Below, piece after piece: positions 1 through 64,000 of a DNA stretch of 64,000 nt. Positions within the stretch are counted from its first letter, which is position 1. Every line of letters starts with the position of its first letter. Both the position numbers and the translations under genes were made by a program. The notes beneath the pieces are model-generated. The model was not told the DNA's origin and made no database searches. It saw nothing but the letters and a program-made list of their open reading frames with translations. This DNA is from Rubripirellula sp. (GTDB lineage Bacteria; Planctomycetota; Planctomycetia; Pirellulales; Pirellulaceae). The DNA lies in contig OZ244207.1 in the NCBI GenBank assembly GCA_965216875.1, forward strand, positions 6,176,001 to 6,240,000, given 5' to 3'.

Positions 1-2
1 TC

Positions 3-761
3 GCTCTCGCCGCCTCCGAAGCATTGTTGAAACGCATCAAAGACGGCGCTCGCATTGAATCGATCCAACAAGCCAAAGCGCAGGTCGCACTGCAACAAGA
101 ACGTCTCAAACTGATCGAAGACCGCATCAACAAGTCAACAATCACCGCTCCCTTTGATGGCTACATCTCGGCCGAATTCACGGAGGTGGGTGCATGGATT
201 TCTCAAGGCGATCCCATCGTCGAGATCATTCAGCTTGACGAAGTGGAGATCCAAGCTCCTGTGACGGCCGAGTCGGTCGTTCACCTTCGCATCGGTGATG
301 TGATCCGCGTCGAGTTCCCCGAGCTGCCCAACGAATTGATCACCGGGACCATCGATCGCATCGTTCCCATTGCCACCTCGCGATCGCGAACGTTTCCGGT
401 GATCATCAAACTGGAAAACTCAATTCGCGACGGCACGCCGATGTTGATGGCTGGCATGCTCGCGCGCGTCGAAATACCGGCCGGCACGCGTGAAGCTTTG
501 CCATTGGTTCCCAAAGACTCGCTGGTCCTCAACGGCAACGATCGCAGCGTGTTTTTGGTTGATCGAAAAAGCGACGATGAAGTGATCGCCCGGAAGGTGC
601 GCGTCGATCTTGGTGTTGCGGTCGACGATCGCATCCAGGTGCGCGGCGATATCGATGCGGACGACCAAGTGGTTGTCGCCGGCAATGAACGCCTGCTTCC
701 TGGTGCATCGGTCAAGATCCTTCGAAACGTCGACGGCCAATCGACCGAAGACAACCGATAG
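3..761 (+). CDS. RND efflux periplasmic adaptor (membrane fusion protein), 5'-partial
   Basis: Coiled coil followed by ITAPFDGYI lipoyl-like motif, SRTFPV, LMAGMLARV and VPKDSLV; directly upstream of an RND permease; frame open to window edge. Confidence 0.9.
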   Translation, partial: ALAASEALLKRIKDGARIESIQQAKAQVALQQERLKLIEDRINKSTITAPFDGYISAEFTEVGAWISQGDPIVEIIQLDEVEIQAPVTAESVVHLRIGDVIRVEFPELPNELITGTIDRIVPIATSRSRTFPVIIKLENSIRDGTPMLMAGMLARVEIPAGTREALPLVPKDSLVLNGNDRSVFLVDRKSDDEVIARKVRVDLGVAVDDRIQVRGDIDADDQVVVAGNERLLPGASVKILRNVDGQSTEDNR

Positions 762-801
762 CCGCGTTTTCCACCCCGTCGCCCTCCACGTCCCACCAAC
801 G

Positions 802-3800
802 ATGAAACTGTTCGAGACCTTCATTCGAAACCCGGTCAAGGTCTCGGTGTGCGTTTTGATCGTCGTGCTGTTCGGGTCGATCTCATTGGTGACGATGCCC
901 AAGCAGCTCATTCCGGGCGTGCAGAATCCGATTCTGTCCGTCGAAACGAGTTGGCCCGGCGCAAGCCCTCAAGAGATCGAACGTGAGATCATCCAAGAGC
1001 AAGAAGAACAGCTCGCGGCAGTTCAAGGGCTCGTCAAAATGACATCGCGATGTCGAGACTCGCGCGCCGACATCACGCTTGAATTCGCCGTCGGGACCGA
1101 CATCGAAGACGCGATGATGCGCGTCAACACACGTCTACAACAGGTACGTGAATACCCGATCAACGCTCGTGAGCCGGTGATCGAAGCGTCGGATGTGTCG
1201 GACAGTCCCATCGCCCGTTTCGCCTTGACCGCTCGACCACCCTCGCGCGAAAAGATTGCTGCGTTTCAACAGGAACATCCTGAACTTGCCGAAGCACTCA
1301 CCCCGTCACTAACGGCGATCAATACGGGATTGCGCGTCTACCGACTGCAGCGTCTCTATGACGAACTTGGAAGCGACCATCCCGAGCTCAAAGAACTGCT
1401 GCCGCCCGAAGTCGATCTCCAAGAAGTGCGCAAGCTTTCAGAAGACTTGATTGAACCGCATTTTGAACGCGTCCCCGGTGTTGCCGAGGCCGACACCTAC
1501 GGCGGCCAAGACGAAGAACTTCAAGTCATTGTCGATCCCGAGCGTCTGGCGTCGCGCCAATTGACGATCGAGGATGTCCGTGTCGCCCTCGGTGGCCAAA
1601 ACAAAGACACTTCAGGCGGCAATCTCTGGGAAGGCAAACGACGTTGGGTGATTCGAACACTCGGCCAATTCCGCGACCCCGAGCATGTGCGATTGCAAGT
1701 CCTGGCTACGACGGACGACGGAACGCCGATCTATGTTGGCGATGTTGCCGAAGTCCAAGTCGCCTACAAGAAACTCGACAGCCTCTCTCGGCGCTATGGC
1801 TTGACCAGTAACGGACTCAGTATTCGCCGCGCGTCGGGTGCAAACGTTCTTGAAGTGATGCAGGGTGTTCGTAGAGCAACCGACCAACTGAACAATGGTC
1901 TGCTCAAACGACTCGACCTGGAACTGTTCCAGTATTACGACGAAACCGAATACATCGAATCGGCGATCGGTCTCGTCCAACAAAACATCTTTGTCGGCGG
2001 AGCGCTCACGATCATCGTGTTGTTGCTCTTTCTTCACCTCGGTCGTCGAACCTTGTTGGCCGTTCCGCTGATCGCGTTTTGCGCCGTCGCATCGATCCTC
2101 GTTTCGCCTTGGTTCTTCGTTCTCACTCTCACCCTAACTCTGGTCGCAGGTTTTTGGTTTGGCCGCGGTGCATTGGTCGTCGGACTAGCGATCCCAGTCA
2201 GTATTGTCGGAACGTTCTTGATGCTCGGCTTGATGGGGCGGTCGCTCAATGTGATCAGCCTCGCGGGACTCGCGTTCGCTGTTGGGATGCTTGTTGATAA
2301 CGCGGTCGTCGTATTGGAAAACATTTACCGTCATCGCCAGATGGGCGATTCGGCCTTGAATTCCGCCATCGCGGGTGTCTCGGAAGTTGCCGGCGCCGTC
2401 GTTGCCTCGACGTTGACCACCATCGCGGTATTCATTCCCGTTTTGTTTGTCGAAGAAACCTCGGGCCAACTCTTCCGCGACATCGCATTGGCAATCAGCT
2501 GTGCGGTCAGCCTTTCGCTGCTTGTCTCATTTACGGTCATCCCCACCGCCAGCGCCCGCTTGTTCCAAAAAATGAACAGCCAAGATTCTTCGGACAGGTC
2601 GGCGCCAAGCAAGCCCGTTCAATGGATCGGTGGCGCAGCTGAGCGGTTTGTTGAAGGGATTTATCAAACCAATCGCTGGGTGGTATCGCGTCGTTTGCGA
2701 TGCTTCTTTCTGATCGTTGGAATGGTTACTGTCTCGGTTGGCGCGACCGCACTGCTTTGGCCGCGAGTCGAATACCTGCCGACGGGGAATCGCAACTTTG
2801 TCTTCTGCAGCCTGTCGCCTCCGCCGGGCTACAACATGCAAGAGTTGACCGAAATGGGCAAAAAGGTCGAAGCCGACTTGGAGCCCTATTGGAATGTCGA
2901 TCCCGGCAGTCCTGAAGCCGCCGAACTCGAGTACCCCGCAATCGACTACTACTTCTACGCCGTGCGCGGAACGTCGGTCTTTATGGGTTTTCGGACGGTC
3001 GATGAGACGAGGATTCGCGAACTGATCCCTTTGGTCAAAGCAACCGGATCGCAGTTCCCTGGCACGCGCGCGATCGCCAAACAATCGAGCCTGTTTGAAC
3101 GGGGACTGACAAGCGGAAGAACGATCGACATCGAGATCACCGGTGGCGACCTCGACAAACTGATCGCCATTGGTCAACGCGTGATCGACGACGTCAAACG
3201 TTTGATCCCCGAAGCTCAAGCGATGCCCCAACCGAGCTTGGACCTATCAAGCCCCGAGATTCATGTCACACCCAAACTCGTCGAATCGTCCGAGATGGGC
3301 ATCAGTGCTTCCGAATTGGGTTACACCGTCGACGCGTTGGTCGATGGTGCCTACGCAGGCGACTACTTTGTCGCTGGCGACAAGATCGACTTGACGATCA
3401 TTGGCAAGGACGCGTTCGACCGACGCACTCAAGATCTCTTGTCGATTCCAGTGGCAACGCGTTCGGGCGAAACGGTGCCGCTTTCGGCGCTGGCAAGCAT
3501 CAAGTACAGCAGCGGTCCCGAAGCGATCTACCGCCGGGAAAAACTCCGTGCGATCACGATCTCGGTCACCCCACCGATCGAGATGCCGCTCGAGGAAGCA
3601 ATGTTGGTCATCAGCGGCGAGATCGTCGAAGCGCTGCATGACGATGGTTCGCTCGATGGGGAAACAATGATCGCACTGTCGGGAACGGCCGATAAGTTGC
3701 GTCAAGCGTGGGAAGCACTTCGTTGGAACTTGCTGCTCGCGCTGGTGATCACTTATCTGTTGATGGCCGCACTTTTCGAGTCGTGGATCTATCCGCTGGT

Positions 3801-4248
3801 GATTCTGTTTAGTGTCCCGTTGGGTTCGGTCGGTGGCGTGCTCGGTTTGTGGGTATTGAACCTGTTTATCTTTCAAGCACTCGACGTGATCACGATGCTT
3901 GGCTTCGTGATTCTGATCGGCACCGTGGTCAACAATGCCATCTTGATCGTTCACCAATCGCTCCATCTGATGCGCAGCGGAACGCCGCCGCGACAAGCCG
4001 TTCCCGATAGCGTTCGCACGCGAATTCGGCCGATCTTTATTACCACGTCGACAACGGTATTGGGACTGTTGCCGCTGGTGATCTTCCCGGGGGCCGGCAG
4101 TGAACTTTATCGAGGCCTCGGCGCGGTTGTCCTCGGCGGCCTCTTGATTTCGACCCTATTCACCCTCTTCCTCGTCCCCGCCGTCTTCGTCCTCACGATG
4201 GACGTTGTCAAACGGGGCCAAGCACTTATCGCGCCGACGAGCGAATAA
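802..4248 (+). CDS. RND efflux permease (AcrB/AcrD/AcrF family)
   Basis: WPGASPQEIE, GMLVDNAVVVLENI, GTVVNNAIL and RIRPIFITT motifs; ATG at 802 preferred over ORF start 610, which overlaps the adaptor. Confidence 0.93.
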   Translation: MKLFETFIRNPVKVSVCVLIVVLFGSISLVTMPKQLIPGVQNPILSVETSWPGASPQEIEREIIQEQEEQLAAVQGLVKMTSRCRDSRADITLEFAVGTDIEDAMMRVNTRLQQVREYPINAREPVIEASDVSDSPIARFALTARPPSREKIAAFQQEHPELAEALTPSLTAINTGLRVYRLQRLYDELGSDHPELKELLPPEVDLQEVRKLSEDLIEPHFERVPGVAEADTYGGQDEELQVIVDPERLASRQLTIEDVRVALGGQNKDTSGGNLWEGKRRWVIRTLGQFRDPEHVRLQVLATTDDGTPIYVGDVAEVQVAYKKLDSLSRRYGLTSNGLSIRRASGANVLEVMQGVRRATDQLNNGLLKRLDLELFQYYDETEYIESAIGLVQQNIFVGGALTIIVLLLFLHLGRRTLLAVPLIAFCAVASILVSPWFFVLTLTLTLVAGFWFGRGALVVGLAIPVSIVGTFLMLGLMGRSLNVISLAGLAFAVGMLVDNAVVVLENIYRHRQMGDSALNSAIAGVSEVAGAVVASTLTTIAVFIPVLFVEETSGQLFRDIALAISCAVSLSLLVSFTVIPTASARLFQKMNSQDSSDRSAPSKPVQWIGGAAERFVEGIYQTNRWVVSRRLRCFFLIVGMVTVSVGATALLWPRVEYLPTGNRNFVFCSLSPPPGYNMQELTEMGKKVEADLEPYWNVDPGSPEAAELEYPAIDYYFYAVRGTSVFMGFRTVDETRIRELIPLVKATGSQFPGTRAIAKQSSLFERGLTSGRTIDIEITGGDLDKLIAIGQRVIDDVKRLIPEAQAMPQPSLDLSSPEIHVTPKLVESSEMGISASELGYTVDALVDGAYAGDYFVAGDKIDLTIIGKDAFDRRTQDLLSIPVATRSGETVPLSALASIKYSSGPEAIYRREKLRAITISVTPPIEMPLEEAMLVISGEIVEALHDDGSLDGETMIALSGTADKLRQAWEALRWNLLLALVITYLLMAALFESWIYPLVILFSVPLGSVGGVLGLWVLNLFIFQALDVITMLGFVILIGTVVNNAILIVHQSLHLMRSGTPPRQAVPDSVRTRIRPIFITTSTTVLGLLPLVIFPGAGSELYRGLGAVVLGGLLISTLFTLFLVPAVFVLTMDVVKRGQALIAPTSE

Positions 4249-4933
4249 GACGAATGGCAACCGCGGTGTTCCAGAGCGTTTGCATGGCGACAAAGGCGAT
4301 CATGCCGGAGTGAGTCGCTTCGAGGTTTCCCGAGGCGACGCCGCCCATGCCAATCACGGCAACCACCATTCCGATCGCGGCGGTCATTCGCATCGGAGTC
4401 GTCTGGCGCAGCATGCTGACGGACCAGAACAGAATTCCCAGCGACATACTGAGCACGCCCATCAACGCCATGACTCGAAGGATGTCGAGCAAGACGTGGC
4501 CGATGGCGTGTGCAAAGTCATCGTTGCCAGCGTCGCTCAATTCCTCGACAACACCCCAGTAGACAAAACCGTCGATTGTCGCTGCGACGATCATGCACAG
4601 ACCGCCGAACACATAGGTGATCGTTCCGGCACGGACGCACAATCGACTGCTGCCCATCAAACTTGCCAGATAGCTTGTCGATAACACGAATGTCGCGATC
4701 ACCACCACCAACGTGCCGTGCACGAGCGCGTTGAGATGATGCATAAAACGGGTTGCATGAGCCGCATCCCCAAACATCTCATGTTCATGCTGGAGCCCGT
4801 CGGCGGTGGGATGATGCAGAATCCCGACAACCGAAATGAGCGACGCCACAACGAGTAAAATGCCGGCGATCCGCATGTCGCTGCCACGTTGTTTTTCGGT
4901 ACTGTCGATGTTCGAATCAATTTGCGTCATCAC
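4226..4933 (-). CDS. Hypothetical multi-pass membrane protein
   Basis: About 6 hydrophobic segments; divergent from TetR gene; AAGGAAG upstream. Confidence 0.75.
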   Translation of the reverse strand: MMTQIDSNIDSTEKQRGSDMRIAGILLVVASLISVVGILHHPTADGLQHEHEMFGDAAHATRFMHHLNALVHGTLVVVIATFVLSTSYLASLMGSSRLCVRAGTITYVFGGLCMIVAATIDGFVYWGVVEELSDAGNDDFAHAIGHVLLDILRVMALMGVLSMSLGILFWSVSMLRQTTPMRMTAAIGMVVAVIGMGGVASGNLEATHSGMIAFVAMQTLWNTAVAIRLIRSSAR

Positions 4934-5031
4934 GCTTCCTTCTCAGTTCTCAATAAGGTTCAATTGCAGTGCGGCATGATCACGAAAACCAACGACAACG
5001 CTCAACCTGCATCGGGCTCTCGGGAGTGATT

Positions 5032-5057
5032 TCGGACAGAATCGAGAATGTGTCCGA
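5032..5057. promoter_or_regulatory. Putative TetR operator (TCGGACA-N12-TGTCCGA inverted repeat)
   Basis: Perfect 7-bp inverted repeat between the divergent membrane gene and TetR gene. Confidence 0.55.
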
Positions 5058-5081
5058 TTTCGACATCAACCACCGCCAGCC

Positions 5082-5612
5082 ATGACTGAACAGAAGAAAT
5101 CAAAGGCCCGGCAAGCACTCGCCGAGGCGTTTCGCGAGCTCGTCGTCACGCGCGATTACAACGACTTCCACGTCGCCGACATCATCTCGCAGGCAGATGT
5201 GAGTCGTTCGACTTTTTACGAACACTATCGAAACAAAGACGACATCCTTCGCGAGTCGCTCGCGGTTGTGATTGACGCACTTTCAGGAGTCGGATTCGAT
5301 GACGGCACCGATCGCGAAACGCTTGCCTTTTGGATGAACCACTTCCGCGACGTCAAAGAAGTTGCCGTGGTCTTTTTCAAATCGGACGTCAGCGAAATCG
5401 TGGTGAAGATGTTGGCGGAATCCATCGCGGATCGACTCGACCAGCACGGCCGAACAGGCTCCGTGCCGCACAAGCTCCTTGCCTTGCAGGTCGCCCATTC
5501 AACCATCGGGTTCATTCGAGCGTGGCTCACCCAATTCAATGAAATTGCCGGCGAAACAGCAACGGATCAACTACTTACTTCGACGCGTCTGCTCATCAAC
5601 ACTCAGGACTAG
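5082..5612 (+). CDS. TetR/AcrR family transcriptional regulator
   Basis: N-terminal HTH: VADIISQADVSRSTFYEHYRNKDDIL. Confidence 0.92.
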   Translation: MTEQKKSKARQALAEAFRELVVTRDYNDFHVADIISQADVSRSTFYEHYRNKDDILRESLAVVIDALSGVGFDDGTDRETLAFWMNHFRDVKEVAVVFFKSDVSEIVVKMLAESIADRLDQHGRTGSVPHKLLALQVAHSTIGFIRAWLTQFNEIAGETATDQLLTSTRLLINTQD

Positions 5613-5614
5613 CC

Positions 5615-6097
5615 ATGCGTACCGCGACAACCGCAAACGACGTCGACCAGATCGCCCACTGCATTGCCAATCTTGTTCGATTTGTGCAGCAGCAGGACGC
5701 AGGGTGCATCGATCCCTACGCGATGGGTCTCTCAACCGAGGCCCACGAGTACGCGGCCAAATACATCAATAGCGACGACGCCTTTGCGTTGGTCGAAGAA
5801 AGGGACGAGCGCGTCGTCGCCTGCCTTGCCGCGCGGATCACCGAAACATCTTTTCCGCCGAGCAGCATCGGTTTAGTCGGCATGATCGATGTTTGTTGGG
5901 TCGACCAAGATCACCGCCAAAAGGGAATTGGTAAACGAATGCTTCGTGAAGCGGAAAACCGATTTCGCGTGTCAGGTGTCAAACACATCGAACTCTCCTA
6001 CTTGGCAAGCAACGGCATTGCCGAGAAAGCATGGCACGGCCTCGGTTTCAAACCGTTTCGCATCTTCGCGTTCAAGGAGATCCCAAGTGAGCCGTGA
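5615..6097 (+). CDS. GNAT family N-acetyltransferase
   Basis: Motif A VDQDHRQKGIGKRML; N..A...W..LGF C-terminal motif; 2 bp after TetR. Confidence 0.88.
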   Translation: MRTATTANDVDQIAHCIANLVRFVQQQDAGCIDPYAMGLSTEAHEYAAKYINSDDAFALVEERDERVVACLAARITETSFPPSSIGLVGMIDVCWVDQDHRQKGIGKRMLREAENRFRVSGVKHIELSYLASNGIAEKAWHGLGFKPFRIFAFKEIPSEP

Positions 6098-6127
6098 CTC
6101 ACGTCAGCGGCGCATTGGCTGCTGTTG

Positions 6128-6347
6128 GTAGTACCGAGCTTTAGCCGGAGTCTTCTCAAATTCCACTCTTCTTGAACTGCATGTTTTTGCCAGCTCTCTT
6201 CAATCTGTCCCAGGCTATGATCACAAGCTGAACCTTTTGTGTGTCTTCTCGTGTTTCTCGTGGCCCATCGACTACCCGGAAACCCCGTGAGCGCGCCGCT
6301 CCTGAGGAGTCGAAACCGCGACAGCTCGGCGGGAGCCTCGCCCTCCC
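6128..6347. repeat. REP-like repeat remnants (GTAG-type half copy 6128-6155; GGGAGC..CGCCCTCCC type 6322-6347)
   Basis: GTAGTACCGAGCTTTAGCCGGA matches the element at 43186; CAGCTCGGCGGGAGCCTCGCCCTCCC matches copies at 49676 and 49718. Confidence 0.7.
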
Positions 6348-6401
6348 ATCTTTCAAAGACAAGCTGGGGGACAGACCACCAAGGCTGAGCGTAGCGCGTC
6401 T

Positions 6402-6677
6402 GTGGGCGCTGAGCGATGGGAATACGGATCCTTGTGGCGATGGCTTCAGAAACCGGAACCCGATCCTCCGCTGCTATCGTCATGGCCCATCCTTCGCTCA
6501 CCCGAATGGGTCGCGCGCGTCAACGATCCGCTTACCGATAAGGAGCGTGAAGCTATTCGGACCAGTGTCCAACGAGAGCGTCCGTTCGGAGACGCTACTT
6601 GGACAGAAGCGATTGCTGGTCGGCTCGGTCTGTGGTCCACGATCCGACCTCGCGTAAGACCCCGCAAGCACTTCTAG
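6402..6677 (+). pseudogene. C-terminal fragment of a Y1/RAYT-like (HUH) transposase
   Basis: WEYGSLWRW...WVARVNDPLT..EREAIRTSVQRERPFG..W....AGRLGL.STIRPR.RPRK resembles the C-terminus of planctomycete REP-associated transposases; HUH part absent. Confidence 0.65.
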
Positions 6678-7433
6678 CCAAAAAAGACCCCCGCCCCTAT
6701 TCTTCTGTACTTATTCAACGCGAAGTCGCAAGGGCGCTCGGGGGATTCGCTTGGAGATCTCGTTGCCCAACTTTGCGTACTTGGTTTTAATAAGTTGTTC
6801 ACGACACGATGAATTCCGTCTTTCACTTGCCTGTTCGCTAGAACGAATCGCTAGCCCCAGCTTCAGTTTCTTTCGTCGCAAGAAACGCTATTCGTTATGC
6901 GTTCTTCTCTTTGCGTCATTGCGCCCTCGCGCCTCTGCGTTTTCGCAGCCGTAAACGCCACCAAAAAACTTGTTCTACCTTGTTAAAGGTTGGTGGAAGC
7001 CTTCGCCGCGATGTGAAAGGCTTCGCCGGGGTCAGGCCTTGTGTTCCAACAAGACGGCGCGATGGAGGGTTGGCAAGAAGTACAGGAAAGAGAGACAGAA
7101 AAATGGGGGACAAAAGATGGGGTTGCTTCAAGACCTGTCACCTAGCGTGGCATTCGAATGCGTTGGCAAAAAGATGTGCGGCAGAAAGATGAAGACGGGT
7201 CATCGTCACTTTATGAGAACAGTAGATGAGCTTGGATAAACACTTACACATCATCTGCGTTCATTCGTGTGTATCTACGGTTCCTCTCGAGAGCCTTGAA
7301 GCATCATGGCGACTCCCCATCCTGTGCCTATTGGAGATTATCACGAACGAGCCGGATCACACGATTGAAGAATCGACAATGCGTTCGCAACGTAGCACGT
7401 CGTTTTGTGGCCGGTTCGGGTTCGCCACGCATC

Positions 7434-8444
7434 TCACGAGCGACAAAGTGAGAGAAGCAGTCTAACGGGCGGCTCTTTCAAGAATTCTTCGTCGGCCACC
7501 TCCGCGAGTCGCTTTGTGGTTTCTCTCGCCTCATCCATTCGATCGGCGCTGACGAGCACTCGAGCTTTTCCAAAGAAGGCTGGCGAGTACTCGTCATCGC
7601 ATTCGATGGAGCGATCAAAGCTCTCAAGCGCCTCGTCAACTCGGCCAAGCTTCGCTAAACACTCGGCGTGGTTGTTCCACAACGGCGGGTTGTTTTCTCC
7701 TGATTCAGCAATCGCGTCAAAACACTCAAGCGCGTCTTCAAATCGATCAAGCCTTGCCAGACAAAGGGCGAGTTCTCCGAGGGCAACGGTATTTCGCGAA
7801 GTTGCGTAGGCCTGCTCAACCAACTCCAATCCCTTTTCGTCGCCGCGATGAACCATGCAGACGCCAATTCCGAGACCGGCTGCATAGTCCTCTTTGTCGA
7901 GAGTCAATGCTCGTCGATAACTCTCTTCCGCTTCTTCGAGCCGTCCCAGTGAACGCAAACTATTGCCACGGTTGGACCAGGTCATTGGATCTTCGGTATC
8001 AATGGCGAGCGCCGCCTCATAGGCTAGAAGCGCCCCTTCGTGAAGTCCGTTGTCATCAAGGATCCCGCCCATATTGATCCAAGCGTCGGCCATCGTTGGA
8101 TCGATATCAACCACCTTCTGGTAGCACTCGACCGCCTCGCGAAGATCATCGTGGTCTTTGTAGAGGTTTGCCAGATTGTAAAGTGGCAAGGCTGCCATCT
8201 CTCCGGCATGCTCGGCCGATGCCGTGTAGGCAGCGACTGCTTGTTCCTTCTCGCCTTTGGCACCATGCGCGATGCCTTTCATAAAGAGAAGCTGAGCGTT
8301 GGTAGCATCGCTTGGGAGAAAACCGTCCAACCGCTCAATCGCGAGATCAAACTGTCCTTCTTCGATGAGGTTGTGAACTTCAAGGCTGAACTGATCGACG
8401 TCGACATCGTTCACTATGCTTCTCCGGTTCAATGATTCCAACAA
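7434..8444 (-). CDS. Tetratricopeptide repeat protein
   Basis: Multiple TPR units (AWINMGGILDD, TWSNRGNSLRSLGRLEEA, LWNNHAECLAKLGRVDEA); start uncertain. Confidence 0.88.
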   Translation of the reverse strand: MLESLNRRSIVNDVDVDQFSLEVHNLIEEGQFDLAIERLDGFLPSDATNAQLLFMKGIAHGAKGEKEQAVAAYTASAEHAGEMAALPLYNLANLYKDHDDLREAVECYQKVVDIDPTMADAWINMGGILDDNGLHEGALLAYEAALAIDTEDPMTWSNRGNSLRSLGRLEEAEESYRRALTLDKEDYAAGLGIGVCMVHRGDEKGLELVEQAYATSRNTVALGELALCLARLDRFEDALECFDAIAESGENNPPLWNNHAECLAKLGRVDEALESFDRSIECDDEYSPAFFGKARVLVSADRMDEARETTKRLAEVADEEFLKEPPVRLLLSLCRS

Positions 8445-8609
8445 AAGTCACCCAAAAGAAATGGAAGTGACCTTTCGGTGTCATTGTCGCCGGTTTTCGC
8501 GTGAAGCAACAGACGGCCACCAGCCGTGAGCTGGCGAGTTTTTTACCCCGTTCGACCAAGTGAGAAGCGACTCGGTCGCGCAAACGGCGTTCATGCGAAC
8601 ACCCCAAGC

Positions 8610-8640
8610 CCTTCATGCGCGACGCGATCGCGCATGAAGG
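8610..8640 (-). terminator. 13-bp stem hairpin downstream of the pilin gene (terminator or mRNA-stabilising stem)
   Basis: CCTTCATGCGCGA-cgcga-TCGCGCATGAAGG, 20 nt after the pilin stop; no U-tract. Confidence 0.45.
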
Positions 8641-8660
8641 ACCAGCGGGCATCAAGCGAC

Positions 8661-9011
8661 CTACGGTTCCAGGATGAGGCCGCCAAATCCGTCGCCACCA
8701 GCTGCGGTGGCTGCGCCGAACACATTGTTGTCCAAACGACCGGTGTCGGTGTTGGCAAGAATCGTTGCGGCATCGAGCGCGATCGCACCGGATGCTGGGG
8801 TCGTCGTTTCGATCAACTTGCCCGAGACGATTGGACCATTGTCGTCAGCGTGGGCACCAGGCAAGACGGACGCGACTGCGGCGACCAAGTCGCTCGTTTG
8901 ATGACCGAACAGCGACACCGAAGCGGCACAGATAAGTGCGACGCCTGCGATGATCAAACCGTACTCGACCAGACCTTGTCCCTTTTTGTTGCGAATGAGT
9001 TTTCGTGACAT
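8661..9011 (-). CDS. Flp-family (type IVb/Tad) pilin-like protein
   Basis: Basic leader then class III signal G|QGLVEYGLIIAGVALI with Flp-type E5-Y6. Confidence 0.82.
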   Translation of the reverse strand: MSRKLIRNKKGQGLVEYGLIIAGVALICAASVSLFGHQTSDLVAAVASVLPGAHADDNGPIVSGKLIETTTPASGAIALDAATILANTDTGRLDNNVFGAATAAGGDGFGGLILEP

Positions 9012-9221
9012 GTAACTGTTTCCTATTGAAAAATGTGCTTAGTTAAAAATGGGGTCGCCGAACGCAAACGGTTCGACAGATTGGTTACTAGGACTGCGTA
9101 GACTCGCAGACCTCGTTTTTTGATCGCGATCGTTCGACCGCAATGACAAGTGAACATGGTTGGTTGCACGCGCTTGCATGAAGAACCAACGACGAAAACG
9201 ACGCGAAACGGATTCCGCAAT

Positions 9222-9626
9222 TCAACCGCCGGGTGGACCTCGAGGAAGAAAGCTCGAGCGTGTTGTTGCGGAAATCAATTCCGCACAACACGGACGCGCG
9301 ACCGCTGCCACCGCCACATCCATGACCACCGATGACTCGATCGGCGCCTGTTGAGGTTGCGCCAGAATTTGGCAGAAAGCACAAGGTGACGAATCGCGTC
9401 GTTTGCGGTCATCAGAAGGATCCGACGGTTCATTGTCGGCTTGTTGGATGGTTAGCGAGCACTCGGGATCGCTGCAACAGGTCACTCCAGCGGTGGAGCG
9501 AACGTAGAAATGCAACGATCGCGGACCGGTGAATTGAACGCAACAAAGCGTCAATACGACCAGCGCAAGCAAGAGCCTTGCGGCTCGCTTGGCTGCGATC
9601 GTTCCTTGACGCCTTATTCGTTGCAT
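9222..9626 (-). CDS. DUF2946-like protein with CxxC and C-terminal RGPP motif
   Basis: N-terminal hydrophobic segment, CAFC, ends FLPRGPPGG. Confidence 0.72.
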   Translation of the reverse strand: MQRIRRQGTIAAKRAARLLLALVVLTLCCVQFTGPRSLHFYVRSTAGVTCCSDPECSLTIQQADNEPSDPSDDRKRRDSSPCAFCQILAQPQQAPIESSVVMDVAVAAVARPCCAELISATTRSSFLPRGPPGG

Positions 9627-9675
9627 GATCAATGTTGGCTCAGTGTTCAACAGATGCGTTTCGACGCTTTCGCTC

Positions 9676-11151
9676 TTACCAAAACCGCGTCAGCCACTTC
9701 CAAAAGGGATGATGCGCCATCGCCACGGTGAACAAGACCGCGGTCGGGCCAATCGCAAACTGGGCCTGCAACGCAGTTTGTCGAAAGCGACTCGAGCGAC
9801 CTCGCTTCGTCATGGCATTCCAAACCAACGAAGCGACGATCCAAAAGACTGCGATCGTGACGGTTGCCTGCCATCCGAGCGACACGCCGAGCAGAACAAA
9901 AGGCACTGGTGATGAAGTTCCAATTCCTAGACGGCGAGACCCCAGCGCGATCATCCACCCGACGATTCCCCCGACCACACAGGAGATGGCGCGGACGGCG
10001 ATGGGCGGCAATGAGTCAGCGATCTTGGTTGGAAGAAACTCGTCAAATGCGACCGGCAGCAACGTCGGAGCGACCACGGCAAGCGCAGTGAATAAGCCAA
10101 TCAACGTGATCGACGCACGTCTTGAGCAGCGCAAGCGATCCGTTTCCATCAACGCAAACACGACCAGGCAACTGAACATGAACACGTGGTAGAAGTAGAT
10201 GCCAATGACGGGCCACTTGGCATAGAGAATGATCCAAAGGATTCCGGCGAAATGGTAATGCTGGAAACTCGGTACATTCGCTGCCCCGGTCACTAGCTCA
10301 TACAAAAAGAGCGAGGAGAAGATGGTTCCCACAACCACTTCGACGGCAAAGTAGCGGACCGGGATCTGGACCTTGCATGCTCGACACCGCCCCTGCAAAG
10401 CCAGGTAGCTCATGATGGGCAGGTTATCGATGCGACGAATTTCGGTACCACACTTTGGACAGGCTGATGATCGAAGTGCGATGGACTCGCCCCGTGGCAG
10501 ACTCGATGCGACGACATTCAGAAAACTGCCGACGCATGCACCCAAGTACGCAAACAGCGAAAAGACAAACAGCTTTGCACTACGAACTCGTAGCAGTTCC
10601 CAAAAGGACATCTTCTCAACGACGAAACCCTCGGGGAGATCCTTTTGATGGCTTGAGAATCCGTCTGATTCGGGCCAAAGCAGCAAATAGACCAGCGCTG
10701 AACCGGCGACAATCACGACCGTGACGGCGCGCATCAGGCCGTTCATCCCCCCTCTTCCGATCACCATCACCACCTCTCTCATTGCGAGAAACGCAACGCA
10801 ACTGAGCATTGCCACGGGTGAGAAAAAAGGGAGTGGTGAAAGCCATTGACCGTCTGCCTGAGCGACGGCGGCAAGTCCTACGCCAACTGATAAAAGAACG
10901 ACCAAACGGACAAGGCCAGCAAACCGGTTGGAAAGGAGTGTTGCCAACGACACCAAACAAGTCGCAATCATGACGAAGGCTGGAAGCCCCGTTGAAACTC
11001 GCGTTGCCCAAATGATCGCGGTGCAAATGGTTGTGCTCAGCAAAACCAAACGCGCATATTCACCCAACAACGAGTTGTTGATGGGGTCGTAGGATGATCT
11101 CGACGTGCGAGCTTCCTGGAGCGCTAGTTGCTGTCCAGCAAAAACATTCAT
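9676..11151 (-). CDS. Prepilin peptidase A24-like protein (DiS-P-DiS domain) with N-terminal membrane extension
   Basis: GACVGSFLNVV...SACPKC...DNLPIMSYLALQGRCRAC...RYFAVE; ATG 11151 preferred over ORF start 11403. Confidence 0.8.
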   Translation of the reverse strand: MNVFAGQQLALQEARTSRSSYDPINNSLLGEYARLVLLSTTICTAIIWATRVSTGLPAFVMIATCLVSLATLLSNRFAGLVRLVVLLSVGVGLAAVAQADGQWLSPLPFFSPVAMLSCVAFLAMREVVMVIGRGGMNGLMRAVTVVIVAGSALVYLLLWPESDGFSSHQKDLPEGFVVEKMSFWELLRVRSAKLFVFSLFAYLGACVGSFLNVVASSLPRGESIALRSSACPKCGTEIRRIDNLPIMSYLALQGRCRACKVQIPVRYFAVEVVVGTIFSSLFLYELVTGAANVPSFQHYHFAGILWIILYAKWPVIGIYFYHVFMFSCLVVFALMETDRLRCSRRASITLIGLFTALAVVAPTLLPVAFDEFLPTKIADSLPPIAVRAISCVVGGIVGWMIALGSRRLGIGTSSPVPFVLLGVSLGWQATVTIAVFWIVASLVWNAMTKRGRSSRFRQTALQAQFAIGPTAVLFTVAMAHHPFWKWLTRFW

Positions 11152-11462
11152 GATTTTGGTCCGTTCCCAGGAATGGATCGACAAGTCGAATTCACAGGAG
11201 CGATGGCTTGTTCGTGACGTTGATTGTTTGCCAGGATCTGCTGTATCTGTAATCGAAAGGGCCAAAGGAGCCCTGACTGCGCGACGCGCCACCGATCGGG
11301 TTTGGTCGGACCGTGACCGATCACACGTTCGCGCAGCAGGACGCGTGTAGCATGCAGAACCAGGCGAGAACGAAACGCAACCTGTCCGTGTGAATGCGCG
11401 CATCGAATGTTCGCGAGCGCATCGGCAGACGATCTGGGTTGACTATTCAGTCGTGATGATGA

Positions 11463-11963
11463 TCAGACCAAGAGAGGTGGCCCACGCGGATGTGCCGCTG
11501 TGAACCATGGTTGAGGCTGGGAAAGAACGGTTGCGGTAACGACAACATCAACTGCCGTACCACAAACCTCGGGGATGAATCCCGTCCACTTCACACCAAC
11601 GGGGCAGGCCAACGATTGGCAAACCACGCAATCATCGGCGTCATGGTGGTGGTGAGAACCGCTCTGCTCGTGGTCGCCCAATCCGGTGGAAGCGGGGTCG
11701 CCCAATCCGGTGGAAGCGGGGTCGCCCAATCCGGTGGAAGCGGATTGAGCAGAGGAGCGAGCAGTTTCGTTGTCAGCGTCACCTTGTTGTCCGCCGTGAT
11801 GGTGACAGCAATGGCCGCAACTTGGCGCCGGCGCGTCTTCCTGTTCAAAAGCCGTAGCGCACGAGTCTTCACACGTTGCCACATGGATCCACGCTGGCAC
11901 GCGACCGAAGACGATCAGCAGGCAAATCGTGGCGGCGATGAAGGGTCGGATAACAGAATGCAC
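11463..11963 (-). CDS. DUF2946-like His/Cys-rich protein with C-terminal RGPP motif
   Basis: Signal/TM segment, CGHCCHHH, HHHHDADDCVVC, ends AHPRGPPLLV. Confidence 0.78.
   Translation of the reverse strand: MHSVIRPFIAATICLLIVFGRVPAWIHVATCEDSCATAFEQEDAPAPSCGHCCHHHGGQQGDADNETARSSAQSASTGLGDPASTGLGDPASTGLGDHEQSGSHHHHDADDCVVCQSLACPVGVKWTGFIPEVCGTAVDVVVTATVLSQPQPWFTAAHPRGPPLLV
11672..11743. repeat. Perfect tandem repeat, 3 x 24 bp (in frame, (ASTGLGDP)n)
   Basis: GGTCGCCCAATCCGGTGGAAGCGG at 11672, 11696 and 11720. Confidence 0.95.
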
Positions 11964-12124
11964 AGCACTGAAACGGCTACGAAAGACACCGGGTGCGGTC
12001 CGACCAAAAGACTTGCAAGAGTTACGATGACTACCCAGCGGTGGTTCGTCAAGTAACCCGAAGCCTCAAAGTCCTATTTCGTCGTCTCCGCACCTCCTTG
12101 TGCGATCGGCGAGCCTATTTCGAG

Positions 12125-12435
12125 TCACTCATGCGTTAAATAGTCAACCAACGCGTCAAACGCATTCAGATCGTATTTATTGAGGTAATCATCTTTTGAT
12201 TTTGGTTGAGACGAAAGTTTGACGACTGCGATCTTTCGGGTGGCATCAAGGTAGATCCACTGACGATGGATACCGATCGCCATGAACGCTTCTCTGCCCT
12301 TCGTGTGTTTGACCCACCACTGCCCTCGATAGCTCCACTCACCTTTGGCGTGAACGTAGTCATCAGAATCAGGACCGGTATCGAATGCTTCGATGCTGCC
12401 ACCTTTGGCAATCGTCCGAAGCACGTCCGAGGGAA
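12125..12435 (-). pseudogene. C-terminal remnant of a serine hydrolase (class C beta-lactamase / NylB-like)
   Basis: YRGQWW...AFMAIGIHRQWIYLD...AVVKLSSQP matches the family C-terminus; SxxK catalytic region absent. Confidence 0.68.
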
Positions 12436-12531
12436 AAGGCTGAGAGAGTCTGGCGATACCTGAAGGTTGAGTGGTTAGAGGGGGAACGCAGCCTCGTCCA
12501 CGATCTTCGAAGATGTCTCACGATTGAGAAG

Positions 12532-12617
12532 TACCCAGGACCGGACTCGAACCGGTACAGCCGCATTTGGCCGGGGGATTTTAAATCCCCTGTGTCTGCC
12601 AATTCCACCACCTGGGC
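12532..12617 (-). tRNA. tRNA-Leu(TAA)
   Basis: Acceptor GCCCAGG/CCTGGGT+A, D-loop GGAATTGGCAGAC, anticodon arm GGGGA-TTTAAAA-TCCCC, long variable arm, GGTTCGAGTCC T-arm; CCA not encoded. Confidence 0.96.
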
Positions 12618-12876
12618 ATGTTTCTTGAGGCGAAACATCGTTGGAAGCCGTCAACTTAATCCACTCATCACGGATAGCCAACCACTCGATTCTTGAAGGG
12701 CACTCTCCCGATGACAGTCCACCAGCGCGTCATGCGCATCATGACCTACTGACAGTCGCCGTGCGCTCGAGGTTCATCAAAAGAACGATTCCCCGCAACT
12801 CGTGTCATGCGACTCGTGTCACGGGGAATCAGTGTTGTTGCGGGGAACTTGTTACCGCTTCCTCGCCGTTGAAACT

Positions 12877-13911
12877 CTAACGGTTCAGCGCGATGCGGAA
12901 GTAGGCTCCGTCAAGGCTGATGTCATCGATCAGGTGCGCGTTTTGAGCTTCCATGTAGGCGTCGGTAAAGACACGCGTGTCGGCCAAGTTGAACCAGTTG
13001 GTCATCTCGTAGCCGCCAGCAACGCTGAACCAGTACTTGCCAAACTGACGTTGGAAGTTGATTCCAACATTCATGTCCAAGACGGGCGTCATGCGAGTCT
13101 CGCTAAAGGTCACGTCCGTTGGCACGCCAGGTTCGTCATCTGGAATGAAGACACGCGTGTCAACGGTTCCCATCATCATCCCCATGTTTGAACCGACGCT
13201 TAGCTTCAAGCTAGGGAGCAATCGCCAGATCAGATCGCCGCCAGCCATGATGCCGCCACCGCGGTATTCACCCGTCTTGAACGCGCTAAAGGGAACTTGA
13301 AAATCACCGCCGGTGTAGCGAGCTGTGAAGGCTTGGTCGACCGATGCAGCTCGTCCACCACCACCAAGTCGCAGCGACAGGCTATCGGTCAACACGAGGG
13401 TTTGCGCGAGCTCGACATCAAAAACTCGATAGTCGAACGCCTTGCCAGCCAAGACTTGTGTGGCGCGATCGTCGGGAGTGACATCGTTAACGTTGTCATC
13501 CGAGTCGTTGTTCTCGCCGTTGTCGCTCGAAACGAAAACACTGCGATGGCTACCAAGGCCAAGTTCGGAGTGCCAGGTGTCGAAGTCGGTGAACTGAAAC
13601 ATGAGCTCGGGCCCCTGTTTCATTCGCCGGCCGAGGGCAATTCGATACCCCGTGTCGTACTTGCCGCCAAGTGACAAGACCGATCCAACCGCTCCACGGT
13701 CTTGGACTCCGCCGATGTCTGTGATCGCATACTGATTGCCCGCTTCACGCACGCTCCAGTGAAGCACATCGAAAGAACCGACCCAACCGCCTGCGCCATC
13801 CGTGGCCAACGTCGACGCGTTGACGGGAAGGGTTGATTGCGAAATTGCAACCTGACTGAGACTAAGAGTTGCGACGAGCGCGCACGTGGCTGCAATAAAC
13901 CTACGAAACAT
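12877..13911 (-). CDS. Outer-membrane beta-barrel protein (Lpg1974/MOMP-like)
   Basis: Signal peptide MFRRFIAATCALVA; alternating amphipathic strands; GYEMTNW and terminal ISLDGAYFRIALNR. Confidence 0.65.
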   Translation of the reverse strand: MFRRFIAATCALVATLSLSQVAISQSTLPVNASTLATDGAGGWVGSFDVLHWSVREAGNQYAITDIGGVQDRGAVGSVLSLGGKYDTGYRIALGRRMKQGPELMFQFTDFDTWHSELGLGSHRSVFVSSDNGENNDSDDNVNDVTPDDRATQVLAGKAFDYRVFDVELAQTLVLTDSLSLRLGGGGRAASVDQAFTARYTGGDFQVPFSAFKTGEYRGGGIMAGGDLIWRLLPSLKLSVGSNMGMMMGTVDTRVFIPDDEPGVPTDVTFSETRMTPVLDMNVGINFQRQFGKYWFSVAGGYEMTNWFNLADTRVFTDAYMEAQNAHLIDDISLDGAYFRIALNR

Positions 13912-14387
13912 CCTTGCCCTCCCTGGCAAAAGAAGCGTTGTGTGGGTGGTCGTGAAACCTTCCGGCAAAACGCTGGCTTGAACGAACCTGTTCGAAAAAC
14001 CACGGCGTTCGCAATCTGCGGAAGTCGTGCCGAAGGATGGCAACATCCATGCTGCCGTTCTAACACGTTTTCGTTGCAGATATCGGATAGGCCCCAAGAG
14101 CTGAACCACCTTGTTCACGTCATGCACGCGAAACTCTGTCGCGACGCGCCAACAGCCCGCATTGAACCAGTCGTTCGGATTAATCCGAATCTCAGTAACA
14201 TTCCGTCAGCGAGCTTCAACCCGACTGCAACAACCGATGCACTCGCCAACTGACAAACACTCTCAGTCCCTGTGATCCTTCATCTCATTTGCTAAACGGG
14301 CGCAAGGCAATAGTCTGGTTGTTCGGATTGCTCCGGAAAAACTGGTCGCACTGACGAATCTCCACGAAGAACGCTGACGAGCTCGTG

Positions 14388-16007
14388 ATGAAAATCCAAA
14401 CCCGATGGCTCTTGATTTCGCTATTCGTATTCTCGAGTACCAGTGGGGCACCAGCGGACGAGCGGCCGAACATCGTCGTGATCATGGCCGACGACATGGG
14501 CTACTCCGACATCGGATGTTATGGCGGTGAAATTGAAACGCCCAATCTCGACCGGCTTGCATCACGCGGGTTGCGTTTCACGCAGTTCTACAACACCGGG
14601 CGTTGCTGCCCGACTCGCGCATCGCTGCTGACGGGGCTGTATCCGCATCAGGCTGGCATCGGTCATATGGTCTACTCAGATAAGGGGCCAGGCTATCGAC
14701 CCTACCTGAACGACAACTGCGTCACCATTGCTGAAGTCCTTGGCGACGCGGGCTATCGCACGATGATGGCGGGCAAATGGCACGTTGGTCACAAACCGGG
14801 ACAGTGGCCATCCGATCGTGGCTTTCAACATTTCTACGGCATTCATATCCACGTCGACAGTTACTTCAAAGTGCTCGGCGGATGTCCGATCTACCACAAC
14901 GACAGACTTGTGATCCCGCCAACGGCGAATCCCAAGAACGAGCTTCATCCTGACCAAGAATGGTACACAACCGATGTTTTCACCGATTGGTCCCTCAAGT
15001 TTCTTGGTGAGGCGGCTGATGATGAGCGCCCCTTCTTTTTATATACCGCCTACAACGCGCCGCACTGGCCGTTAGAAGCTCCCGACGATGTGGTTGCCAA
15101 GTATGAGGATCGGTACGCGGATGGATGGGACGAACTTCGCAAGACGAAGCTCGCGCGGATGAAAGAGATGGGCATGGTTGATTTGAAGACCGAGCTCTCA
15201 CCCTCCGGATGCCCCGAATGGGAGTCGCTGAGCAAAGACGATCGAGCTGAGCTTGAATTCCGTCGCCAGATTTACGCTGCGCAAGTCGACAGGATGGACC
15301 AGAACATTGGTCGCATCGTCGACAAGCTTGAACAACTCGGCAAACTCGACAACACGCTATTGATGTTTCTTTCCGACAATGGTTGTTGCGCAGAAGGAGG
15401 AATGTTCGGCTACCAGTGGAATAAAAACCGGCAAGACAACTTCGCAAAGTGGCGAAATCAGTCGGGCCGTTCAAGCAGCATGGGCGAGGCTTGGTCCAAT
15501 GCCTCCAACGCTCCATTTCGAATGCACAAACGATGGGTCCACGAGGGCGGCATTGCGACACCTCTCATTGTGCACTGGCCGAAGATCATTAACCGCGGTG
15601 GCTTGATGGTTCGTCAACCGGCGCATGTCGTCGACATCCTTGCAACGTGTGCCGATGTTGCAAAGGCGACTTATCCAACAAACCGCGAAGGTAACACCAT
15701 CAAGCATTCTCCAGGATCAAGCCTGCAAGGATCGTTCAAAACGCCAGACGTCGTGCGCAAGCGAACGCTCTATTGGGAACATGAAACCCATGCTGCGATA
15801 CGTCGTGGCGATTGGAAACTTGTCACGCTCAATGCAACAGACAGGAAAGCGTGGGAGCTCTACGATCTGAGCAAGCTGCGCACGGAAACCAATGACGTTG
15901 CCTCGCGCCACCCGCAGCTCGTTGATGAACTCGTCGACGATTGGACTCGATGGGCCAAGCGTACCAATGTGCTGCCGTGGCCCAAGGACCGCCAAAAAAA
16001 CAAATAG
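14388..16007 (+). CDS. Arylsulfatase (formylglycine-dependent, family S1)
   Basis: PNIVVIMADDMG, CCPTRASLLTG (CxPxR), GKWH, SDNG, ELYDL motifs; signal peptide. Confidence 0.95.
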   Translation: MKIQTRWLLISLFVFSSTSGAPADERPNIVVIMADDMGYSDIGCYGGEIETPNLDRLASRGLRFTQFYNTGRCCPTRASLLTGLYPHQAGIGHMVYSDKGPGYRPYLNDNCVTIAEVLGDAGYRTMMAGKWHVGHKPGQWPSDRGFQHFYGIHIHVDSYFKVLGGCPIYHNDRLVIPPTANPKNELHPDQEWYTTDVFTDWSLKFLGEAADDERPFFLYTAYNAPHWPLEAPDDVVAKYEDRYADGWDELRKTKLARMKEMGMVDLKTELSPSGCPEWESLSKDDRAELEFRRQIYAAQVDRMDQNIGRIVDKLEQLGKLDNTLLMFLSDNGCCAEGGMFGYQWNKNRQDNFAKWRNQSGRSSSMGEAWSNASNAPFRMHKRWVHEGGIATPLIVHWPKIINRGGLMVRQPAHVVDILATCADVAKATYPTNREGNTIKHSPGSSLQGSFKTPDVVRKRTLYWEHETHAAIRRGDWKLVTLNATDRKAWELYDLSKLRTETNDVASRHPQLVDELVDDWTRWAKRTNVLPWPKDRQKNK

Positions 16008-16119
16008 TCGACGCCCTGCGACTGAGAATCGGAGATTGAGAATGAGGGGCTGATGGTGCTTCGGGGATTGGCACTGCTACCCAGATGGATGGTATACGCT
16101 TGTCGCCGATTGCAAGAAA
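15977..16119 (+). repeat. Direct repeat copy 1 (~143 bp; includes the last codons of the sulfatase)
   Basis: Aligns with 18865-19009; 33-nt identical core CTGATGGTGCTTCGGGGATTGGCACTGCTACCC. Confidence 0.93.
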
Positions 16120-16182
16120 GGAGGGCAATTACGTAAAAAGGGAGCGCTGGGTCACCTAGGGCAGCAGCGACCTTCAACCATC

Positions 16183-16974
16183 GTGTGGGGTACCACGGTG
16201 TCGGGAAAAACTCGAACTTCCGATCTAATCTCATACACAATCGTGATCGTCGGATTCGGCGTTGCGATTTGGACGTTGGTGATTCGAGAGCCACCAACCA
16301 ACCCAATGACCGTCTACGCGCTGCGGATCTTTTTGTCGCTCGCAGCCGGGTTGGCAGCCAACATCATCACTGGCTCACTCGACATCAAGTTGCTCAAAGA
16401 GAACAACGAGATTCGTTCGACTGGAGCAATCGCATTCGCGTTGCTGACTTTCTACTCGGCCCCAACGCTGACGCCAACGCTTGACCCGATCAACGTACAA
16501 CGTGATCCACCCCGGATCATTAACGGGCAAGTTTGGACGATGAACAACCTGCTTCCTCCCCACGATTATCCGGAAGCGCAGCGTTCGCGCTGGGTTTTTG
16601 ACACTGTCACACTGATGCAACGTAAGGCAGCGTTGGAACCGATTCAAGGCGAGGGCAAAACGATCTACGCGATCGCCGAAACGCCGCGCATGGACGCCGC
16701 CTACCGTGCCTTCGAGGCAGAAGTTCGGACACTCCCTCCGCTCAGCAAATCGCGGCCTGGCGACCGGCACAAGATCCAAGCGTTTCTCGTGTCAACCGAA
16801 AAGCGACTTCACTCATACACACCGCTGACGCGGAAGTTTGATGAAATGACTCGTGAGCTATTCATCAATGTTCCCGAGTCACGTCCGGGCGATTACTTGA
16901 TGTTCATAATCGAGTTTCGATTCTCGGAAAAGACGCCCACACAAATCATTCCTTTCGAGCTGCGTACTAACTAG
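16183..16974 (+). CDS. Hypothetical membrane protein (2-3 N-terminal TM segments plus soluble domain)
   Basis: 263-aa ORF, first gene of a tightly spaced three-gene cassette. Confidence 0.7.
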   Translation: MWGTTVSGKTRTSDLISYTIVIVGFGVAIWTLVIREPPTNPMTVYALRIFLSLAAGLAANIITGSLDIKLLKENNEIRSTGAIAFALLTFYSAPTLTPTLDPINVQRDPPRIINGQVWTMNNLLPPHDYPEAQRSRWVFDTVTLMQRKAALEPIQGEGKTIYAIAETPRMDAAYRAFEAEVRTLPPLSKSRPGDRHKIQAFLVSTEKRLHSYTPLTRKFDEMTRELFINVPESRPGDYLMFIIEFRFSEKTPTQIIPFELRTN

Positions 16975-16985
16975 GAGTTAAACAA

Positions 16986-18044
16986 ATGGTATCGCTGCAT
17001 CAGATTCAGTTTGCGTTGATTGGCATTGTTTTGATCGGTATTACGAGGCCCGCCGAATGCACAGCAGAAGCAAGGTATTGGACGAACGAACAAACTCAGC
17101 AGCGTGTACTTGCCGAACTCGATCGAGTAGACCTGGAAACCCGAACGGTCTATTTCCTAATCAGTACGGGTGAGCAGAAGCACGCTTCACTCGGCGTCTT
17201 GTCCCAAGTTGATCTCGATTACATCCGTATAAACGGAGCTGCTGAGAATCAATTGGTATCGATGCTACAGAGCACAAGTACGGCACAGATCTCCGGTATC
17301 GTGTTTGACCGTGACCGAGATCCAACAGCTGGTGTGGTCGTTCGTGCCGTTAGTCAGCTTAATCCTGACGATGTCGTAGCGCGTGTGATCACTGGTGCCG
17401 ATGGCTCTTACAAACTTGACATTCCGCTGGATGATCGCGTCAGCATTGACCAGCTTCGCCTTGACTTTATTCCACCAGAGGGCATGGTTCCGGGAACGGA
17501 CGAGCAACTCAAGAGCGACCGTGTTCAAACGATCAACAAAGTGCTCGATGGCGTTCCAAATAGCAAGCCTGCTCGCGAGGCAGCGGTGGCCGATCCTCCA
17601 GCCAATGTCGAGAATGCTCAAGACAGCGTGGAGCGAAGTGTGCAAGCACAAGCGATTGCTGGCGCCGCTCCCGCAATGTCCGAGTCGGCTGCTCGCCAAG
17701 AGCTCAAGCAGATTTTTGATAATCTGCAAACGATGGAAGAGTTCCTTCAGCGAACAGAACTCAAAGACAAGTTTGGTGAAGATGACATCGCGTTACGCGA
17801 TCGGATCTTGCAATACCTCGAATCGGTTCAGGACTTGCCAGGGATTCAACCGGGGACGGGTCGAATATACGACAGCGTCAAAAGCAAGATTGACTACCTG
17901 CGTACCGAATACGACCTCGATCAGCCCGCAATGGCAGCCTCGCAAGTGTGTACAACCCGCACCGTTTGCCAGCCGGCATGCCGCCCAGTCTGTCGCACGG
18001 TGAAGCCTCGCCGATGTGGACTCTTCCGCCGCTGGTCAAACTGA
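16986..18044 (+). CDS. Secreted SHD1 + carboxypeptidase-regulatory-like domain protein with Cys-rich tail
   Basis: AGGAG RBS; signal peptide; RYWTN..VLAEL..V....G......L..LS..D.DYI (SHD1-like); ISGIVFD..PTAGVVV...TGADGSYKL. Confidence 0.7.
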   Translation: MVSLHQIQFALIGIVLIGITRPAECTAEARYWTNEQTQQRVLAELDRVDLETRTVYFLISTGEQKHASLGVLSQVDLDYIRINGAAENQLVSMLQSTSTAQISGIVFDRDRDPTAGVVVRAVSQLNPDDVVARVITGADGSYKLDIPLDDRVSIDQLRLDFIPPEGMVPGTDEQLKSDRVQTINKVLDGVPNSKPAREAAVADPPANVENAQDSVERSVQAQAIAGAAPAMSESAARQELKQIFDNLQTMEEFLQRTELKDKFGEDDIALRDRILQYLESVQDLPGIQPGTGRIYDSVKSKIDYLRTEYDLDQPAMAASQVCTTRTVCQPACRPVCRTVKPRRCGLFRRWSN

Positions 18045-18087
18045 TTTTGTAGTCCGCAACGATCCCGAATTCTAATCGTGTGATGTC

Positions 18088-18636
18088 ATGGCGAAGAAAC
18101 GCGCAACCAATCGACAGCGAGCAGCCCGCGAAGAAGACGCTGTTGAGGATCCTCAGGAGCTTGAGGAGGCAGTCGATCCAATCGACGGCCTTCCTGAGTT
18201 GACAATCAAACCAACCACGATTGTCATGGCGCTCTTCCTGGTTCCCACTGTCGGTATGTTGGCAGTGTTGTTGCTTTACTTGGGCACGGTTTCACCGCTC
18301 GTTGATGCGGGGACTGCGACCGAGTTATCGCTGCCGCGAAGCCTGGAGCTTGTCCGCGTGACATCGGTCTTGGTCGGTGGCCTGTCATTGTTGGTTACGG
18401 GAACCATGTTGATCAGCGTTGGTCTAGTCAGTCGTCCCCGAATCGTCGACGCCGACGAAGCGTCGCGTGAGGTCGAGATCGCGAAGGCGCGACAACGGGT
18501 CATCACCGCTGGCGTATTCGCCTCCTTTGTAGGAGGCGTTCTACTTTCAATCGGGTTGCTTGTCAAAATCGATCCGCCAACCTTGCCTAAGGCAGGATTG
18601 CCACAACCAACGATGCCAAAGACGCTAAGCCCCTAA
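18088..18636 (+). CDS. Hypothetical membrane protein (3 TM)
   Basis: Three hydrophobic segments; co-oriented with the cassette. Confidence 0.7.
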   Translation: MAKKRATNRQRAAREEDAVEDPQELEEAVDPIDGLPELTIKPTTIVMALFLVPTVGMLAVLLLYLGTVSPLVDAGTATELSLPRSLELVRVTSVLVGGLSLLVTGTMLISVGLVSRPRIVDADEASREVEIAKARQRVITAGVFASFVGGVLLSIGLLVKIDPPTLPKAGLPQPTMPKTLSP

Positions 18637-18864
18637 CAGGGTGAATCGTCCAACCAAGCAAACCCTTGTTTGAGGGGATAGGCATTTACTTGATGGGTTT
18701 GCGAAGAGACACGCAATGCGATACCCCGCGCGTGGTAAGACAGTACGGTCGCTGTCAAAACAGTTCGATTTAGCTGTGCGTGGGTTTCGATTCTTCATAT
18801 CGCGTCTGTACCCTGGATTTCGCGCTCAGATATCGTGCCTGTCCCCTGGCGACGCGGTACGGCG

Positions 18865-19009
18865 GTGGCCCAAGGAACGCCCCAAAAAAATAGTCGAAGC
18901 CATGCGACTGAGAATTGGGGATTGAGAATGAGGGACTGATGGTGCTTCGGGGATTGGCACTGCTACCCCGATTAAAAAATGGTACGCGTTTGTCGCCGAT
19001 TGCAAGAAA
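18865..19009 (+). repeat. Direct repeat copy 2 (~145 bp)
   Basis: Aligns with 15977-16119 with scattered substitutions and small indels. Confidence 0.93.
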
Positions 19010-19089
19010 AGGAGCAAGCGGTCGAAAGCTTCACTTTGGCTGGCACAAGTGATTGAAAAAGTGCGCTGCAAGTTGCTCGTTTCGGGATC

Positions 19090-19473
19090 TTGGAATTGGG
19101 GAGCTTCACTTTTCGCTCGGCGAGCCATTCCTTGAACCCTTATCAATCCACTCTTCACACTTCGGGCGTTTCCCGTTGGTCGCATTTCGCCACGTGGCTC
19201 GTCGTCCTCGGCTGCTACACGAGCCTATTGCCTGTCAATGTTGGCGTCGTGTTCTCTGGATTGCTTGTGTTTTTCATGGGGCCCATCCCGCCATCAGTCT
19301 TTGTGGGCCTGGCAATCGCTTGGGGTGCAACAGGCTTGATATTTGGTTGCATCACCCTAATCACATCGCCATCGGTCCGGCAGCGACTTGCTTTCATCAC
19401 ATGGTCCGCTTGCGTGACTCTTGCTGGCATTCTTTTCAACACATGGTGTGTGTTTGTCATTTTGAGCCGGTAG
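19090..19473 (+). CDS. Small hypothetical membrane protein
   Basis: NPYQST motif typical of small planctomycete membrane proteins, then 3 hydrophobic segments; start uncertain. Confidence 0.5.
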   Translation: MELGSFTFRSASHSLNPYQSTLHTSGVSRWSHFATWLVVLGCYTSLLPVNVGVVFSGLLVFFMGPIPPSVFVGLAIAWGATGLIFGCITLITSPSVRQRLAFITWSACVTLAGILFNTWCVFVILSR

Positions 19474-19539
19474 AAAAGAGCCAACCCAAAACTCATGCCA
19501 GCAAAGTGCCAAGCCAGATTCCCACAGGGGATTCCCATA

Positions 19540-20004
19540 GGGGACAGGCACACACCCTTCTCTTTGGATCCTCCGCTGAGGGGACAGGCATGGAGCAATG
19601 ACAGTATCAACCTGACTCATCTGGTAGTGCTCTGTCCCCAGTTAAGAAAGGGGACAGGCACACAATAGTCATGCCTGCCCCCTCGCGCTGCGTGCTCTGT
19701 CCCCGAACAATCTCCGGGGGCGCTTTAGGGGACAGGCACTGGATGGGGATGCCGGTCCCAATTCTTAGCGCGAATGGGCTGGCTGGGAAACGTGGGAAGC
19801 CCGGAATCCGGGTAGTGCTCTGTCCCCGGCCGATGCCGAGGCCGATCCGGGCGATCCCGCATGCCTGTCCCTTTGCGCGGACGGTGGTGCTCTGTCCCCC
19901 GGCGCGGTGCGTGTGCCTGTCCCCGATCGAGCCTGTGTCGGCCGGCGCGCCTGTCCCCTATCACGGACTTGGTTGAGCGCATGTTGATGCCTGTCCCCTG
20001 GCGA
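19540..20004. repeat. Cluster of about 13 short GGGGACAG / CTGTCCCC repeats in both orientations
   Basis: GGGGACAGGCA at 19540, 19580, 19650, 19728; GTGCTCTGTCCCC near 19627, 19692, 19815, 19887; GCCTGTCCC(C) near 19863, 19915, 19949, 19989. Confidence 0.92.
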
Positions 20005-20118
20005 GGGGCGAGCGTGAGAATTGCCTTTGCGCCATCGGGTTTGCTGCTATCCTGGCAGGTTCGAATCGCCGCGGTTGCGGCGACCTCCCTGCCTTCCGCA
20101 CCTTGCCCGGAGAATTTG

Positions 20119-20499
20119 GTGAACGGACCCGACTTTTCGAAGAGTGATTTGATTCCCGTGATCGCCCAAGACGACGCGACCGGCGACGTCTTGATGCTGG
20201 CATACATGAACGACGAGGCGTACCAAGAAACGCTCAAAACGGGACGGGTTTGCTACTTTTCTCGCAGCCGCAACAAGCTCTGGCGCAAAGGTGAAGAAAG
20301 CGGCAACGTCCAGGAAGTCAAAGGCATCTTCTTTGATTGCGACGCCGATACACTACTCGTCAAAGTCAACCAAATTGGCGATGCCGCATGCCACGAAGGC
20401 TACCGCAGCTGCTTCTTCCGACAAGTCGTCCCCGAAGCCGACCAACCAACGATCGTTGGCGAACGTATCTTTGACCCCAAAGAAGTTTACAAGAAGTAG
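20119..20499 (+). CDS. hisI: Phosphoribosyl-AMP cyclohydrolase
   Basis: [50 protein letters not shown]; start GTG 20119 or TTG 20116 after GGAGA. Confidence 0.95.
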
Positions 20500-20516
20500 A
20501 TCAAAGCCAACGCATC

Positions 20517-21398
20517 ATGAGTGACTCCGAAATCCTGAAACTCGGCATCCCCGCTGGAAGCCTGCAACAATCGACCGCCGAATTGTTCGAGCGAGCTGGT
20601 TACGACATCACGTTCTCGTCTCGTTCCTATTACCCCTCGATCGATGACGACGAAATCGAATGCCTGCTCATTCGCGCTCAAGAAATGGCCCGCTACGTCG
20701 AACAGGGTGTTCTTGACGCCGGCATCACCGGTCACGACTGGGTCTTGGAAACCCAAGCGGATGTCGTCGAGGTCTGTGAACTTCGTTTCTCCAAAGTGAG
20801 TCGCCGACCTGTTCGCTGGGTCCTTTGCGTCCCCAATGACTCGCCCGTCCAATCGGTCAAGGACCTGCAAGGAAAACGTATCGCTACGGAAGCGGTCGGT
20901 CTAACCCAAAGCTACCTTGCCAAACATGGCGTCGAAGCGAACGTCGAATTCTCTTGGGGAGCCACCGAGGTCAAGCCTCCAAAACTCGCCGATGCCATTG
21001 TCGAAGTGACAGAAACAGGCAGTTCGCTTCGTGCCAATAACCTGCGCATCGTTGATGAAGTGATTCAAAGCACGACTCGAATGATCGCCAACAAAGACGC
21101 AATGGCCGATCCTTGGAAAAAGGCAAAGCTTGATAACATCGCCTTGATGCTTAAGTCGTGCCTGCATGCCGAGGGCAAAGTCGGCTTGATGATGAACGTT
21201 GCCCGCAACGATCTTGATGCAGTCCTTGAAATGCTTCCAGCGTTGCAGAAGCCAACCATCTCGGCGTTATCTGACCCCGAATGGGTCGACGTGATTAGCA
21301 TCCTCGAGGAAAAGGTTGTTCGCAATATCGTACCCAAGCTTAAGTCGCTTGGCGCGACGGGGATCGTCGAATACCCGATCAACAAACTGATCGACTAG
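20517..21398 (+). CDS. hisG: ATP phosphoribosyltransferase (long form)
   Basis: [50 protein letters not shown]-terminal regulatory domain. Confidence 0.96.
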
Positions 21399-21429
21399 TC
21401 GTTCGTCAATCATTCTCATCAAGCGAAAA

Positions 21430-21475
21430 CGGTAGTGAACGAAAGCCCGACGATTCGTTGCTTCGTCCACTACCG
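21430..21475. terminator. Hairpin between convergent hisG and DUF1559 genes
   Basis: CGGTAGTG...CACTACCG stem. Confidence 0.5.
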
Positions 21476-21511
21476 TGAAACCAAACGCTCAACTGAAGTG
21501 GAATCGATCCA

Positions 21512-22759
21512 CTACTGGTTCAGCGGTTCTTGGATCTTTTCCTTGTTGGCCTTTGTGCCAAGCGCACCCCACAGCCCATAGGGGCTCTGGCTACCAGGTG
21601 CTCGGCCTCCGGTCCGATTTAGCCGAACGGTACCGTGTGTCGAGTCGCCTGCTTCGATGGAGTCGGTGATAAAGATCACGGCCCCGTCAGACATCAGCAT
21701 GTGACAACCGCCAGAGTGCCGACTGCTCGGGGGCAAGATCCCATTGCCAGTGTGATCGATCGAAATGCAGACCTCTTTGTTCGGTGGCAAGATCGTGTTG
21801 ACGACGGTGAAAGGCGCATCACCACTTGCCCAACGAAAACCGCGACATGCATTGGAGGCAAGTAATTGAGTGACTCCGGGTGCCCAGAACAAAGGTCGCT
21901 GGGGATCAAGGTCTCCGCGGCAAGCGATCGGGTTGTCTTGAACCGTTGAAAAGCCCACGCCGCCACGTGGATGGGTTGTGGCGAATCGATCACCCAAGTC
22001 GGTCGCGATTTCACCGCACATGAACGTATTGGAAAGTCCATCAAGAATGTCGCGAAACTTGGCAACCGTGCGTGTCACGAACACGCCTCGGCCCGACGCG
22101 CGAATCTCTTGAGTTCGCGTGCGTGAAAGGGTTTGCAGATCGTTGCTGAACGGACCCGAATCATGCAGCCGATTTGCATCGCCCAAACATGCTGCGTAGT
22201 TCGTTCGTCCCATCGCTGGAAAGCCCGTCCCCGGATCACTTGGGCAGCGAAGCGTGGGAATCTCGGTCATCCATGGTGGGTAGTCGGTGTTGCGCGTGTT
22301 CTGTCCCGTGCCGTGCAGATTCACTTCGTCAGTCGGCGTCGGTCCCATCGGCGGCCATGGTGGGTTTCGAGGCGTGCCTGGCGTTGAAAGGTCCTCCGTG
22401 TTGGGGTTGGTGATCTGCTCGTAGAGTGCCTGTTGTTCAAAGTAAGGCAATAAGCCCACGAAAATACTCAACCGCATCCGATTGGAAAGATCACCTGGCT
22501 GCCACCATCCGCCGGCCGCCGGTGATGGACGCGTGCCGCCCATGTGCATCGGCAGTTCTTTGTGGGCAGTGTGGTAGTTGTGAATGGCGAGCCCGATCTG
22601 TTTGAAGTTGTTGCTACAGCTCATCCGCCGTGCAGCTTCACGAGCGGCTTGAACTGCTGGAAGCAACAACCCGACAAGGACTCCGATAATTGCAATGACG
22701 ACCAATAACTCGACCAACGTAAAACCCGCTGATCGATGTCGCGTTACCCATGGTTTCAT
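21512..22759 (-). CDS. DUF1559 (prepilin-type N-terminal cleavage/methylation, H-X9-DG) protein
   Basis: GFTLVELLVVIAIIGVLVGLLLPAVQAAREAARR, CPSD, DGLSNT, SRHSGGCHMLMSDGAV. Confidence 0.95.
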   Translation of the reverse strand: MKPWVTRHRSAGFTLVELLVVIAIIGVLVGLLLPAVQAAREAARRMSCSNNFKQIGLAIHNYHTAHKELPMHMGGTRPSPAAGGWWQPGDLSNRMRLSIFVGLLPYFEQQALYEQITNPNTEDLSTPGTPRNPPWPPMGPTPTDEVNLHGTGQNTRNTDYPPWMTEIPTLRCPSDPGTGFPAMGRTNYAACLGDANRLHDSGPFSNDLQTLSRTRTQEIRASGRGVFVTRTVAKFRDILDGLSNTFMCGEIATDLGDRFATTHPRGGVGFSTVQDNPIACRGDLDPQRPLFWAPGVTQLLASNACRGFRWASGDAPFTVVNTILPPNKEVCISIDHTGNGILPPSSRHSGGCHMLMSDGAVIFITDSIEAGDSTHGTVRLNRTGGRAPGSQSPYGLWGALGTKANKEKIQEPLNQ

Positions 22760-22853
22760 CGATTCGCTCCAATAAATAAGCAATGAATGTTCATATGTCG
22801 TAAAGAATGACCAGCCGCAACCGGATTGATTGCAGCAATCGAATAACGGTTCG

Positions 22854-23117
22854 TTAACGGCCTCCGCCACCGCGAACCAATGGAGACTCCGACGCAACCG
22901 GTGCCTCACGAACGTCTTGATCGCCGCGCATCGATTCGACCGCCTGCTGGTTACTCTTCTCCTGTTGCGTCAGTTCGTACTGTTGATCGTGTTGAATGAC
23001 CGTTAGGTCGTCTCCACAACCTGTAAAACTGATCGACAAGACTCCGAGTGGCAAAGCGAGAAGCAACCGGGGCACGCGCAGTCGTTTTCTGTTTGCGTGA
23101 TTCAAGATCACCTCCAA
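22854..23117 (-). CDS. Small putative lipoprotein
   Basis: Basic N-terminus, hydrophobic stretch, FTGC lipobox; typical partner of DUF1559 genes. Confidence 0.55.
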   Translation of the reverse strand: MEVILNHANRKRLRVPRLLLALPLGVLSISFTGCGDDLTVIQHDQQYELTQQEKSNQQAVESMRGDQDVREAPVASESPLVRGGGGR

Positions 23118-23549
23118 AAAACGGGAAATGGGACAACAGAACGTCCCCGTGACCTTTGTTGAATCGTCGGGAACGTTTGCGAAGCACTAGCGACGCAATT
23201 TGGATGCGGAACGTGTGCACGTTCCGACCAAGCATCAGAGGACGGTCCCGACGTCACGAATGCCCCCAAGTGAAATCACTTCGAAGCCGTATTCCGATTT
23301 GCTTGTGCGTACTAGAAGAAAGCAGCTGTTACGCGAAAAGCAGTTTTGGTTCGCGATCGCTGCCTTCGTATTGCTTCACCTTTCCTCACCAAGGCACCTC
23401 ATAGGTCGAAACAGACCGTGTATTGCCGTTGAAAACACTTGACCGAGAATGATTCACCCACGAAGCTGAACTCTTCGAAAAAAGTAAAACGATTGCAACT
23501 GGCGTCATAAGCCATCGCGTTACCTAAACACTTGTAAAGGCACATTGCT

Positions 23550-25961
23550 GTGTTCACTCGTGCACAACTGATACCCTTCCTTTGTTTCTGTCTGGTAGCC
23601 GTTTGTAGTGCCATTTCATACGGCCAACAAAAAGAATTGAAAGTCGTCGTTGGTAGTGTTGCACTACCCGATGGCACACCTGCAGAGAATGCGGACGTCC
23701 ATCTCTTGCGCCGCAGTTCCGGTTCGTACACGTTGCCAGTCAAGACGACCAAAGTCGTCACCGATGAGAAAGGTACGTTCGAATTTCGCGACGTCTCGCC
23801 TGGTAAGTACAAGGTCTGGGCAGAGACTCCACGGTTCACTTCGCTAAAGAAGAAGCTCGGCGGCCTTGAGTTAACCGTTACCAAGGACGAGGACGAGATA
23901 TCACTCGAAACGCTCAAGATGCACGAAGGTTGTCGCTATCTTGTGCGCATTGTCTCAGCAGAAACGGGCAAACCACTTGCAGGCGGGCGGGTGATCTTTG
24001 GTTGGACAGATCTCCCGCGCGAGTATCACGGCAACGAGGAAGGGATCGTCGATATCGGGGGCCTAGGAGTTGATGATTGGTACTTCGTTGTCTCGGCAAC
24101 GGGTCACGGCATCGAATTTAAGAAGGTTCCCAAACAATCACTCGGCAGCACGACGGAACTTGAATTCAAGCTCAAACCGGGTGGGCGGCTTGAAGGTGTC
24201 GTTCAAGACGAAGCCGGAAAGCCAGTGGCCGGCGCTCGCGTCTACGCGAGCGGCACAACAGGTGGCATGACTCCCAACTACGGCCGTGCCACCACCGGCG
24301 AAGACGGAACGTTTGAGTTCCGCAATCTACCGGCCGGCGTTCAGATTCGAGTCAGCGCCAGCAAGGATGAGCACGAGCGTGTATCCGAGAACATCGCGAT
24401 TGGCGCCGGCCAAGTCTCATCGTCGATCAAACTGTTGTGTAAGCGACGACCCTACGGAGGTGACTGTATCGTCACGGTGGTCGACGAAGACCAAAACCCG
24501 ATCTCCGAGGCCCTCATTCAAAACACTGGCAGTTCGAGTTCGCTCACGCGCGAAGCCACAACAGACAAAGCTGGCAAGGCACTGCTAGCGAACATGTATA
24601 AGAGCTATCGTGGATTGCGTGTGTTCGCTCGTGCGAAAGGCTACATCACTCAGGAATTCACGGTCGAAGCGGGGACGAAGGAAGACCCCAGTACATTCAA
24701 GGTTGTGATGCAAAAGGGTGTGACCTTAAAGGGCCGTTTGGTCGACCCCGAAGGAAAACCTGCGGCCAAAATCCGGGTCTATTACAACGAGGGCGAACAT
24801 CCCTGGACGGTAGGTGGCCGCGTCACAACCGACGATCAAGGGCATTTCGATATCGAAGGACTTCCCGAAGCGTCGACGTTGACCATCTATACACCCAAGA
24901 AGTACGCGCCCATCAATGACATGAAAGTCACCGCAGGTCAGGCCGAGCGGATCACGTTCGAGATGAAACTAGCGGGTGTGCTTCGGATCCGGGCAATCGA
25001 TTCGGAAACGAAAAAGCCGATCGAAGAATTCAACGTCAAGGTTGCTAACTCGCGCCAGCGCGACGCCAACGATCCTTGGGGTTCGTTCAGCACGGCGTTC
25101 TCGCGTCAGGGCGTGAACGTGATGGGCGAGCAGAAAACGTTCGAGATGACCCACTTGATGCCGGGTACTCCGTTGTTGGTCACCGTTTCGGCCAAGGGCT
25201 ACGAATCGTTTTCGCAAGACCGGATGATGACCGAAAGTAGCAACAAGGCGAAGGTGATTGACATCGCCTTAAAACGAGATGATCCAGAAAACTACGAATC
25301 CATTGCTGGGAAGATTGAAACGAGTGATGGTAAACCTGTCGTGGGAGCGATGGTCAGATTGATCGTCGGCAAGGAATCGCCAATCTCGGAAGCGAACAAG
25401 CTGCAAGGTGGGCGTCCCGATGTCTGGCGAAACTACAACTGGTACTTGGTGATGTCGGACCACATTGACCGGTCGCCGAATTGTCTTCAGGTACTGACCA
25501 CCGCGACCAACACGCAAGGCAACTTCAAGTTCCAACAAGTCCAAAAGAAAGGCGAGTGGCTTGAGTTGATTCACACCGGTGGCGGAATGGCCCCAGCCCG
25601 ACATCCCGACTTACGGAATGGCGACCAATCGCTTCAAGCGGTTCAGTTGACGGCGAAAAAACCATCGTCGATGCGGTTGTTCGTCGACAAGGACAAATAC
25701 CCCGATGCCCAATCGATCCAACTTGATGTCCCCTACTCAAGTCAGTATCCCGATTGTTTGAAAATGGCTTTCAATTCCAAGACGATCAACATCGACGAGA
25801 AGACTCGCGAAGTTCATTTCAAAGATCTGCCTGCAGGCAATTACCGCGTTTCGATTCAGAAGAAACCGACCCCGGTTGGGAACAACGGTTTTCGAACGGA
25901 AACGATCGGATCGTATACGGTCGAATTGCCTGTCGGCGAGGACATGGAAGGCGAACTCTAG
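23550..25961 (+). CDS. Secreted protein with multiple carboxypeptidase-regulatory-like (beta-sandwich) domains
   Basis: Signal peptide; repeated G.V.D..G.PV.GA.V...TD..G.F.. units. Confidence 0.85.
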   Translation: MFTRAQLIPFLCFCLVAVCSAISYGQQKELKVVVGSVALPDGTPAENADVHLLRRSSGSYTLPVKTTKVVTDEKGTFEFRDVSPGKYKVWAETPRFTSLKKKLGGLELTVTKDEDEISLETLKMHEGCRYLVRIVSAETGKPLAGGRVIFGWTDLPREYHGNEEGIVDIGGLGVDDWYFVVSATGHGIEFKKVPKQSLGSTTELEFKLKPGGRLEGVVQDEAGKPVAGARVYASGTTGGMTPNYGRATTGEDGTFEFRNLPAGVQIRVSASKDEHERVSENIAIGAGQVSSSIKLLCKRRPYGGDCIVTVVDEDQNPISEALIQNTGSSSSLTREATTDKAGKALLANMYKSYRGLRVFARAKGYITQEFTVEAGTKEDPSTFKVVMQKGVTLKGRLVDPEGKPAAKIRVYYNEGEHPWTVGGRVTTDDQGHFDIEGLPEASTLTIYTPKKYAPINDMKVTAGQAERITFEMKLAGVLRIRAIDSETKKPIEEFNVKVANSRQRDANDPWGSFSTAFSRQGVNVMGEQKTFEMTHLMPGTPLLVTVSAKGYESFSQDRMMTESSNKAKVIDIALKRDDPENYESIAGKIETSDGKPVVGAMVRLIVGKESPISEANKLQGGRPDVWRNYNWYLVMSDHIDRSPNCLQVLTTATNTQGNFKFQQVQKKGEWLELIHTGGGMAPARHPDLRNGDQSLQAVQLTAKKPSSMRLFVDKDKYPDAQSIQLDVPYSSQYPDCLKMAFNSKTINIDEKTREVHFKDLPAGNYRVSIQKKPTPVGNNGFRTETIGSYTVELPVGEDMEGEL

Positions 25962-25964
25962 GCG

Positions 25965-26570
25965 CTATTGCGCGTCACCAAGCTGTTTGCGCAATCGTCT
26001 GAGTACTCGGCTTTTGGCTTGTCGCACCGCGGCGGGCGTTACGGAAGCCTCGGCGGCGATCAAATCAGTGGGATGCCCGAGTACCGTTGCTCGCCAAAAG
26101 AGGTCCCAAGTGTTGCTCGTGAACTCGCCACGAATCTGCTGGAGTGCTCGGTGCACAAGTCCCGAAGCGTGGTCGGGTTCGGTGGGGTCTTCAAGCGGAA
26201 TCGGATCGACGATGCCTTGCAATTGAAAATGGGCGGTCGAGCCGCCTGGGGCTTGGTTACCTTTGTTACCTCGGTAGAACTCGACGATTCGGCTTCGGGT
26301 GATCGTCCAGAGCCAGCCGCGAAACGTTGCGCCATCACGTTTGGAATCGAAACGCTCAAGTCCGCGAAAAGCAGCTAAAAAGACTTCTTGAGCGATATCA
26401 GCGATCGATTCCGATGAAACTCCCGCGACGCGGCACCAGCGATCAACGAGCGGACCATAAAGTTCAACCAAATCCCGCCAAGCTTCGGGTGATCCGTCCC
26501 TCAACCGCTCGGCGAGACTAAGCCCGCTGGCATTGTCGGAACTTTTTTCTCGCGTCGTGTCACGCGCCAC
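25965..26570 (-). CDS. ECF RNA polymerase sigma factor (sigma-70 family)
   Basis: AWRDLVELYGPLV, DIAQEVF, TFRGWLWTIT, sigma4 AVRQAKSRVLRRLR; start uncertain (GTG 26570 or ATG 26654). Confidence 0.9.
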   Translation of the reverse strand: MARDTTREKSSDNASGLSLAERLRDGSPEAWRDLVELYGPLVDRWCRVAGVSSESIADIAQEVFLAAFRGLERFDSKRDGATFRGWLWTITRSRIVEFYRGNKGNQAPGGSTAHFQLQGIVDPIPLEDPTEPDHASGLVHRALQQIRGEFTSNTWDLFWRATVLGHPTDLIAAEASVTPAAVRQAKSRVLRRLRKQLGDAQ

Positions 26571-26792
26571 ACGTTGAACCTTATAGACGATGGAATTCTC
26601 GGGCGTCGGCCAGCCATTGCTGACGCTTTCGCTCGAATCAATTTCATCACCCATTGTGATAGGACCGTACAGCGTCCGCAACAAAAGGCCGATGGCTCGC
26701 GCCGTTTTGCTGGACTGACTTGAGCCCGAATCCTCGCGTGATTCCGCCAAGAAGGGACTGCAACGAACGCTCACCCAATACCGAAAGACGAT

Positions 26793-29700
26793 GTGATGCT
26801 CGCCACAAGCTGCTACTCACGCGATCAACTTGAAGATTACCTTCACGGAAGTGTCGACGATGCCTTGAGCGATGCGATCGAGTCGCACTTGGTCACCTGC
26901 CCAAAGTGCGAAGACACACTGGCCGAACTCGATGAAGCGGACGACACGCTTGTTCGCACCTTGAAATTACGCCAAGACTCGGTGATCGCCCCCGAGCCCG
27001 ACTGGGTCCAACGGGTCGCAGATGCTGCTTACGAGGGGTCATCGTCCGCAGATGTCGAGATGGACGAAACGTCGGACCAAGTGCTGGGAGACTATGTGCT
27101 TGAACGCGTGTTGGGCCGCGGCGGAATGAGCGTGGTGTTTGCGGCTCGGCACAAGCACCTCGGTCGCGAAGTTGCTCTGAAAGTTCTATTGCCGACCAAC
27201 CAACAACATGCGGTTTCGCGTGATCGATTCGCGCGTGAAATGCGCGCCGTTGGCGTGTTAGACCATGCTGCGATTGTCCGCGCGACCGATGCTGGCCAGT
27301 GCGACGACACGCTTTACTTGGTCATGGAACGGGTCCGTGGAGTTGACTTGAACCGTGTCTCGAAATCGCTCGGACCTCTACCTGTGGCCGAAGTCTGTAA
27401 GATCGGTCATGAAATCGCCTTGGGGCTTGCACACGCTCACGCCAAAGGTGTCGTTCATCGCGACGTCAAACCAAGCAACGTGATGTTGGACGACAATGCC
27501 AACATCAAAATCTTGGACTTCGGTCTCGCGCGCATGCAATCGGGCGTTTGTGATGTCAGCCTGCAAACGACCATGGGGCAATTGCTGGGAACGCTCGACT
27601 ATATGGCTCCCGAACAAGCCAGTGGCGGCGAAGTTGGACCTCAAGCGGACCTCTACGCTTTGGGCGCGACATTGTTCAAACTGCTTGCGGGTATACCGCC
27701 GCACGGTCGGTCTTCAGAGCTTCCGATTATTGAATTCCTCAATCGATTGGCGACTGACGAAGCGAGTGCGATCGATCAATTTCGCGCCGACGTTCCCATC
27801 GAGCTTGCCAACCTCATTGCTCAGCTTTTAACAAGCGATCCTTCCCAACGCCCTTCCTCAGCGAATCAAGTTGCTGAACAGCTTGCGGCATTTGCCGCCG
27901 ATGCTAACGTCGATTCCATTGCCGTTCAAGCGATCGCAAAACTGGATGAAACCGTCGAAGGCGAAGAGTTTTCTGTCAAAGCAACGCTCTCGCAGTTGTT
28001 GGCCGCGCATCGAAAAGACGACAACGATCCTTCGACAACAACATCGGGTACGAACCAAGCTGCGGGCGGGCCGCGACGTTTTGGCCCTTCGGATTGGATC
28101 GGACTTGGCCTCGGAGCGATCAGTCTATGTGGCGTGATTTGGTTGGCCATCATCTTAACGCTCAAGAGTGAACAAGGAGAGATACGCATCGAGTCCGACC
28201 TTGAGGATGTGCGGGTCGAAATCGTCGATGAAAAGGACCGCAGCGATATCCTTGCTGTGCAGCGTGGACAAGCTGCAACAACCGTGAGTGCTGGTCGTTA
28301 CCGGATACGACTTGCCTCGCCAGCCGATGGCATCGAAATCACGCCCAACAACTTGCAAGTCACGAGGGGCGGCATCGTGATTGCAAAAATCAAACAAACA
28401 AAGACATCCGAGTCGAAGAGTGATCCACCGACTGCGACGCCGAGAATGACGGCAGCGTTGGAAGTCGTTTTGGCGGAAACGGAAGAACAACTTCAAGCGG
28501 CGATCGATGCAAACAATACCGAACGCATTCGAAATCTAAGAACGAAACTTGAAGAACTGAGGATCATGAGCCGTCCTGTACCGACCGAGCCCGTTTACCA
28601 GGGCAGGACCCTCGGCGACTGGATTGCGCAAATGCGATTTGAACAGGAATCCAAGTCTCGCGAGCTAGCCGAAAACAACGTCCTGCGGCTCGCTGAAATT
28701 CAGCCGGACAGCCAGCACATCACCCTTGCCATGGAAGTTGGGGCTCGGCAATTCGAATGGAAGTCGAGAACCATTGCAGCACAATTGCTTTATGACTTAT
28801 CTCCCGACGGTAGCGCCGACAATCTGACCAAAATCGCAACACACATCGTCGACGTTGATCGGACGATTGCTGACGAACAACTTCGCCAATTGCTTTCGGG
28901 TGAAGATCGAAAGCTTCGCGATTACGCGCTCACCCTTTGCAGCGACCTGCGTATCAGCATTCAGCAGGGGCAGTGGCCAAAGACGTTTGCAGCCCTACGG
29001 GCGTTGGCCGCGACCCAATCGGAATCCGAAACCCAAGACCACGCCCGCCAGATCGTGCTTGCCATATGCGAACCTGATGCATCGGCAGCCACCCATCGGC
29101 TCGACCAATTGGATGCGAACTCTCTGAGCGAAGACGAGTTGACGCTGGTCCTTTATGTCATTCACGAGCGACGCTTCGAGGTCGACCGCAGTCGCCATGT
29201 CGAACTGCTTGCGCAGTGGTTCGACCGCATTGAATACGACCCCGGCCCCTACCCTTCCTACGGTCCGCTGAGCCGGTTTTGGTACCAAGCCAGCGTTGGG
29301 CCGTTCATCGGATTGGATGTTGGGAACATCAATGAGAAAACGCAGAATGAGCTGAATCAGGTTTTGACGCCGTTGATCACCAGCCTTCAACGGGCGGTCA
29401 ATGACGCCGAGAAAAGTCCCCATGATGCAAAACTCAATCGCGCCGCAGCGAGCAAGTCGCTGTCATTGTCTACATTGCTGCGGGAGATCCCGCTTACAGG
29501 ATCCGCTCGCGAGCAGGCAGCGAAGGCACTCGACCAACGGCTCGACCAACTGATTCGTTTTCGAGCCGAAAGTGACGTGCCGCCGATGAACACCATGGAC
29601 TCGCCATCTTCTGTCAGCAGCATCCTTCTGCTGCTTACCGGTTCGGTACCTGAACAACTCACACGAGATTCATCCGGCGAAAATGGCTGGATGGCGAAAG

Positions 29701-30629
29701 AACTGGCCTCCGCTCGAACGCAACTGACCGAGCATGACGGGGTCATCATGTTCGGCGGACGCGGTGCCTTCGCGCGACCAGGAAGCCAGCGTGGGCCAAC
29801 TCAACTCGCTAGTTGGTATCCGTATGAATTGCTCGACACGCTTCAGGAGTGTCTTGCAGTGATGAGGGCAAGTCAACGATCAAGCCGACTATCCCGGCCG
29901 CGTTCGGATCGATCCATCATGAAGAGTCTGTTGCAACAAAACCGGCATTGGAAGGTCGACACCCGACTCTTGATTCACTACCTGCTGGAAAGTGAAGTCA
30001 ACGCAACGTTCGTGAGCCGAGTGATCGAAGACGAAGATGAACTGCGACCGCTGCTAAGACATCCTTCCTTCCGCAGCTATGTCGGCCAATCACTGGTGCG
30101 TGCTGACAACCCAACTAGCCTGTACACCTTGTTCAGTACGTGGAAGCTAGGCCAAGCCGAGCCAAAGATCATCCAAGCCATGTTGGATTGGCTGGAAACG
30201 GGCGACGCACTCCATGTCCACTTTGCCTTCAGCCAACTTAGCGACATTGACAAACGCAACGACACAAACCGGATGGACACCACATGGGTTGCCCCGATCC
30301 TGTCTGCGATTGATCGACTCTCTGAATCCAGCGCGGTCAACGATCGCGAAATATCCTACCTACTTCAACTCGGCGACCAAGCGCCCAACGCGGTACCGGT
30401 TGCCGTCCGCTTTTTGGACCGCTGGCTCGAGACAACCGATCCCGCGGAAGAAGTCGACATTGATGATGACCTTGTTGAGATACTCAACCGAGATCTGGAG
30501 CAGGTCAAACCTCTGGCTCCAAAGATCGGCAAGTTCTTCGAAGTCGCGGCTGACGTCCGACGCACGAACCTTTGGTTGCTTTTGCAATCGTTGCAGGACT
30601 TCGTAAACGAAGAAGTGCTTCGCAAGTAG
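26793..30629 (+). CDS. Membrane-anchored Ser/Thr protein kinase with N-terminal zinc-binding anti-sigma-like motif
   Basis: HLVTCPKC (HxxxCxxC); LGRGGMSVV, VALK, HRDVKPSN, DFGLAR, GTLDYMAPE; TM segment; large helical C-terminal region. Confidence 0.93.
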   Translation: MMLATSCYSRDQLEDYLHGSVDDALSDAIESHLVTCPKCEDTLAELDEADDTLVRTLKLRQDSVIAPEPDWVQRVADAAYEGSSSADVEMDETSDQVLGDYVLERVLGRGGMSVVFAARHKHLGREVALKVLLPTNQQHAVSRDRFAREMRAVGVLDHAAIVRATDAGQCDDTLYLVMERVRGVDLNRVSKSLGPLPVAEVCKIGHEIALGLAHAHAKGVVHRDVKPSNVMLDDNANIKILDFGLARMQSGVCDVSLQTTMGQLLGTLDYMAPEQASGGEVGPQADLYALGATLFKLLAGIPPHGRSSELPIIEFLNRLATDEASAIDQFRADVPIELANLIAQLLTSDPSQRPSSANQVAEQLAAFAADANVDSIAVQAIAKLDETVEGEEFSVKATLSQLLAAHRKDDNDPSTTTSGTNQAAGGPRRFGPSDWIGLGLGAISLCGVIWLAIILTLKSEQGEIRIESDLEDVRVEIVDEKDRSDILAVQRGQAATTVSAGRYRIRLASPADGIEITPNNLQVTRGGIVIAKIKQTKTSESKSDPPTATPRMTAALEVVLAETEEQLQAAIDANNTERIRNLRTKLEELRIMSRPVPTEPVYQGRTLGDWIAQMRFEQESKSRELAENNVLRLAEIQPDSQHITLAMEVGARQFEWKSRTIAAQLLYDLSPDGSADNLTKIATHIVDVDRTIADEQLRQLLSGEDRKLRDYALTLCSDLRISIQQGQWPKTFAALRALAATQSESETQDHARQIVLAICEPDASAATHRLDQLDANSLSEDELTLVLYVIHERRFEVDRSRHVELLAQWFDRIEYDPGPYPSYGPLSRFWYQASVGPFIGLDVGNINEKTQNELNQVLTPLITSLQRAVNDAEKSPHDAKLNRAAASKSLSLSTLLREIPLTGSAREQAAKALDQRLDQLIRFRAESDVPPMNTMDSPSSVSSILLLLTGSVPEQLTRDSSGENGWMAKELASARTQLTEHDGVIMFGGRGAFARPGSQRGPTQLASWYPYELLDTLQECLAVMRASQRSSRLSRPRSDRSIMKSLLQQNRHWKVDTRLLIHYLLESEVNATFVSRVIEDEDELRPLLRHPSFRSYVGQSLVRADNPTSLYTLFSTWKLGQAEPKIIQAMLDWLETGDALHVHFAFSQLSDIDKRNDTNRMDTTWVAPILSAIDRLSESSAVNDREISYLLQLGDQAPNAVPVAVRFLDRWLETTDPAEEVDIDDDLVEILNRDLEQVKPLAPKIGKFFEVAADVRRTNLWLLLQSLQDFVNEEVLRK

Positions 30630-30656
30630 ACTGGCCAGACTGCAACGTGCGACCGT

Positions 30657-31085
30657 TTACTTTACGCCAGCAAGTTCGATTTCCGCAGCCAGCCGATCGG
30701 CCTTGGCCAGTAAACGCTGTTCAGCTTGGGCCGCGCCAACATCGAAGAGTTGTTTGGTCGCCGCCTCGAGTTCGCGTAGGTTCGCAACACGGTCACTGCG
30801 AAACTTCTTTTCTTTTGCTTTGTCCGTGCCCTTGACGATCTCGATTTCCGCAAGGAGCAACTTGTCGCGAGCCTTGATCATCTCGGCAAAGTCAGCTTGT
30901 CCAGACCGGTATCGTTCTTCGATCAATTCGCTGAACTGACGAACAACATCTCGATACTCTTTTTTCAACTCGATCACTTCGCCCGAAGTCGTCTTGTTTG
31001 GCTCTTCCGAAACGACCTGATTTGCCAACAGACTCACCAAAATCACCACCATACACGTGGTCACTAATGCAATCGTGGATTTCAT
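30657..31085 (-). CDS. Secreted helical hypothetical protein
   Basis: Signal peptide; two similar helical repeats resembling outer-membrane efflux protein helices. Confidence 0.7.
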   Translation of the reverse strand: MKSTIALVTTCMVVILVSLLANQVVSEEPNKTTSGEVIELKKEYRDVVRQFSELIEERYRSGQADFAEMIKARDKLLLAEIEIVKGTDKAKEKKFRSDRVANLRELEAATKQLFDVGAAQAEQRLLAKADRLAAEIELAGVK

Positions 31086-31213
31086 CGTTCGTTCTCGCTT
31101 TTTGAGTGATCCAGCAACCGACCACTGGGTATTCTAAACCGAGACCGTACGCGGTACCGACTCAAACCAGATCAAAACCAAACTCTCGATACCGATTCAT
31201 CCACGGAGCCGAA

Positions 31214-32668
31214 ATGATGAAGCGTCGCCAATTCCTTTCAGGTGTCAGTGCCGCGAGTCTCGCAGCGGGTTTGCCGAGTGGTCGTGCTTGGAGCCAGCAT
31301 CAACATGCCGATCACAACCACGCGCACGAACACTGTCATCCGACCTATGAATCGATCGAAGCCGCGATGACCGCACCGCGTGAAACGCATGCGTTCGTAC
31401 CAGCCATACGCGTCGGCACCAAATCGTCGGGAAAATCGGACTACATGGCGACTGTGGATGTTGACCCGGCTTCGGCTGATTATGGAAAGGTGGTCGGCCG
31501 GTTTTCACTTCCACACCCGGGCGACGAACTTCATCACTACGGCTGGAACGCTTGCAGTAGCTGCCACGGCGAGCGACATCGACGCTACTTGGTTGTGCCT
31601 GGGTTGGCATCTGGCAATATCTACATCGTGGACGCCGTTGATCCAACCAACCTGCAGCTACACAAGACGATTCAAGCCGAAGAGATTGCGAAGAAGGCCA
31701 ATCTCTCGACCCCACACACCGTGCATTGCCGCGCTGACGGTGTGATCATGATTTCGATGCTGGGCGACGCGGAAGGCAACGCGCCTGGCGGATTCCTTGA
31801 AATCGACTCGGACTTTTCCGTCGCGGGACGCTGGGAGGCGTCACTGGAGGGCATGAACTTCAACTATGACTTTTGGTACCAGCCGCGTCATAACGTGATG
31901 GTCAGCAGCGAGTGGGCGGCGCCCAACACAGTCAAGAATGGCTTCCAACTCGAAGATGTCGAAGCTGGAAAGTACGGCCACCATCTGCACTTCTGGGATT
32001 GGGAACAAAAGAAGATTGCTCAGTCGGTCGACCTTGGCGCCGAAGGAATGATTCCACTTGAAGTCCGTTTTCACCATGATCCCGACAGCACTCATGGGTA
32101 CGTCGGCGCGGCGCTCAGCAGCGCAATCTTTCATTGGCACAAACATGCCGATCAATGGGTTGCCGAAAAAGTGGTTCAGGTCGAACCGATCGAAACCGAA
32201 GGCTGGCCGTTCCCGGTTCCTGGATTGATCACCGATGTGATCCTGTCACTTGATGACAAGTACCTGTACTTTTCGAACTGGTTGCATGGTGATTTGCGGC
32301 AATACGACATTAGCGATCCAAGCCAGCCAAAACTGACCGGCCAGGTTTGGCTTGGCGGCGTGGTCGGAAAGCCCTCTGAGCTGGCTGGCCGCAACACCAC
32401 CGGCGGTCCGCAAATGATTCAGCTCAGCTTGGACGGCAAGCGTCTTTACGTCACCAGCTCACTCTATAGCGTTTGGGACAACCAGTTTTACCCTTCGATG
32501 GCAGAGTCGGGTTCTTGGATGGTTGCGATCGATTGCGACACCGAAAACGGCGGGATGAAACTTCGCGATGATTTCTTTGTCGACTTCGGCAAAGAACCCG
32601 GAGGCCCGGCTCGGGCTCATGAGATCCGCTTCCCGGGTGGCGACTCAACTTCCGACATCTGGGTCTAA
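31214..32668 (+). CDS. Selenium-binding protein SBP56 family (methanethiol oxidase-like) with Tat signal
   Basis: KRRQFL Tat motif; DELHHYGWNACSSC, YDFWYQPRHNVMVSSEW, GGPQMIQLSLDGKRLYVT, HEIRFPGGDSTSDIW. Confidence 0.92.
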   Translation: MMKRRQFLSGVSAASLAAGLPSGRAWSQHQHADHNHAHEHCHPTYESIEAAMTAPRETHAFVPAIRVGTKSSGKSDYMATVDVDPASADYGKVVGRFSLPHPGDELHHYGWNACSSCHGERHRRYLVVPGLASGNIYIVDAVDPTNLQLHKTIQAEEIAKKANLSTPHTVHCRADGVIMISMLGDAEGNAPGGFLEIDSDFSVAGRWEASLEGMNFNYDFWYQPRHNVMVSSEWAAPNTVKNGFQLEDVEAGKYGHHLHFWDWEQKKIAQSVDLGAEGMIPLEVRFHHDPDSTHGYVGAALSSAIFHWHKHADQWVAEKVVQVEPIETEGWPFPVPGLITDVILSLDDKYLYFSNWLHGDLRQYDISDPSQPKLTGQVWLGGVVGKPSELAGRNTTGGPQMIQLSLDGKRLYVTSSLYSVWDNQFYPSMAESGSWMVAIDCDTENGGMKLRDDFFVDFGKEPGGPARAHEIRFPGGDSTSDIWV

Positions 32669-32757
32669 GCCGACAACCAGTTCGTGGTGAAGCGTGGAGC
32701 GGAGCAAACTCGCGCTTTGGACTACCGCTTCGACGTTGTTTCGATCATCCTCGATGC

Positions 32758-34008
32758 ATGAACGAATCCTCGTCAGAAGCACCGACACAACCTACGCCCA
32801 TAGATCATGCAACCCAGACTTTCTGGGCATTCCCTCGATACTGGGCGGGATGCCTACTAGTTCTGATTGGTGTTTCCTATCGCCTCTGGATTCCACCCGA
32901 CCTCTACCCTGCCCTTCCCTTGCACGGTGTCTTTGGTGCACTTCCGTCGGTGACTCACTGGCTCGCGCTCGGGTTTCTGATCGCATCGATCGTTGCCATT
33001 GCGATCGCCCCGATGCGTTTGCGACTGGCTTGGTGGATGGTCGCCTTTTCTCTGCTGATCTTGTTTGCGCTCGACCAACACCGACTACAGCCGTGGGCGT
33101 ACCAGTCTTTTATCTATGCGATCATCTTTGGATCGATGCGTGATCCGATGCTCGCTCGGCGTTTGGTTTTTCCGGTCGCGATTAGCGTCTACTTCTTCAG
33201 CGGACTCGGGAAGCTTGATTACCAATTTGCCTACTCGGTCGGCCAAGATTTTCTTCAGGCTGCTGCTGCGCCAATGGGTGGATTACCCGACGGCGTCTCT
33301 TTGGATCTTCGGGCGAAGCTCGCGCTTGTGATGCCGGCAGCAGAAGTGATTGCGGCCCTTCTGTTGGTGTTTCGAGTGAGTCGAACGATTGGTGGCGCGT
33401 TGCTGATTATCATGCATGTAAGTCTGATCGCGCTGCTGGGCCCTTGGAACATGGATCATTCCAACGGTGTGCTTGTTTGGAATGCAACTCTGATTGGTCA
33501 AGCATGGTTGTTGTTTCTCAAGAAACCAACTGACTCGGTCCCATCAACCAACTTACTGCGTCACACGCCGATTCCCACGATGGTGGTGGTCGCACTTGCC
33601 ACCTTGGCGCCACTGTCGGAACGCAATGGATATTGGGACCATTGGTTATCGTGGGCTCTCTATTCGCCTCATAGCAGTCGAGTGGACGCAGAGATCCATC
33701 AGTCGGCTGTCGGAAAACTCCATCCTTCGTTGGTAGCCTGCCTCGAAGAAGATCGCAACGAGGATGGTTGGCAAGAACTATCACTGACCCAGTGGTCACT
33801 TGATCAGCGTGGTGTGCCAACGTACCCGCAAGCCAGATATCAACTTGGCCTGCTCAGCGAAATCGCTGAGAGGGCCGAATTGAGACGTGCGATCCGAGGT
33901 CAAATCAAGAGTGTTTCCAATCGCTGGACGGGTGATCGCGAAACCAAGCCCCTCCTGGGAAACTATGAGTTTCTAACGGCCAAACGCGACTACTGGTTTC
34001 TGCCCTAG
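32758..34008 (+). CDS. Multi-pass membrane protein (HTTM/MauE-DoxX-like)
   Basis: Many TM segments; LDQHRLQPWAY, YFFSGLGK, MH and WALYS motifs. Confidence 0.65.
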   Translation: MNESSSEAPTQPTPIDHATQTFWAFPRYWAGCLLVLIGVSYRLWIPPDLYPALPLHGVFGALPSVTHWLALGFLIASIVAIAIAPMRLRLAWWMVAFSLLILFALDQHRLQPWAYQSFIYAIIFGSMRDPMLARRLVFPVAISVYFFSGLGKLDYQFAYSVGQDFLQAAAAPMGGLPDGVSLDLRAKLALVMPAAEVIAALLLVFRVSRTIGGALLIIMHVSLIALLGPWNMDHSNGVLVWNATLIGQAWLLFLKKPTDSVPSTNLLRHTPIPTMVVVALATLAPLSERNGYWDHWLSWALYSPHSSRVDAEIHQSAVGKLHPSLVACLEEDRNEDGWQELSLTQWSLDQRGVPTYPQARYQLGLLSEIAERAELRRAIRGQIKSVSNRWTGDRETKPLLGNYEFLTAKRDYWFLP

Positions 34009-34265
34009 ATACCCATCTGCTGGAGGATATCGGCGATCCGTCCAAGCGATTCTGTGAGCACAGGATGGGACTCTTCAAAGCGTTTCGCCGAGCTGGTCAC
34101 GCGGCTGCTTAGCGTTTCGCTGGCGTCTTCTTGCTGACTTAGAACAGCCTGAATTCGCGACACCGTTTCCTTGAGTCCGTCGACGTCCTCGTTATCGAGA
34201 TCGTCAGTGCTCGCCAACTCGTGACGCAAGGTTTCCAGCGCGGCCGTCAATTCTTCATGGCTCAT
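34005..34265 (-). CDS. DUF4404 family protein
   Basis: L..L..EL N-terminus and FEESHPVL...LGRIADILQQMGI C-terminus. Confidence 0.8.
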   Translation of the reverse strand: MSHEELTAALETLRHELASTDDLDNEDVDGLKETVSRIQAVLSQQEDASETLSSRVTSSAKRFEESHPVLTESLGRIADILQQMGI

Positions 34266-34413
34266 TGTCGAACATTCCAAGCATCGATTACAGATTCTTA
34301 AACGCCTCCATTCTAGCCGATCGCTCTCGCGGGTGAAGTTGAAGCGGAGAGCTGATTTCGAGTTAGAATGGATTCAGCAGGCGTTTCCCTTATCTTTTTT
34401 CATCATCAATGCC

Positions 34414-34749
34414 ATGCGTCTATTTCAAAACATCCAATCCAACCGATTGCTGTATGCCAAAGGCGTGCTCTTTCTGGTGTTGGCCGTCATTGCCGCTGCC
34501 ATGCTGATCAGCCGAGCACCGCGGCTTGATATTGCTGCGCTCTTGCTGATTTGTATTTGGGCGAGCTGCCGCAGCTACTACTTCGCATTCTACGTGATCG
34601 AGCATTACGTCGATGGCAAGTATCGATTTGCAGGTTTGTTCGACTTCTGCAAATACATCGCAGGTGGTCAAGGTGAATTGGCCAACGAGGTAGGCTGCAA
34701 CAACAATGACGTCGTCACCAACAACACTCAGGGCGAAGCTCATGAGTGA
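34414..34749 (+). CDS. Small hypothetical membrane protein
   Basis: YAKGVLFL...IWASCRSYYFAFYVIEHYVD..Y.FAGL; overlaps start of next gene. Confidence 0.75.
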   Translation: MRLFQNIQSNRLLYAKGVLFLVLAVIAAAMLISRAPRLDIAALLLICIWASCRSYYFAFYVIEHYVDGKYRFAGLFDFCKYIAGGQGELANEVGCNNNDVVTNNTQGEAHE

Positions 34750-36736
34750 TGCAGGTCCCTCGAACAAAGGTGCAAAGCCGTCAGGAAATGCGTCCAAGAA
34801 TCCCTGGAGCCTACGGGACGTCGATGGATCCATCACACAGCTAAGCGAGCAGAAGCTTTACAAGCGTTTGATCGCCGCTGGCGACGACATTGAAAAGATG
34901 TCGGTCCGTCGTAGCGACAGCGGCTGGCATCCTGCGAAAGCCGTTTTGCAGAAATATGAACGGCTACAGGCCGAAGGCATCTATTTGCGGGTCGACGGTC
35001 ACGTGGATGGCCCTTTCACTGCAATGAAAAGCATGGAGTTGTTGCGGGAGTCTGACTCGGTCAATCAGATGCAGGCCAAAGTGGGACTCCATTCGGATTG
35101 GTTTCCGGCCAAGCGTCTGTTACGAAGACTCGAAAAACTGACGGCCGAAAAGGAGGGTACCGAGCAAGCGAATCCGCCTGGCGATGACAAAAGCGGATCG
35201 TCAGACAGCTTGGGTGAATCGGACATCATCGACGCGCGACTCATCATCGATGATCTGGAGGATGAAGAGGTCATCGACGTCGACGTTGACCTGGACGATT
35301 CAGATACCGAAACCGAGCGGAAGCCCGACAATGATCACGATGAAGACGAACTGGTATCGGTTCAAATCATCGAGGACGCATCCGCTTCGAACTCAGACAA
35401 CTTGGTCAAGGTTGAATTGATTGAGGACGACGATCAGGTCAAGGTCGAAATCATCGAAGATCAACCGGCCAACAAGCCCGTCGTCGCGCCTGTCGTGGCG
35501 CCTGTCGCCACACCCGCGAACAAGACGGCTCAACCAATGGCGCCCGCGGCGAAAACGCCCGATACCAAGAAGGTCAAACCAACTCCAGCCGACACAAAAT
35601 CGGAAGCAGCGCAACCCACCACAACCGCTGACGACGCCGCAAAACTCCCCGTCGCAAAACCGGTGAAAGTCGAGGCCACCCCCGCAACGCCTGTTGCAAA
35701 ACCGGTCACCGCAACGCCTGTTGCCAAGCCGGTCACCGTAACACCTGTTACCAAGCCGGTCTCCGAAACGCCCGTTGCCAAAACGACACCCGTTGCGACG
35801 CCCGTGGTCGTGCAACCCGTTGTTGCAGCGCCTGTTGCACCCCAACCTGCGCCGGCCGTTCCCGTCGTCACACCAAAACCGAAGCGCCCCGATCGGTACA
35901 CGTCGACCACGCGGCGACCTGAGCCGAAAACGCGTCAGGCAAAGATCATCGCAGGCATCGGTGCTGCCGGGCTGTTCTTGTTGATCTGCATCGGCGGGGG
36001 CGTGATGTGGCTTGTCGCCAGTCTCAACAAAAACGCGCCAATTGAAGATTCAAACGCGTCGCTGACTTCCGCAGCGTCAGATCAGGATTCGATCGCCGAG
36101 GTCGCGTTGGAGCCGCCGGTCCTTCGCGAAGGCACGATCTATCGTCCAACGATTCGAACCGGGATCGGTGAAGCGAAAGGTGGGATTCTTTTTTCGGCCC
36201 GGTTGGGACGATCCAATCAGTTGCTTCTTATTGGCGCGGCCAGCTTGCTCGGTCCGAACAACGGTTTGGAACGTCAACTTCGTGGCGCCGAGGTACTGAT
36301 TCACTTCAAAGAGCTTACCGTCCAGGATTGCCTGAGTAAGAAGAGCGAAAAGGCAAACGGCAGTCCACTTCGCATTCGTAGCACCGCCGAATACCCCGAG
36401 TTTTCCCAAAGCGGCGACGCTTTTGCGTTCGCGACCGAAGGCCACATGGGTCTCGACCCTCTGTCAGTCGGCCGCCAGGACGCAAAGGTTGGCGATCGGA
36501 TTTGGTTGCTCGCGCCCGTCGCTGGGCGGGAAACGATGACGCATCCCGGCGAGATCATTGGCCGACAAGACGATTGGTTGCTGTACCAACTTGACAACGT
36601 CAACCTGTCGACCAGTTCCGTTGTTGGTGCGCCGATCATCACCGACGACCGCGAAGTGCTAGGCATTCATGTTGCGGTCGACGGTTCCACCAACGTCGCA
36701 TCGCCGATCAACATGTTGGTGCCGGCGATCGAATAG
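34742..36736 (+). CDS. Hypothetical protein: GYF_2-like N-terminus, acidic and Pro/Val/Thr-rich linker, TM, degenerate trypsin-like C-terminal domain
   Basis: Y.RVDGHVDGPFT and W.PA motifs, low-complexity linker, single TM, GD....VGDRIWL...GAPII. Confidence 0.72.
   Translation: MSDAGPSNKGAKPSGNASKNPWSLRDVDGSITQLSEQKLYKRLIAAGDDIEKMSVRRSDSGWHPAKAVLQKYERLQAEGIYLRVDGHVDGPFTAMKSMELLRESDSVNQMQAKVGLHSDWFPAKRLLRRLEKLTAEKEGTEQANPPGDDKSGSSDSLGESDIIDARLIIDDLEDEEVIDVDVDLDDSDTETERKPDNDHDEDELVSVQIIEDASASNSDNLVKVELIEDDDQVKVEIIEDQPANKPVVAPVVAPVATPANKTAQPMAPAAKTPDTKKVKPTPADTKSEAAQPTTTADDAAKLPVAKPVKVEATPATPVAKPVTATPVAKPVTVTPVTKPVSETPVAKTTPVATPVVVQPVVAAPVAPQPAPAVPVVTPKPKRPDRYTSTTRRPEPKTRQAKIIAGIGAAGLFLLICIGGGVMWLVASLNKNAPIEDSNASLTSAASDQDSIAEVALEPPVLREGTIYRPTIRTGIGEAKGGILFSARLGRSNQLLLIGAASLLGPNNGLERQLRGAEVLIHFKELTVQDCLSKKSEKANGSPLRIRSTAEYPEFSQSGDAFAFATEGHMGLDPLSVGRQDAKVGDRIWLLAPVAGRETMTHPGEIIGRQDDWLLYQLDNVNLSTSSVVGAPIITDDREVLGIHVAVDGSTNVASPINMLVPAIE
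35682..35784. repeat. Imperfect 27-bp tandem repeat (~3.8 copies, ATPVAKPVT)
   Basis: CCGCAACGCCTGTTGC(A/C)AA(A/G)CCGGTCA units at 35682, 35709, 35736 and 35763. Confidence 0.85.
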
Positions 36737-36747
36737 GCATCTGGGTC

Positions 36748-37887
<1,140 letters not shown>

Positions 37888-37947
37888 CGTTTTTGATTCA
37901 AAAGGTATTTACGTAGAAAGCTTGTTGTAAGGATCTGGTGAAGCGAA

Positions 37948-39003
37948 TTACTCGTTCCAGCCATGTGCATCTTGGACTGACAGCATCGCGGCGAGAATGC
38001 TGTTCCAGGTTTCAGGTTTGGACATGACGTCGTTGGGGAACATACAGCCGTCCCAACAGATATGGCGGCATGTGGTCAGCACGTCGCCATGCTCATCGCG
38101 CAACCAGAAGCCGGCGTCATGAGCAATGTCAAGTTTCCCATTGGGATCATCGGGCAAACAGTGGCGTCCCGTCTTGTCGTGACTGCCCGTGCCATGAACC
38201 GTCGCGTCATTTTGAGCGACGTGGAAGTCGATCGTCCAGGGGCGCAGTGCGTGCGTGAGTTCTTTCAGCGCCGCGTTCTTCTTTTCGACATCGTCCCAAG
38301 CGAATCCTTCCGGCAAGATCGCATCTTCAGGTGCGTTGTAGCCGAGAAGGTAAAGCAAGGTGTGAGCCATGTCAGCTTGGAACCCAAAGCGCTCTGGGTG
38401 ACCAACGCGTTCGAGCAAGTCGACCATCTTTCGCCAACTCTGCATGCCACCCCAGCAGATTTCGCCCTCGGCGGCCAAACGCTCGTCGTACTCTTCGGCA
38501 ATATCAACGGCTGCCTTGAGCGTGTCGGCAATCTTTGACTGATTCGCTTCAGGATCCTTGACCCATTCTTCGACCGAAGTCGCTGTGTCGAGTCGCACGA
38601 CCCCGTAAGGTCGCACACCGAGTTCACGAAGCTTCTTTGCAATCGTGCATCCCTTGCGAACCTGAGTAAGAAACGCGTCAATCGCGTCGCGATCACCAGC
38701 GGCCGAACCGCCGCCGGTCGGTTCCCAAACGGGAGCCACGACACTGCCGACGACCAAGCCGCGGCTCTTCACGCGTTCGGCCAAGTCTTCCAATTCGGCA
38801 TCGGTCGCATCAATCGAAACGTGCGGGTCGTAAAGAAAAACATCGACACCGTCAAACTTGCGACCATCCACTTCGGCAGCCGCGGTCATGTCCAACATGG
38901 TGTCGAGCTCGATGCAAGGATCATTGCCCTCGCCACCTTTGCCGACCACGCCAGGCCAAGCCGCATTGTGAAGTTTTGGAAATTGATTGGGGTGATCAGT
39001 CAT
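37948..39003 (-). CDS. Sugar phosphate isomerase/epimerase (xylose-isomerase-like TIM barrel)
   Basis: FDGVD, LAAEGE, QADMAH, FHVAQND motifs. Confidence 0.82.
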   Translation of the reverse strand: MTDHPNQFPKLHNAAWPGVVGKGGEGNDPCIELDTMLDMTAAAEVDGRKFDGVDVFLYDPHVSIDATDAELEDLAERVKSRGLVVGSVVAPVWEPTGGGSAAGDRDAIDAFLTQVRKGCTIAKKLRELGVRPYGVVRLDTATSVEEWVKDPEANQSKIADTLKAAVDIAEEYDERLAAEGEICWGGMQSWRKMVDLLERVGHPERFGFQADMAHTLLYLLGYNAPEDAILPEGFAWDDVEKKNAALKELTHALRPWTIDFHVAQNDATVHGTGSHDKTGRHCLPDDPNGKLDIAHDAGFWLRDEHGDVLTTCRHICWDGCMFPNDVMSKPETWNSILAAMLSVQDAHGWNE

Positions 39004-39058
39004 GATTCTATTTTTGCTTGAGGTTGGTTGGTGATTTTTTGTTTTTGTAGTTCCAGTC

Positions 39059-39107
39059 CTCGTTCCCACGCTCTGCGTGGGAACGCAATCTTGCCCGCTC
39101 CGCGGGC
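39059..39107 (+). repeat. REP element (left of RAYT)
   Basis: CTCGTTCCCACGCTCTGCGTGGGAACGCA palindrome plus CCGCTCCGCGG tail. Confidence 0.85.
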
Positions 39108-39119
39108 CGCCGCCTTCCT

Positions 39120-39653
39120 CTACATCCAGTCAGTCGTCACTTCGATCAGCCCAGGTTGCTGAGCAAAATTCCTGGCGCTGGAATAACGCCAATCCACAGG
39201 ATCATCAACGTAACCACGGCGGACTGGATTGTAGTGAATGTACTCGAGCTTCTGCCACATAATCGAATCGGTGCGCATTTGCTTGGGTTGCTTGCCCTCC
39301 TGCCAAAGCTGATACCGACGATCGGTTTTGTGACGCAAACGGTGCATGTTCAGTTGCCGTAGCAACGAACTCTCACCGCGCGCTTTTAAACCGTCAATAA
39401 CCTTTCGAGCTGTGTAGGACCGACACCTCGCGAACGTGTCTGCGATCCGGTCACCACAAGCGATGAGGTGCAAGTGGTTTTCGAGGATGCAGTATCCAAG
39501 TAGCTCTAGCTCGCTGTTTTCGTGAAGGAACCTCCAACTATTGAGGACTTCTTCCACTGCCCACGGTCGAGTAAAGACCGATAACCAGCCATTGATCGTC
39601 CAGGTGGTGAAATAAGGATATTCATTTTCAACAATCCGATATCGCGTTCGCAT
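39120..39653 (-). mobile_element. REP-associated tyrosine transposase (RAYT / TnpA-REP)
   Basis: YFTT, HUH motif ENHLHLI, LWQEG, catalytic KLEYIHYNPVRRG, WRYSSA; flanked by inverted REPs. Confidence 0.92.
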
Positions 39654-39682
39654 GTCTGCCCCACTTGCGTACGTCGGAGTAA

Positions 39683-39730
39683 GCCGCGGAGCGGCCGGTT
39701 ATGCGTTACCACGCGGAGCATGGTAACGAG
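39683..39730 (-). repeat. REP element (right of RAYT, inverted relative to left copy)
   Basis: Reverse complement CTCGTTACCATGCTCCGCGTGGTAACGCA...CCGCTCCGCGG. Confidence 0.85.
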
Positions 39731-39743
39731 GTTCGAGGTTCGC

Positions 39744-40994
39744 CTAGCTGCCGGCGGTTGGCAGGTTGGCGTGGGTATCGGGGCCAAAGTAGCGCAAACC
39801 AACAAGTGGCTCACTGCCCGTGTTTTCAATCTCAACACCAGCGGTCGCCGCCTTGTGTGAAATGAAGACTTCGTCCGTCGTGTTCTCGCCAAAGCGAATC
39901 ATCGCCGGCGTTTGCAAATCGAGCGAGCCGATCCGTCCTCGACCTTGAACCGTGATCCAGCTACTTGCACCTGGATCCTGCAGAGTGCATTTGGCTCCCG
40001 GCGCGAGCGTCAACTCTTTGGCGCTGAAAAGCTGGCGTCCATCAACGGTACCGTAGACGATCCATAAATCTTCGTATCCCTCGCCGCTGCGATCGTCATC
40101 ACGAACGGGTTCGAGATAATTGCTCTGTTTGAAGTGGGTATCGACGTTCTTGTCCCAATCGAGTTGGCCGACAATGAAGTCGAGGTCCTGGTGTTTGTCT
40201 TCTGGCATGTCTTTGACCAACAACGACCAAGGTACATAACGACCTTCGACAATCGACTGGTACATGCCAAAGACATCGCTGCCCCATTGCGGTTCGTATG
40301 TGCAAAGCGAACCCGGAGCGTGAAGCACGCCTGGTGGGATCAACCAACCTGTGCCCCGTTTGAGACGGTAGGCGCGGCTGAGATCAAGCATGCCGTTATC
40401 GCCGGCGTTCCAGTTTTCCAAACAGAGACGAACATCTTCGGGTGTCGTACCGGGCTCAAGCCCCATGAACGTGTAGGCAAAGTTGTTGTCAACATTGTTC
40501 AATTGAGGCGGGAAGTAGTAACTTTCCGGCTTGCCCTCTTGGCCGACCAAAGCCGCATCTTCAAAGCTTTGATGCATGTGGTGCGGAATGGGGCCCATGT
40601 TGTCGAAGAACTTGGAGTAGACGGGCCATCGTTTGTATTCGTCAAAGATCTTGGAACCGACAATGTCCGCGCCGCGTTCTTCGACCGCATCTTTCAGCAA
40701 AAACTTTTTGCCCTCGAAAAGACAAAAACTCAGACCTTCGTGCCATACGCGACCCTCGTTGGCCGCTTCGGTCGTGCTGCCGAACCAGCGTTCGTCGATG
40801 CCACCGCGGTCGGCACCAAACCGATAGTAGTCGCCGGGGTGCAACTTGATGCGGCGGCCAGGATGCAGAAAGGAACGCGGCACCCAAGTGGGCGTAAGTC
40901 GCAACAGGCCTCCGCCCGCATCGAGTGCTGAATCGAGAACGGACGCAACGCTGTCACCTTTGATCAGCCCTTCGTCCAAATTCACCGTGCTCAT
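39744..40994 (-). CDS. Cupin / phosphomannose-isomerase-like protein
   Basis: ERWF, KFFD..GPIPHHMH, KPESYYF, IPPGVLHAPG, YEPQWGSD resemble the type I PMI metal site. Confidence 0.7.
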   Translation of the reverse strand: MSTVNLDEGLIKGDSVASVLDSALDAGGGLLRLTPTWVPRSFLHPGRRIKLHPGDYYRFGADRGGIDERWFGSTTEAANEGRVWHEGLSFCLFEGKKFLLKDAVEERGADIVGSKIFDEYKRWPVYSKFFDNMGPIPHHMHQSFEDAALVGQEGKPESYYFPPQLNNVDNNFAYTFMGLEPGTTPEDVRLCLENWNAGDNGMLDLSRAYRLKRGTGWLIPPGVLHAPGSLCTYEPQWGSDVFGMYQSIVEGRYVPWSLLVKDMPEDKHQDLDFIVGQLDWDKNVDTHFKQSNYLEPVRDDDRSGEGYEDLWIVYGTVDGRQLFSAKELTLAPGAKCTLQDPGASSWITVQGRGRIGSLDLQTPAMIRFGENTTDEVFISHKAATAGVEIENTGSEPLVGLRYFGPDTHANLPTAGS

Positions 40995-41233
40995 GGATTT
41001 CGTCTTTTTCGGTTGGATGGGCCAGGCAGGAAGTTTGGGGACGACAATCGGCCCGTGTGGTGGCGTCGTCGGAGCTCATTGTTTTATTAGCTGATCCCGC
41101 GCGGTACAAGATTGCGAGCGATTGTCGCAGCCTATTGACCGCTAAAACGTCGCGAGCGGCCTTGCGTTTGCCGATCGCGTTGGCACACTGGTCAGGCTTC
41201 TTTATGACCCGTTTTTGTTCGGCTGAATCCCGC

Positions 41234-42412
41234 ATGACCACTCAAACGTCCACGCATCGCCATCTCGACGATCGCTCCGACAGCATCCAATGGGATGCGC
41301 AATCGCCTCTGACCATGCAAATCGAGACGCGTGCAGGGACAATCACGACCAAGCATGGGCGATTTATCGGCGGTGCAGCCGACCAAGTTGAGGTGATTGA
41401 GGTCGATACGGGCGCGGCCAGAGTCATGATTCTGCCGACCCGCGGGATGTCGATCTGGAAAATGGATGCCGGTGGCGTCACTTACGGTTGGAATTCGCCG
41501 GTTGCTGGCCCAGTTCACCCATCCCAGGTACCCGTTTTCGATCCCAGCGGCATTGGCTGGCTCGAGGGTTTTGACGAATTCGTCGTACGTTGCGGGCTGC
41601 ACAGCAACGGTGCGCCAGAGCATGATGACGCAGGACACTTGGTCTATCCGTTGCACGGACGGATTGGGAACCTGCCAGCCGATTCGCTTTCGATCGAATA
41701 CGACGAAGCGTCAGGGCGACTGGAGGTGATCGGCGAAGTGGTCGAATCGCGACTCTTCATCGGCCGGCTGCGTCTGCGAAGTCGTACACGGTTTCAAGCG
41801 GGCAAGCCCGACGTCGAATTGCTCGATGACGTGACCAACGATCTTTCCAAGCCCGCCAAGATGCAGTTGCTGTACCACATCAACATGGGCGCCCCCGTCC
41901 TGGGGAACGGTTCAGTCCTCGATGCTCCCGTCGAATCGCTGGCACCCAAGGATGACCTTTCGGCAAGCGAAATCGATTCTTGGAACAAGTATGGTCCGCC
42001 TCAATCGGGTTACGCCGAACGGGTCTATTTCGCTCGGCTGCACGCCGATGATTCGAAACGGACGGCAGCCATGCTCAAGAGTCCCGATGGTGATCGTGGA
42101 CTGGGTGTTCGGTTTCATGTCGGCGGATTGCCACGGTTCATTGTTTGGAAAAACACCGCGGCGGAAACCGATGGTTATGTGACCGGCATCGAACCGGCTA
42201 CGAATTTTCCGAACACACGCTCGTTCGAGGAAAACCAAGGACGTGTCGTCGAAATCCGCCCTGGCGATACCGCAGCCTTTCGTGTCTCGCTGCACCCACT
42301 GGTCAATGAAGAACAGGTCGAAGAGTTCGCGACCGGAATTGAGAAGTTGCGCGGTGATCTTGCGAGTGAGATTCACGACACGCCGCGGCCAGGATGGAGC
42401 CCCGGTGCCTAG
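41234..42412 (+). CDS. Aldose 1-epimerase family protein (DUF4432)
   Basis: PTRGMSI, CGL...GAP, LHGRIGN, LYHINMG, YVTGIEPATNFP. Confidence 0.85.
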   Translation: MTTQTSTHRHLDDRSDSIQWDAQSPLTMQIETRAGTITTKHGRFIGGAADQVEVIEVDTGAARVMILPTRGMSIWKMDAGGVTYGWNSPVAGPVHPSQVPVFDPSGIGWLEGFDEFVVRCGLHSNGAPEHDDAGHLVYPLHGRIGNLPADSLSIEYDEASGRLEVIGEVVESRLFIGRLRLRSRTRFQAGKPDVELLDDVTNDLSKPAKMQLLYHINMGAPVLGNGSVLDAPVESLAPKDDLSASEIDSWNKYGPPQSGYAERVYFARLHADDSKRTAAMLKSPDGDRGLGVRFHVGGLPRFIVWKNTAAETDGYVTGIEPATNFPNTRSFEENQGRVVEIRPGDTAAFRVSLHPLVNEEQVEEFATGIEKLRGDLASEIHDTPRPGWSPGA

Positions 42413-42415
42413 TGG

Positions 42416-43009
42416 CTATTTGACCGATTCGCCGTGGATTCGGAAGATTGCGAAGTGACTGGCGCCCCTTGGGCCAACACCGCCTGGATACTTGTACTTT
42501 TCCGTATCGACCTTGAATTTGCCTTCGACGGTAACGGGCCGAGTCACGAAATCGGTCGTCTTGCCGGGGACCATTTCGATAATCACGCAATCAAACAACG
42601 CGGCGCCCGGTCCAAAGCAACATTCTTGATTGTCCCGCACCAGCACAAACTGATCGATGTCGGTCTCTTTGAACAACGTGGCTGGCAAGATGTAGCCGCG
42701 AAGTTTGACCTTCTTTCCATCGAGTGATTTGACATCCTTGTTCAACATGCCCTTCTTGAACGGCTGATCCTTCTCGATCTCAAACTTGAGGTCATCGAAA
42801 TTGATTTCGCCCTTCTTGCGAGCTGCATCGCTGCTCTTTCGGTCAATCACCTCGTTCTTGCCACGAGGAACCACTTCACGAGGATTGGATTGTTCTTGAT
42901 CGTTTTCGACAGCGTAGGTCGCTGTGGGTTGAGCGACATCTTGTGTGCCAACCAGCAGGGTAGCGGCAAAGGCAAAACCACCAGCAAGCAACAGGCGAAC
43001 GGATTTCAT
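42416..43009 (-). CDS. DUF3299 domain protein
   Basis: LDGKKVKLRGYILP...FVLVRD..ECCFG...V.G.F; signal peptide. Confidence 0.8.
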   Translation of the reverse strand: MKSVRLLLAGGFAFAATLLVGTQDVAQPTATYAVENDQEQSNPREVVPRGKNEVIDRKSSDAARKKGEINFDDLKFEIEKDQPFKKGMLNKDVKSLDGKKVKLRGYILPATLFKETDIDQFVLVRDNQECCFGPGAALFDCVIIEMVPGKTTDFVTRPVTVEGKFKVDTEKYKYPGGVGPRGASHFAIFRIHGESVK

Positions 43010-43185
43010 CTCGATTGACTCACCAAACTGAGTTGGGCTACGCGACCAGACGGGAAAGACCCTCGTTTCGGACAACCCTCGTTATAGCCCGTTATAGTCG
43101 GAACAAGTGTCTTGGTGACATACCAAACCAACCCCAATCGAGTGGGGGGCGGACCGCTGAAGGCGGAAGTGTGAGCCGCCAGTTC

Positions 43186-43240
43186 GTAGTACCGGCTTTA
43201 GCCGGAATCTTCATGCTCTTCCGCCTAAAGGCGGGACTAC
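43186..43240. repeat. GTAG-type REP doublet
   Basis: GTAGTACCGGCTTTAGCCGG...CCGCCTAAAGGCGGGACTAC. Confidence 0.82.
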
Positions 43241-43258
43241 AAACGGCAAAGATCGCGA

Positions 43259-43933
43259 CTAGCGGATGTAGTCGACTTTCATCCGGTAGAAGATTTTGTT
43301 GTCAAAGTCAGTGATGTTGTAGCCTTGGTTGACCCGAAAACTCCCGGCAAGCTTTTTCTTGATCAATCCTGCCTTGGTGGTCAATCCACCGCCCAAGGTG
43401 ATCTCGATCATATCGCTGCTTTTCGGTTGGCCACCAAAACAGCAAGTTCCAAGGTCAGGAACCAAAATGAACTGCCGCAACATTCCCGACCCAGACGAGG
43501 GGTGAATGTAACCTTTGAGAAAGACATCTTCACCGTCGATTTCGAGCGCTTTCGAGGTGGGGCCTTCCAGAGCACCCTGTGGCGTCTGTAGCTCCCAGAA
43601 CCCGACTCGCGTGTAACCATCGGGAACTTCGGTCAGGTAGATGTAGGTATGCAAGCCAACACCGCCGCCGAGGAGCAAAAGATTGGCCATCAAGCCGAAC
43701 TTCGCCAGGCTCTGGCCGCTGAATTCGTTTGGATAGCGCCGAATCGCTCGGAAACCCACGACTGCGGCAATGGCGCCAATCGGTGCCAGCACGAGCAACG
43801 CCGAGAAGAAGGGAAAAAGTCCTGGAAGCGCCAACGCGAAAAACACGACCGACGTCACAGCCCCTCGGCTGATCGCTCGGTAGGGAAACTCGTTCGAATC
43901 TTCGGCTGAAGAGACGGGCAACTCGGCTGACAT
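43259..43933 (-). CDS. DUF4190-like TM region plus DUF3299-like domain protein
   Basis: AIRR.P....G..LAKFG TM module; IDGEDVFLKGYIHP...FILVPD.GTCCFGG. Confidence 0.75.
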   Translation of the reverse strand: MSAELPVSSAEDSNEFPYRAISRGAVTSVVFFALALPGLFPFFSALLVLAPIGAIAAVVGFRAIRRYPNEFSGQSLAKFGLMANLLLLGGGVGLHTYIYLTEVPDGYTRVGFWELQTPQGALEGPTSKALEIDGEDVFLKGYIHPSSGSGMLRQFILVPDLGTCCFGGQPKSSDMIEITLGGGLTTKAGLIKKKLAGSFRVNQGYNITDFDNKIFYRMKVDYIR

Positions 43934-43977
43934 TTTTTACTCTGTGAACAAAAAATCGGCCGTCGAAGCACCGAGCG

Positions 43978-45366
43978 TTATTCGCTCGCGGGCTGGGGAC
44001 CGCCGGAAAGCAACAAGAATTGGAGAATCATGGCCGAAGCCATCGCCAAAGCCAATACGTAGCCTAGTCGCCAAGGGTTCGCTGGCGAGCCCGAAACCAG
44101 ATCAGCAACCTGCGGGACTTCGGCCAATGACGCGGTTGGGCCGGCTGGAAGGGTCGAGCCTCCATCGCCTGGCCGGGTGTCGGTCGCAATCGCCGCCAAA
44201 CCCTCTTTGGATTCATCTTCTACCGACGAGGTGCTCGGTTCCGTTTCGCGTGCAGGAATCGGAATCGTGAAGAAACTGTTAGCGCGTTTGATGCTCTCGG
44301 GATCCACCTCCTCAAGCTCCTTCAGGACCGCCTCCGCTTCCGGCTTGGGACAGGCTCGCAGGTATTGGACGACCGGAACACGCACCCAGTTGTTGTCTTC
44401 GTCTGCTTCGAGGAACAATCGCTTCAAGCGATCGATCTGGCTCCAGTCGCTCCAGCGTGCCAGGTCGGGAATCACAAGGTCTGCCAAGTCGGGGCGTTCC
44501 AACACATGGTGCAATGATTCGACGAGCGCCGTACGTGGGATCACACCACCTTCGGTCCCGTGGAAACGAATCGCCATGATCGCGGCATAGGTGTCGGCGT
44601 AGGGTGCTTTCTTATTGGCCAGGAAGAGTTCGTCGACGAGCGACAAACCTGATTCACCTGAAAGCGTCAGGTAACACGCGATCAAGGCATCGAGGCCGCC
44701 GCGCGTGCTCTTCTGAGTGCTGCGCAACATCTTTTCCAAAAACGGCAAGTCACTCTCATCGCCGCAAACACCAAGCATCGTCAAATAGAGACGCTTGCGG
44801 TCCGTCGTTAGCTCGGGATCGCTCAACCATTCGATGAGCTGGCCACGATCGATTTCAGGCGCGAGTTTCTTGATCGCGTCGTAAGGTGCGATTGCGAACT
44901 CGTCGTAGGTATCACGAGCGAGAATCGATTCGCTGTCGTGAAGGTGCTTGTAATAGAACTTCAGTCGCTCGACCGGGTCGTCCCCCAGTTCAGCAACTTT
45001 GCAGATGTAATCCTCGGCATGTTGGCTGACCGGCAAACAGGACCATTGCATGTCATCAGGATCGACCCCGGTCAACATGAAACGACGACCGATCGAAACA
45101 TCGCCGTAGTAGGTTGCGACGATCTCCTGGCCCACACGGACGTGCTCGCCACCTTTCAAGACCTTTTCGATCTTCATCAGGACATCGCCCGACTCTTTGT
45201 TTCGAGTCGCATCGGACTGAATCGATTGAGCGATCACCACCGCGTCCATCACTTCCATCTCTTGTCGCAGCGTTTGCGAGACTGCGTTGCAGAAGGGACA
45301 GGCATTTGCGATCGAAGCAGGAACCAGGAAGGTTGCTACTAGCAGCAGGGCAATCGCGCGTCGCAT
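43978..45366 (-). CDS. Conserved hypothetical exported protein (N-terminal CPFC, HEAT-like body, C-terminal TM)
   Basis: Signal peptide ending ANA|CPFC; helical body; C-terminal hydrophobic anchor. Confidence 0.82.
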   Translation of the reverse strand: MRRAIALLLVATFLVPASIANACPFCNAVSQTLRQEMEVMDAVVIAQSIQSDATRNKESGDVLMKIEKVLKGGEHVRVGQEIVATYYGDVSIGRRFMLTGVDPDDMQWSCLPVSQHAEDYICKVAELGDDPVERLKFYYKHLHDSESILARDTYDEFAIAPYDAIKKLAPEIDRGQLIEWLSDPELTTDRKRLYLTMLGVCGDESDLPFLEKMLRSTQKSTRGGLDALIACYLTLSGESGLSLVDELFLANKKAPYADTYAAIMAIRFHGTEGGVIPRTALVESLHHVLERPDLADLVIPDLARWSDWSQIDRLKRLFLEADEDNNWVRVPVVQYLRACPKPEAEAVLKELEEVDPESIKRANSFFTIPIPARETEPSTSSVEDESKEGLAAIATDTRPGDGGSTLPAGPTASLAEVPQVADLVSGSPANPWRLGYVLALAMASAMILQFLLLSGGPQPASE

Positions 45367-45979
45367 AACGGCATCTTCTCGGGAGGTGGATGGTTGGTTG
45401 TGATCGGGTGGCCGCAAAGCGCCAACGATCACTGTGTGGCCAGCCAGTCACTGGGTGGCCGGGCAATCACAGGGGATCCGCGGCAGGGTATTCGAATGAA
45501 CCCCACAAAGGAGATTCTAGCTCTTTTACCCAATGCACCTCTTCCAACCTTTGCGTCAACCTTGCTCTCTGGCAAAGAGAGTTCAGTTGTTCAGGTGATT
45601 CGGTGTTTCCCAATGATAGGTGGCACCTACCCCCGATGAGAAGTCGTTCTTGGCAATTGATGGCATTTCCGGTGGCGGCTGCGGCGTAAATGGCGTGCTC
45701 GCAGTGGGGCTGGCTGGCCGAAACCGTGAAAATAGACCGGTTGCGAAGAATGTCGGGAAAGCGGGGCTCCGTTTCGGTTCGAAAACGCTCCCTGAACGAC
45801 TCAACCGGTGCTACCGCATCTGCCGATAGTGACGGTACGTCGGGTTGATTGTGCGTCCCGTAACTCTGATCGCGCGTCGACTTGGTACCCATATGAGCGC
45901 TGGCCGTGGACCAGCGAATTGAATTCACACGCAACTGGCCCGTAAAACCTGGGTTGGGTGCTTCGAGGGGGAAGCAGTG

Positions 45980-46303
45980 ATGATCCGTCATCTTTTGATT
46001 GCCGCCGTGCTCTCATGCAGCTACGTGGCCATGACTGAATCGGCTTCGGCTGATCAGCGCGCTTTTGGACGCAGTTGGGGGGGCCAGACTGACTTCCGTG
46101 ATTGGAATCGGTTCTATCACTACCCCTATGTTTACTATCCCCAAAACTTCTGGGGACAAGAATACTTCCGCAGCAGCGACAGCTTGTACCACCGCTATCC
46201 GCCAGAGATGCGCATCCCGGTTTACAACAAGCGTTGGCACAACGCGTACCCAAGCAATCGCCGCTTCCACAAGGGCCACCACTTCATCTTGGACACGTTC
46301 TAA
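45980..46303 (+). CDS. Small secreted Tyr/His/Trp-rich conserved planctomycete protein
   Basis: Signal peptide; FYHYPYVYYPQNF...HRYPPEMRIPVYN...GHHFILDTF; followed by a terminator. Confidence 0.8.
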   Translation: MIRHLLIAAVLSCSYVAMTESASADQRAFGRSWGGQTDFRDWNRFYHYPYVYYPQNFWGQEYFRSSDSLYHRYPPEMRIPVYNKRWHNAYPSNRRFHKGHHFILDTF

Positions 46304-46344
46304 GATCGATTTGGAAACTTGCCGAAAGCTAAAACGAGTTTGAT

Positions 46345-46373
46345 AGGGGCGTCCGCAAGGACCGCCCCTTTCT
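46345..46373 (+). terminator. Rho-independent terminator
   Basis: AGGGGCGTCC-GCAA-GGACCGCCCCT followed by TTCT. Confidence 0.7.
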
Positions 46374-46505
46374 GCTGTTGGTCCCATTCTGCTGTTGATC
46401 CCAGCGGTAGGTCTTCCGCAGGACGCGCGTTGGCGCGAGCATCGCGTGCCGGCCAATGAAGCGACTAAACTGAGATTGGGCGTTTCGTGACTGCGGCAGA
46501 ATCTT

Positions 46506-47897
46506 ATGGCGACGGGAACCAAGTTCAGAAACTTTGCGCGAATGTTGGATGCTTCCGACGTTCCGCTCTGGATCATTAGCTCCTCGGGAAAGCTTGTTTA
46601 TCTTTCCGCGGGCGTTGAAACTTGGCTAGGAATTGATCCCGAATCGCTGCTTGATCGTCATTGTGTTGCGGGCACACCTCTTTCCGATGATCCACTTGAT
46701 GCTGTCGCCGCATCAATGTCTCCACCGCCAGGCCTGCGAGAACGCGGCACCGCTTCGCTTAAAGTGCAGCCGCCAAGTCATGATGGGCGTCGCATCGAAT
46801 CGATGGAAGTTCGATTTGTGCGGATCGGAAAACAAGACCCAATGACCATCGCCGTCGCGGGCGAGTTTGATGACCGTGTTTTGGATCACGACCTGCACGA
46901 TGCGGTCGCTGTTCGCAACAAGCTCGATGCTTGGCGAAAACACCACCGACAACTCGCCGCGATCGCCACCGCGGGCGTCTCGAACCAATCGCGGAGGTTA
47001 CGATCACGGCTTCAAGTCGCTTCCACCGCGCGGTGCCACATTGCCTTCTTTGGACCGCCTGGGAACGGTGCCGAATCGATCGCCCTTCGAGTCCACCAGA
47101 GCTCTGCACCCGGCGAGCCGATTGTGACAGTCGATGGTCCGCTGATGGACGCCGAATTGCTTGACGCAATGGTGATGCCTTTGATCCATCGCTTGGCCGA
47201 CGCGAACGATGCAACCGCAACTGCGCTGATCCGTGGCCTGGACGAAATGCCATCGGAAGCCCAAAACCGGCTCGCCGAATTGGTCGCGTCCTATTCACCG
47301 CGACTTCGGTTGCTCTGTCTTTGCGGCGAGTGCCCCGAAGTCATGCGCGAGCCACTCGATCGATCGGAAACAGAGATAGCCGAAGTCAGTCTCGAAGAAG
47401 ACCCACGGGGAAAAATCCACCCTGGGTTGCAAGATGTGGTTAGCACATTGACGGTGACTTGCTATCCGTTGGCCCAGCGTGTCGAAGACATCCCGTTGCT
47501 TGCTGCGGCAATGGTCGATGCCCGCCATGCCGCCGGCGATGGAACGGCTCAGCGCCTCAGTCGAGCGGCGCTCGATGCCTTGGTCAGCTATCCATGGCCA
47601 AAGAACTTCGATGAACTTAGCGACGCGATGCGACATGCCGTGCGGACTGCCAATCGTGAATCGATTGGTGTCGAACACCTGCCACTGGCCATTCGCTCGT
47701 ATCGAACCGGCGAAACCAACCGCGCCGCTAAATTCGTCGGTTCCCTCGATGAAGCCGTCGGACGTTACCAACAACGTTTGATCAACGAAGCCGTCGAGGC
47801 GGCCGATGGCAATCGCGCCGAAGCCGCACGACGACTCGGCATCAGTCGTGCCCGATTGCTCCGAAAACTCGACGAAGCGGATGGCAAGAGTGATTGA
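46506..47897 (+). CDS. Degenerate sigma-54-activator-like regulator (PAS-like, AAA+-like, Fis HTH)
   Basis: PL..R.EDIPLL, Y.WP.N..EL, GNRAEAARRLGISRARLLRKL; Walker A and GAFTGA degenerate. Confidence 0.8.
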   Translation: MATGTKFRNFARMLDASDVPLWIISSSGKLVYLSAGVETWLGIDPESLLDRHCVAGTPLSDDPLDAVAASMSPPPGLRERGTASLKVQPPSHDGRRIESMEVRFVRIGKQDPMTIAVAGEFDDRVLDHDLHDAVAVRNKLDAWRKHHRQLAAIATAGVSNQSRRLRSRLQVASTARCHIAFFGPPGNGAESIALRVHQSSAPGEPIVTVDGPLMDAELLDAMVMPLIHRLADANDATATALIRGLDEMPSEAQNRLAELVASYSPRLRLLCLCGECPEVMREPLDRSETEIAEVSLEEDPRGKIHPGLQDVVSTLTVTCYPLAQRVEDIPLLAAAMVDARHAAGDGTAQRLSRAALDALVSYPWPKNFDELSDAMRHAVRTANRESIGVEHLPLAIRSYRTGETNRAAKFVGSLDEAVGRYQQRLINEAVEAADGNRAEAARRLGISRARLLRKLDEADGKSD

Positions 47898-48291
47898 GTT
47901 GCCACCCGAGATGGCCCACATTCGGCCTTGGGTCATTAGCGACCCGAGTGGACGGTGGCTTGAAGGAGCTCGCCGGTTTGCCCCCCAATTGACCCCCAAA
48001 CCTCTGGTGGCCTCCGTCACCGAAGCGACCAGCGACCAAGCGACCGCGCGAATTCGGGCCGAATCCAAGGGGGTCGTTCTGTGGGCCACACAACCGAATC
48101 AGTTTGCGGAACTCTGTGATTGCGTCGGTCGAGCAGCGATCGAGCGCCCAGAACTGCTCCGTCTTGTTGCCGTCGAAGGGCTATCCAACGACGAACTTCT
48201 TGTTTTGGGTGAGTTCCAGGTTTCGGCGATCGTTCGACATCCCGAGCAGCTTCCGGGACTCAAGGCGATGATTCGACGCTATTTCGCGTAG
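47881..48291 (+). CDS. Hypothetical protein
   Basis: ORF overlapping the end of the regulator; start uncertain. Confidence 0.55.
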   Translation: MARVIELPPEMAHIRPWVISDPSGRWLEGARRFAPQLTPKPLVASVTEATSDQATARIRAESKGVVLWATQPNQFAELCDCVGRAAIERPELLRLVAVEGLSNDELLVLGEFQVSAIVRHPEQLPGLKAMIRRYFA

Positions 48292-48544
48292 ACCTGATCA
48301 AGCTGCGACAGCGACGCAGATCCGGCATTTAGATCACTCTTTCCCCGGCGTTCCGCGTGTCGTTTACGGCCCGTCGCGACCATCACGCTCTGGCGAGCAT
48401 AGCTACGGTGATGGGGGCCCGAACGCGGGCGGATTTGCCAACTACTGGACAATCTCTACCCTGACGTGCGACCCTTTGGTCTGCGCGAAAGCCATTCTCG
48501 GCCTCCAGACGGCTACCAACTCAAGATCCAACCAGCCACTCATC

Positions 48545-49639
48545 ATGAACAAGCCAACGGTCGAATCCGTTCGTCAACTCATCGGTCAACACCCTGATCC
48601 CGAAACGGGGCGCCCCTTGGAATCGACCGGTCAACTGGGCGATGTCGCGGTTGACGACACAACGATCAACGCGACGATCGGGTTGAGTTCCCATTCGGCG
48701 CCCATCAAGACCGAAGTTTGCGATGCAATTGAATCGAAGTTGGTCGCACAACATCCGGGTTGCAAAGTCAACTTGAACGTCATTGACCACGAACGGCCAC
48801 CCGCGCGTGTGGGCCAAATTGGTTTGCGAGCCAAAAGTGTGATCGCTGTCGGCAGTGGAAAGGGCGGCGTTGGCAAGAGCACCGTCGCCGCATCACTCGC
48901 ACTGACACTGCGCCGGATGGGTTCCAAAGTGGGCTTGATGGACGCCGATGTGTATGGGCCAAGTATTCCTCACCTGCTTGGACTGACCGGTCGTCCAACG
49001 GTTTCAGACAACAAGACGATCGAACCGATTCAATTGACCGGTCCATCAGCGGGTGGCGACATGCCAGTGATGTCGATGGGCTTTTTGGTTGAACCTGATC
49101 AAGCGGTCATCTGGCGCGGACCCATGCTGCACGGTTCGATCAACCAGTTTCTAAGCGACACCGATTGGGGACCACTCGATTACCTGATCATCGACATGCC
49201 TCCGGGCACCGGTGATGTTGCGCTGACCCTTTCACAAGCGATCCCACTTGCCGGCAGCGTTGTCGTTTGCACACCCCAAGAAGTGGCGCTGCTTGACGCG
49301 ATCAAGGCGATCAGCATGTTCCGCAAAGTGAACATCCCCATTCTTGGTATGGTCGAAAACATGAGCGGCTTCTTGTGTCCGGATAACGGCAAGACATACG
49401 ACATCTTTGGCCGTGGTGGAGCAAGAGAACGCGCTGAACAGACCGACGTGCCCTTCTTGGGCGGTTTGCCCATCGACATCAAGCTTCGAACCGCGGGCGA
49501 TGAAGGTCGGTTGGCCGAAGTGATCGAGTCGGACGAGGCTGCTCGAGCTCCGATCGATGCCATCGCAACTGCGCTTGTCCGAAATCTGGCTTCACGGTCG
49601 GCCGCCAGTCCCCCGAAACCAAGCCTGCCCACGCTGTAG
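48545..49639 (+). CDS. mrp: Mrp/NBP35 (ApbC) Fe-S cluster carrier ATPase
   Basis: DPE N-domain, GSGKGGVGKST, DADVYGPS, IWRGPM, DMPPGTGD, ENMSGFLCP. Confidence 0.93.
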   Translation: MNKPTVESVRQLIGQHPDPETGRPLESTGQLGDVAVDDTTINATIGLSSHSAPIKTEVCDAIESKLVAQHPGCKVNLNVIDHERPPARVGQIGLRAKSVIAVGSGKGGVGKSTVAASLALTLRRMGSKVGLMDADVYGPSIPHLLGLTGRPTVSDNKTIEPIQLTGPSAGGDMPVMSMGFLVEPDQAVIWRGPMLHGSINQFLSDTDWGPLDYLIIDMPPGTGDVALTLSQAIPLAGSVVVCTPQEVALLDAIKAISMFRKVNIPILGMVENMSGFLCPDNGKTYDIFGRGGARERAEQTDVPFLGGLPIDIKLRTAGDEGRLAEVIESDEAARAPIDAIATALVRNLASRSAASPPKPSLPTL

Positions 49640-49642
49640 TTT

Positions 49643-49770
49643 GTGGTATCGCCTTCAGGCGGAATGCGAGAGTCTCGGCTCCGCGGGAGCGTCGCCCTCC
49701 CAAAACCGCCTGAATCACGGCTCCGCGGGAGCGCCCTCCCAAATCGAGCGTCACTCTCCCCAAAACCGCC
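49643..49770. repeat. REP-like repeat cluster
   Basis: CGCCTTCAGGCGG hairpin; two copies of CGGCTCCGCGGGAGCG(TCG)CCCTCCC and a degenerate third. Confidence 0.75.
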
Positions 49771-49784
49771 TGTGGCGCATAAAG

Positions 49785-49865
49785 AAAGCCGCCCCGGGAG
49801 ACACTCCCTGGTGCGGCTTTTTGTTCAACGTCGGGCAAGCGGCTTCGATTAAGAAATCGAAGCCG
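49785..49865. terminator. Two hairpins between convergent genes (bidirectional terminator)
   Basis: AAAGCCGC..GGGAG/CTCCC..GCGGCTTTTT and CGGCTTCGATT-AAGA-AATCGAAGCCG. Confidence 0.65.
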
Positions 49866-49889
49866 GCAAATTGCCTTTCGTACAGTTTA

Positions 49890-50144
49890 CTAGCGACGCT
49901 TTTTAGCGGCTTTTTTCTTAGCCGTACGCTTCTTAGTAGCTTTCTTCTTGGTAGCTTTCTTCTTAGCTGCTTTCTTTTTAGCAGCCTTCTTCTTAGTCGT
50001 ACGCTTCTTAGCGGCCTTCTTCTTGGTTGCTTTCTTCTTTGCAGCCTTCTTCTTGGTCGCTCGCTTCTTAGTTACTTTCTTCTTAGCGGCCTTCTTTTTG
50101 GTCGCTCGTTTTGTAACTTTCTTCTTCGCTTTTTTCTTGGCCAC
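49890..50144 (-). CDS. Histone H1-like, Lys-rich pentapeptide-repeat protein
   Basis: GGAGG-like RBS before GTG; 84 aa of xxKK(K/R) repeats; own terminator. Confidence 0.8.
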   Translation of the reverse strand: MAKKKAKKKVTKRATKKKAAKKKVTKKRATKKKAAKKKATKKKAAKKRTTKKKAAKKKAAKKKATKKKATKKRTAKKKAAKKRR

Positions 50145-50509
50145 GTTCTTCCTCCGCAAGAAAGGAAACGTTGGCGAGTCCTCGTGACTTTTAAAACGAA
50201 ACGCTTCAGAAGCCACCGGCCACGGCTCACCAACCGTTATTTGTGGTTGAATCTCCGAGCTTCGATGACTCCTTCATTGTCGACATCGGTTTTGCTCATC
50301 CTTTCAACCGTTCAGAAACTGCGCGTAACTTTACGCGCTTCTGTGGATTCCGCAACATCTTTTTTGAAAAAAAGTGCTTGCGTGGAAAAAGTTTTTTGTT
50401 ACGCAGACGCGTTTTTTCACTGCGATTAGTCACTTCTTTGCGCAACACAACGTGCAAAACGTGCGCTATAGACAAGACAAACGCGCATGCGCGCGGTGTT
50501 GGACACTTC

Positions 50510-51310
50510 CTAGTAACGCCAACCACCACGTTGTTGCAGCATCTGAAAATTTGTGATCGCAAGTGACAAAAAAAGTATGCCCATGAACATTTGGTCGTTG
50601 CCAAAACCATACGCGGCAAGCAAACCCGCAGCGATCAAACTGATCCACGTTGCTTGATCGGTGTTACCACCACCAAGTACCACCGCCGATCGACAGATGC
50701 GCCCACCATCAAGCGGCCAAACAGGAACAAGGTTTAACAACCCCCAAAGAACACTTGGCCAAATGTAAAAAATGCTGAACGCAAACAGCCCTGCGTTCTC
50801 GATCGGTTTGCCTTGAACGATCCACTCGATGTTGCCCAAACCAGCCGGCATGAGCTTAAACGCAACGACTTGGTAGTCGCCCATCTTCAGTAAACCGATC
50901 AAGATTGCCGCCGATGCCAGTTGAAATGCCGGTCCAGCAAGCGCAATCCATAGCTCTTGAGACGCGGTCAACTGCGAATAGCTGCGGCCACCACCACCAA
51001 ACGAATCGCGCGGGATCGCCAAACCACCAAAGTGGTACAGCACGATCGATGATTCGATCCCACACATGCGAAAGGCGATCGAGTGGCCAAGTTCGTGGAT
51101 CAAAATCGACACCAGCATGCACAAACCCCAAAGCACATGCAGCGCCGCCAGACCCGGTCCTCGGTCGCCAAGCGAAAACTGAACGAGTTGGATCAATCCG
51201 AACCCAAAAACCAACGCGCCGAGCCAAAAAGACCACGCAACGCGAATCGGAAACCCGAGCAGATTGAAGCGGAGGTCGTAGGGCGACGGGGTCGGTTCTT
51301 GCAGCAACAT
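50510..51310 (-). CDS. Site-2 protease family (peptidase M50)
   Basis: LIHELGH, IALAGP, NLVPVWPLDGG motifs; multiple TMs. Confidence 0.93.
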   Translation of the reverse strand: MLLQEPTPSPYDLRFNLLGFPIRVAWSFWLGALVFGFGLIQLVQFSLGDRGPGLAALHVLWGLCMLVSILIHELGHSIAFRMCGIESSIVLYHFGGLAIPRDSFGGGGRSYSQLTASQELWIALAGPAFQLASAAILIGLLKMGDYQVVAFKLMPAGLGNIEWIVQGKPIENAGLFAFSIFYIWPSVLWGLLNLVPVWPLDGGRICRSAVVLGGGNTDQATWISLIAAGLLAAYGFGNDQMFMGILFLSLAITNFQMLQQRGGWRY

Positions 51311-51468
51311 CGGGTTGGAAAGCTCTGGATCTTTGTTGTCTGTGCCAAGCCGCAGGTCGGCTTGAATCACCGGCGTCGTAAGACCGGCTCCGGACATGAT
51401 GATCCTACGCCGTTATTCTGTCATCGTGGCACGGCGCATGGCTCACCTTTCCTGGCAACCGGATCCGT

Positions 51469-52698
51469 TCATGGCAATCGGAACACAGAATACCTTGAAT
51501 CAGCACCTAGGTTACCAAACGTCTTACCGTACTTCTCCTTCAAGGCACGTACCTTGCGGCGGCTGATCGGATTGTAGGCTAAGTGGATCTTCGTTCGCTT
51601 GCGGCGTTTCTTGGCTCGAGCCAATTGGTCAACGCCAAGATGACCGATTCGATTTCGACGCAAATTCAACTCGACCAGGTTTTCTAGCAGATCACTCTCG
51701 CAAAGTGCTTCGATCCCATCATCGCGTATGCGATTGGATGAAAGATCGAGTTGCCTAAGATGGGGGTAGTGCTGGCACAGCTCCATCAACACATTGCTTG
51801 GACACCTGCCGCCGTAGCTGAGCCGCGATAAGTTGGGCAACGGATCATCAACGTTGAAGACATCGGGATCCGGAAGCGATCGACTTCGGATCATCAGGTC
51901 TTCGAGTTCACGACACGAAGTTCCCGATTGCAGTTTCCGAATCGCATGTTGTCCAAAGACACCCGAAACGTGCAACGTCTTGAGTTGTCGCAAGTTTGGT
52001 GCCTCTGCGAACGCTTGCAACGAATCATCGTATTCGCTGGCGAGCGTTAGCGAACGCAAGCTAGTGAGCTCGCTTGAACCGGCGATGAACTTGCCCACAC
52101 CGTGGTTGTGCCTGATCAACGACAACGATTCGAGTTTGCGGAACGAAGGCTGGTTTGCGATCAGTCGACCGATTTGCTGGGGCAATTCCGATTCGTCAAT
52201 CAACAGCGATCGAAGGTTTCGCAGTCGGCCACAGGCGAACAATCCCTCAAGCTGGCTTTCACGTGCTCGCGTGTTGAGCAGCTTCAATGACGAAAGTTGT
52301 TCGAGGTGTTCGGACTTTTGCAGGTCATCGAACTTGGCGGACGTGTAGCGAAGCACAACCGAACGCACGGGAGAATTGGCAAAGATCTCGTCTTGGAGCT
52401 TCAAGAACTTTGCAACGGAAACTTCAACCTTGTCGATGAACCCGCCGCGAGTCCCAATCACTTTTACGAAGGTCGGCACACTTCCGAAATGCCCATATTG
52501 GCGCAGCAGTTTCAGTTCACGACTTCTTAGCTTGCGGCGTTTCGGATCCCACTTGTCGATGTCGGCAAGCTGAAACTGCAATCGAATCAACTCGCCGCGC
52601 GGATCACCCTGCTCTTCCAGATAGTCGGCAAAAACGAGACGCGCGGCATCTTCGTGCGGGTTCGCGATGATCGCAGCAATGAAGTCGTCAGGTGTCAC
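51469..52698 (-). CDS. TIGR02996 (repeat-companion) domain protein with leucine-rich repeats
   Basis: FIAAIIANPHEDAARLVFADYLEEQGDPRGELIRLQ, RGGF, then LxxLxLxxN repeats; start GTG 52698 or TTG 52734. Confidence 0.9.
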   Translation of the reverse strand: MTPDDFIAAIIANPHEDAARLVFADYLEEQGDPRGELIRLQFQLADIDKWDPKRRKLRSRELKLLRQYGHFGSVPTFVKVIGTRGGFIDKVEVSVAKFLKLQDEIFANSPVRSVVLRYTSAKFDDLQKSEHLEQLSSLKLLNTRARESQLEGLFACGRLRNLRSLLIDESELPQQIGRLIANQPSFRKLESLSLIRHNHGVGKFIAGSSELTSLRSLTLASEYDDSLQAFAEAPNLRQLKTLHVSGVFGQHAIRKLQSGTSCRELEDLMIRSRSLPDPDVFNVDDPLPNLSRLSYGGRCPSNVLMELCQHYPHLRQLDLSSNRIRDDGIEALCESDLLENLVELNLRRNRIGHLGVDQLARAKKRRKRTKIHLAYNPISRRKVRALKEKYGKTFGNLGADSRYSVFRLP

Positions 52699-52717
52699 GT
52701 CGAAACCCCGCGGCTTG

Positions 52718-55012
52718 TTAACCAATCTCGACAAGCGATTTCAAATCGATCACCAACGGTTGGTCGCCGTCGATCGCCAACAATCGTCGTGCGATCTTGG
52801 CTACGACCTCTTGTTCGATCACACGCTGCAGCGGACGAGCCCCAAGCAACGGATCAAAGCCGACAGCCGCAATCCGTTTGACCACGGAATCGTCCCAGAC
52901 CAACGTGACCCGCTTGTCGGTCAGCGTTTCACGTTGCTGAAGTGATTCAAGTTCTTTCTCAACGATCTTTTCGATCACATCGGCTGGCAACGCATCAAAG
53001 GTCACGACTTCGTCGAGTCGGTTCAAGAACTCGGGCCGAAACTCCTGTTCAATGGCTCGTTGCAGTGCGCGATTGTCTTCGCCCGTGAATCCAATCGACG
53101 CGCTGCTTTTGGCGCCCACGTTGCTCGTCATGATGATGATCGAACCACAAAGGGTGGTCGTTCGGCCAAAACGATCGGTCAACCTTCCCTCATCAAGGGC
53201 GGACAACAAACAATCGTGGACTTCGGTCGATGCTTTTTCAAATTCATCCAACAGCAACACCGACATTGGGCGTGCTCGCAATCGCGCAATCCAAGCGGCG
53301 ACCTCACCACTCGGCTCCATCAAGAACCGATCGACGGCGTCCCAACTTCCGTACTCACTCATGTCGAGACGGACGATCGTCTTTTCAAGTAGGTCTGTGT
53401 GGCCGAACAAATAGTCGGCCAAGCTTCGAGCAAGCTGTGTCTTGCCAACTCCTGTTGGACCGCAAAACAACATCGTTGCGACAGGACGACCGGGATCACA
53501 AAGGCCCGCCTTGAGTCGCAAGATCGTATTGGAAGCCGAATCGACAGCGGAATCTTGCCCGATCACCGATTGACGTAGCGAATCGCGAACCGACTCGGCC
53601 GAAAGCGTCACCGAGTCGCGGAGCATCGCTTCAGGCAATCCCGTCAACTTCGTAAAGCGGTCGACAATGTCTCCAACCGCGATCCGCATCTTACGGGTAT
53701 CTTGCTGATCGGCGCCGTTTTGTTGTTGCCAAGTTTGGGTTGATGAATCATCAAGGGTCTGCTGAATCAGATCACCAATCAATTCAACGGTGCCGCGCGG
53801 AGGCGATTGGTACGGCATGAATTGAGCGAACAGTCGCGTCACGGTTTCCGCCGCCGACTCTTCGATCTCGATTCGGTGGTTACGGCCAGCTCCCGAGAGC
53901 ATCGTCTCAGCAATGTCCCGTGTTTGATCATGGGTGAGCGTTGGAACATTGACGATCTGAAAACACTCAACCCAACCCGGTAACAGTCGCCGCGCAGCAT
54001 CAAGTTCTTCGTGAGTCGCTTCGGCGATCACGCGCACTTCGCGTCGACGGATGTAGGGCAACAAAAACGCGGCCAGCGAATCGGTCGGTTGTGAACCACC
54101 GAGGCGCACTAAGTCGACGAGCGATGTGAACGACAGGATTCCGGATATCGACTCCAACTCGGAGATCACTTGTTCAAGCCGCTGCTCCCATTCGCCCAAG
54201 TACTGCATGCCGGCGATCAGGTTCTCGGCCGAAGATTCCCACACCAGGGGCGGCGGAGTGCGATCACCATCGATCTTGGCCTGTTGGCGCGCGTTGGTTT
54301 GATGCAGTTGCGATGCCAAACGCACAACCGTTGATTTTCCACAGCCGGATGGCCCGACCAGAATCAGGCTCGAATCGATCATCCCGCTTAAAACTTGTGC
54401 CACTTCATTGTCGCGATGCTTCAGCGGAGCTGATTTCTGTTTGCGTTGGCGAACATCGATCGGAGAGGCAACGGTCGAAAGCGTTTCGGTGTTGTGCTGT
54501 GGCTTGCGGTCTTCGACGTCGCGCAGCTTGACGCGCACCACGCGCAGTTCCGAATCCGCGGGCGGGGTGGCTGCGAGAAGTTCGCGTGAATCGATCTGTG
54601 CCGTTGCGCCACGAACCGACTCTTCGATCAGTTTCGGCAGTTCGCGAATTGCTGGGCAATGAAAAACAACATCGAAGTCGGTTAGAAAACACTCGACGCT
54701 CTTGTCGACGTAGTGACCCAAGACATACCGAACCGGCAACTTGAGTTCTCGGCTGGCGGGAAACTGTCGGTTTTCGTCACGGTAATAAAGTCGTACGCGA
54801 ACGCTGGTTTCGTTTAGTTCGAACGAGTCGATTCGCGGCCAGTATTGATCGGGCTCGCGCATTCCCTGTTTGCGCAAGTAGTCTCGCACCCAGCTGAATG
54901 CTTCGGACGCAGACGTACCGGCAGCATCCGCGTCGGGTCCGTCAACCACGCGGGCGGTGAAGATGTCTTCGGCGTACTTCGTTACAAGAACGGGAACTTT
55001 TACACTTGTCAT
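52718..55012 (-). CDS. Divergent ClpA/ClpB-type double AAA+ ATPase (copy 3, short)
   Basis: D1 GPSGCGKS; D2 GPTGVGKT, RLDMSEY, LLLDEFEKA, FRPEFLNRLD, GARPL; SIGF loop. Confidence 0.88.
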   Translation of the reverse strand: MTSVKVPVLVTKYAEDIFTARVVDGPDADAAGTSASEAFSWVRDYLRKQGMREPDQYWPRIDSFELNETSVRVRLYYRDENRQFPASRELKLPVRYVLGHYVDKSVECFLTDFDVVFHCPAIRELPKLIEESVRGATAQIDSRELLAATPPADSELRVVRVKLRDVEDRKPQHNTETLSTVASPIDVRQRKQKSAPLKHRDNEVAQVLSGMIDSSLILVGPSGCGKSTVVRLASQLHQTNARQQAKIDGDRTPPPLVWESSAENLIAGMQYLGEWEQRLEQVISELESISGILSFTSLVDLVRLGGSQPTDSLAAFLLPYIRRREVRVIAEATHEELDAARRLLPGWVECFQIVNVPTLTHDQTRDIAETMLSGAGRNHRIEIEESAAETVTRLFAQFMPYQSPPRGTVELIGDLIQQTLDDSSTQTWQQQNGADQQDTRKMRIAVGDIVDRFTKLTGLPEAMLRDSVTLSAESVRDSLRQSVIGQDSAVDSASNTILRLKAGLCDPGRPVATMLFCGPTGVGKTQLARSLADYLFGHTDLLEKTIVRLDMSEYGSWDAVDRFLMEPSGEVAAWIARLRARPMSVLLLDEFEKASTEVHDCLLSALDEGRLTDRFGRTTTLCGSIIIMTSNVGAKSSASIGFTGEDNRALQRAIEQEFRPEFLNRLDEVVTFDALPADVIEKIVEKELESLQQRETLTDKRVTLVWDDSVVKRIAAVGFDPLLGARPLQRVIEQEVVAKIARRLLAIDGDQPLVIDLKSLVEIG

Positions 55013-58000
55013 TTCGTTGCCTCTTTGTGATCGGGCAAGAATTCGACACTACGGCGCGACTGGCGAACCAATTTCATGAGCGCCACCTGGCCCAACGATT
55101 GGCTGACCGCTGCGCCGCTGACCAAGTCGACCAGTGGCCCACCCGATTGAAGCACGCGTCGAATCGGCGAGATTCGTTCAGGCTGTGGCTCGTTCATCCA
55201 GCGTTGGTGTGCATCGTCGTCTGATTCGTTCGCATCGAGCGGTCTTGCACTCACCTCAGCTAACAAAAACTCACCGGTTGGTCGGACGATCAGCCAGCCG
55301 CCGAGCAAATGGTCGATCGTGGCTTTGGCGAGTGCTCCTTGGACGATGTAAAAACAGACATCGCGACTCGCATCCGCAACAAGGTTTTCATCGCCAACCA
55401 TCCATTGGTGAATGATCGACGACACGATGCACGGTTCAACGTACGAATCGACTTCGGGCCATTGCTTTGACCATTCCGACGACGGTCGATGAAACTCGGA
55501 CCGTCCGTACCAACGGATCGACAGCGCCCACCGATGCGACATCCCACGTGCGGAGAGTTGTCCATGCAATCGCCCCATCTCGTTCAAGAACTGATCTCGC
55601 GTTTCGTCCAACTCGCCAGAATCAACATCAACGAGTGAATCCTGCAGGTAGTCCATGATGTCATCGACCGCTTGCAAATCGCGCATGTCGATTGTGCTGT
55701 TTGGTTCGAAGCGTTTTCCAACCATGCTCGATCCTGGAACAGGAACCGGTGTCGATTGCGGCTTCTGCAGCTTTGGTTTCTGCTGAGTCTCGGTCAGTTT
55801 GCGCAGCGTCTGGCGACACTCCAGCAAACTGTCGCGAAGTGTCATCGTTTCAAACTGTTTGGGATCGACGCCTTCGCCGCCGAGTTCGAAACTTAGTGGC
55901 ACGCCTTCGATTTCGTCGGCAATCTCGTCGAGCCACAATTGACTGCGTCGCAGAAGCTCGGTCAGCGGCATGTTGGCGTCAGTCGCAACCGGCTTGGCGT
56001 ATTCGATCGGCTGCCAGCGCGTTTGAACGGATTCGCCATCAAGGTAGAGGCGCAAGATCGTTGGTTGGTCCGTCGGTGTGGACGCGAGAACTTGCGACGC
56101 GGGTCCGACAAGATCACGTTCGATTTGACGCTTAAGCGCGCGAGCCCCCATCGACGGGTCGTAACCTCGCGACGCCGTCCATTTGATGGCCGCTTCGTCC
56201 ACATCGATCAAAACGCTGCGTCGCTGCAAACCGTCTCGTTGAAGCACATCATCCAATTGCATCCAGGCGATCGATTCCATCGTCTCGGTTGACAATCGCT
56301 CAAAGCTCAACACATCGTCGATACGATTGAAGAACTCGGGGCGAAAGAACTCTTGGGCCGCTTTGCGATGAACATCGCCGATGACTTTTTCATCGGTCAC
56401 ATCAGAAAAGCCGCTACCACGCCCGGACTGTCGTGACCCGAGGTTGCTTGTCATCAAGATCAACAGTCCTGACAGATCCACGGTGCGTCCCCGCGCATCA
56501 CTCAGCCGCGCTTCACCAATCGCGTGCAATAGGACATCAAGAACGGTTGGGTGCGCCTTTTCGATCTCGTCTAGCAACAGGACTGCGTGCGGTCGGCGGC
56601 GAACGGCACTGGTCAACATTCCGTCGGGGGCATCGAACGTTCCAATCAAGCGCGACGCGGAAGCCGGAGACGACAATTCGTTCATGTCCAACCGAATCAA
56701 CCCGCCGCTATCGAACATGCATTCAGCAACCGCCTTGGCAAGTTGCGTCTTGCCGACGCCAGTTGGGCCAACCAACAAAAAGGTTCCCAACGGCCGATTG
56801 GTATCATTCATCTGAGCCGCAGCGATCATGATTCGATCAATCAGTTTTTCGACCGCCGCATCCTGCCCAACGACTGACTGGCGAATCGAGCGGTCCATCG
56901 CAACGCGCGTTAACGCTTGACGGCGATCGATCATCGATGGAAGCAAGCCCGAACGCGATTGAAATTCGTTGATCGCCAACTCACGGTTGACCATTCGGCC
57001 CTGGGGGCGGGCGGCGAGTCGGTAAAGCGCCGCAGCCGCCTTGCCTGGCAACACCGAAGATCGATCAAATCGATCGTACAGCGACACGATTTCGGGGATC
57101 ACGTCGGTATCGAAAAACAATTTGCCATTGGCTTCGAGCTTGCGCTGAATGCCGACCAGCGTTTCCATGGTGCGGCGAGTGTCGAGCGCTTCGGTCGGTA
57201 CCACGACCATCCGATCGGCCAAAGTTCGATCACGTTCGCGAAGGATCGCCCAAGCTTCGGGAGTCATTTCAGCGAGAAGACGTACGGGCCGAATATCAAG
57301 TTGAGCGCGCAGCGTGTCGGCGACACACATACTGCTGTCTCTGCACTTGCCTGCCTCGTAAAGCCCAAGCAAGTCATCGAAGTACAAGATGTGATCGTAG
57401 CGATAGGCGTGCTTCAAAATCCCGAGCACACGCTCCTGCCATTGACCCAAGTAGCTCATGCCCGAAATCAAACGCGCGGGCGAAAGATGCCAAACTTGAC
57501 CCCGTGTTGCCGATTTCGATCGCAAGCGCCGACGCCGCACTGCACCTTCGATGCGCGCGGTCTTGCCGCTGCCGGATGGCCCGACCAAAACCACACCTCG
57601 CCGGTCGCCAACTTCCATCAAGTGCATGAGTCGTTGAACGTCGTCGCCCACACTGATCGGATCGCAAAGTTCGTCGATATCGACCCAGTTCAAACAACGT
57701 CCGACCTGGCGCAATTGCGAAGCACCATCCGAGACGTCTTGTCCGCCGAGTAGCGCTCGAAGCGGGTCGACCGCCTTCTTCTGTGCTTTCTGGGCCATCA
57801 CCTCGATCGTGACGTAGTCGACCCAAGCTTTGCCTTCGATGCTGTGGTGTTCCACAGGGTATTCAGGACGATCCTTACGAATCTTGCGAAAGTAGGACTC
57901 GTAGACTTCGGCTGCCCGCGTCTCGATCGATTCGCCTTCTTCAACGTCGAACCACGAGTCGAAAAGCGTGGGTGAAAACACCAGGCGACGTCCATGCCGA

Positions 58001-58299
58001 ATCATGCTGACGAGCAACAACTTGAGGTTGGCGGTGCGATCGCGGAGGTCTAGCGACAATTTGACCAATCGGTCATCCATCATGTCGGCTTCATGCCACT
58101 GCAATAGCTGTTGGTGGTCGCTCTCGCGCGCAAGTGGCGCCAGTTCGACGCGAAGTTTGTTTGTCAGTTTGGCGATGACCTTGCCCAATTCGGTTCCCCG
58201 CATGACGGGCTCAGGGAAAAAGAGTGGGCGCACCGTGATCGGCGGAGTGGTTCCCCGATTGCGGCGTTGCTGGACGTAAATAGGTATGGTGATTTTCAT
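55009..58299 (-). CDS. Divergent ClpA/ClpB-type double AAA+ ATPase (copy 2) with long C-terminal extension
   Basis: D1 GPSGSGKT, ILYFDD, LPGKA; D2 GPTGVGKT, LLLDEIEKAHP, FRPEFFNRID, GARAL; ATGA overlap with copy 3. Confidence 0.88.
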   Translation of the reverse strand: MKITIPIYVQQRRNRGTTPPITVRPLFFPEPVMRGTELGKVIAKLTNKLRVELAPLARESDHQQLLQWHEADMMDDRLVKLSLDLRDRTANLKLLLVSMIRHGRRLVFSPTLFDSWFDVEEGESIETRAAEVYESYFRKIRKDRPEYPVEHHSIEGKAWVDYVTIEVMAQKAQKKAVDPLRALLGGQDVSDGASQLRQVGRCLNWVDIDELCDPISVGDDVQRLMHLMEVGDRRGVVLVGPSGSGKTARIEGAVRRRRLRSKSATRGQVWHLSPARLISGMSYLGQWQERVLGILKHAYRYDHILYFDDLLGLYEAGKCRDSSMCVADTLRAQLDIRPVRLLAEMTPEAWAILRERDRTLADRMVVVPTEALDTRRTMETLVGIQRKLEANGKLFFDTDVIPEIVSLYDRFDRSSVLPGKAAAALYRLAARPQGRMVNRELAINEFQSRSGLLPSMIDRRQALTRVAMDRSIRQSVVGQDAAVEKLIDRIMIAAAQMNDTNRPLGTFLLVGPTGVGKTQLAKAVAECMFDSGGLIRLDMNELSSPASASRLIGTFDAPDGMLTSAVRRRPHAVLLLDEIEKAHPTVLDVLLHAIGEARLSDARGRTVDLSGLLILMTSNLGSRQSGRGSGFSDVTDEKVIGDVHRKAAQEFFRPEFFNRIDDVLSFERLSTETMESIAWMQLDDVLQRDGLQRRSVLIDVDEAAIKWTASRGYDPSMGARALKRQIERDLVGPASQVLASTPTDQPTILRLYLDGESVQTRWQPIEYAKPVATDANMPLTELLRRSQLWLDEIADEIEGVPLSFELGGEGVDPKQFETMTLRDSLLECRQTLRKLTETQQKPKLQKPQSTPVPVPGSSMVGKRFEPNSTIDMRDLQAVDDIMDYLQDSLVDVDSGELDETRDQFLNEMGRLHGQLSARGMSHRWALSIRWYGRSEFHRPSSEWSKQWPEVDSYVEPCIVSSIIHQWMVGDENLVADASRDVCFYIVQGALAKATIDHLLGGWLIVRPTGEFLLAEVSARPLDANESDDDAHQRWMNEPQPERISPIRRVLQSGGPLVDLVSGAAVSQSLGQVALMKLVRQSRRSVEFLPDHKEATK

Positions 58300-58315
58300 G
58301 TTGATCGCGGTCGTG

Positions 58316-61300
58316 TTACAGGGATTCCGCGTCTGTCAAATCGAACGTCTCGTCTCCGTCTCCTTCTGTCTCGTCCAACGCGGCCCACACACGACGCTTG
58401 GTTTCTTCTTCGATTGCGGCGTCGAGCCATCGCCCTTCGCGATCACTCTTGATCGTGTGGGTTGATGACAGCGTGAATTCCGAGACCAACCCCGTATCGA
58501 GGTCGTAATAGCGTCGTGGCGCCGCTGGCATTTGGTAGTCACGCGTCGGCAACCAGTTGGGCGCCACGTAATCGATCGGCGCCCCGGTGTGCTTGCTGAC
58601 CAAGATCGATTCACCGATTTGGTCGGTAATGCTCGACTTTCGAAACGTGTGGACGCCTTCCTCTGTGCTCATCGACAACTCCGCACCTTCACCCCGAAAT
58701 GTCATCATCAACGCCAACGTATTCTCCGGGATCAGGGGAAGCGTGGTCGGGTGCGTCATGAGGTACGCCGCCAAACTTGGCTTGGTATCGGAGGTTTTGT
58801 TCTCTTCCTTCAAGACTTCCAAGTTGTCTCTTTGCGTTGCGATTCGAAACGAAGCGTCTTCGGTCCATCCGTCACAATAGACTTTGGGATCCGCCTTGGA
58901 CTCTTTTTCGCGGCGAAGCAGCGCATGGACCTGCAGTTTCCACTCGCGCCGAGAGGCAACGTACGTGTAACCAGTCAGGAGGCGTTGAGCGACGTGAAAG
59001 TTCGGGCCTGACAGCACCAACGAGATCTGCTGGCGGCCCATCGGCTTTTCGCTATTGAGTTCGCATAGCAACCGCCACATTCGCTCTTGTAGGTCTTCGG
59101 TACGCTTTTTGGTCTCTTCAAGATCAATCTCCTCGTCAAGGTAATACTTCACCATGAAGTCGGATTCGATCGCGTTGATGCGCTCGGTGAGCCGTGCGAT
59201 GTCGCGCAGTCGGTTGCGTTTTTGTTCCAACTGCACAGCCAACGGGCCATGCGCAACTTTGTCGCGACGCTTTTCGTCGCGGACTTTGCGGCGCATCCGC
59301 TTGATCTTGCGCGAAATCAGAGTGCATTCGTTGCGGAGTTTGCGAACCGCGCTGCAGCGAGCAAGCGACTGACTGCGACGACGCAGCGTCAGCACATCGG
59401 TCAACATCGACCAAACGTTTTCGGATGCGCAATTGTCGTTGTGCCCCCGAATTGACTCGATCGAGACATTCACCTGTTCGTTTTGTTCGCTCGATTCCGA
59501 TAGTTGGACACTTGCTTCCAGCCTGTCAGAGCGCTTGTTGCAAATCGCTTCCGCTAACGGGACAAGGACCGTCTTTTCAATTTCGCGCGCAAGCGGACGA
59601 GCACCATACTTGGCTTGATAGCCATCGCTCGACAGTTGGCGGACGGCGTCCTCGCTGACGCTCAATCCACGACCTCGTTCCTTCCAACCGCTTCGACGTT
59701 GCAACTCGTCCAGACGCAATTTCGCGATCTGTTGAACGATCGCTGGCGACAACGGGTCGTACGTCAGAATTCGGTCAATGCGATTGAACATTTCGGGGCG
59801 CAAGAATTCACGCACCTTCTTTTCGAAGTGTCCGCGGTAGCGCTGCACCGATTGTGTGTCGGCGAGTCCAAGTGGGACTTCACGATACGACTCGACGCCC
59901 AGGTTGCTTGTCATGAGGACAATTGAATTGCGAAAGTCGGCGACGCGTCCATGACCATCGGTCAATCGGCCTTCACCGAGCACCTGAAGCAATAAGTCAA
60001 AGACCGAGGGATGCGCCTTTTCGAATTCATCCAAGAGCACCAGCGAAAAAGGTTGCGCGCGTACCGCCGAGGTCAAGATACCCTCAGGGTGCATCGCATC
60101 ACCAATCAATCGGCCGACGGCAGCCGGCGTCGACATTTCCGACATGTCAATCCGCACCAGCCGCGACACATCGCTGTAAATCAGCCGTGCCAGCGCCTTG
60201 GCGGTTTCGGTCTTGCCAACGCCTGTTGGTCCGATCAACAACAAGGAAGCCAGGGGACGATCGCCACGCGACAGGTCGGCCGCGAGCGTTGCAATCATGT
60301 CCACCAAGGTCTTGATGACCGATGGTTGGCCCAAAACCTGTGAGGCGAGTTTCTCTTCGATCTCATTTAGGTCGGGTCGCACACTGTCATCGATCAAGAA
60401 GGGAGGCAACCCGGTTTGGCGCCCGAATGACTCGATCACCCGCGCGACATCCAACGTGTCGCCGGGCTTAAGTTCGCTCATCGTTGCGTGAAAGAACGAG
60501 AGTGGACGGCCTGGCGAGGCGGCGTCCGTTCGAAAGCGTCGATGAAGTCGGTCGAGTACCTGCAGCGCGGACGGTTCGACTTCGGGAAGTCTTGAGTCTT
60601 GCACACGTGGCTTGACTCGCTTTCGTTTCTTTCGTTTCTTTGCAATTTCGGCCGTGATGTTCACTGGTCGCCACGCCGCCGCGGAATCGAGCAAGATCGA
60701 GCGCGTTTGATCGGGCGCCGGCTCTTCGATGCGCATCGTCGTCAATGCGGCGAGCAACCGTGGCTCGACGCGTTGCATTCTTGACAACTGTTCCGGCGTG
60801 CATTCGATCACCGCGCGCAGCGATCCACTCGCGAGTCGGGGTGCCAACAAGGAACCGCATCCACCGCTACCACGAAGCCTCCCCGACTCACTGAGTTCAA
60901 CCAGGTTCCCAAGGTGAACCACGGACGGAAAACGCGACGCCTCTTCGGCCATTTTTAAACATTGCTGCTGCCACATCCCGAATCCACTTTGGCCCGAAAT
61001 GAGCCTCGATCCGTCGGTCGCCCAGCATTGGATCGCTTGCATGCCAAATTCATCACGCTGGCGCACCCATTGGTGAAACACGGCCGTCTTGCCAACGCCC
61101 GAAGGTCCGACCAGCAAGACACTGCGCGCTCGGCTGCTCGAAAGAAGCGAAGCCAATTGCTGGACTTCGTCGTCGCGGTGGTAGGCAGGTCGCAAAGTGT
61201 CGCGGCGCAACCGAGTCGCAACCGTGCCGAGCGTTGGCGTCTTGCTTTTCGGTTTTTCGTTGGCTTTTCGCTTTTTCTCGCTGGGCGTCAGCAGGTCGAC

Positions 61301-61798
61301 CTTGAAACGGTGCTGCTCAAGCGAAGCAGTCTGGCTTTTTCCGAGCGCGGCCAATCCCATGAGCTCCCAAGAGCCTTGTCGGCGCAGCGCCGATCGAATC
61401 TGTTCCTGGACCAGACTTTCCACGTCCGTCTTTGGCGTCGAGACGATGGTCAGTGCGAGGGACGGAACGTAAGTCACGATCAAACTGGCGTCTTGTTCCC
61501 AAACGAAGGTGTCGAAGTCGACATCAATCGGTTCGCGCCAAGCATCCGATCGCTTGGGCGGCGCGATCTCGACGGTCACCCTTTCTTGGCGCGCAGGACC
61601 GCGGACAAGTAATTCGACCAGCTCGCCACCGTCACTGCCTTTGCAGGTATCGATGACATACCGACGAACCAAACGGTGCGCGTTGTCTGGATTTCCGGCG
61701 GCGATCGCAATCTCAGGAAAACCAATCGGACGAACGAGAGTGAGTTCACCATGAGGAACGATGACCAAAGGCAAATCGATGTTGATCGACTGGGGCAT
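58316..61798 (-). CDS. Divergent ClpA/ClpB-type double AAA+ ATPase (copy 1) with release-factor-like C-terminal domain
   Basis: D1 GPSGVGKT; D2 GPTGVGKTE, RIDMSE, VLLDEFEKAHP, LRPEMFNRID, YGARPL; coiled coil then PCRF-like motifs. Confidence 0.88.
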   Translation of the reverse strand: MPQSINIDLPLVIVPHGELTLVRPIGFPEIAIAAGNPDNAHRLVRRYVIDTCKGSDGGELVELLVRGPARQERVTVEIAPPKRSDAWREPIDVDFDTFVWEQDASLIVTYVPSLALTIVSTPKTDVESLVQEQIRSALRRQGSWELMGLAALGKSQTASLEQHRFKVDLLTPSEKKRKANEKPKSKTPTLGTVATRLRRDTLRPAYHRDDEVQQLASLLSSSRARSVLLVGPSGVGKTAVFHQWVRQRDEFGMQAIQCWATDGSRLISGQSGFGMWQQQCLKMAEEASRFPSVVHLGNLVELSESGRLRGSGGCGSLLAPRLASGSLRAVIECTPEQLSRMQRVEPRLLAALTTMRIEEPAPDQTRSILLDSAAAWRPVNITAEIAKKRKKRKRVKPRVQDSRLPEVEPSALQVLDRLHRRFRTDAASPGRPLSFFHATMSELKPGDTLDVARVIESFGRQTGLPPFLIDDSVRPDLNEIEEKLASQVLGQPSVIKTLVDMIATLAADLSRGDRPLASLLLIGPTGVGKTETAKALARLIYSDVSRLVRIDMSEMSTPAAVGRLIGDAMHPEGILTSAVRAQPFSLVLLDEFEKAHPSVFDLLLQVLGEGRLTDGHGRVADFRNSIVLMTSNLGVESYREVPLGLADTQSVQRYRGHFEKKVREFLRPEMFNRIDRILTYDPLSPAIVQQIAKLRLDELQRRSGWKERGRGLSVSEDAVRQLSSDGYQAKYGARPLAREIEKTVLVPLAEAICNKRSDRLEASVQLSESSEQNEQVNVSIESIRGHNDNCASENVWSMLTDVLTLRRRSQSLARCSAVRKLRNECTLISRKIKRMRRKVRDEKRRDKVAHGPLAVQLEQKRNRLRDIARLTERINAIESDFMVKYYLDEEIDLEETKKRTEDLQERMWRLLCELNSEKPMGRQQISLVLSGPNFHVAQRLLTGYTYVASRREWKLQVHALLRREKESKADPKVYCDGWTEDASFRIATQRDNLEVLKEENKTSDTKPSLAAYLMTHPTTLPLIPENTLALMMTFRGEGAELSMSTEEGVHTFRKSSITDQIGESILVSKHTGAPIDYVAPNWLPTRDYQMPAAPRRYYDLDTGLVSEFTLSSTHTIKSDREGRWLDAAIEEETKRRVWAALDETEGDGDETFDLTDAESL

Positions 61799-61978
61799 AT
61801 CGTTGTTGGGAAAAGTGATTGGGTGTCGGCTGGCGCAGCAGCGAACAAGGTTCGCTGTACCTCTGGGTCACCGAAATCGATCGGATCGGCGCGCAGTGGC
61901 AGCACCGATCTAAAACGAGTGTCACATTACAATCGACACATTCAAAACAGCGAGGTTCGTGCCCGTCGCCAGATCCAC

Positions 61979-64000
61979 TCAATCGCGCAAGTTATCGATC
62001 AAGAACGCCCAAAGATCGGCGTACTCATCAATGCTCTTGCTGACCGGCGTTCCCGCACCATGGCCGGCTCGTGTTTCGATGCGAATCAACGTTGGATTAT
62101 TGCATGATTGCGCGGCCTGTAGGGCAGCGGCAAACTTGAAACTGTGGCCAGGCACGACACGGTCGTCACGGTCTGCGGTCGTCACCAGTGTGGCCGGATA
62201 GCAAGTACCCGGTTTCAGATTGTGGAGCGGTGAATAGGACAACAAGTTGTCAATCTGATCCTCTTCGTCGCTACTGCCGTACTCGGTCACCCACGCCCAC
62301 CCGATGGTGAATTTGTGATAGCGAAGCATGTCCATCACGCCGACCGCAGGCAAACTCGCCCCAAACAACTCAGGTCGCTGTGTGATCGCCGCGCCGATCA
62401 GCAAGCCGCCATTGCTGCGGCCCGAGATGGCGAGTTTCTTGGGCTTGGTGTAACCCTCGGCGATCAGGTGTTCGGCAGCCGCAAAAAAGTCATCAAAGAC
62501 ATTTTGCTTCTTCAATCGCATTCCATCCTCGTGCCACTGACGACCGTACTCGCCGCCCCCACGCAGGTTCGCAACGGCATAGATGCCTCCACTTTCGATC
62601 CAACCAGCTTTGGCTGGCGAAAACGAGGGCGTGATTGAGATATTGAACCCACCGTACGCGTAAAGCAACGTGCGATTGTTCCCGTCAAGCTTCGAGTCTT
62701 TGTGACGCGTCACGATGATAGGAACCTTCGTTCCATCTTTGCTCTCGCAGAACAATTGTTCTGTCACATAATCGGAAACTTCAAAGTCGACTTTCGGTTG
62801 CCGCCAGAGATCCGCTTGATTGTTGCCAAGATCAAGTCGATAAATCGAACTCGGTGTGACATAGTTTGTGAAGCTAAAGAACGTTTCCTCGGCATCTTGT
62901 CGGCCACCAAAACCGCTGACACTGCCGACCCCGGGAAGCTCGAGTTCATCGATCAGGTTTCCGCCGAGTCCGTGCCGCGTCACCTTTCCTCGCGCATCTT
63001 TCAACGACCGACAGTAGAAGGTGTCGCCGAAAAGACTGACCGATTCGACAACATCATCCGATTCGGCAATCACACTTTTCCAGGCGTCACGGTCGGAGTT
63101 GCCAACTTCAACGGCGATCAGGCGACGCTTGGGCGCTTCGTTGTCGGTAAGGAAATAGAGCGTGTCGTCTCGAGAAGCGATCCATTCATAGTCCGCATCA
63201 AAGCCGGTGATAATCGGTTCGACTTCAGAATTAGGATCTCGCAAATCTTTGACGAAGATCTGCGACTTCGGTTCACTTCCCTTCCAGTTGTAAATCACCA
63301 AGTAACGACCGTCGTCAGTCACCGCTGGCGAGAACCCCCACTTGGGATGATCAGGACGTTGTAGAACCAGTGTGTCGTCGCTTTGGTCGTCACCGATTTT
63401 GTGGAAGTAGAGTTTTTGGTTTTCGTTGGTTCCGGTAAGCAACTCCCCTTCGGCAGGTGCTTCGTACCGTCCGTAAAAGAACCCACTGCCATCGGGCATC
63501 CAAGCAATTCCGCTGAATTTGACCCACTTGATTTCGTCTTCCAGGTCTTTGCCAGTGGCAACGTCACGAACTTTCCATGTTCGCCAATCGCTGCCGCCAT
63601 CAGCTAATCCGTACGCCAACAGTTTCCCGTCGTCACTTGGCGTCGCGCCCGCCAATGCGATCGTGCCATCCTTACTTAACGTGTTTGGGTCGATCAACAC
63701 TTCGCGTTCGGCATCAAGCGACGATGCCTTGTAAAAAACGCTTTGGTTTTGCAACCCGTCGTTGTGCGAATAGAAGTAGGTGTCGCCGCGACGACGCGGC
63801 AATCCGAATCGCTCGTAGTTCCAAAGTTGTTCCAAACGTTTGTGCATTGACTCGCGTTCAGGAATCGAATGCAAGTACTTGTCCGTGACTTCGTTCTGTG
63901 CCTTGACCCACGCAGCCGTTTCATCGCTTTCGGTGTCTTCCAGCCAACGGTAGGGATCTTTGACGACGCGCCCGTGATAGTCATCCTTTACGTCAACGGT
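61979..64000 (-). CDS. Prolyl oligopeptidase (peptidase S9A), 5'-partial
   Basis: DPYRWLED, YGGF, NLRGGGEYG, GRSNGG (Ser), DDRV (Asp), AGHG (His); frame open to window edge. Confidence 0.96.
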   Translation of the reverse strand, partial: TVDVKDDYHGRVVKDPYRWLEDTESDETAAWVKAQNEVTDKYLHSIPERESMHKRLEQLWNYERFGLPRRRGDTYFYSHNDGLQNQSVFYKASSLDAEREVLIDPNTLSKDGTIALAGATPSDDGKLLAYGLADGGSDWRTWKVRDVATGKDLEDEIKWVKFSGIAWMPDGSGFFYGRYEAPAEGELLTGTNENQKLYFHKIGDDQSDDTLVLQRPDHPKWGFSPAVTDDGRYLVIYNWKGSEPKSQIFVKDLRDPNSEVEPIITGFDADYEWIASRDDTLYFLTDNEAPKRRLIAVEVGNSDRDAWKSVIAESDDVVESVSLFGDTFYCRSLKDARGKVTRHGLGGNLIDELELPGVGSVSGFGGRQDAEETFFSFTNYVTPSSIYRLDLGNNQADLWRQPKVDFEVSDYVTEQLFCESKDGTKVPIIVTRHKDSKLDGNNRTLLYAYGGFNISITPSFSPAKAGWIESGGIYAVANLRGGGEYGRQWHEDGMRLKKQNVFDDFFAAAEHLIAEGYTKPKKLAISGRSNGGLLIGAAITQRPELFGASLPAVGVMDMLRYHKFTIGWAWVTEYGSSDEEDQIDNLLSYSPLHNLKPGTCYPATLVTTADRDDRVVPGHSFKFAAALQAAQSCNNPTLIRIETRAGHGAGTPVSKSIDEYADLWAFLIDNLRD

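Follow-up and report, generated by a model that had tools for sequence, protein, structure and literature searches.

The 64,000-nucleotide stretch of Rubripirellula sp. DNA analyzed here (the window) carries three adjacent genes, called A, B, and C in what follows, that encode Clp-type double AAA+ ATPases, and the tail of A and, more faintly, that of B descend from release factor 2 (RF2), without its GGQ motif and its stop-codon loop. The interpretation we favor, with a confidence that falls a little short of an even chance, is that the three proteins form a hetero-ring that docks on ribosomes by way of this dead RF2 arm. Its firmer part is that A, B, and C co-assemble, helped by contacts between their HicB-like N-domains, which we infer to be probable; they would then make up a single double-ring ATPase of the Clp type, in the simplest case (ABC)2.

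All three genes lie on the minus strand. Subunit A (58316..61798, 1160 aa) combines a tandem HicB-like N-domain, a D1 module predicted to be dead, an intact D2 module, and an RF2-derived tail lacking the GGQ domain; subunit B (55009..58299, 1096 aa) has a HicB-like N-domain, D1 and D2 modules in the same predicted states, and a more degenerate RF-like tail; and subunit C (52718..55012, 764 aa) repeats this N-domain and core, with an IGF loop and no tail. On the same strand, an M50 peptidase gene (50510..51397), which directly follows C in close relatives, flanks the set on one side, and a prolyl oligopeptidase gene (61979..64000, cut by the window end), which no genomes but close relatives share at this place upstream of A, flanks it on the other. 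The original prediction had described three tandem genes of these lengths followed by a fourth, and all were found as ORFs, as were the 16 bp between A and B and the ATGA overlap of B with C. The strong divergence it had claimed among the copies is borne out by identities of 33.9% for A/B (554 aa), 27.4% for A/C (799 aa), and 31.8% for B/C (557 aa), and the strings it had quoted (RLIGDAMHPEG, RLIGTFDAPDG, RFLMEPSGE, VHLGN, YFDD, LSFTS) all occur in the translations. Its genes and motifs are real, but it omitted the N-terminal 170 aa and the C-terminal 320–370 aa of A and B. Domain parsing by HMM, profile, and fold upheld the Clp-type AAA+ modules and brought out the overlooked RF-derived tails and HicB-like N-domains, which shifted the interpretation toward translation.

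The core is recognizably that of a Clp ATPase. AAA_2 and ClpB_D2-small match A, B, and C, the D1–D2 double core and the D2 catalytic motifs are shared with ClpA, ClpB, and ClpC, the best Foldseek rows are ClpC, ClpA, and ClpB, and the core matches the fold of ClpB NBD2 at Z 24.7 (VIA). The three proteins nevertheless fall far below all curated NCBIfam cut-offs, scoring at most 308 bits against ClpA, ClpB, ClpV, ClpG, and ClpK models with cut-offs of 885–1900 bits (ClpA 993, ClpB 1232, ClpV 885 bits). The family differs from class I Clp proteins (ClpA/B/C/V/G/K) in having a HicB-like domain instead of Clp_N, a dead D1, a short D2 pore loop, three subunit types, and an RF2-derived tail.

In A, the D1 module (60413..61243, minus strand, about residues 186–462) keeps Walker A and has lost the Walker B glutamate and the arginine fingers, and the D2 module (59450..60403, minus strand, about residues 466–783) has intact Walker A and B, sensor 1, arginine finger, and sensor 2, with a pore loop that is 5 residues short and lacks GYVG, and an LGL loop at the ClpP-docking position. 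The pattern is general: the D1 Walker B glutamate and RR finger occur in 0/49 A, 0/43 B, and 0/39 C sequences (0/131 together) versus 9/9 canonical Clp proteins, and GYVG or GYIG occurs in the D2 of 0/191 family sequences, whereas 8/9 canonical Clp proteins keep GYVG, which confirms the earlier claim that all D2 modules lack this motif while keeping the catalytic ones. The D2 pore loop is mostly 14 residues long in the family versus 19 in canonical proteins, and D1 still has the aromatic pore residue that D2 has lost. Judged by these motifs, D1 is predicted to bind but not to hydrolyze ATP, and D2 has every catalytic motif. The complementary degeneration that had been proposed finds no support: D1 is dead in every subunit type, as it is in the single-gene sister family, and every D2 is intact, so that the degeneration is common to the subunits and older than the triplication.

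An IGF/LGF-type loop after sensor 1 is the ClpP-docking motif of ClpA and ClpC. At this position, the site of the FGF of ClpC, a G[FL] loop is present in 31/31 A, 40/42 B, and 36/38 C parsed sequences, as well as in 39/39 and 16/16 parsed members of the sister families D and E, both of which are single genes, versus 2/6 parsed canonical controls, both ClpC-type; a strict hydrophobic-G-[FLI] loop is found in 23/31 A, 26/42 B, and 32/38 C. These are putative ClpP-type docking loops in A, B, and C.

The neighborhood survey that the original prediction had suggested found the three-paralogue set conserved. A, B, and C each occur exactly once in 20/301 genomes of the phylum and none has just one or two types; the genes are adjacent in the order A-B-C in 17/20 triad genomes, and 4-bp overlaps between them are common. 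When a locus lacks B or C beside A, the missing genes are elsewhere in the genome in 7/8 cases, and two genomes assembled as single contigs (G340, G334) hold all three at separate, distant loci. The supposed lone subunits of two genomes turned out to be a canonical Clp in G336 and an E-type gene in G346. A case that speaks against the hetero-ring is a MAG of over 900 contigs (G367), in which A is accompanied by a B remnant of 136 aa and C was not found. Across phyla, A, B, and C form separate clades (support 0.998, 0.998, and 1.0) in FastTree trees with nine canonical outgroups, in which long branches may inflate the support of the ABCD(E) clade (0.942, 0.98); one long-branch ORF (L047) was classed as D in the tree and left out of the motif counts, and two A sequences, for which no motif was parsed, are absent from the second tree. 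A supposed mutual exclusion between the triad and D or E was rejected: 0/20 triad genomes fall among the 33/301 with D or E in a count that scored just two candidates per genome, but two genomes (G144, G334) hold both. The family is large, with the best 150 matches at 50% clustering nearly all spanning the whole A profile, and its members in cultured bacteria are annotated merely as "AAA family ATPase".

These data bear on whether A, B, and C instead act in sequence in one pathway as three separate homohexamers, or as two plus one. The single-gene sister families and the distance at which the three genes can sit would suit such an arrangement, and each subunit, its D2 motifs being complete both in cis and in trans, could fire alone. 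The strict one-each co-occurrence and the translational coupling argue against it, as does the N-domain trio model described below, whose weak signal is gone once B is replaced, and we regard it as unlikely. The co-occurrence and the separate clades favor the hetero-ring, and the earlier proposal of a hetero-oligomeric ATPase survives in this form, as a conserved set that is probably one machine, stripped of complementary degeneration and of its leucine-rich repeat partner.

Residues 1–170 of A (61289..61798, minus strand) are modeled with a pLDDT of 91.5 as two beta-beta-beta-alpha-alpha-beta repeats with the fold of the HicB antitoxin N-domain. The top seven rows of a VIA fold search are HicB-type, and they lead even though the best Z of 8.6 (rmsd 2.9 Å, 82 aligned) is close to what best matches reach by chance; by sequence, 2yzt agrees weakly (E 0.095), and Foldseek returned nothing at E ≤ 0.001, with HicB 6g1n at rank 6 (E 0.2). 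The two-repeat structure is proposed from secondary-structure order, the similarity of repeat 1 to repeat 2 being undetectable by hhalign (prob under 4). The N-domains of B and C align with that of A (hhalign prob 96 and 96.9), and their profiles have no credible PDB sequence match. Clp_N does not match the N-termini of A, B, or C and does match a canonical control (L076), and scanning the N-terminal and C-terminal regions of the three proteins as single sequences against Pfam gave nothing useful, so that only profiles and folds revealed them. The domain shares with HicB the partial RNase H fold (beta-beta-beta-alpha) and differs in its two copies per chain, 5–12% identity, and apparent absence of a DNA-binding domain. 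No stand-alone relative of 86–350 aa was found among 8000 candidates, and no match to the A domain in phages; neither a HicA gene nor a DNA-binding C-domain turned up among 44 same-strand neighbors scanned as ORFs of at least 80 aa, a size limit that a short HicA could escape.

A complex model of the A, B, and C N-domains scored 0.58, the best of three controls 0.00, and the signal vanished when B was replaced; the runs agreed in at least 87% of contacts, with partner pLDDT of at least 82. In calibration, the mark was reached by 116/157 solved complexes and 2/215 mismatches, and those that reached it with a score no higher than 0.60 were only 18/157 solved complexes and both mismatches. The model lends weak support to A/B/C contact, and it must be set against the hetero-ring that the score is weak and that structures of HicB oligomers have already been solved.

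In the tail of A (58379..59431, minus strand, about residues 790–1140), domains 1 and 2/4 of a release factor remain; domain 3, the GGQ domain, is deleted and the SPF loop is lost. Its profile finds RF2 in the top 21 of 37 PDB rows (E 2e-7 to 3e-4), and its fold matches 6szs_z at Z 14.1 (VIA; rmsd 7.4 Å, 265 aligned). It shares with RF2 (PrfB) domains 1 and 2/4, the ExGxH motif, the MY/W helix, and the C-terminal R-x-Y...D-x-RTG segments, and differs in that its RF body is fused behind an ATPase and lacks domain 3, GGQ, and SPF. A Pfam scan of 29 single A tails gave nothing useful, and no match to the tail was found in plasmids. For the tail of B (55030..55977, minus strand, about residues 775–1090), a degenerate RF2-like body, the evidence is weaker than for A: its profile matches the genome's own RF2 (E 1.6e-6 at Z=1) and, by hhalign, a sister-family tail (prob 93.7) and the A tail (prob 83), with no RF match in the PDB. 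Pfam PCRF matches 9/9 sister-family tails, 7 above cut-off. In a joint alignment, the occupancy of domain 3 is 3% in A, 13% in B, 30% in D, and 98% in E; GGQ and SPF are missing at their positions in all four, and the stop-codon loop is shortened. Family E has the whole RF2 outline (E 6e-54 versus RF2, 2e-30 versus RF1), with a basic loop of the same length in place of GGQ and the native spacing of its four RF domains preserved. The single-gene sister families display the decay series that starts from a whole RF2.

RF2 ancestry favors the ribosome-docking hetero-ring, but the same loss of motifs permits another reading. PrfB3, a paralogue of RF2 in plant chloroplasts that lacks SPF and GGQ, binds an mRNA end rather than working as a release factor (PMC5897788), and this precedent weighs against docking on ribosomes. 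In the same hetero-ring, the RF2 body could likewise be an off-ribosome RNA- or RNP-binding module, the ATPase remodeling an mRNA–protein or toxin–antitoxin complex and the HicB-like domains binding dsRBD-fold proteins. The missing SPF and GGQ are in keeping with this, as are tails less acidic than RF1 and RF2 (median charge per 100 aa of 0 to -3.3 versus -5.2 and -6.6) and a PrfB3 cluster among the Atlas feature matches for the tail of a homologue (P0005; 0.81, a lead only). However, the four natively spaced domains of family E would be needless for an mRNA binder, and no RNA or target gene that is conserved next to the loci emerged from a comparison of ORFs; we rate this reading as a minor, rather unlikely one.

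The gene downstream of C (51469..52698, minus strand) matches TIGR02996 (63.3 bits, cut-off 29.05) and LRR models, as predicted. The ORF spans 51469–52734 (421 aa from TTG), and GTG 52698, 19 bp past the C stop, is the likelier start (409 aa) because, counted from there, the match to the TIGR02996 model starts at residue 4. The original prediction cast its product as sensor or adaptor of the machine, and, with 19 bp between C and this gene and both on the minus strand, the two may be co-transcribed here. Against this, no homologue lies beside any related triad: in relatives, TIGR02996 matches 0/43 of the ORFs that follow C on its strand, the window gene itself matching, and a profile of the gene's N-domain has no match in loci L001–L178. 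A genome of the same genus (G321) has the order oligopeptidase-A-B-C-M50 with nothing between C and M50, and the genome from which the window comes contains 15 TIGR02996-type ORFs. A sensor or adaptor role is thus highly improbable and, as a family trait, largely refuted; the gene is a lineage-specific insertion, a bystander outside the conserved A/B/C system.

Beyond close kin, triad loci have no conserved neighbors, those present being ordinary and variable, and comparison of the ORFs beside them disclosed no conserved translation or rescue gene, which tells against the ribosome-docking reading. The same surroundings bear on conflict. The RF2 body and HicB-like domains might be decoys that bait phage or toxin proteins attacking release factors or HicA-type RNases, capture leading to ClpP-dependent destruction. 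A patchy spread (20/301 genomes of the phylum, 12/61 of the family), the kept GF loop, and an N-terminal module that varies between sister families (HicB-like, HEAT-like, membrane/helical, or none) would fit; one copy per genome, ordinary neighbors, and no effector domain do not, and N-domains are orthologous and conserved across loci, not hypervariable. Matches in PADLOC 2.0 (PDC-M37B, DolB, IetA) are confined to the AAA domains, with none for the LRR and M50 genes. The anti-invader role first proposed has little support, and the decoy reading seems improbable.

We return to the ribosome-docking hetero-ring. With odds that we estimate as even, the dead RF2 arm of A enters the empty A site of ribosomes that are stalled or idle and docks there whatever the codon; so docked, it would release no peptide and would bring the ring to the factor-binding face. 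That D2 hydrolysis then strips a bound protein from the ribosome or helps the subunits to separate, GF loops perhaps passing the client to ClpP, is a more doubtful step, in which D2 would act as a lever or short-stroke remodeler more than as a GYVG threading motor. That one ribosome takes one arm would explain why the arm of B is decayed and C is armless. Precedents are Dom34, which lacks the catalytic Gln and parts ribosomal subunits (PMC6514570), ArfA/RF2 rescue, which is independent of SPF (PMC8012679), and Pex1/Pex6, a hetero-ring with a dead D1 and an active D2 (PMC9265785). Pex1/Pex6 resembles the triad, by analogy only, in its paralogous ring subunits, D1 with Walker A only, and active D2, and differs in its two subunit types, classic AAA clade, and aromatic D2 pore loops; an active D2 without such a loop leaves force transmission unaccounted for. 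PrfB3 and Dom34/Pelota are likewise release-factor relatives without the catalytic motif, but they are stand-alone eukaryotic or archaeal proteins with no Clp ATPase fusion, and Dom34 has an aeRF1 fold unrelated to the RF2 body of A. The patchiness of the set is a further objection, as is the finding that GGQ-domain factors are not replaced: substitution for ArfB/PrfH-like factors was rejected, most genomes having four RF-1-domain genes whether the triad is there or not.

No description of this arrangement was found in the literature searched, as had been anticipated, nor one of a three-subunit heterohexamer among Clp ATPases. A wider proposition, plausible but held with less than even confidence, is that an unnamed, widespread superfamily joins bacterial Clp-type motors to a catalytically dead release factor of their own, an arm that would target them to ribosomes, in its logic a bacterial equivalent of Dom34 together with a splitting or extracting ATPase, one branch having become a three-subunit heterohexamer with one well-preserved arm and HicB-like domains fixing the subunit order. 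As of a 2021 review, the mechanism of subunit splitting ahead of bacterial RQC was unknown (PMC8012679). If the arm binds ribosomes, the family would represent a new bacterial route of ribosome rescue or quality control, in which A-site sensing is coupled to an ATP-driven remodeler and perhaps to ClpP. The splitting factors described since that review are not known to use a release-factor body. Should the ribosome reading fail, the putative three-subunit Clp ring, with its dead D1, pore-loop-less D2, and graded release-factor decay, would still be a clean test case for AAA+ force transmission and the evolution of asymmetry.

The three minus-strand genes A (58316–61798, 1160 aa), B (55009–58299, 1096 aa), and C (52718–55012, 764 aa) translated from the window all match the domain models AAA_2 and ClpB_D2-small, yet score far under every curated Clp family cut-off, and their mutual identity in pairwise comparison is 27–34%. 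The original prediction described these genes faithfully, including their lengths, the 16-bp spacing of A and B, the ATGA overlap of B and C, and every motif it quoted; its interpretation was right in part, as the three-paralogue set forms a conserved unit, while the proposed LRR partner and complementary degeneration did not survive. The same genome additionally encodes two canonical Clp ATPases and two clpP genes, so that the triad comes on top of the normal set. The G+C content of the triad genes is 0.55–0.57 and their GC3 0.61–0.65, with similar values in the flanks.

A contig scan with A as query, from which 80 loci were kept, revealed an A orthologue at 33, the record titles of the scan naming Planctomycetota, Verrucomicrobiota, Acidobacteriota, and three MAGs labelled as Bacillota groups. 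At 21 of the 33 loci A, B, and C follow in order; elsewhere A–B is cut by the contig end (4), A–B occurs without C (3), A is alone (4), or A is accompanied by a 136-aa B remnant (1). Eight loci are incomplete for reasons other than a contig end, and whole-genome searches located the missing genes elsewhere in the genome for seven of them; the sole exception is L027, from the fragmented MAG G367, where A and the B remnant were found and C was not found genome-wide, possibly through decay of the set or a gap in the MAG. Among 301 genomes drawn evenly from across the phylum, the A, B, and C profiles were each positive in the same 20, one copy apiece, and the genes were adjacent on one contig in 17 of these, counts that are floors because only 2–3 candidates were scored per genome, and in which kin are not independent. 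The suspected co-occurrence of two or three paralogues is thereby upheld. In two single-contig genomes (G340 and G334) the three genes occupy widely separated loci. A tree of 64 D1–D2 cores places A, B, and C in separate clades (support 0.998, 0.998, and 1.0) within a joint group (0.898); they are three old subunit types and no recent tandem repeat. At three MAG loci (L005:2862-6126, L006:16804-19174, and L022:9236-12840) B, C, or A is broken into two ORFs, either by long-read frameshift errors or by genuine breaks, and at G366:C14:35105-39226 an unlinked C gene adjoins a canonical Clp ATPase gene of 872 aa.

Motif counts cover 131 sequences (49 of A, 43 of B, 39 of C) and 9 canonical controls. 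In D1, the Walker A Lys survives in 46 of 49 A (3 gaps), 43/43 B, and 39/39 C, whereas both the D1 Walker B Glu and the RR finger occur in 0/131, versus 9/9 controls. In D2, all 131 retain the Walker A Lys, Walker B Asp-Glu, sensor 1 Asn, Arg finger, and sensor 2 Arg. With the D1 Walker B Glu and RR finger lost throughout and the D2 motifs invariant, a pattern common to the single-gene sister family D, the degeneration is shared and not, as had been supposed, complementary. B (39/43) and C (39/39) retain the D1 pore aromatic, which in A is moved by one position (42/49); the D2 pore loop mostly has 14 residues versus 19, and GYVG or GYIG was found in the D2 of 0/191 family sequences. At the position of the ClpC FGF loop, which we take to be the ClpP-docking element, family sequences carry a G[FL] loop, one that ClpB-type proteins lack. 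A dead D1 with an active D2 is also described for Pex1/Pex6, which unlike A, B, and C retains its D2 pore aromatics (PMC9265785).

Profile search and modelling identify the last 370 residues of A as a release factor body. Against the PDB, a profile of 29 A tails gave 37 rows, the first 21 all being class I release factor 2 (RF2; E 2e-7 to 3e-4), and the model superposes on B. subtilis RF2 along 265 aligned residues (Z 14.1, rmsd 7.4 Å). Aligned with the RF1 of its own genome, the tail skips from the hinge before domain 3, which bears the GGQ, to the segment beyond it. By profile comparisons the B tail is a weaker copy of that of A, with no PDB match of its own, and C terminates after D2, with no tail.

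Most of the remaining 47 of the 80 loci, 3 of which are canonical or doubtful, belong to family D (L037, most of L039–L084, and L134–L141), proteins of ~1120 aa that join a Clp core with dead D1 to a GGQ-less RF2 tail. Record titles place family D in many phyla (Alpha-, Beta-, and Gammaproteobacteria, Bacteroidota, Acidobacteriota, Actinomycetes, and others); its N-terminal region is hydrophobic and helical, its loci have no conserved neighbours, and Pfam PCRF matches 9/9 tails tested, 7 above cut-off. The single-gene family E (L142, L143, L153–L170, L172, and L178; 19–20 sequences) has a HEAT-like N-region or none, and its tail aligns unbroken to RF2 residues 12–333 (E 6e-54, versus 2e-30 for RF1; Z=1), with every one of the four RF2 domains retained and GGQ replaced by a basic loop of equal length. 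Aligning 18 tails from each family jointly puts domain 3 occupancy at 98% (E), 30% (D), 13% (B), and 3% (A), and GGQ and the stop-codon loop SPF are absent from their positions in all four. Families A–E form one clade apart from the 9 canonical Clps (support 0.98). The simplest history suggested by these sequences is that a whole RF2 gene was fused behind a dead-D1 Clp ATPase, that catalysis and decoding and then domain 3 would have been lost, and that triplication occurred in one branch with HicB-like N-domains.

The TIGR02996-LRR gene that follows C (51469–52698, minus strand) had been proposed as a component of the machine. A search of the first 84 loci gave no homologue of it, and an N-domain profile made from 10 own-genome paralogues had no match in loci L001–L178. 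Sequence of 1.3 kb or more downstream of C was available at 45 distinct loci, 43 of which have a same-strand ORF there; 0/43 match TIGR02996, whereas the window gene does. In G321, a genome of the same genus, M50 peptidase comes immediately after a run of oligopeptidase, A, B, and C, and an M50 gene also directly follows C in L005, L006, L036, L095, and L100. The LRR gene is a lineage-specific insertion outside the triad system and should be dropped from its model. The genome holds 15 TIGR02996-like ORFs, the closest paralogue being G000:C1:4412079-4413344 (37% over 411 aa). Further downstream, two genes past the LRR gene at 49890–50216 (minus strand), is a 108-aa Lys/Ala-rich, histone-H1-like ORF with KKKAAKKK repeats. 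The own-genome RF2 gene (G000:C1:6268307-6271867, L086) lies ~32 kb from the triad, and ~30 kb in G321, which is probably plain synteny.

The predicted model of A (pLDDT 89.8, pTM 0.62) has an N-domain of two beta-beta-beta-alpha-alpha-beta units (pLDDT 91.5 when modelled alone), for which the top seven rows of a VIA fold search are HicB-type (best Z 8.6, rmsd 2.9 Å, 82 aligned). Homology links the N-domains of the three proteins (pairwise hhalign probabilities 96.0, 96.9, and 89.5). For the first half of the A N-domain (61289–61798), the rows after HicB are the GGQ domain regions of PrfH and RF1 (Z 5.5 and 5.2), with further matches to dsRBDs and ribosome hibernation factors (Z ~4). Because HicB binds dsRBD-fold proteins, the client could conceivably be a GGQ-domain protein of the stand-alone kind or a hibernation protein. 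Complex prediction for the N-domain trio scored 0.58 versus 0.00 for the best control, with runs sharing at least 87% of contacts and partner pLDDT of at least 82; the mark is reached by 116 of the 157 solved complexes and by 2 of the 215 mismatches, and at ≤0.60 by only 18 of the 157 plus both mismatches. These counts are rough since own alignments were used; HicB oligomers are already solved. The prediction weakly favours an A/B/C N-domain complex and is silent on homo- versus hetero-assembly. A heteromer is argued for mainly by conservation of the gene set.

As to function, the analysis shows the domain anatomy and the behaviour of the gene set, and from these we infer ribosome docking, a target, and a ClpP partnership. 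Most likely, an (ABC)2 ring would use D1 as a nucleotide-bound scaffold and D2 as its engine, the dead RF2 arm of A would anchor it in the empty A site, neither reading a codon nor cutting a peptide, and the ring would then strip a bound protein or aid subunit parting, with clients that may go on to ClpP. Precedents are Dom34, which separates ribosomal subunits without a catalytic Gln (PMC6514570), and ArfA rescue, in which SPF is dispensable for RF2 (PMC8012679). Against a ribosomal role stand the absence of translation genes linked to triad loci, the patchy spread (C was found in 12 of 61 genomes of the taxonomic family), normal counts of GGQ-domain factors, and PrfB3, an RF2 without GGQ and SPF that shields an mRNA end (PMC5897788). 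A PF00472 search found four RF-1-domain genes in most genomes of this taxonomic family; two are RF1 and RF2, and the other two are short and stand alone.

In the literature covered, mostly non-subscription papers, no description of a Clp–release-factor fusion, a three-paralogue Clp set, or TIGR02996 was found, in keeping with the original prediction, which knew of no characterisation. The main text of a release-factor survey (PMC6514570) has 0 occurrences of "clp", "pcrf", and "hicb", though its supplements may bear on the architecture, and passages of PMC8195603 and PMC7159879 mention Clp solely in other contexts. Databases name family members "AAA family ATPase", and an automatic Atlas cluster of 62 members joins ClpB_D2-small with PCRF, so the architecture is already visible in domain tables, though unnamed. 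The finding is bigger than first noted: the triad probably makes up one three-subunit member of an undescribed Clp-type ATPase superfamily marked by dead release-factor arms.
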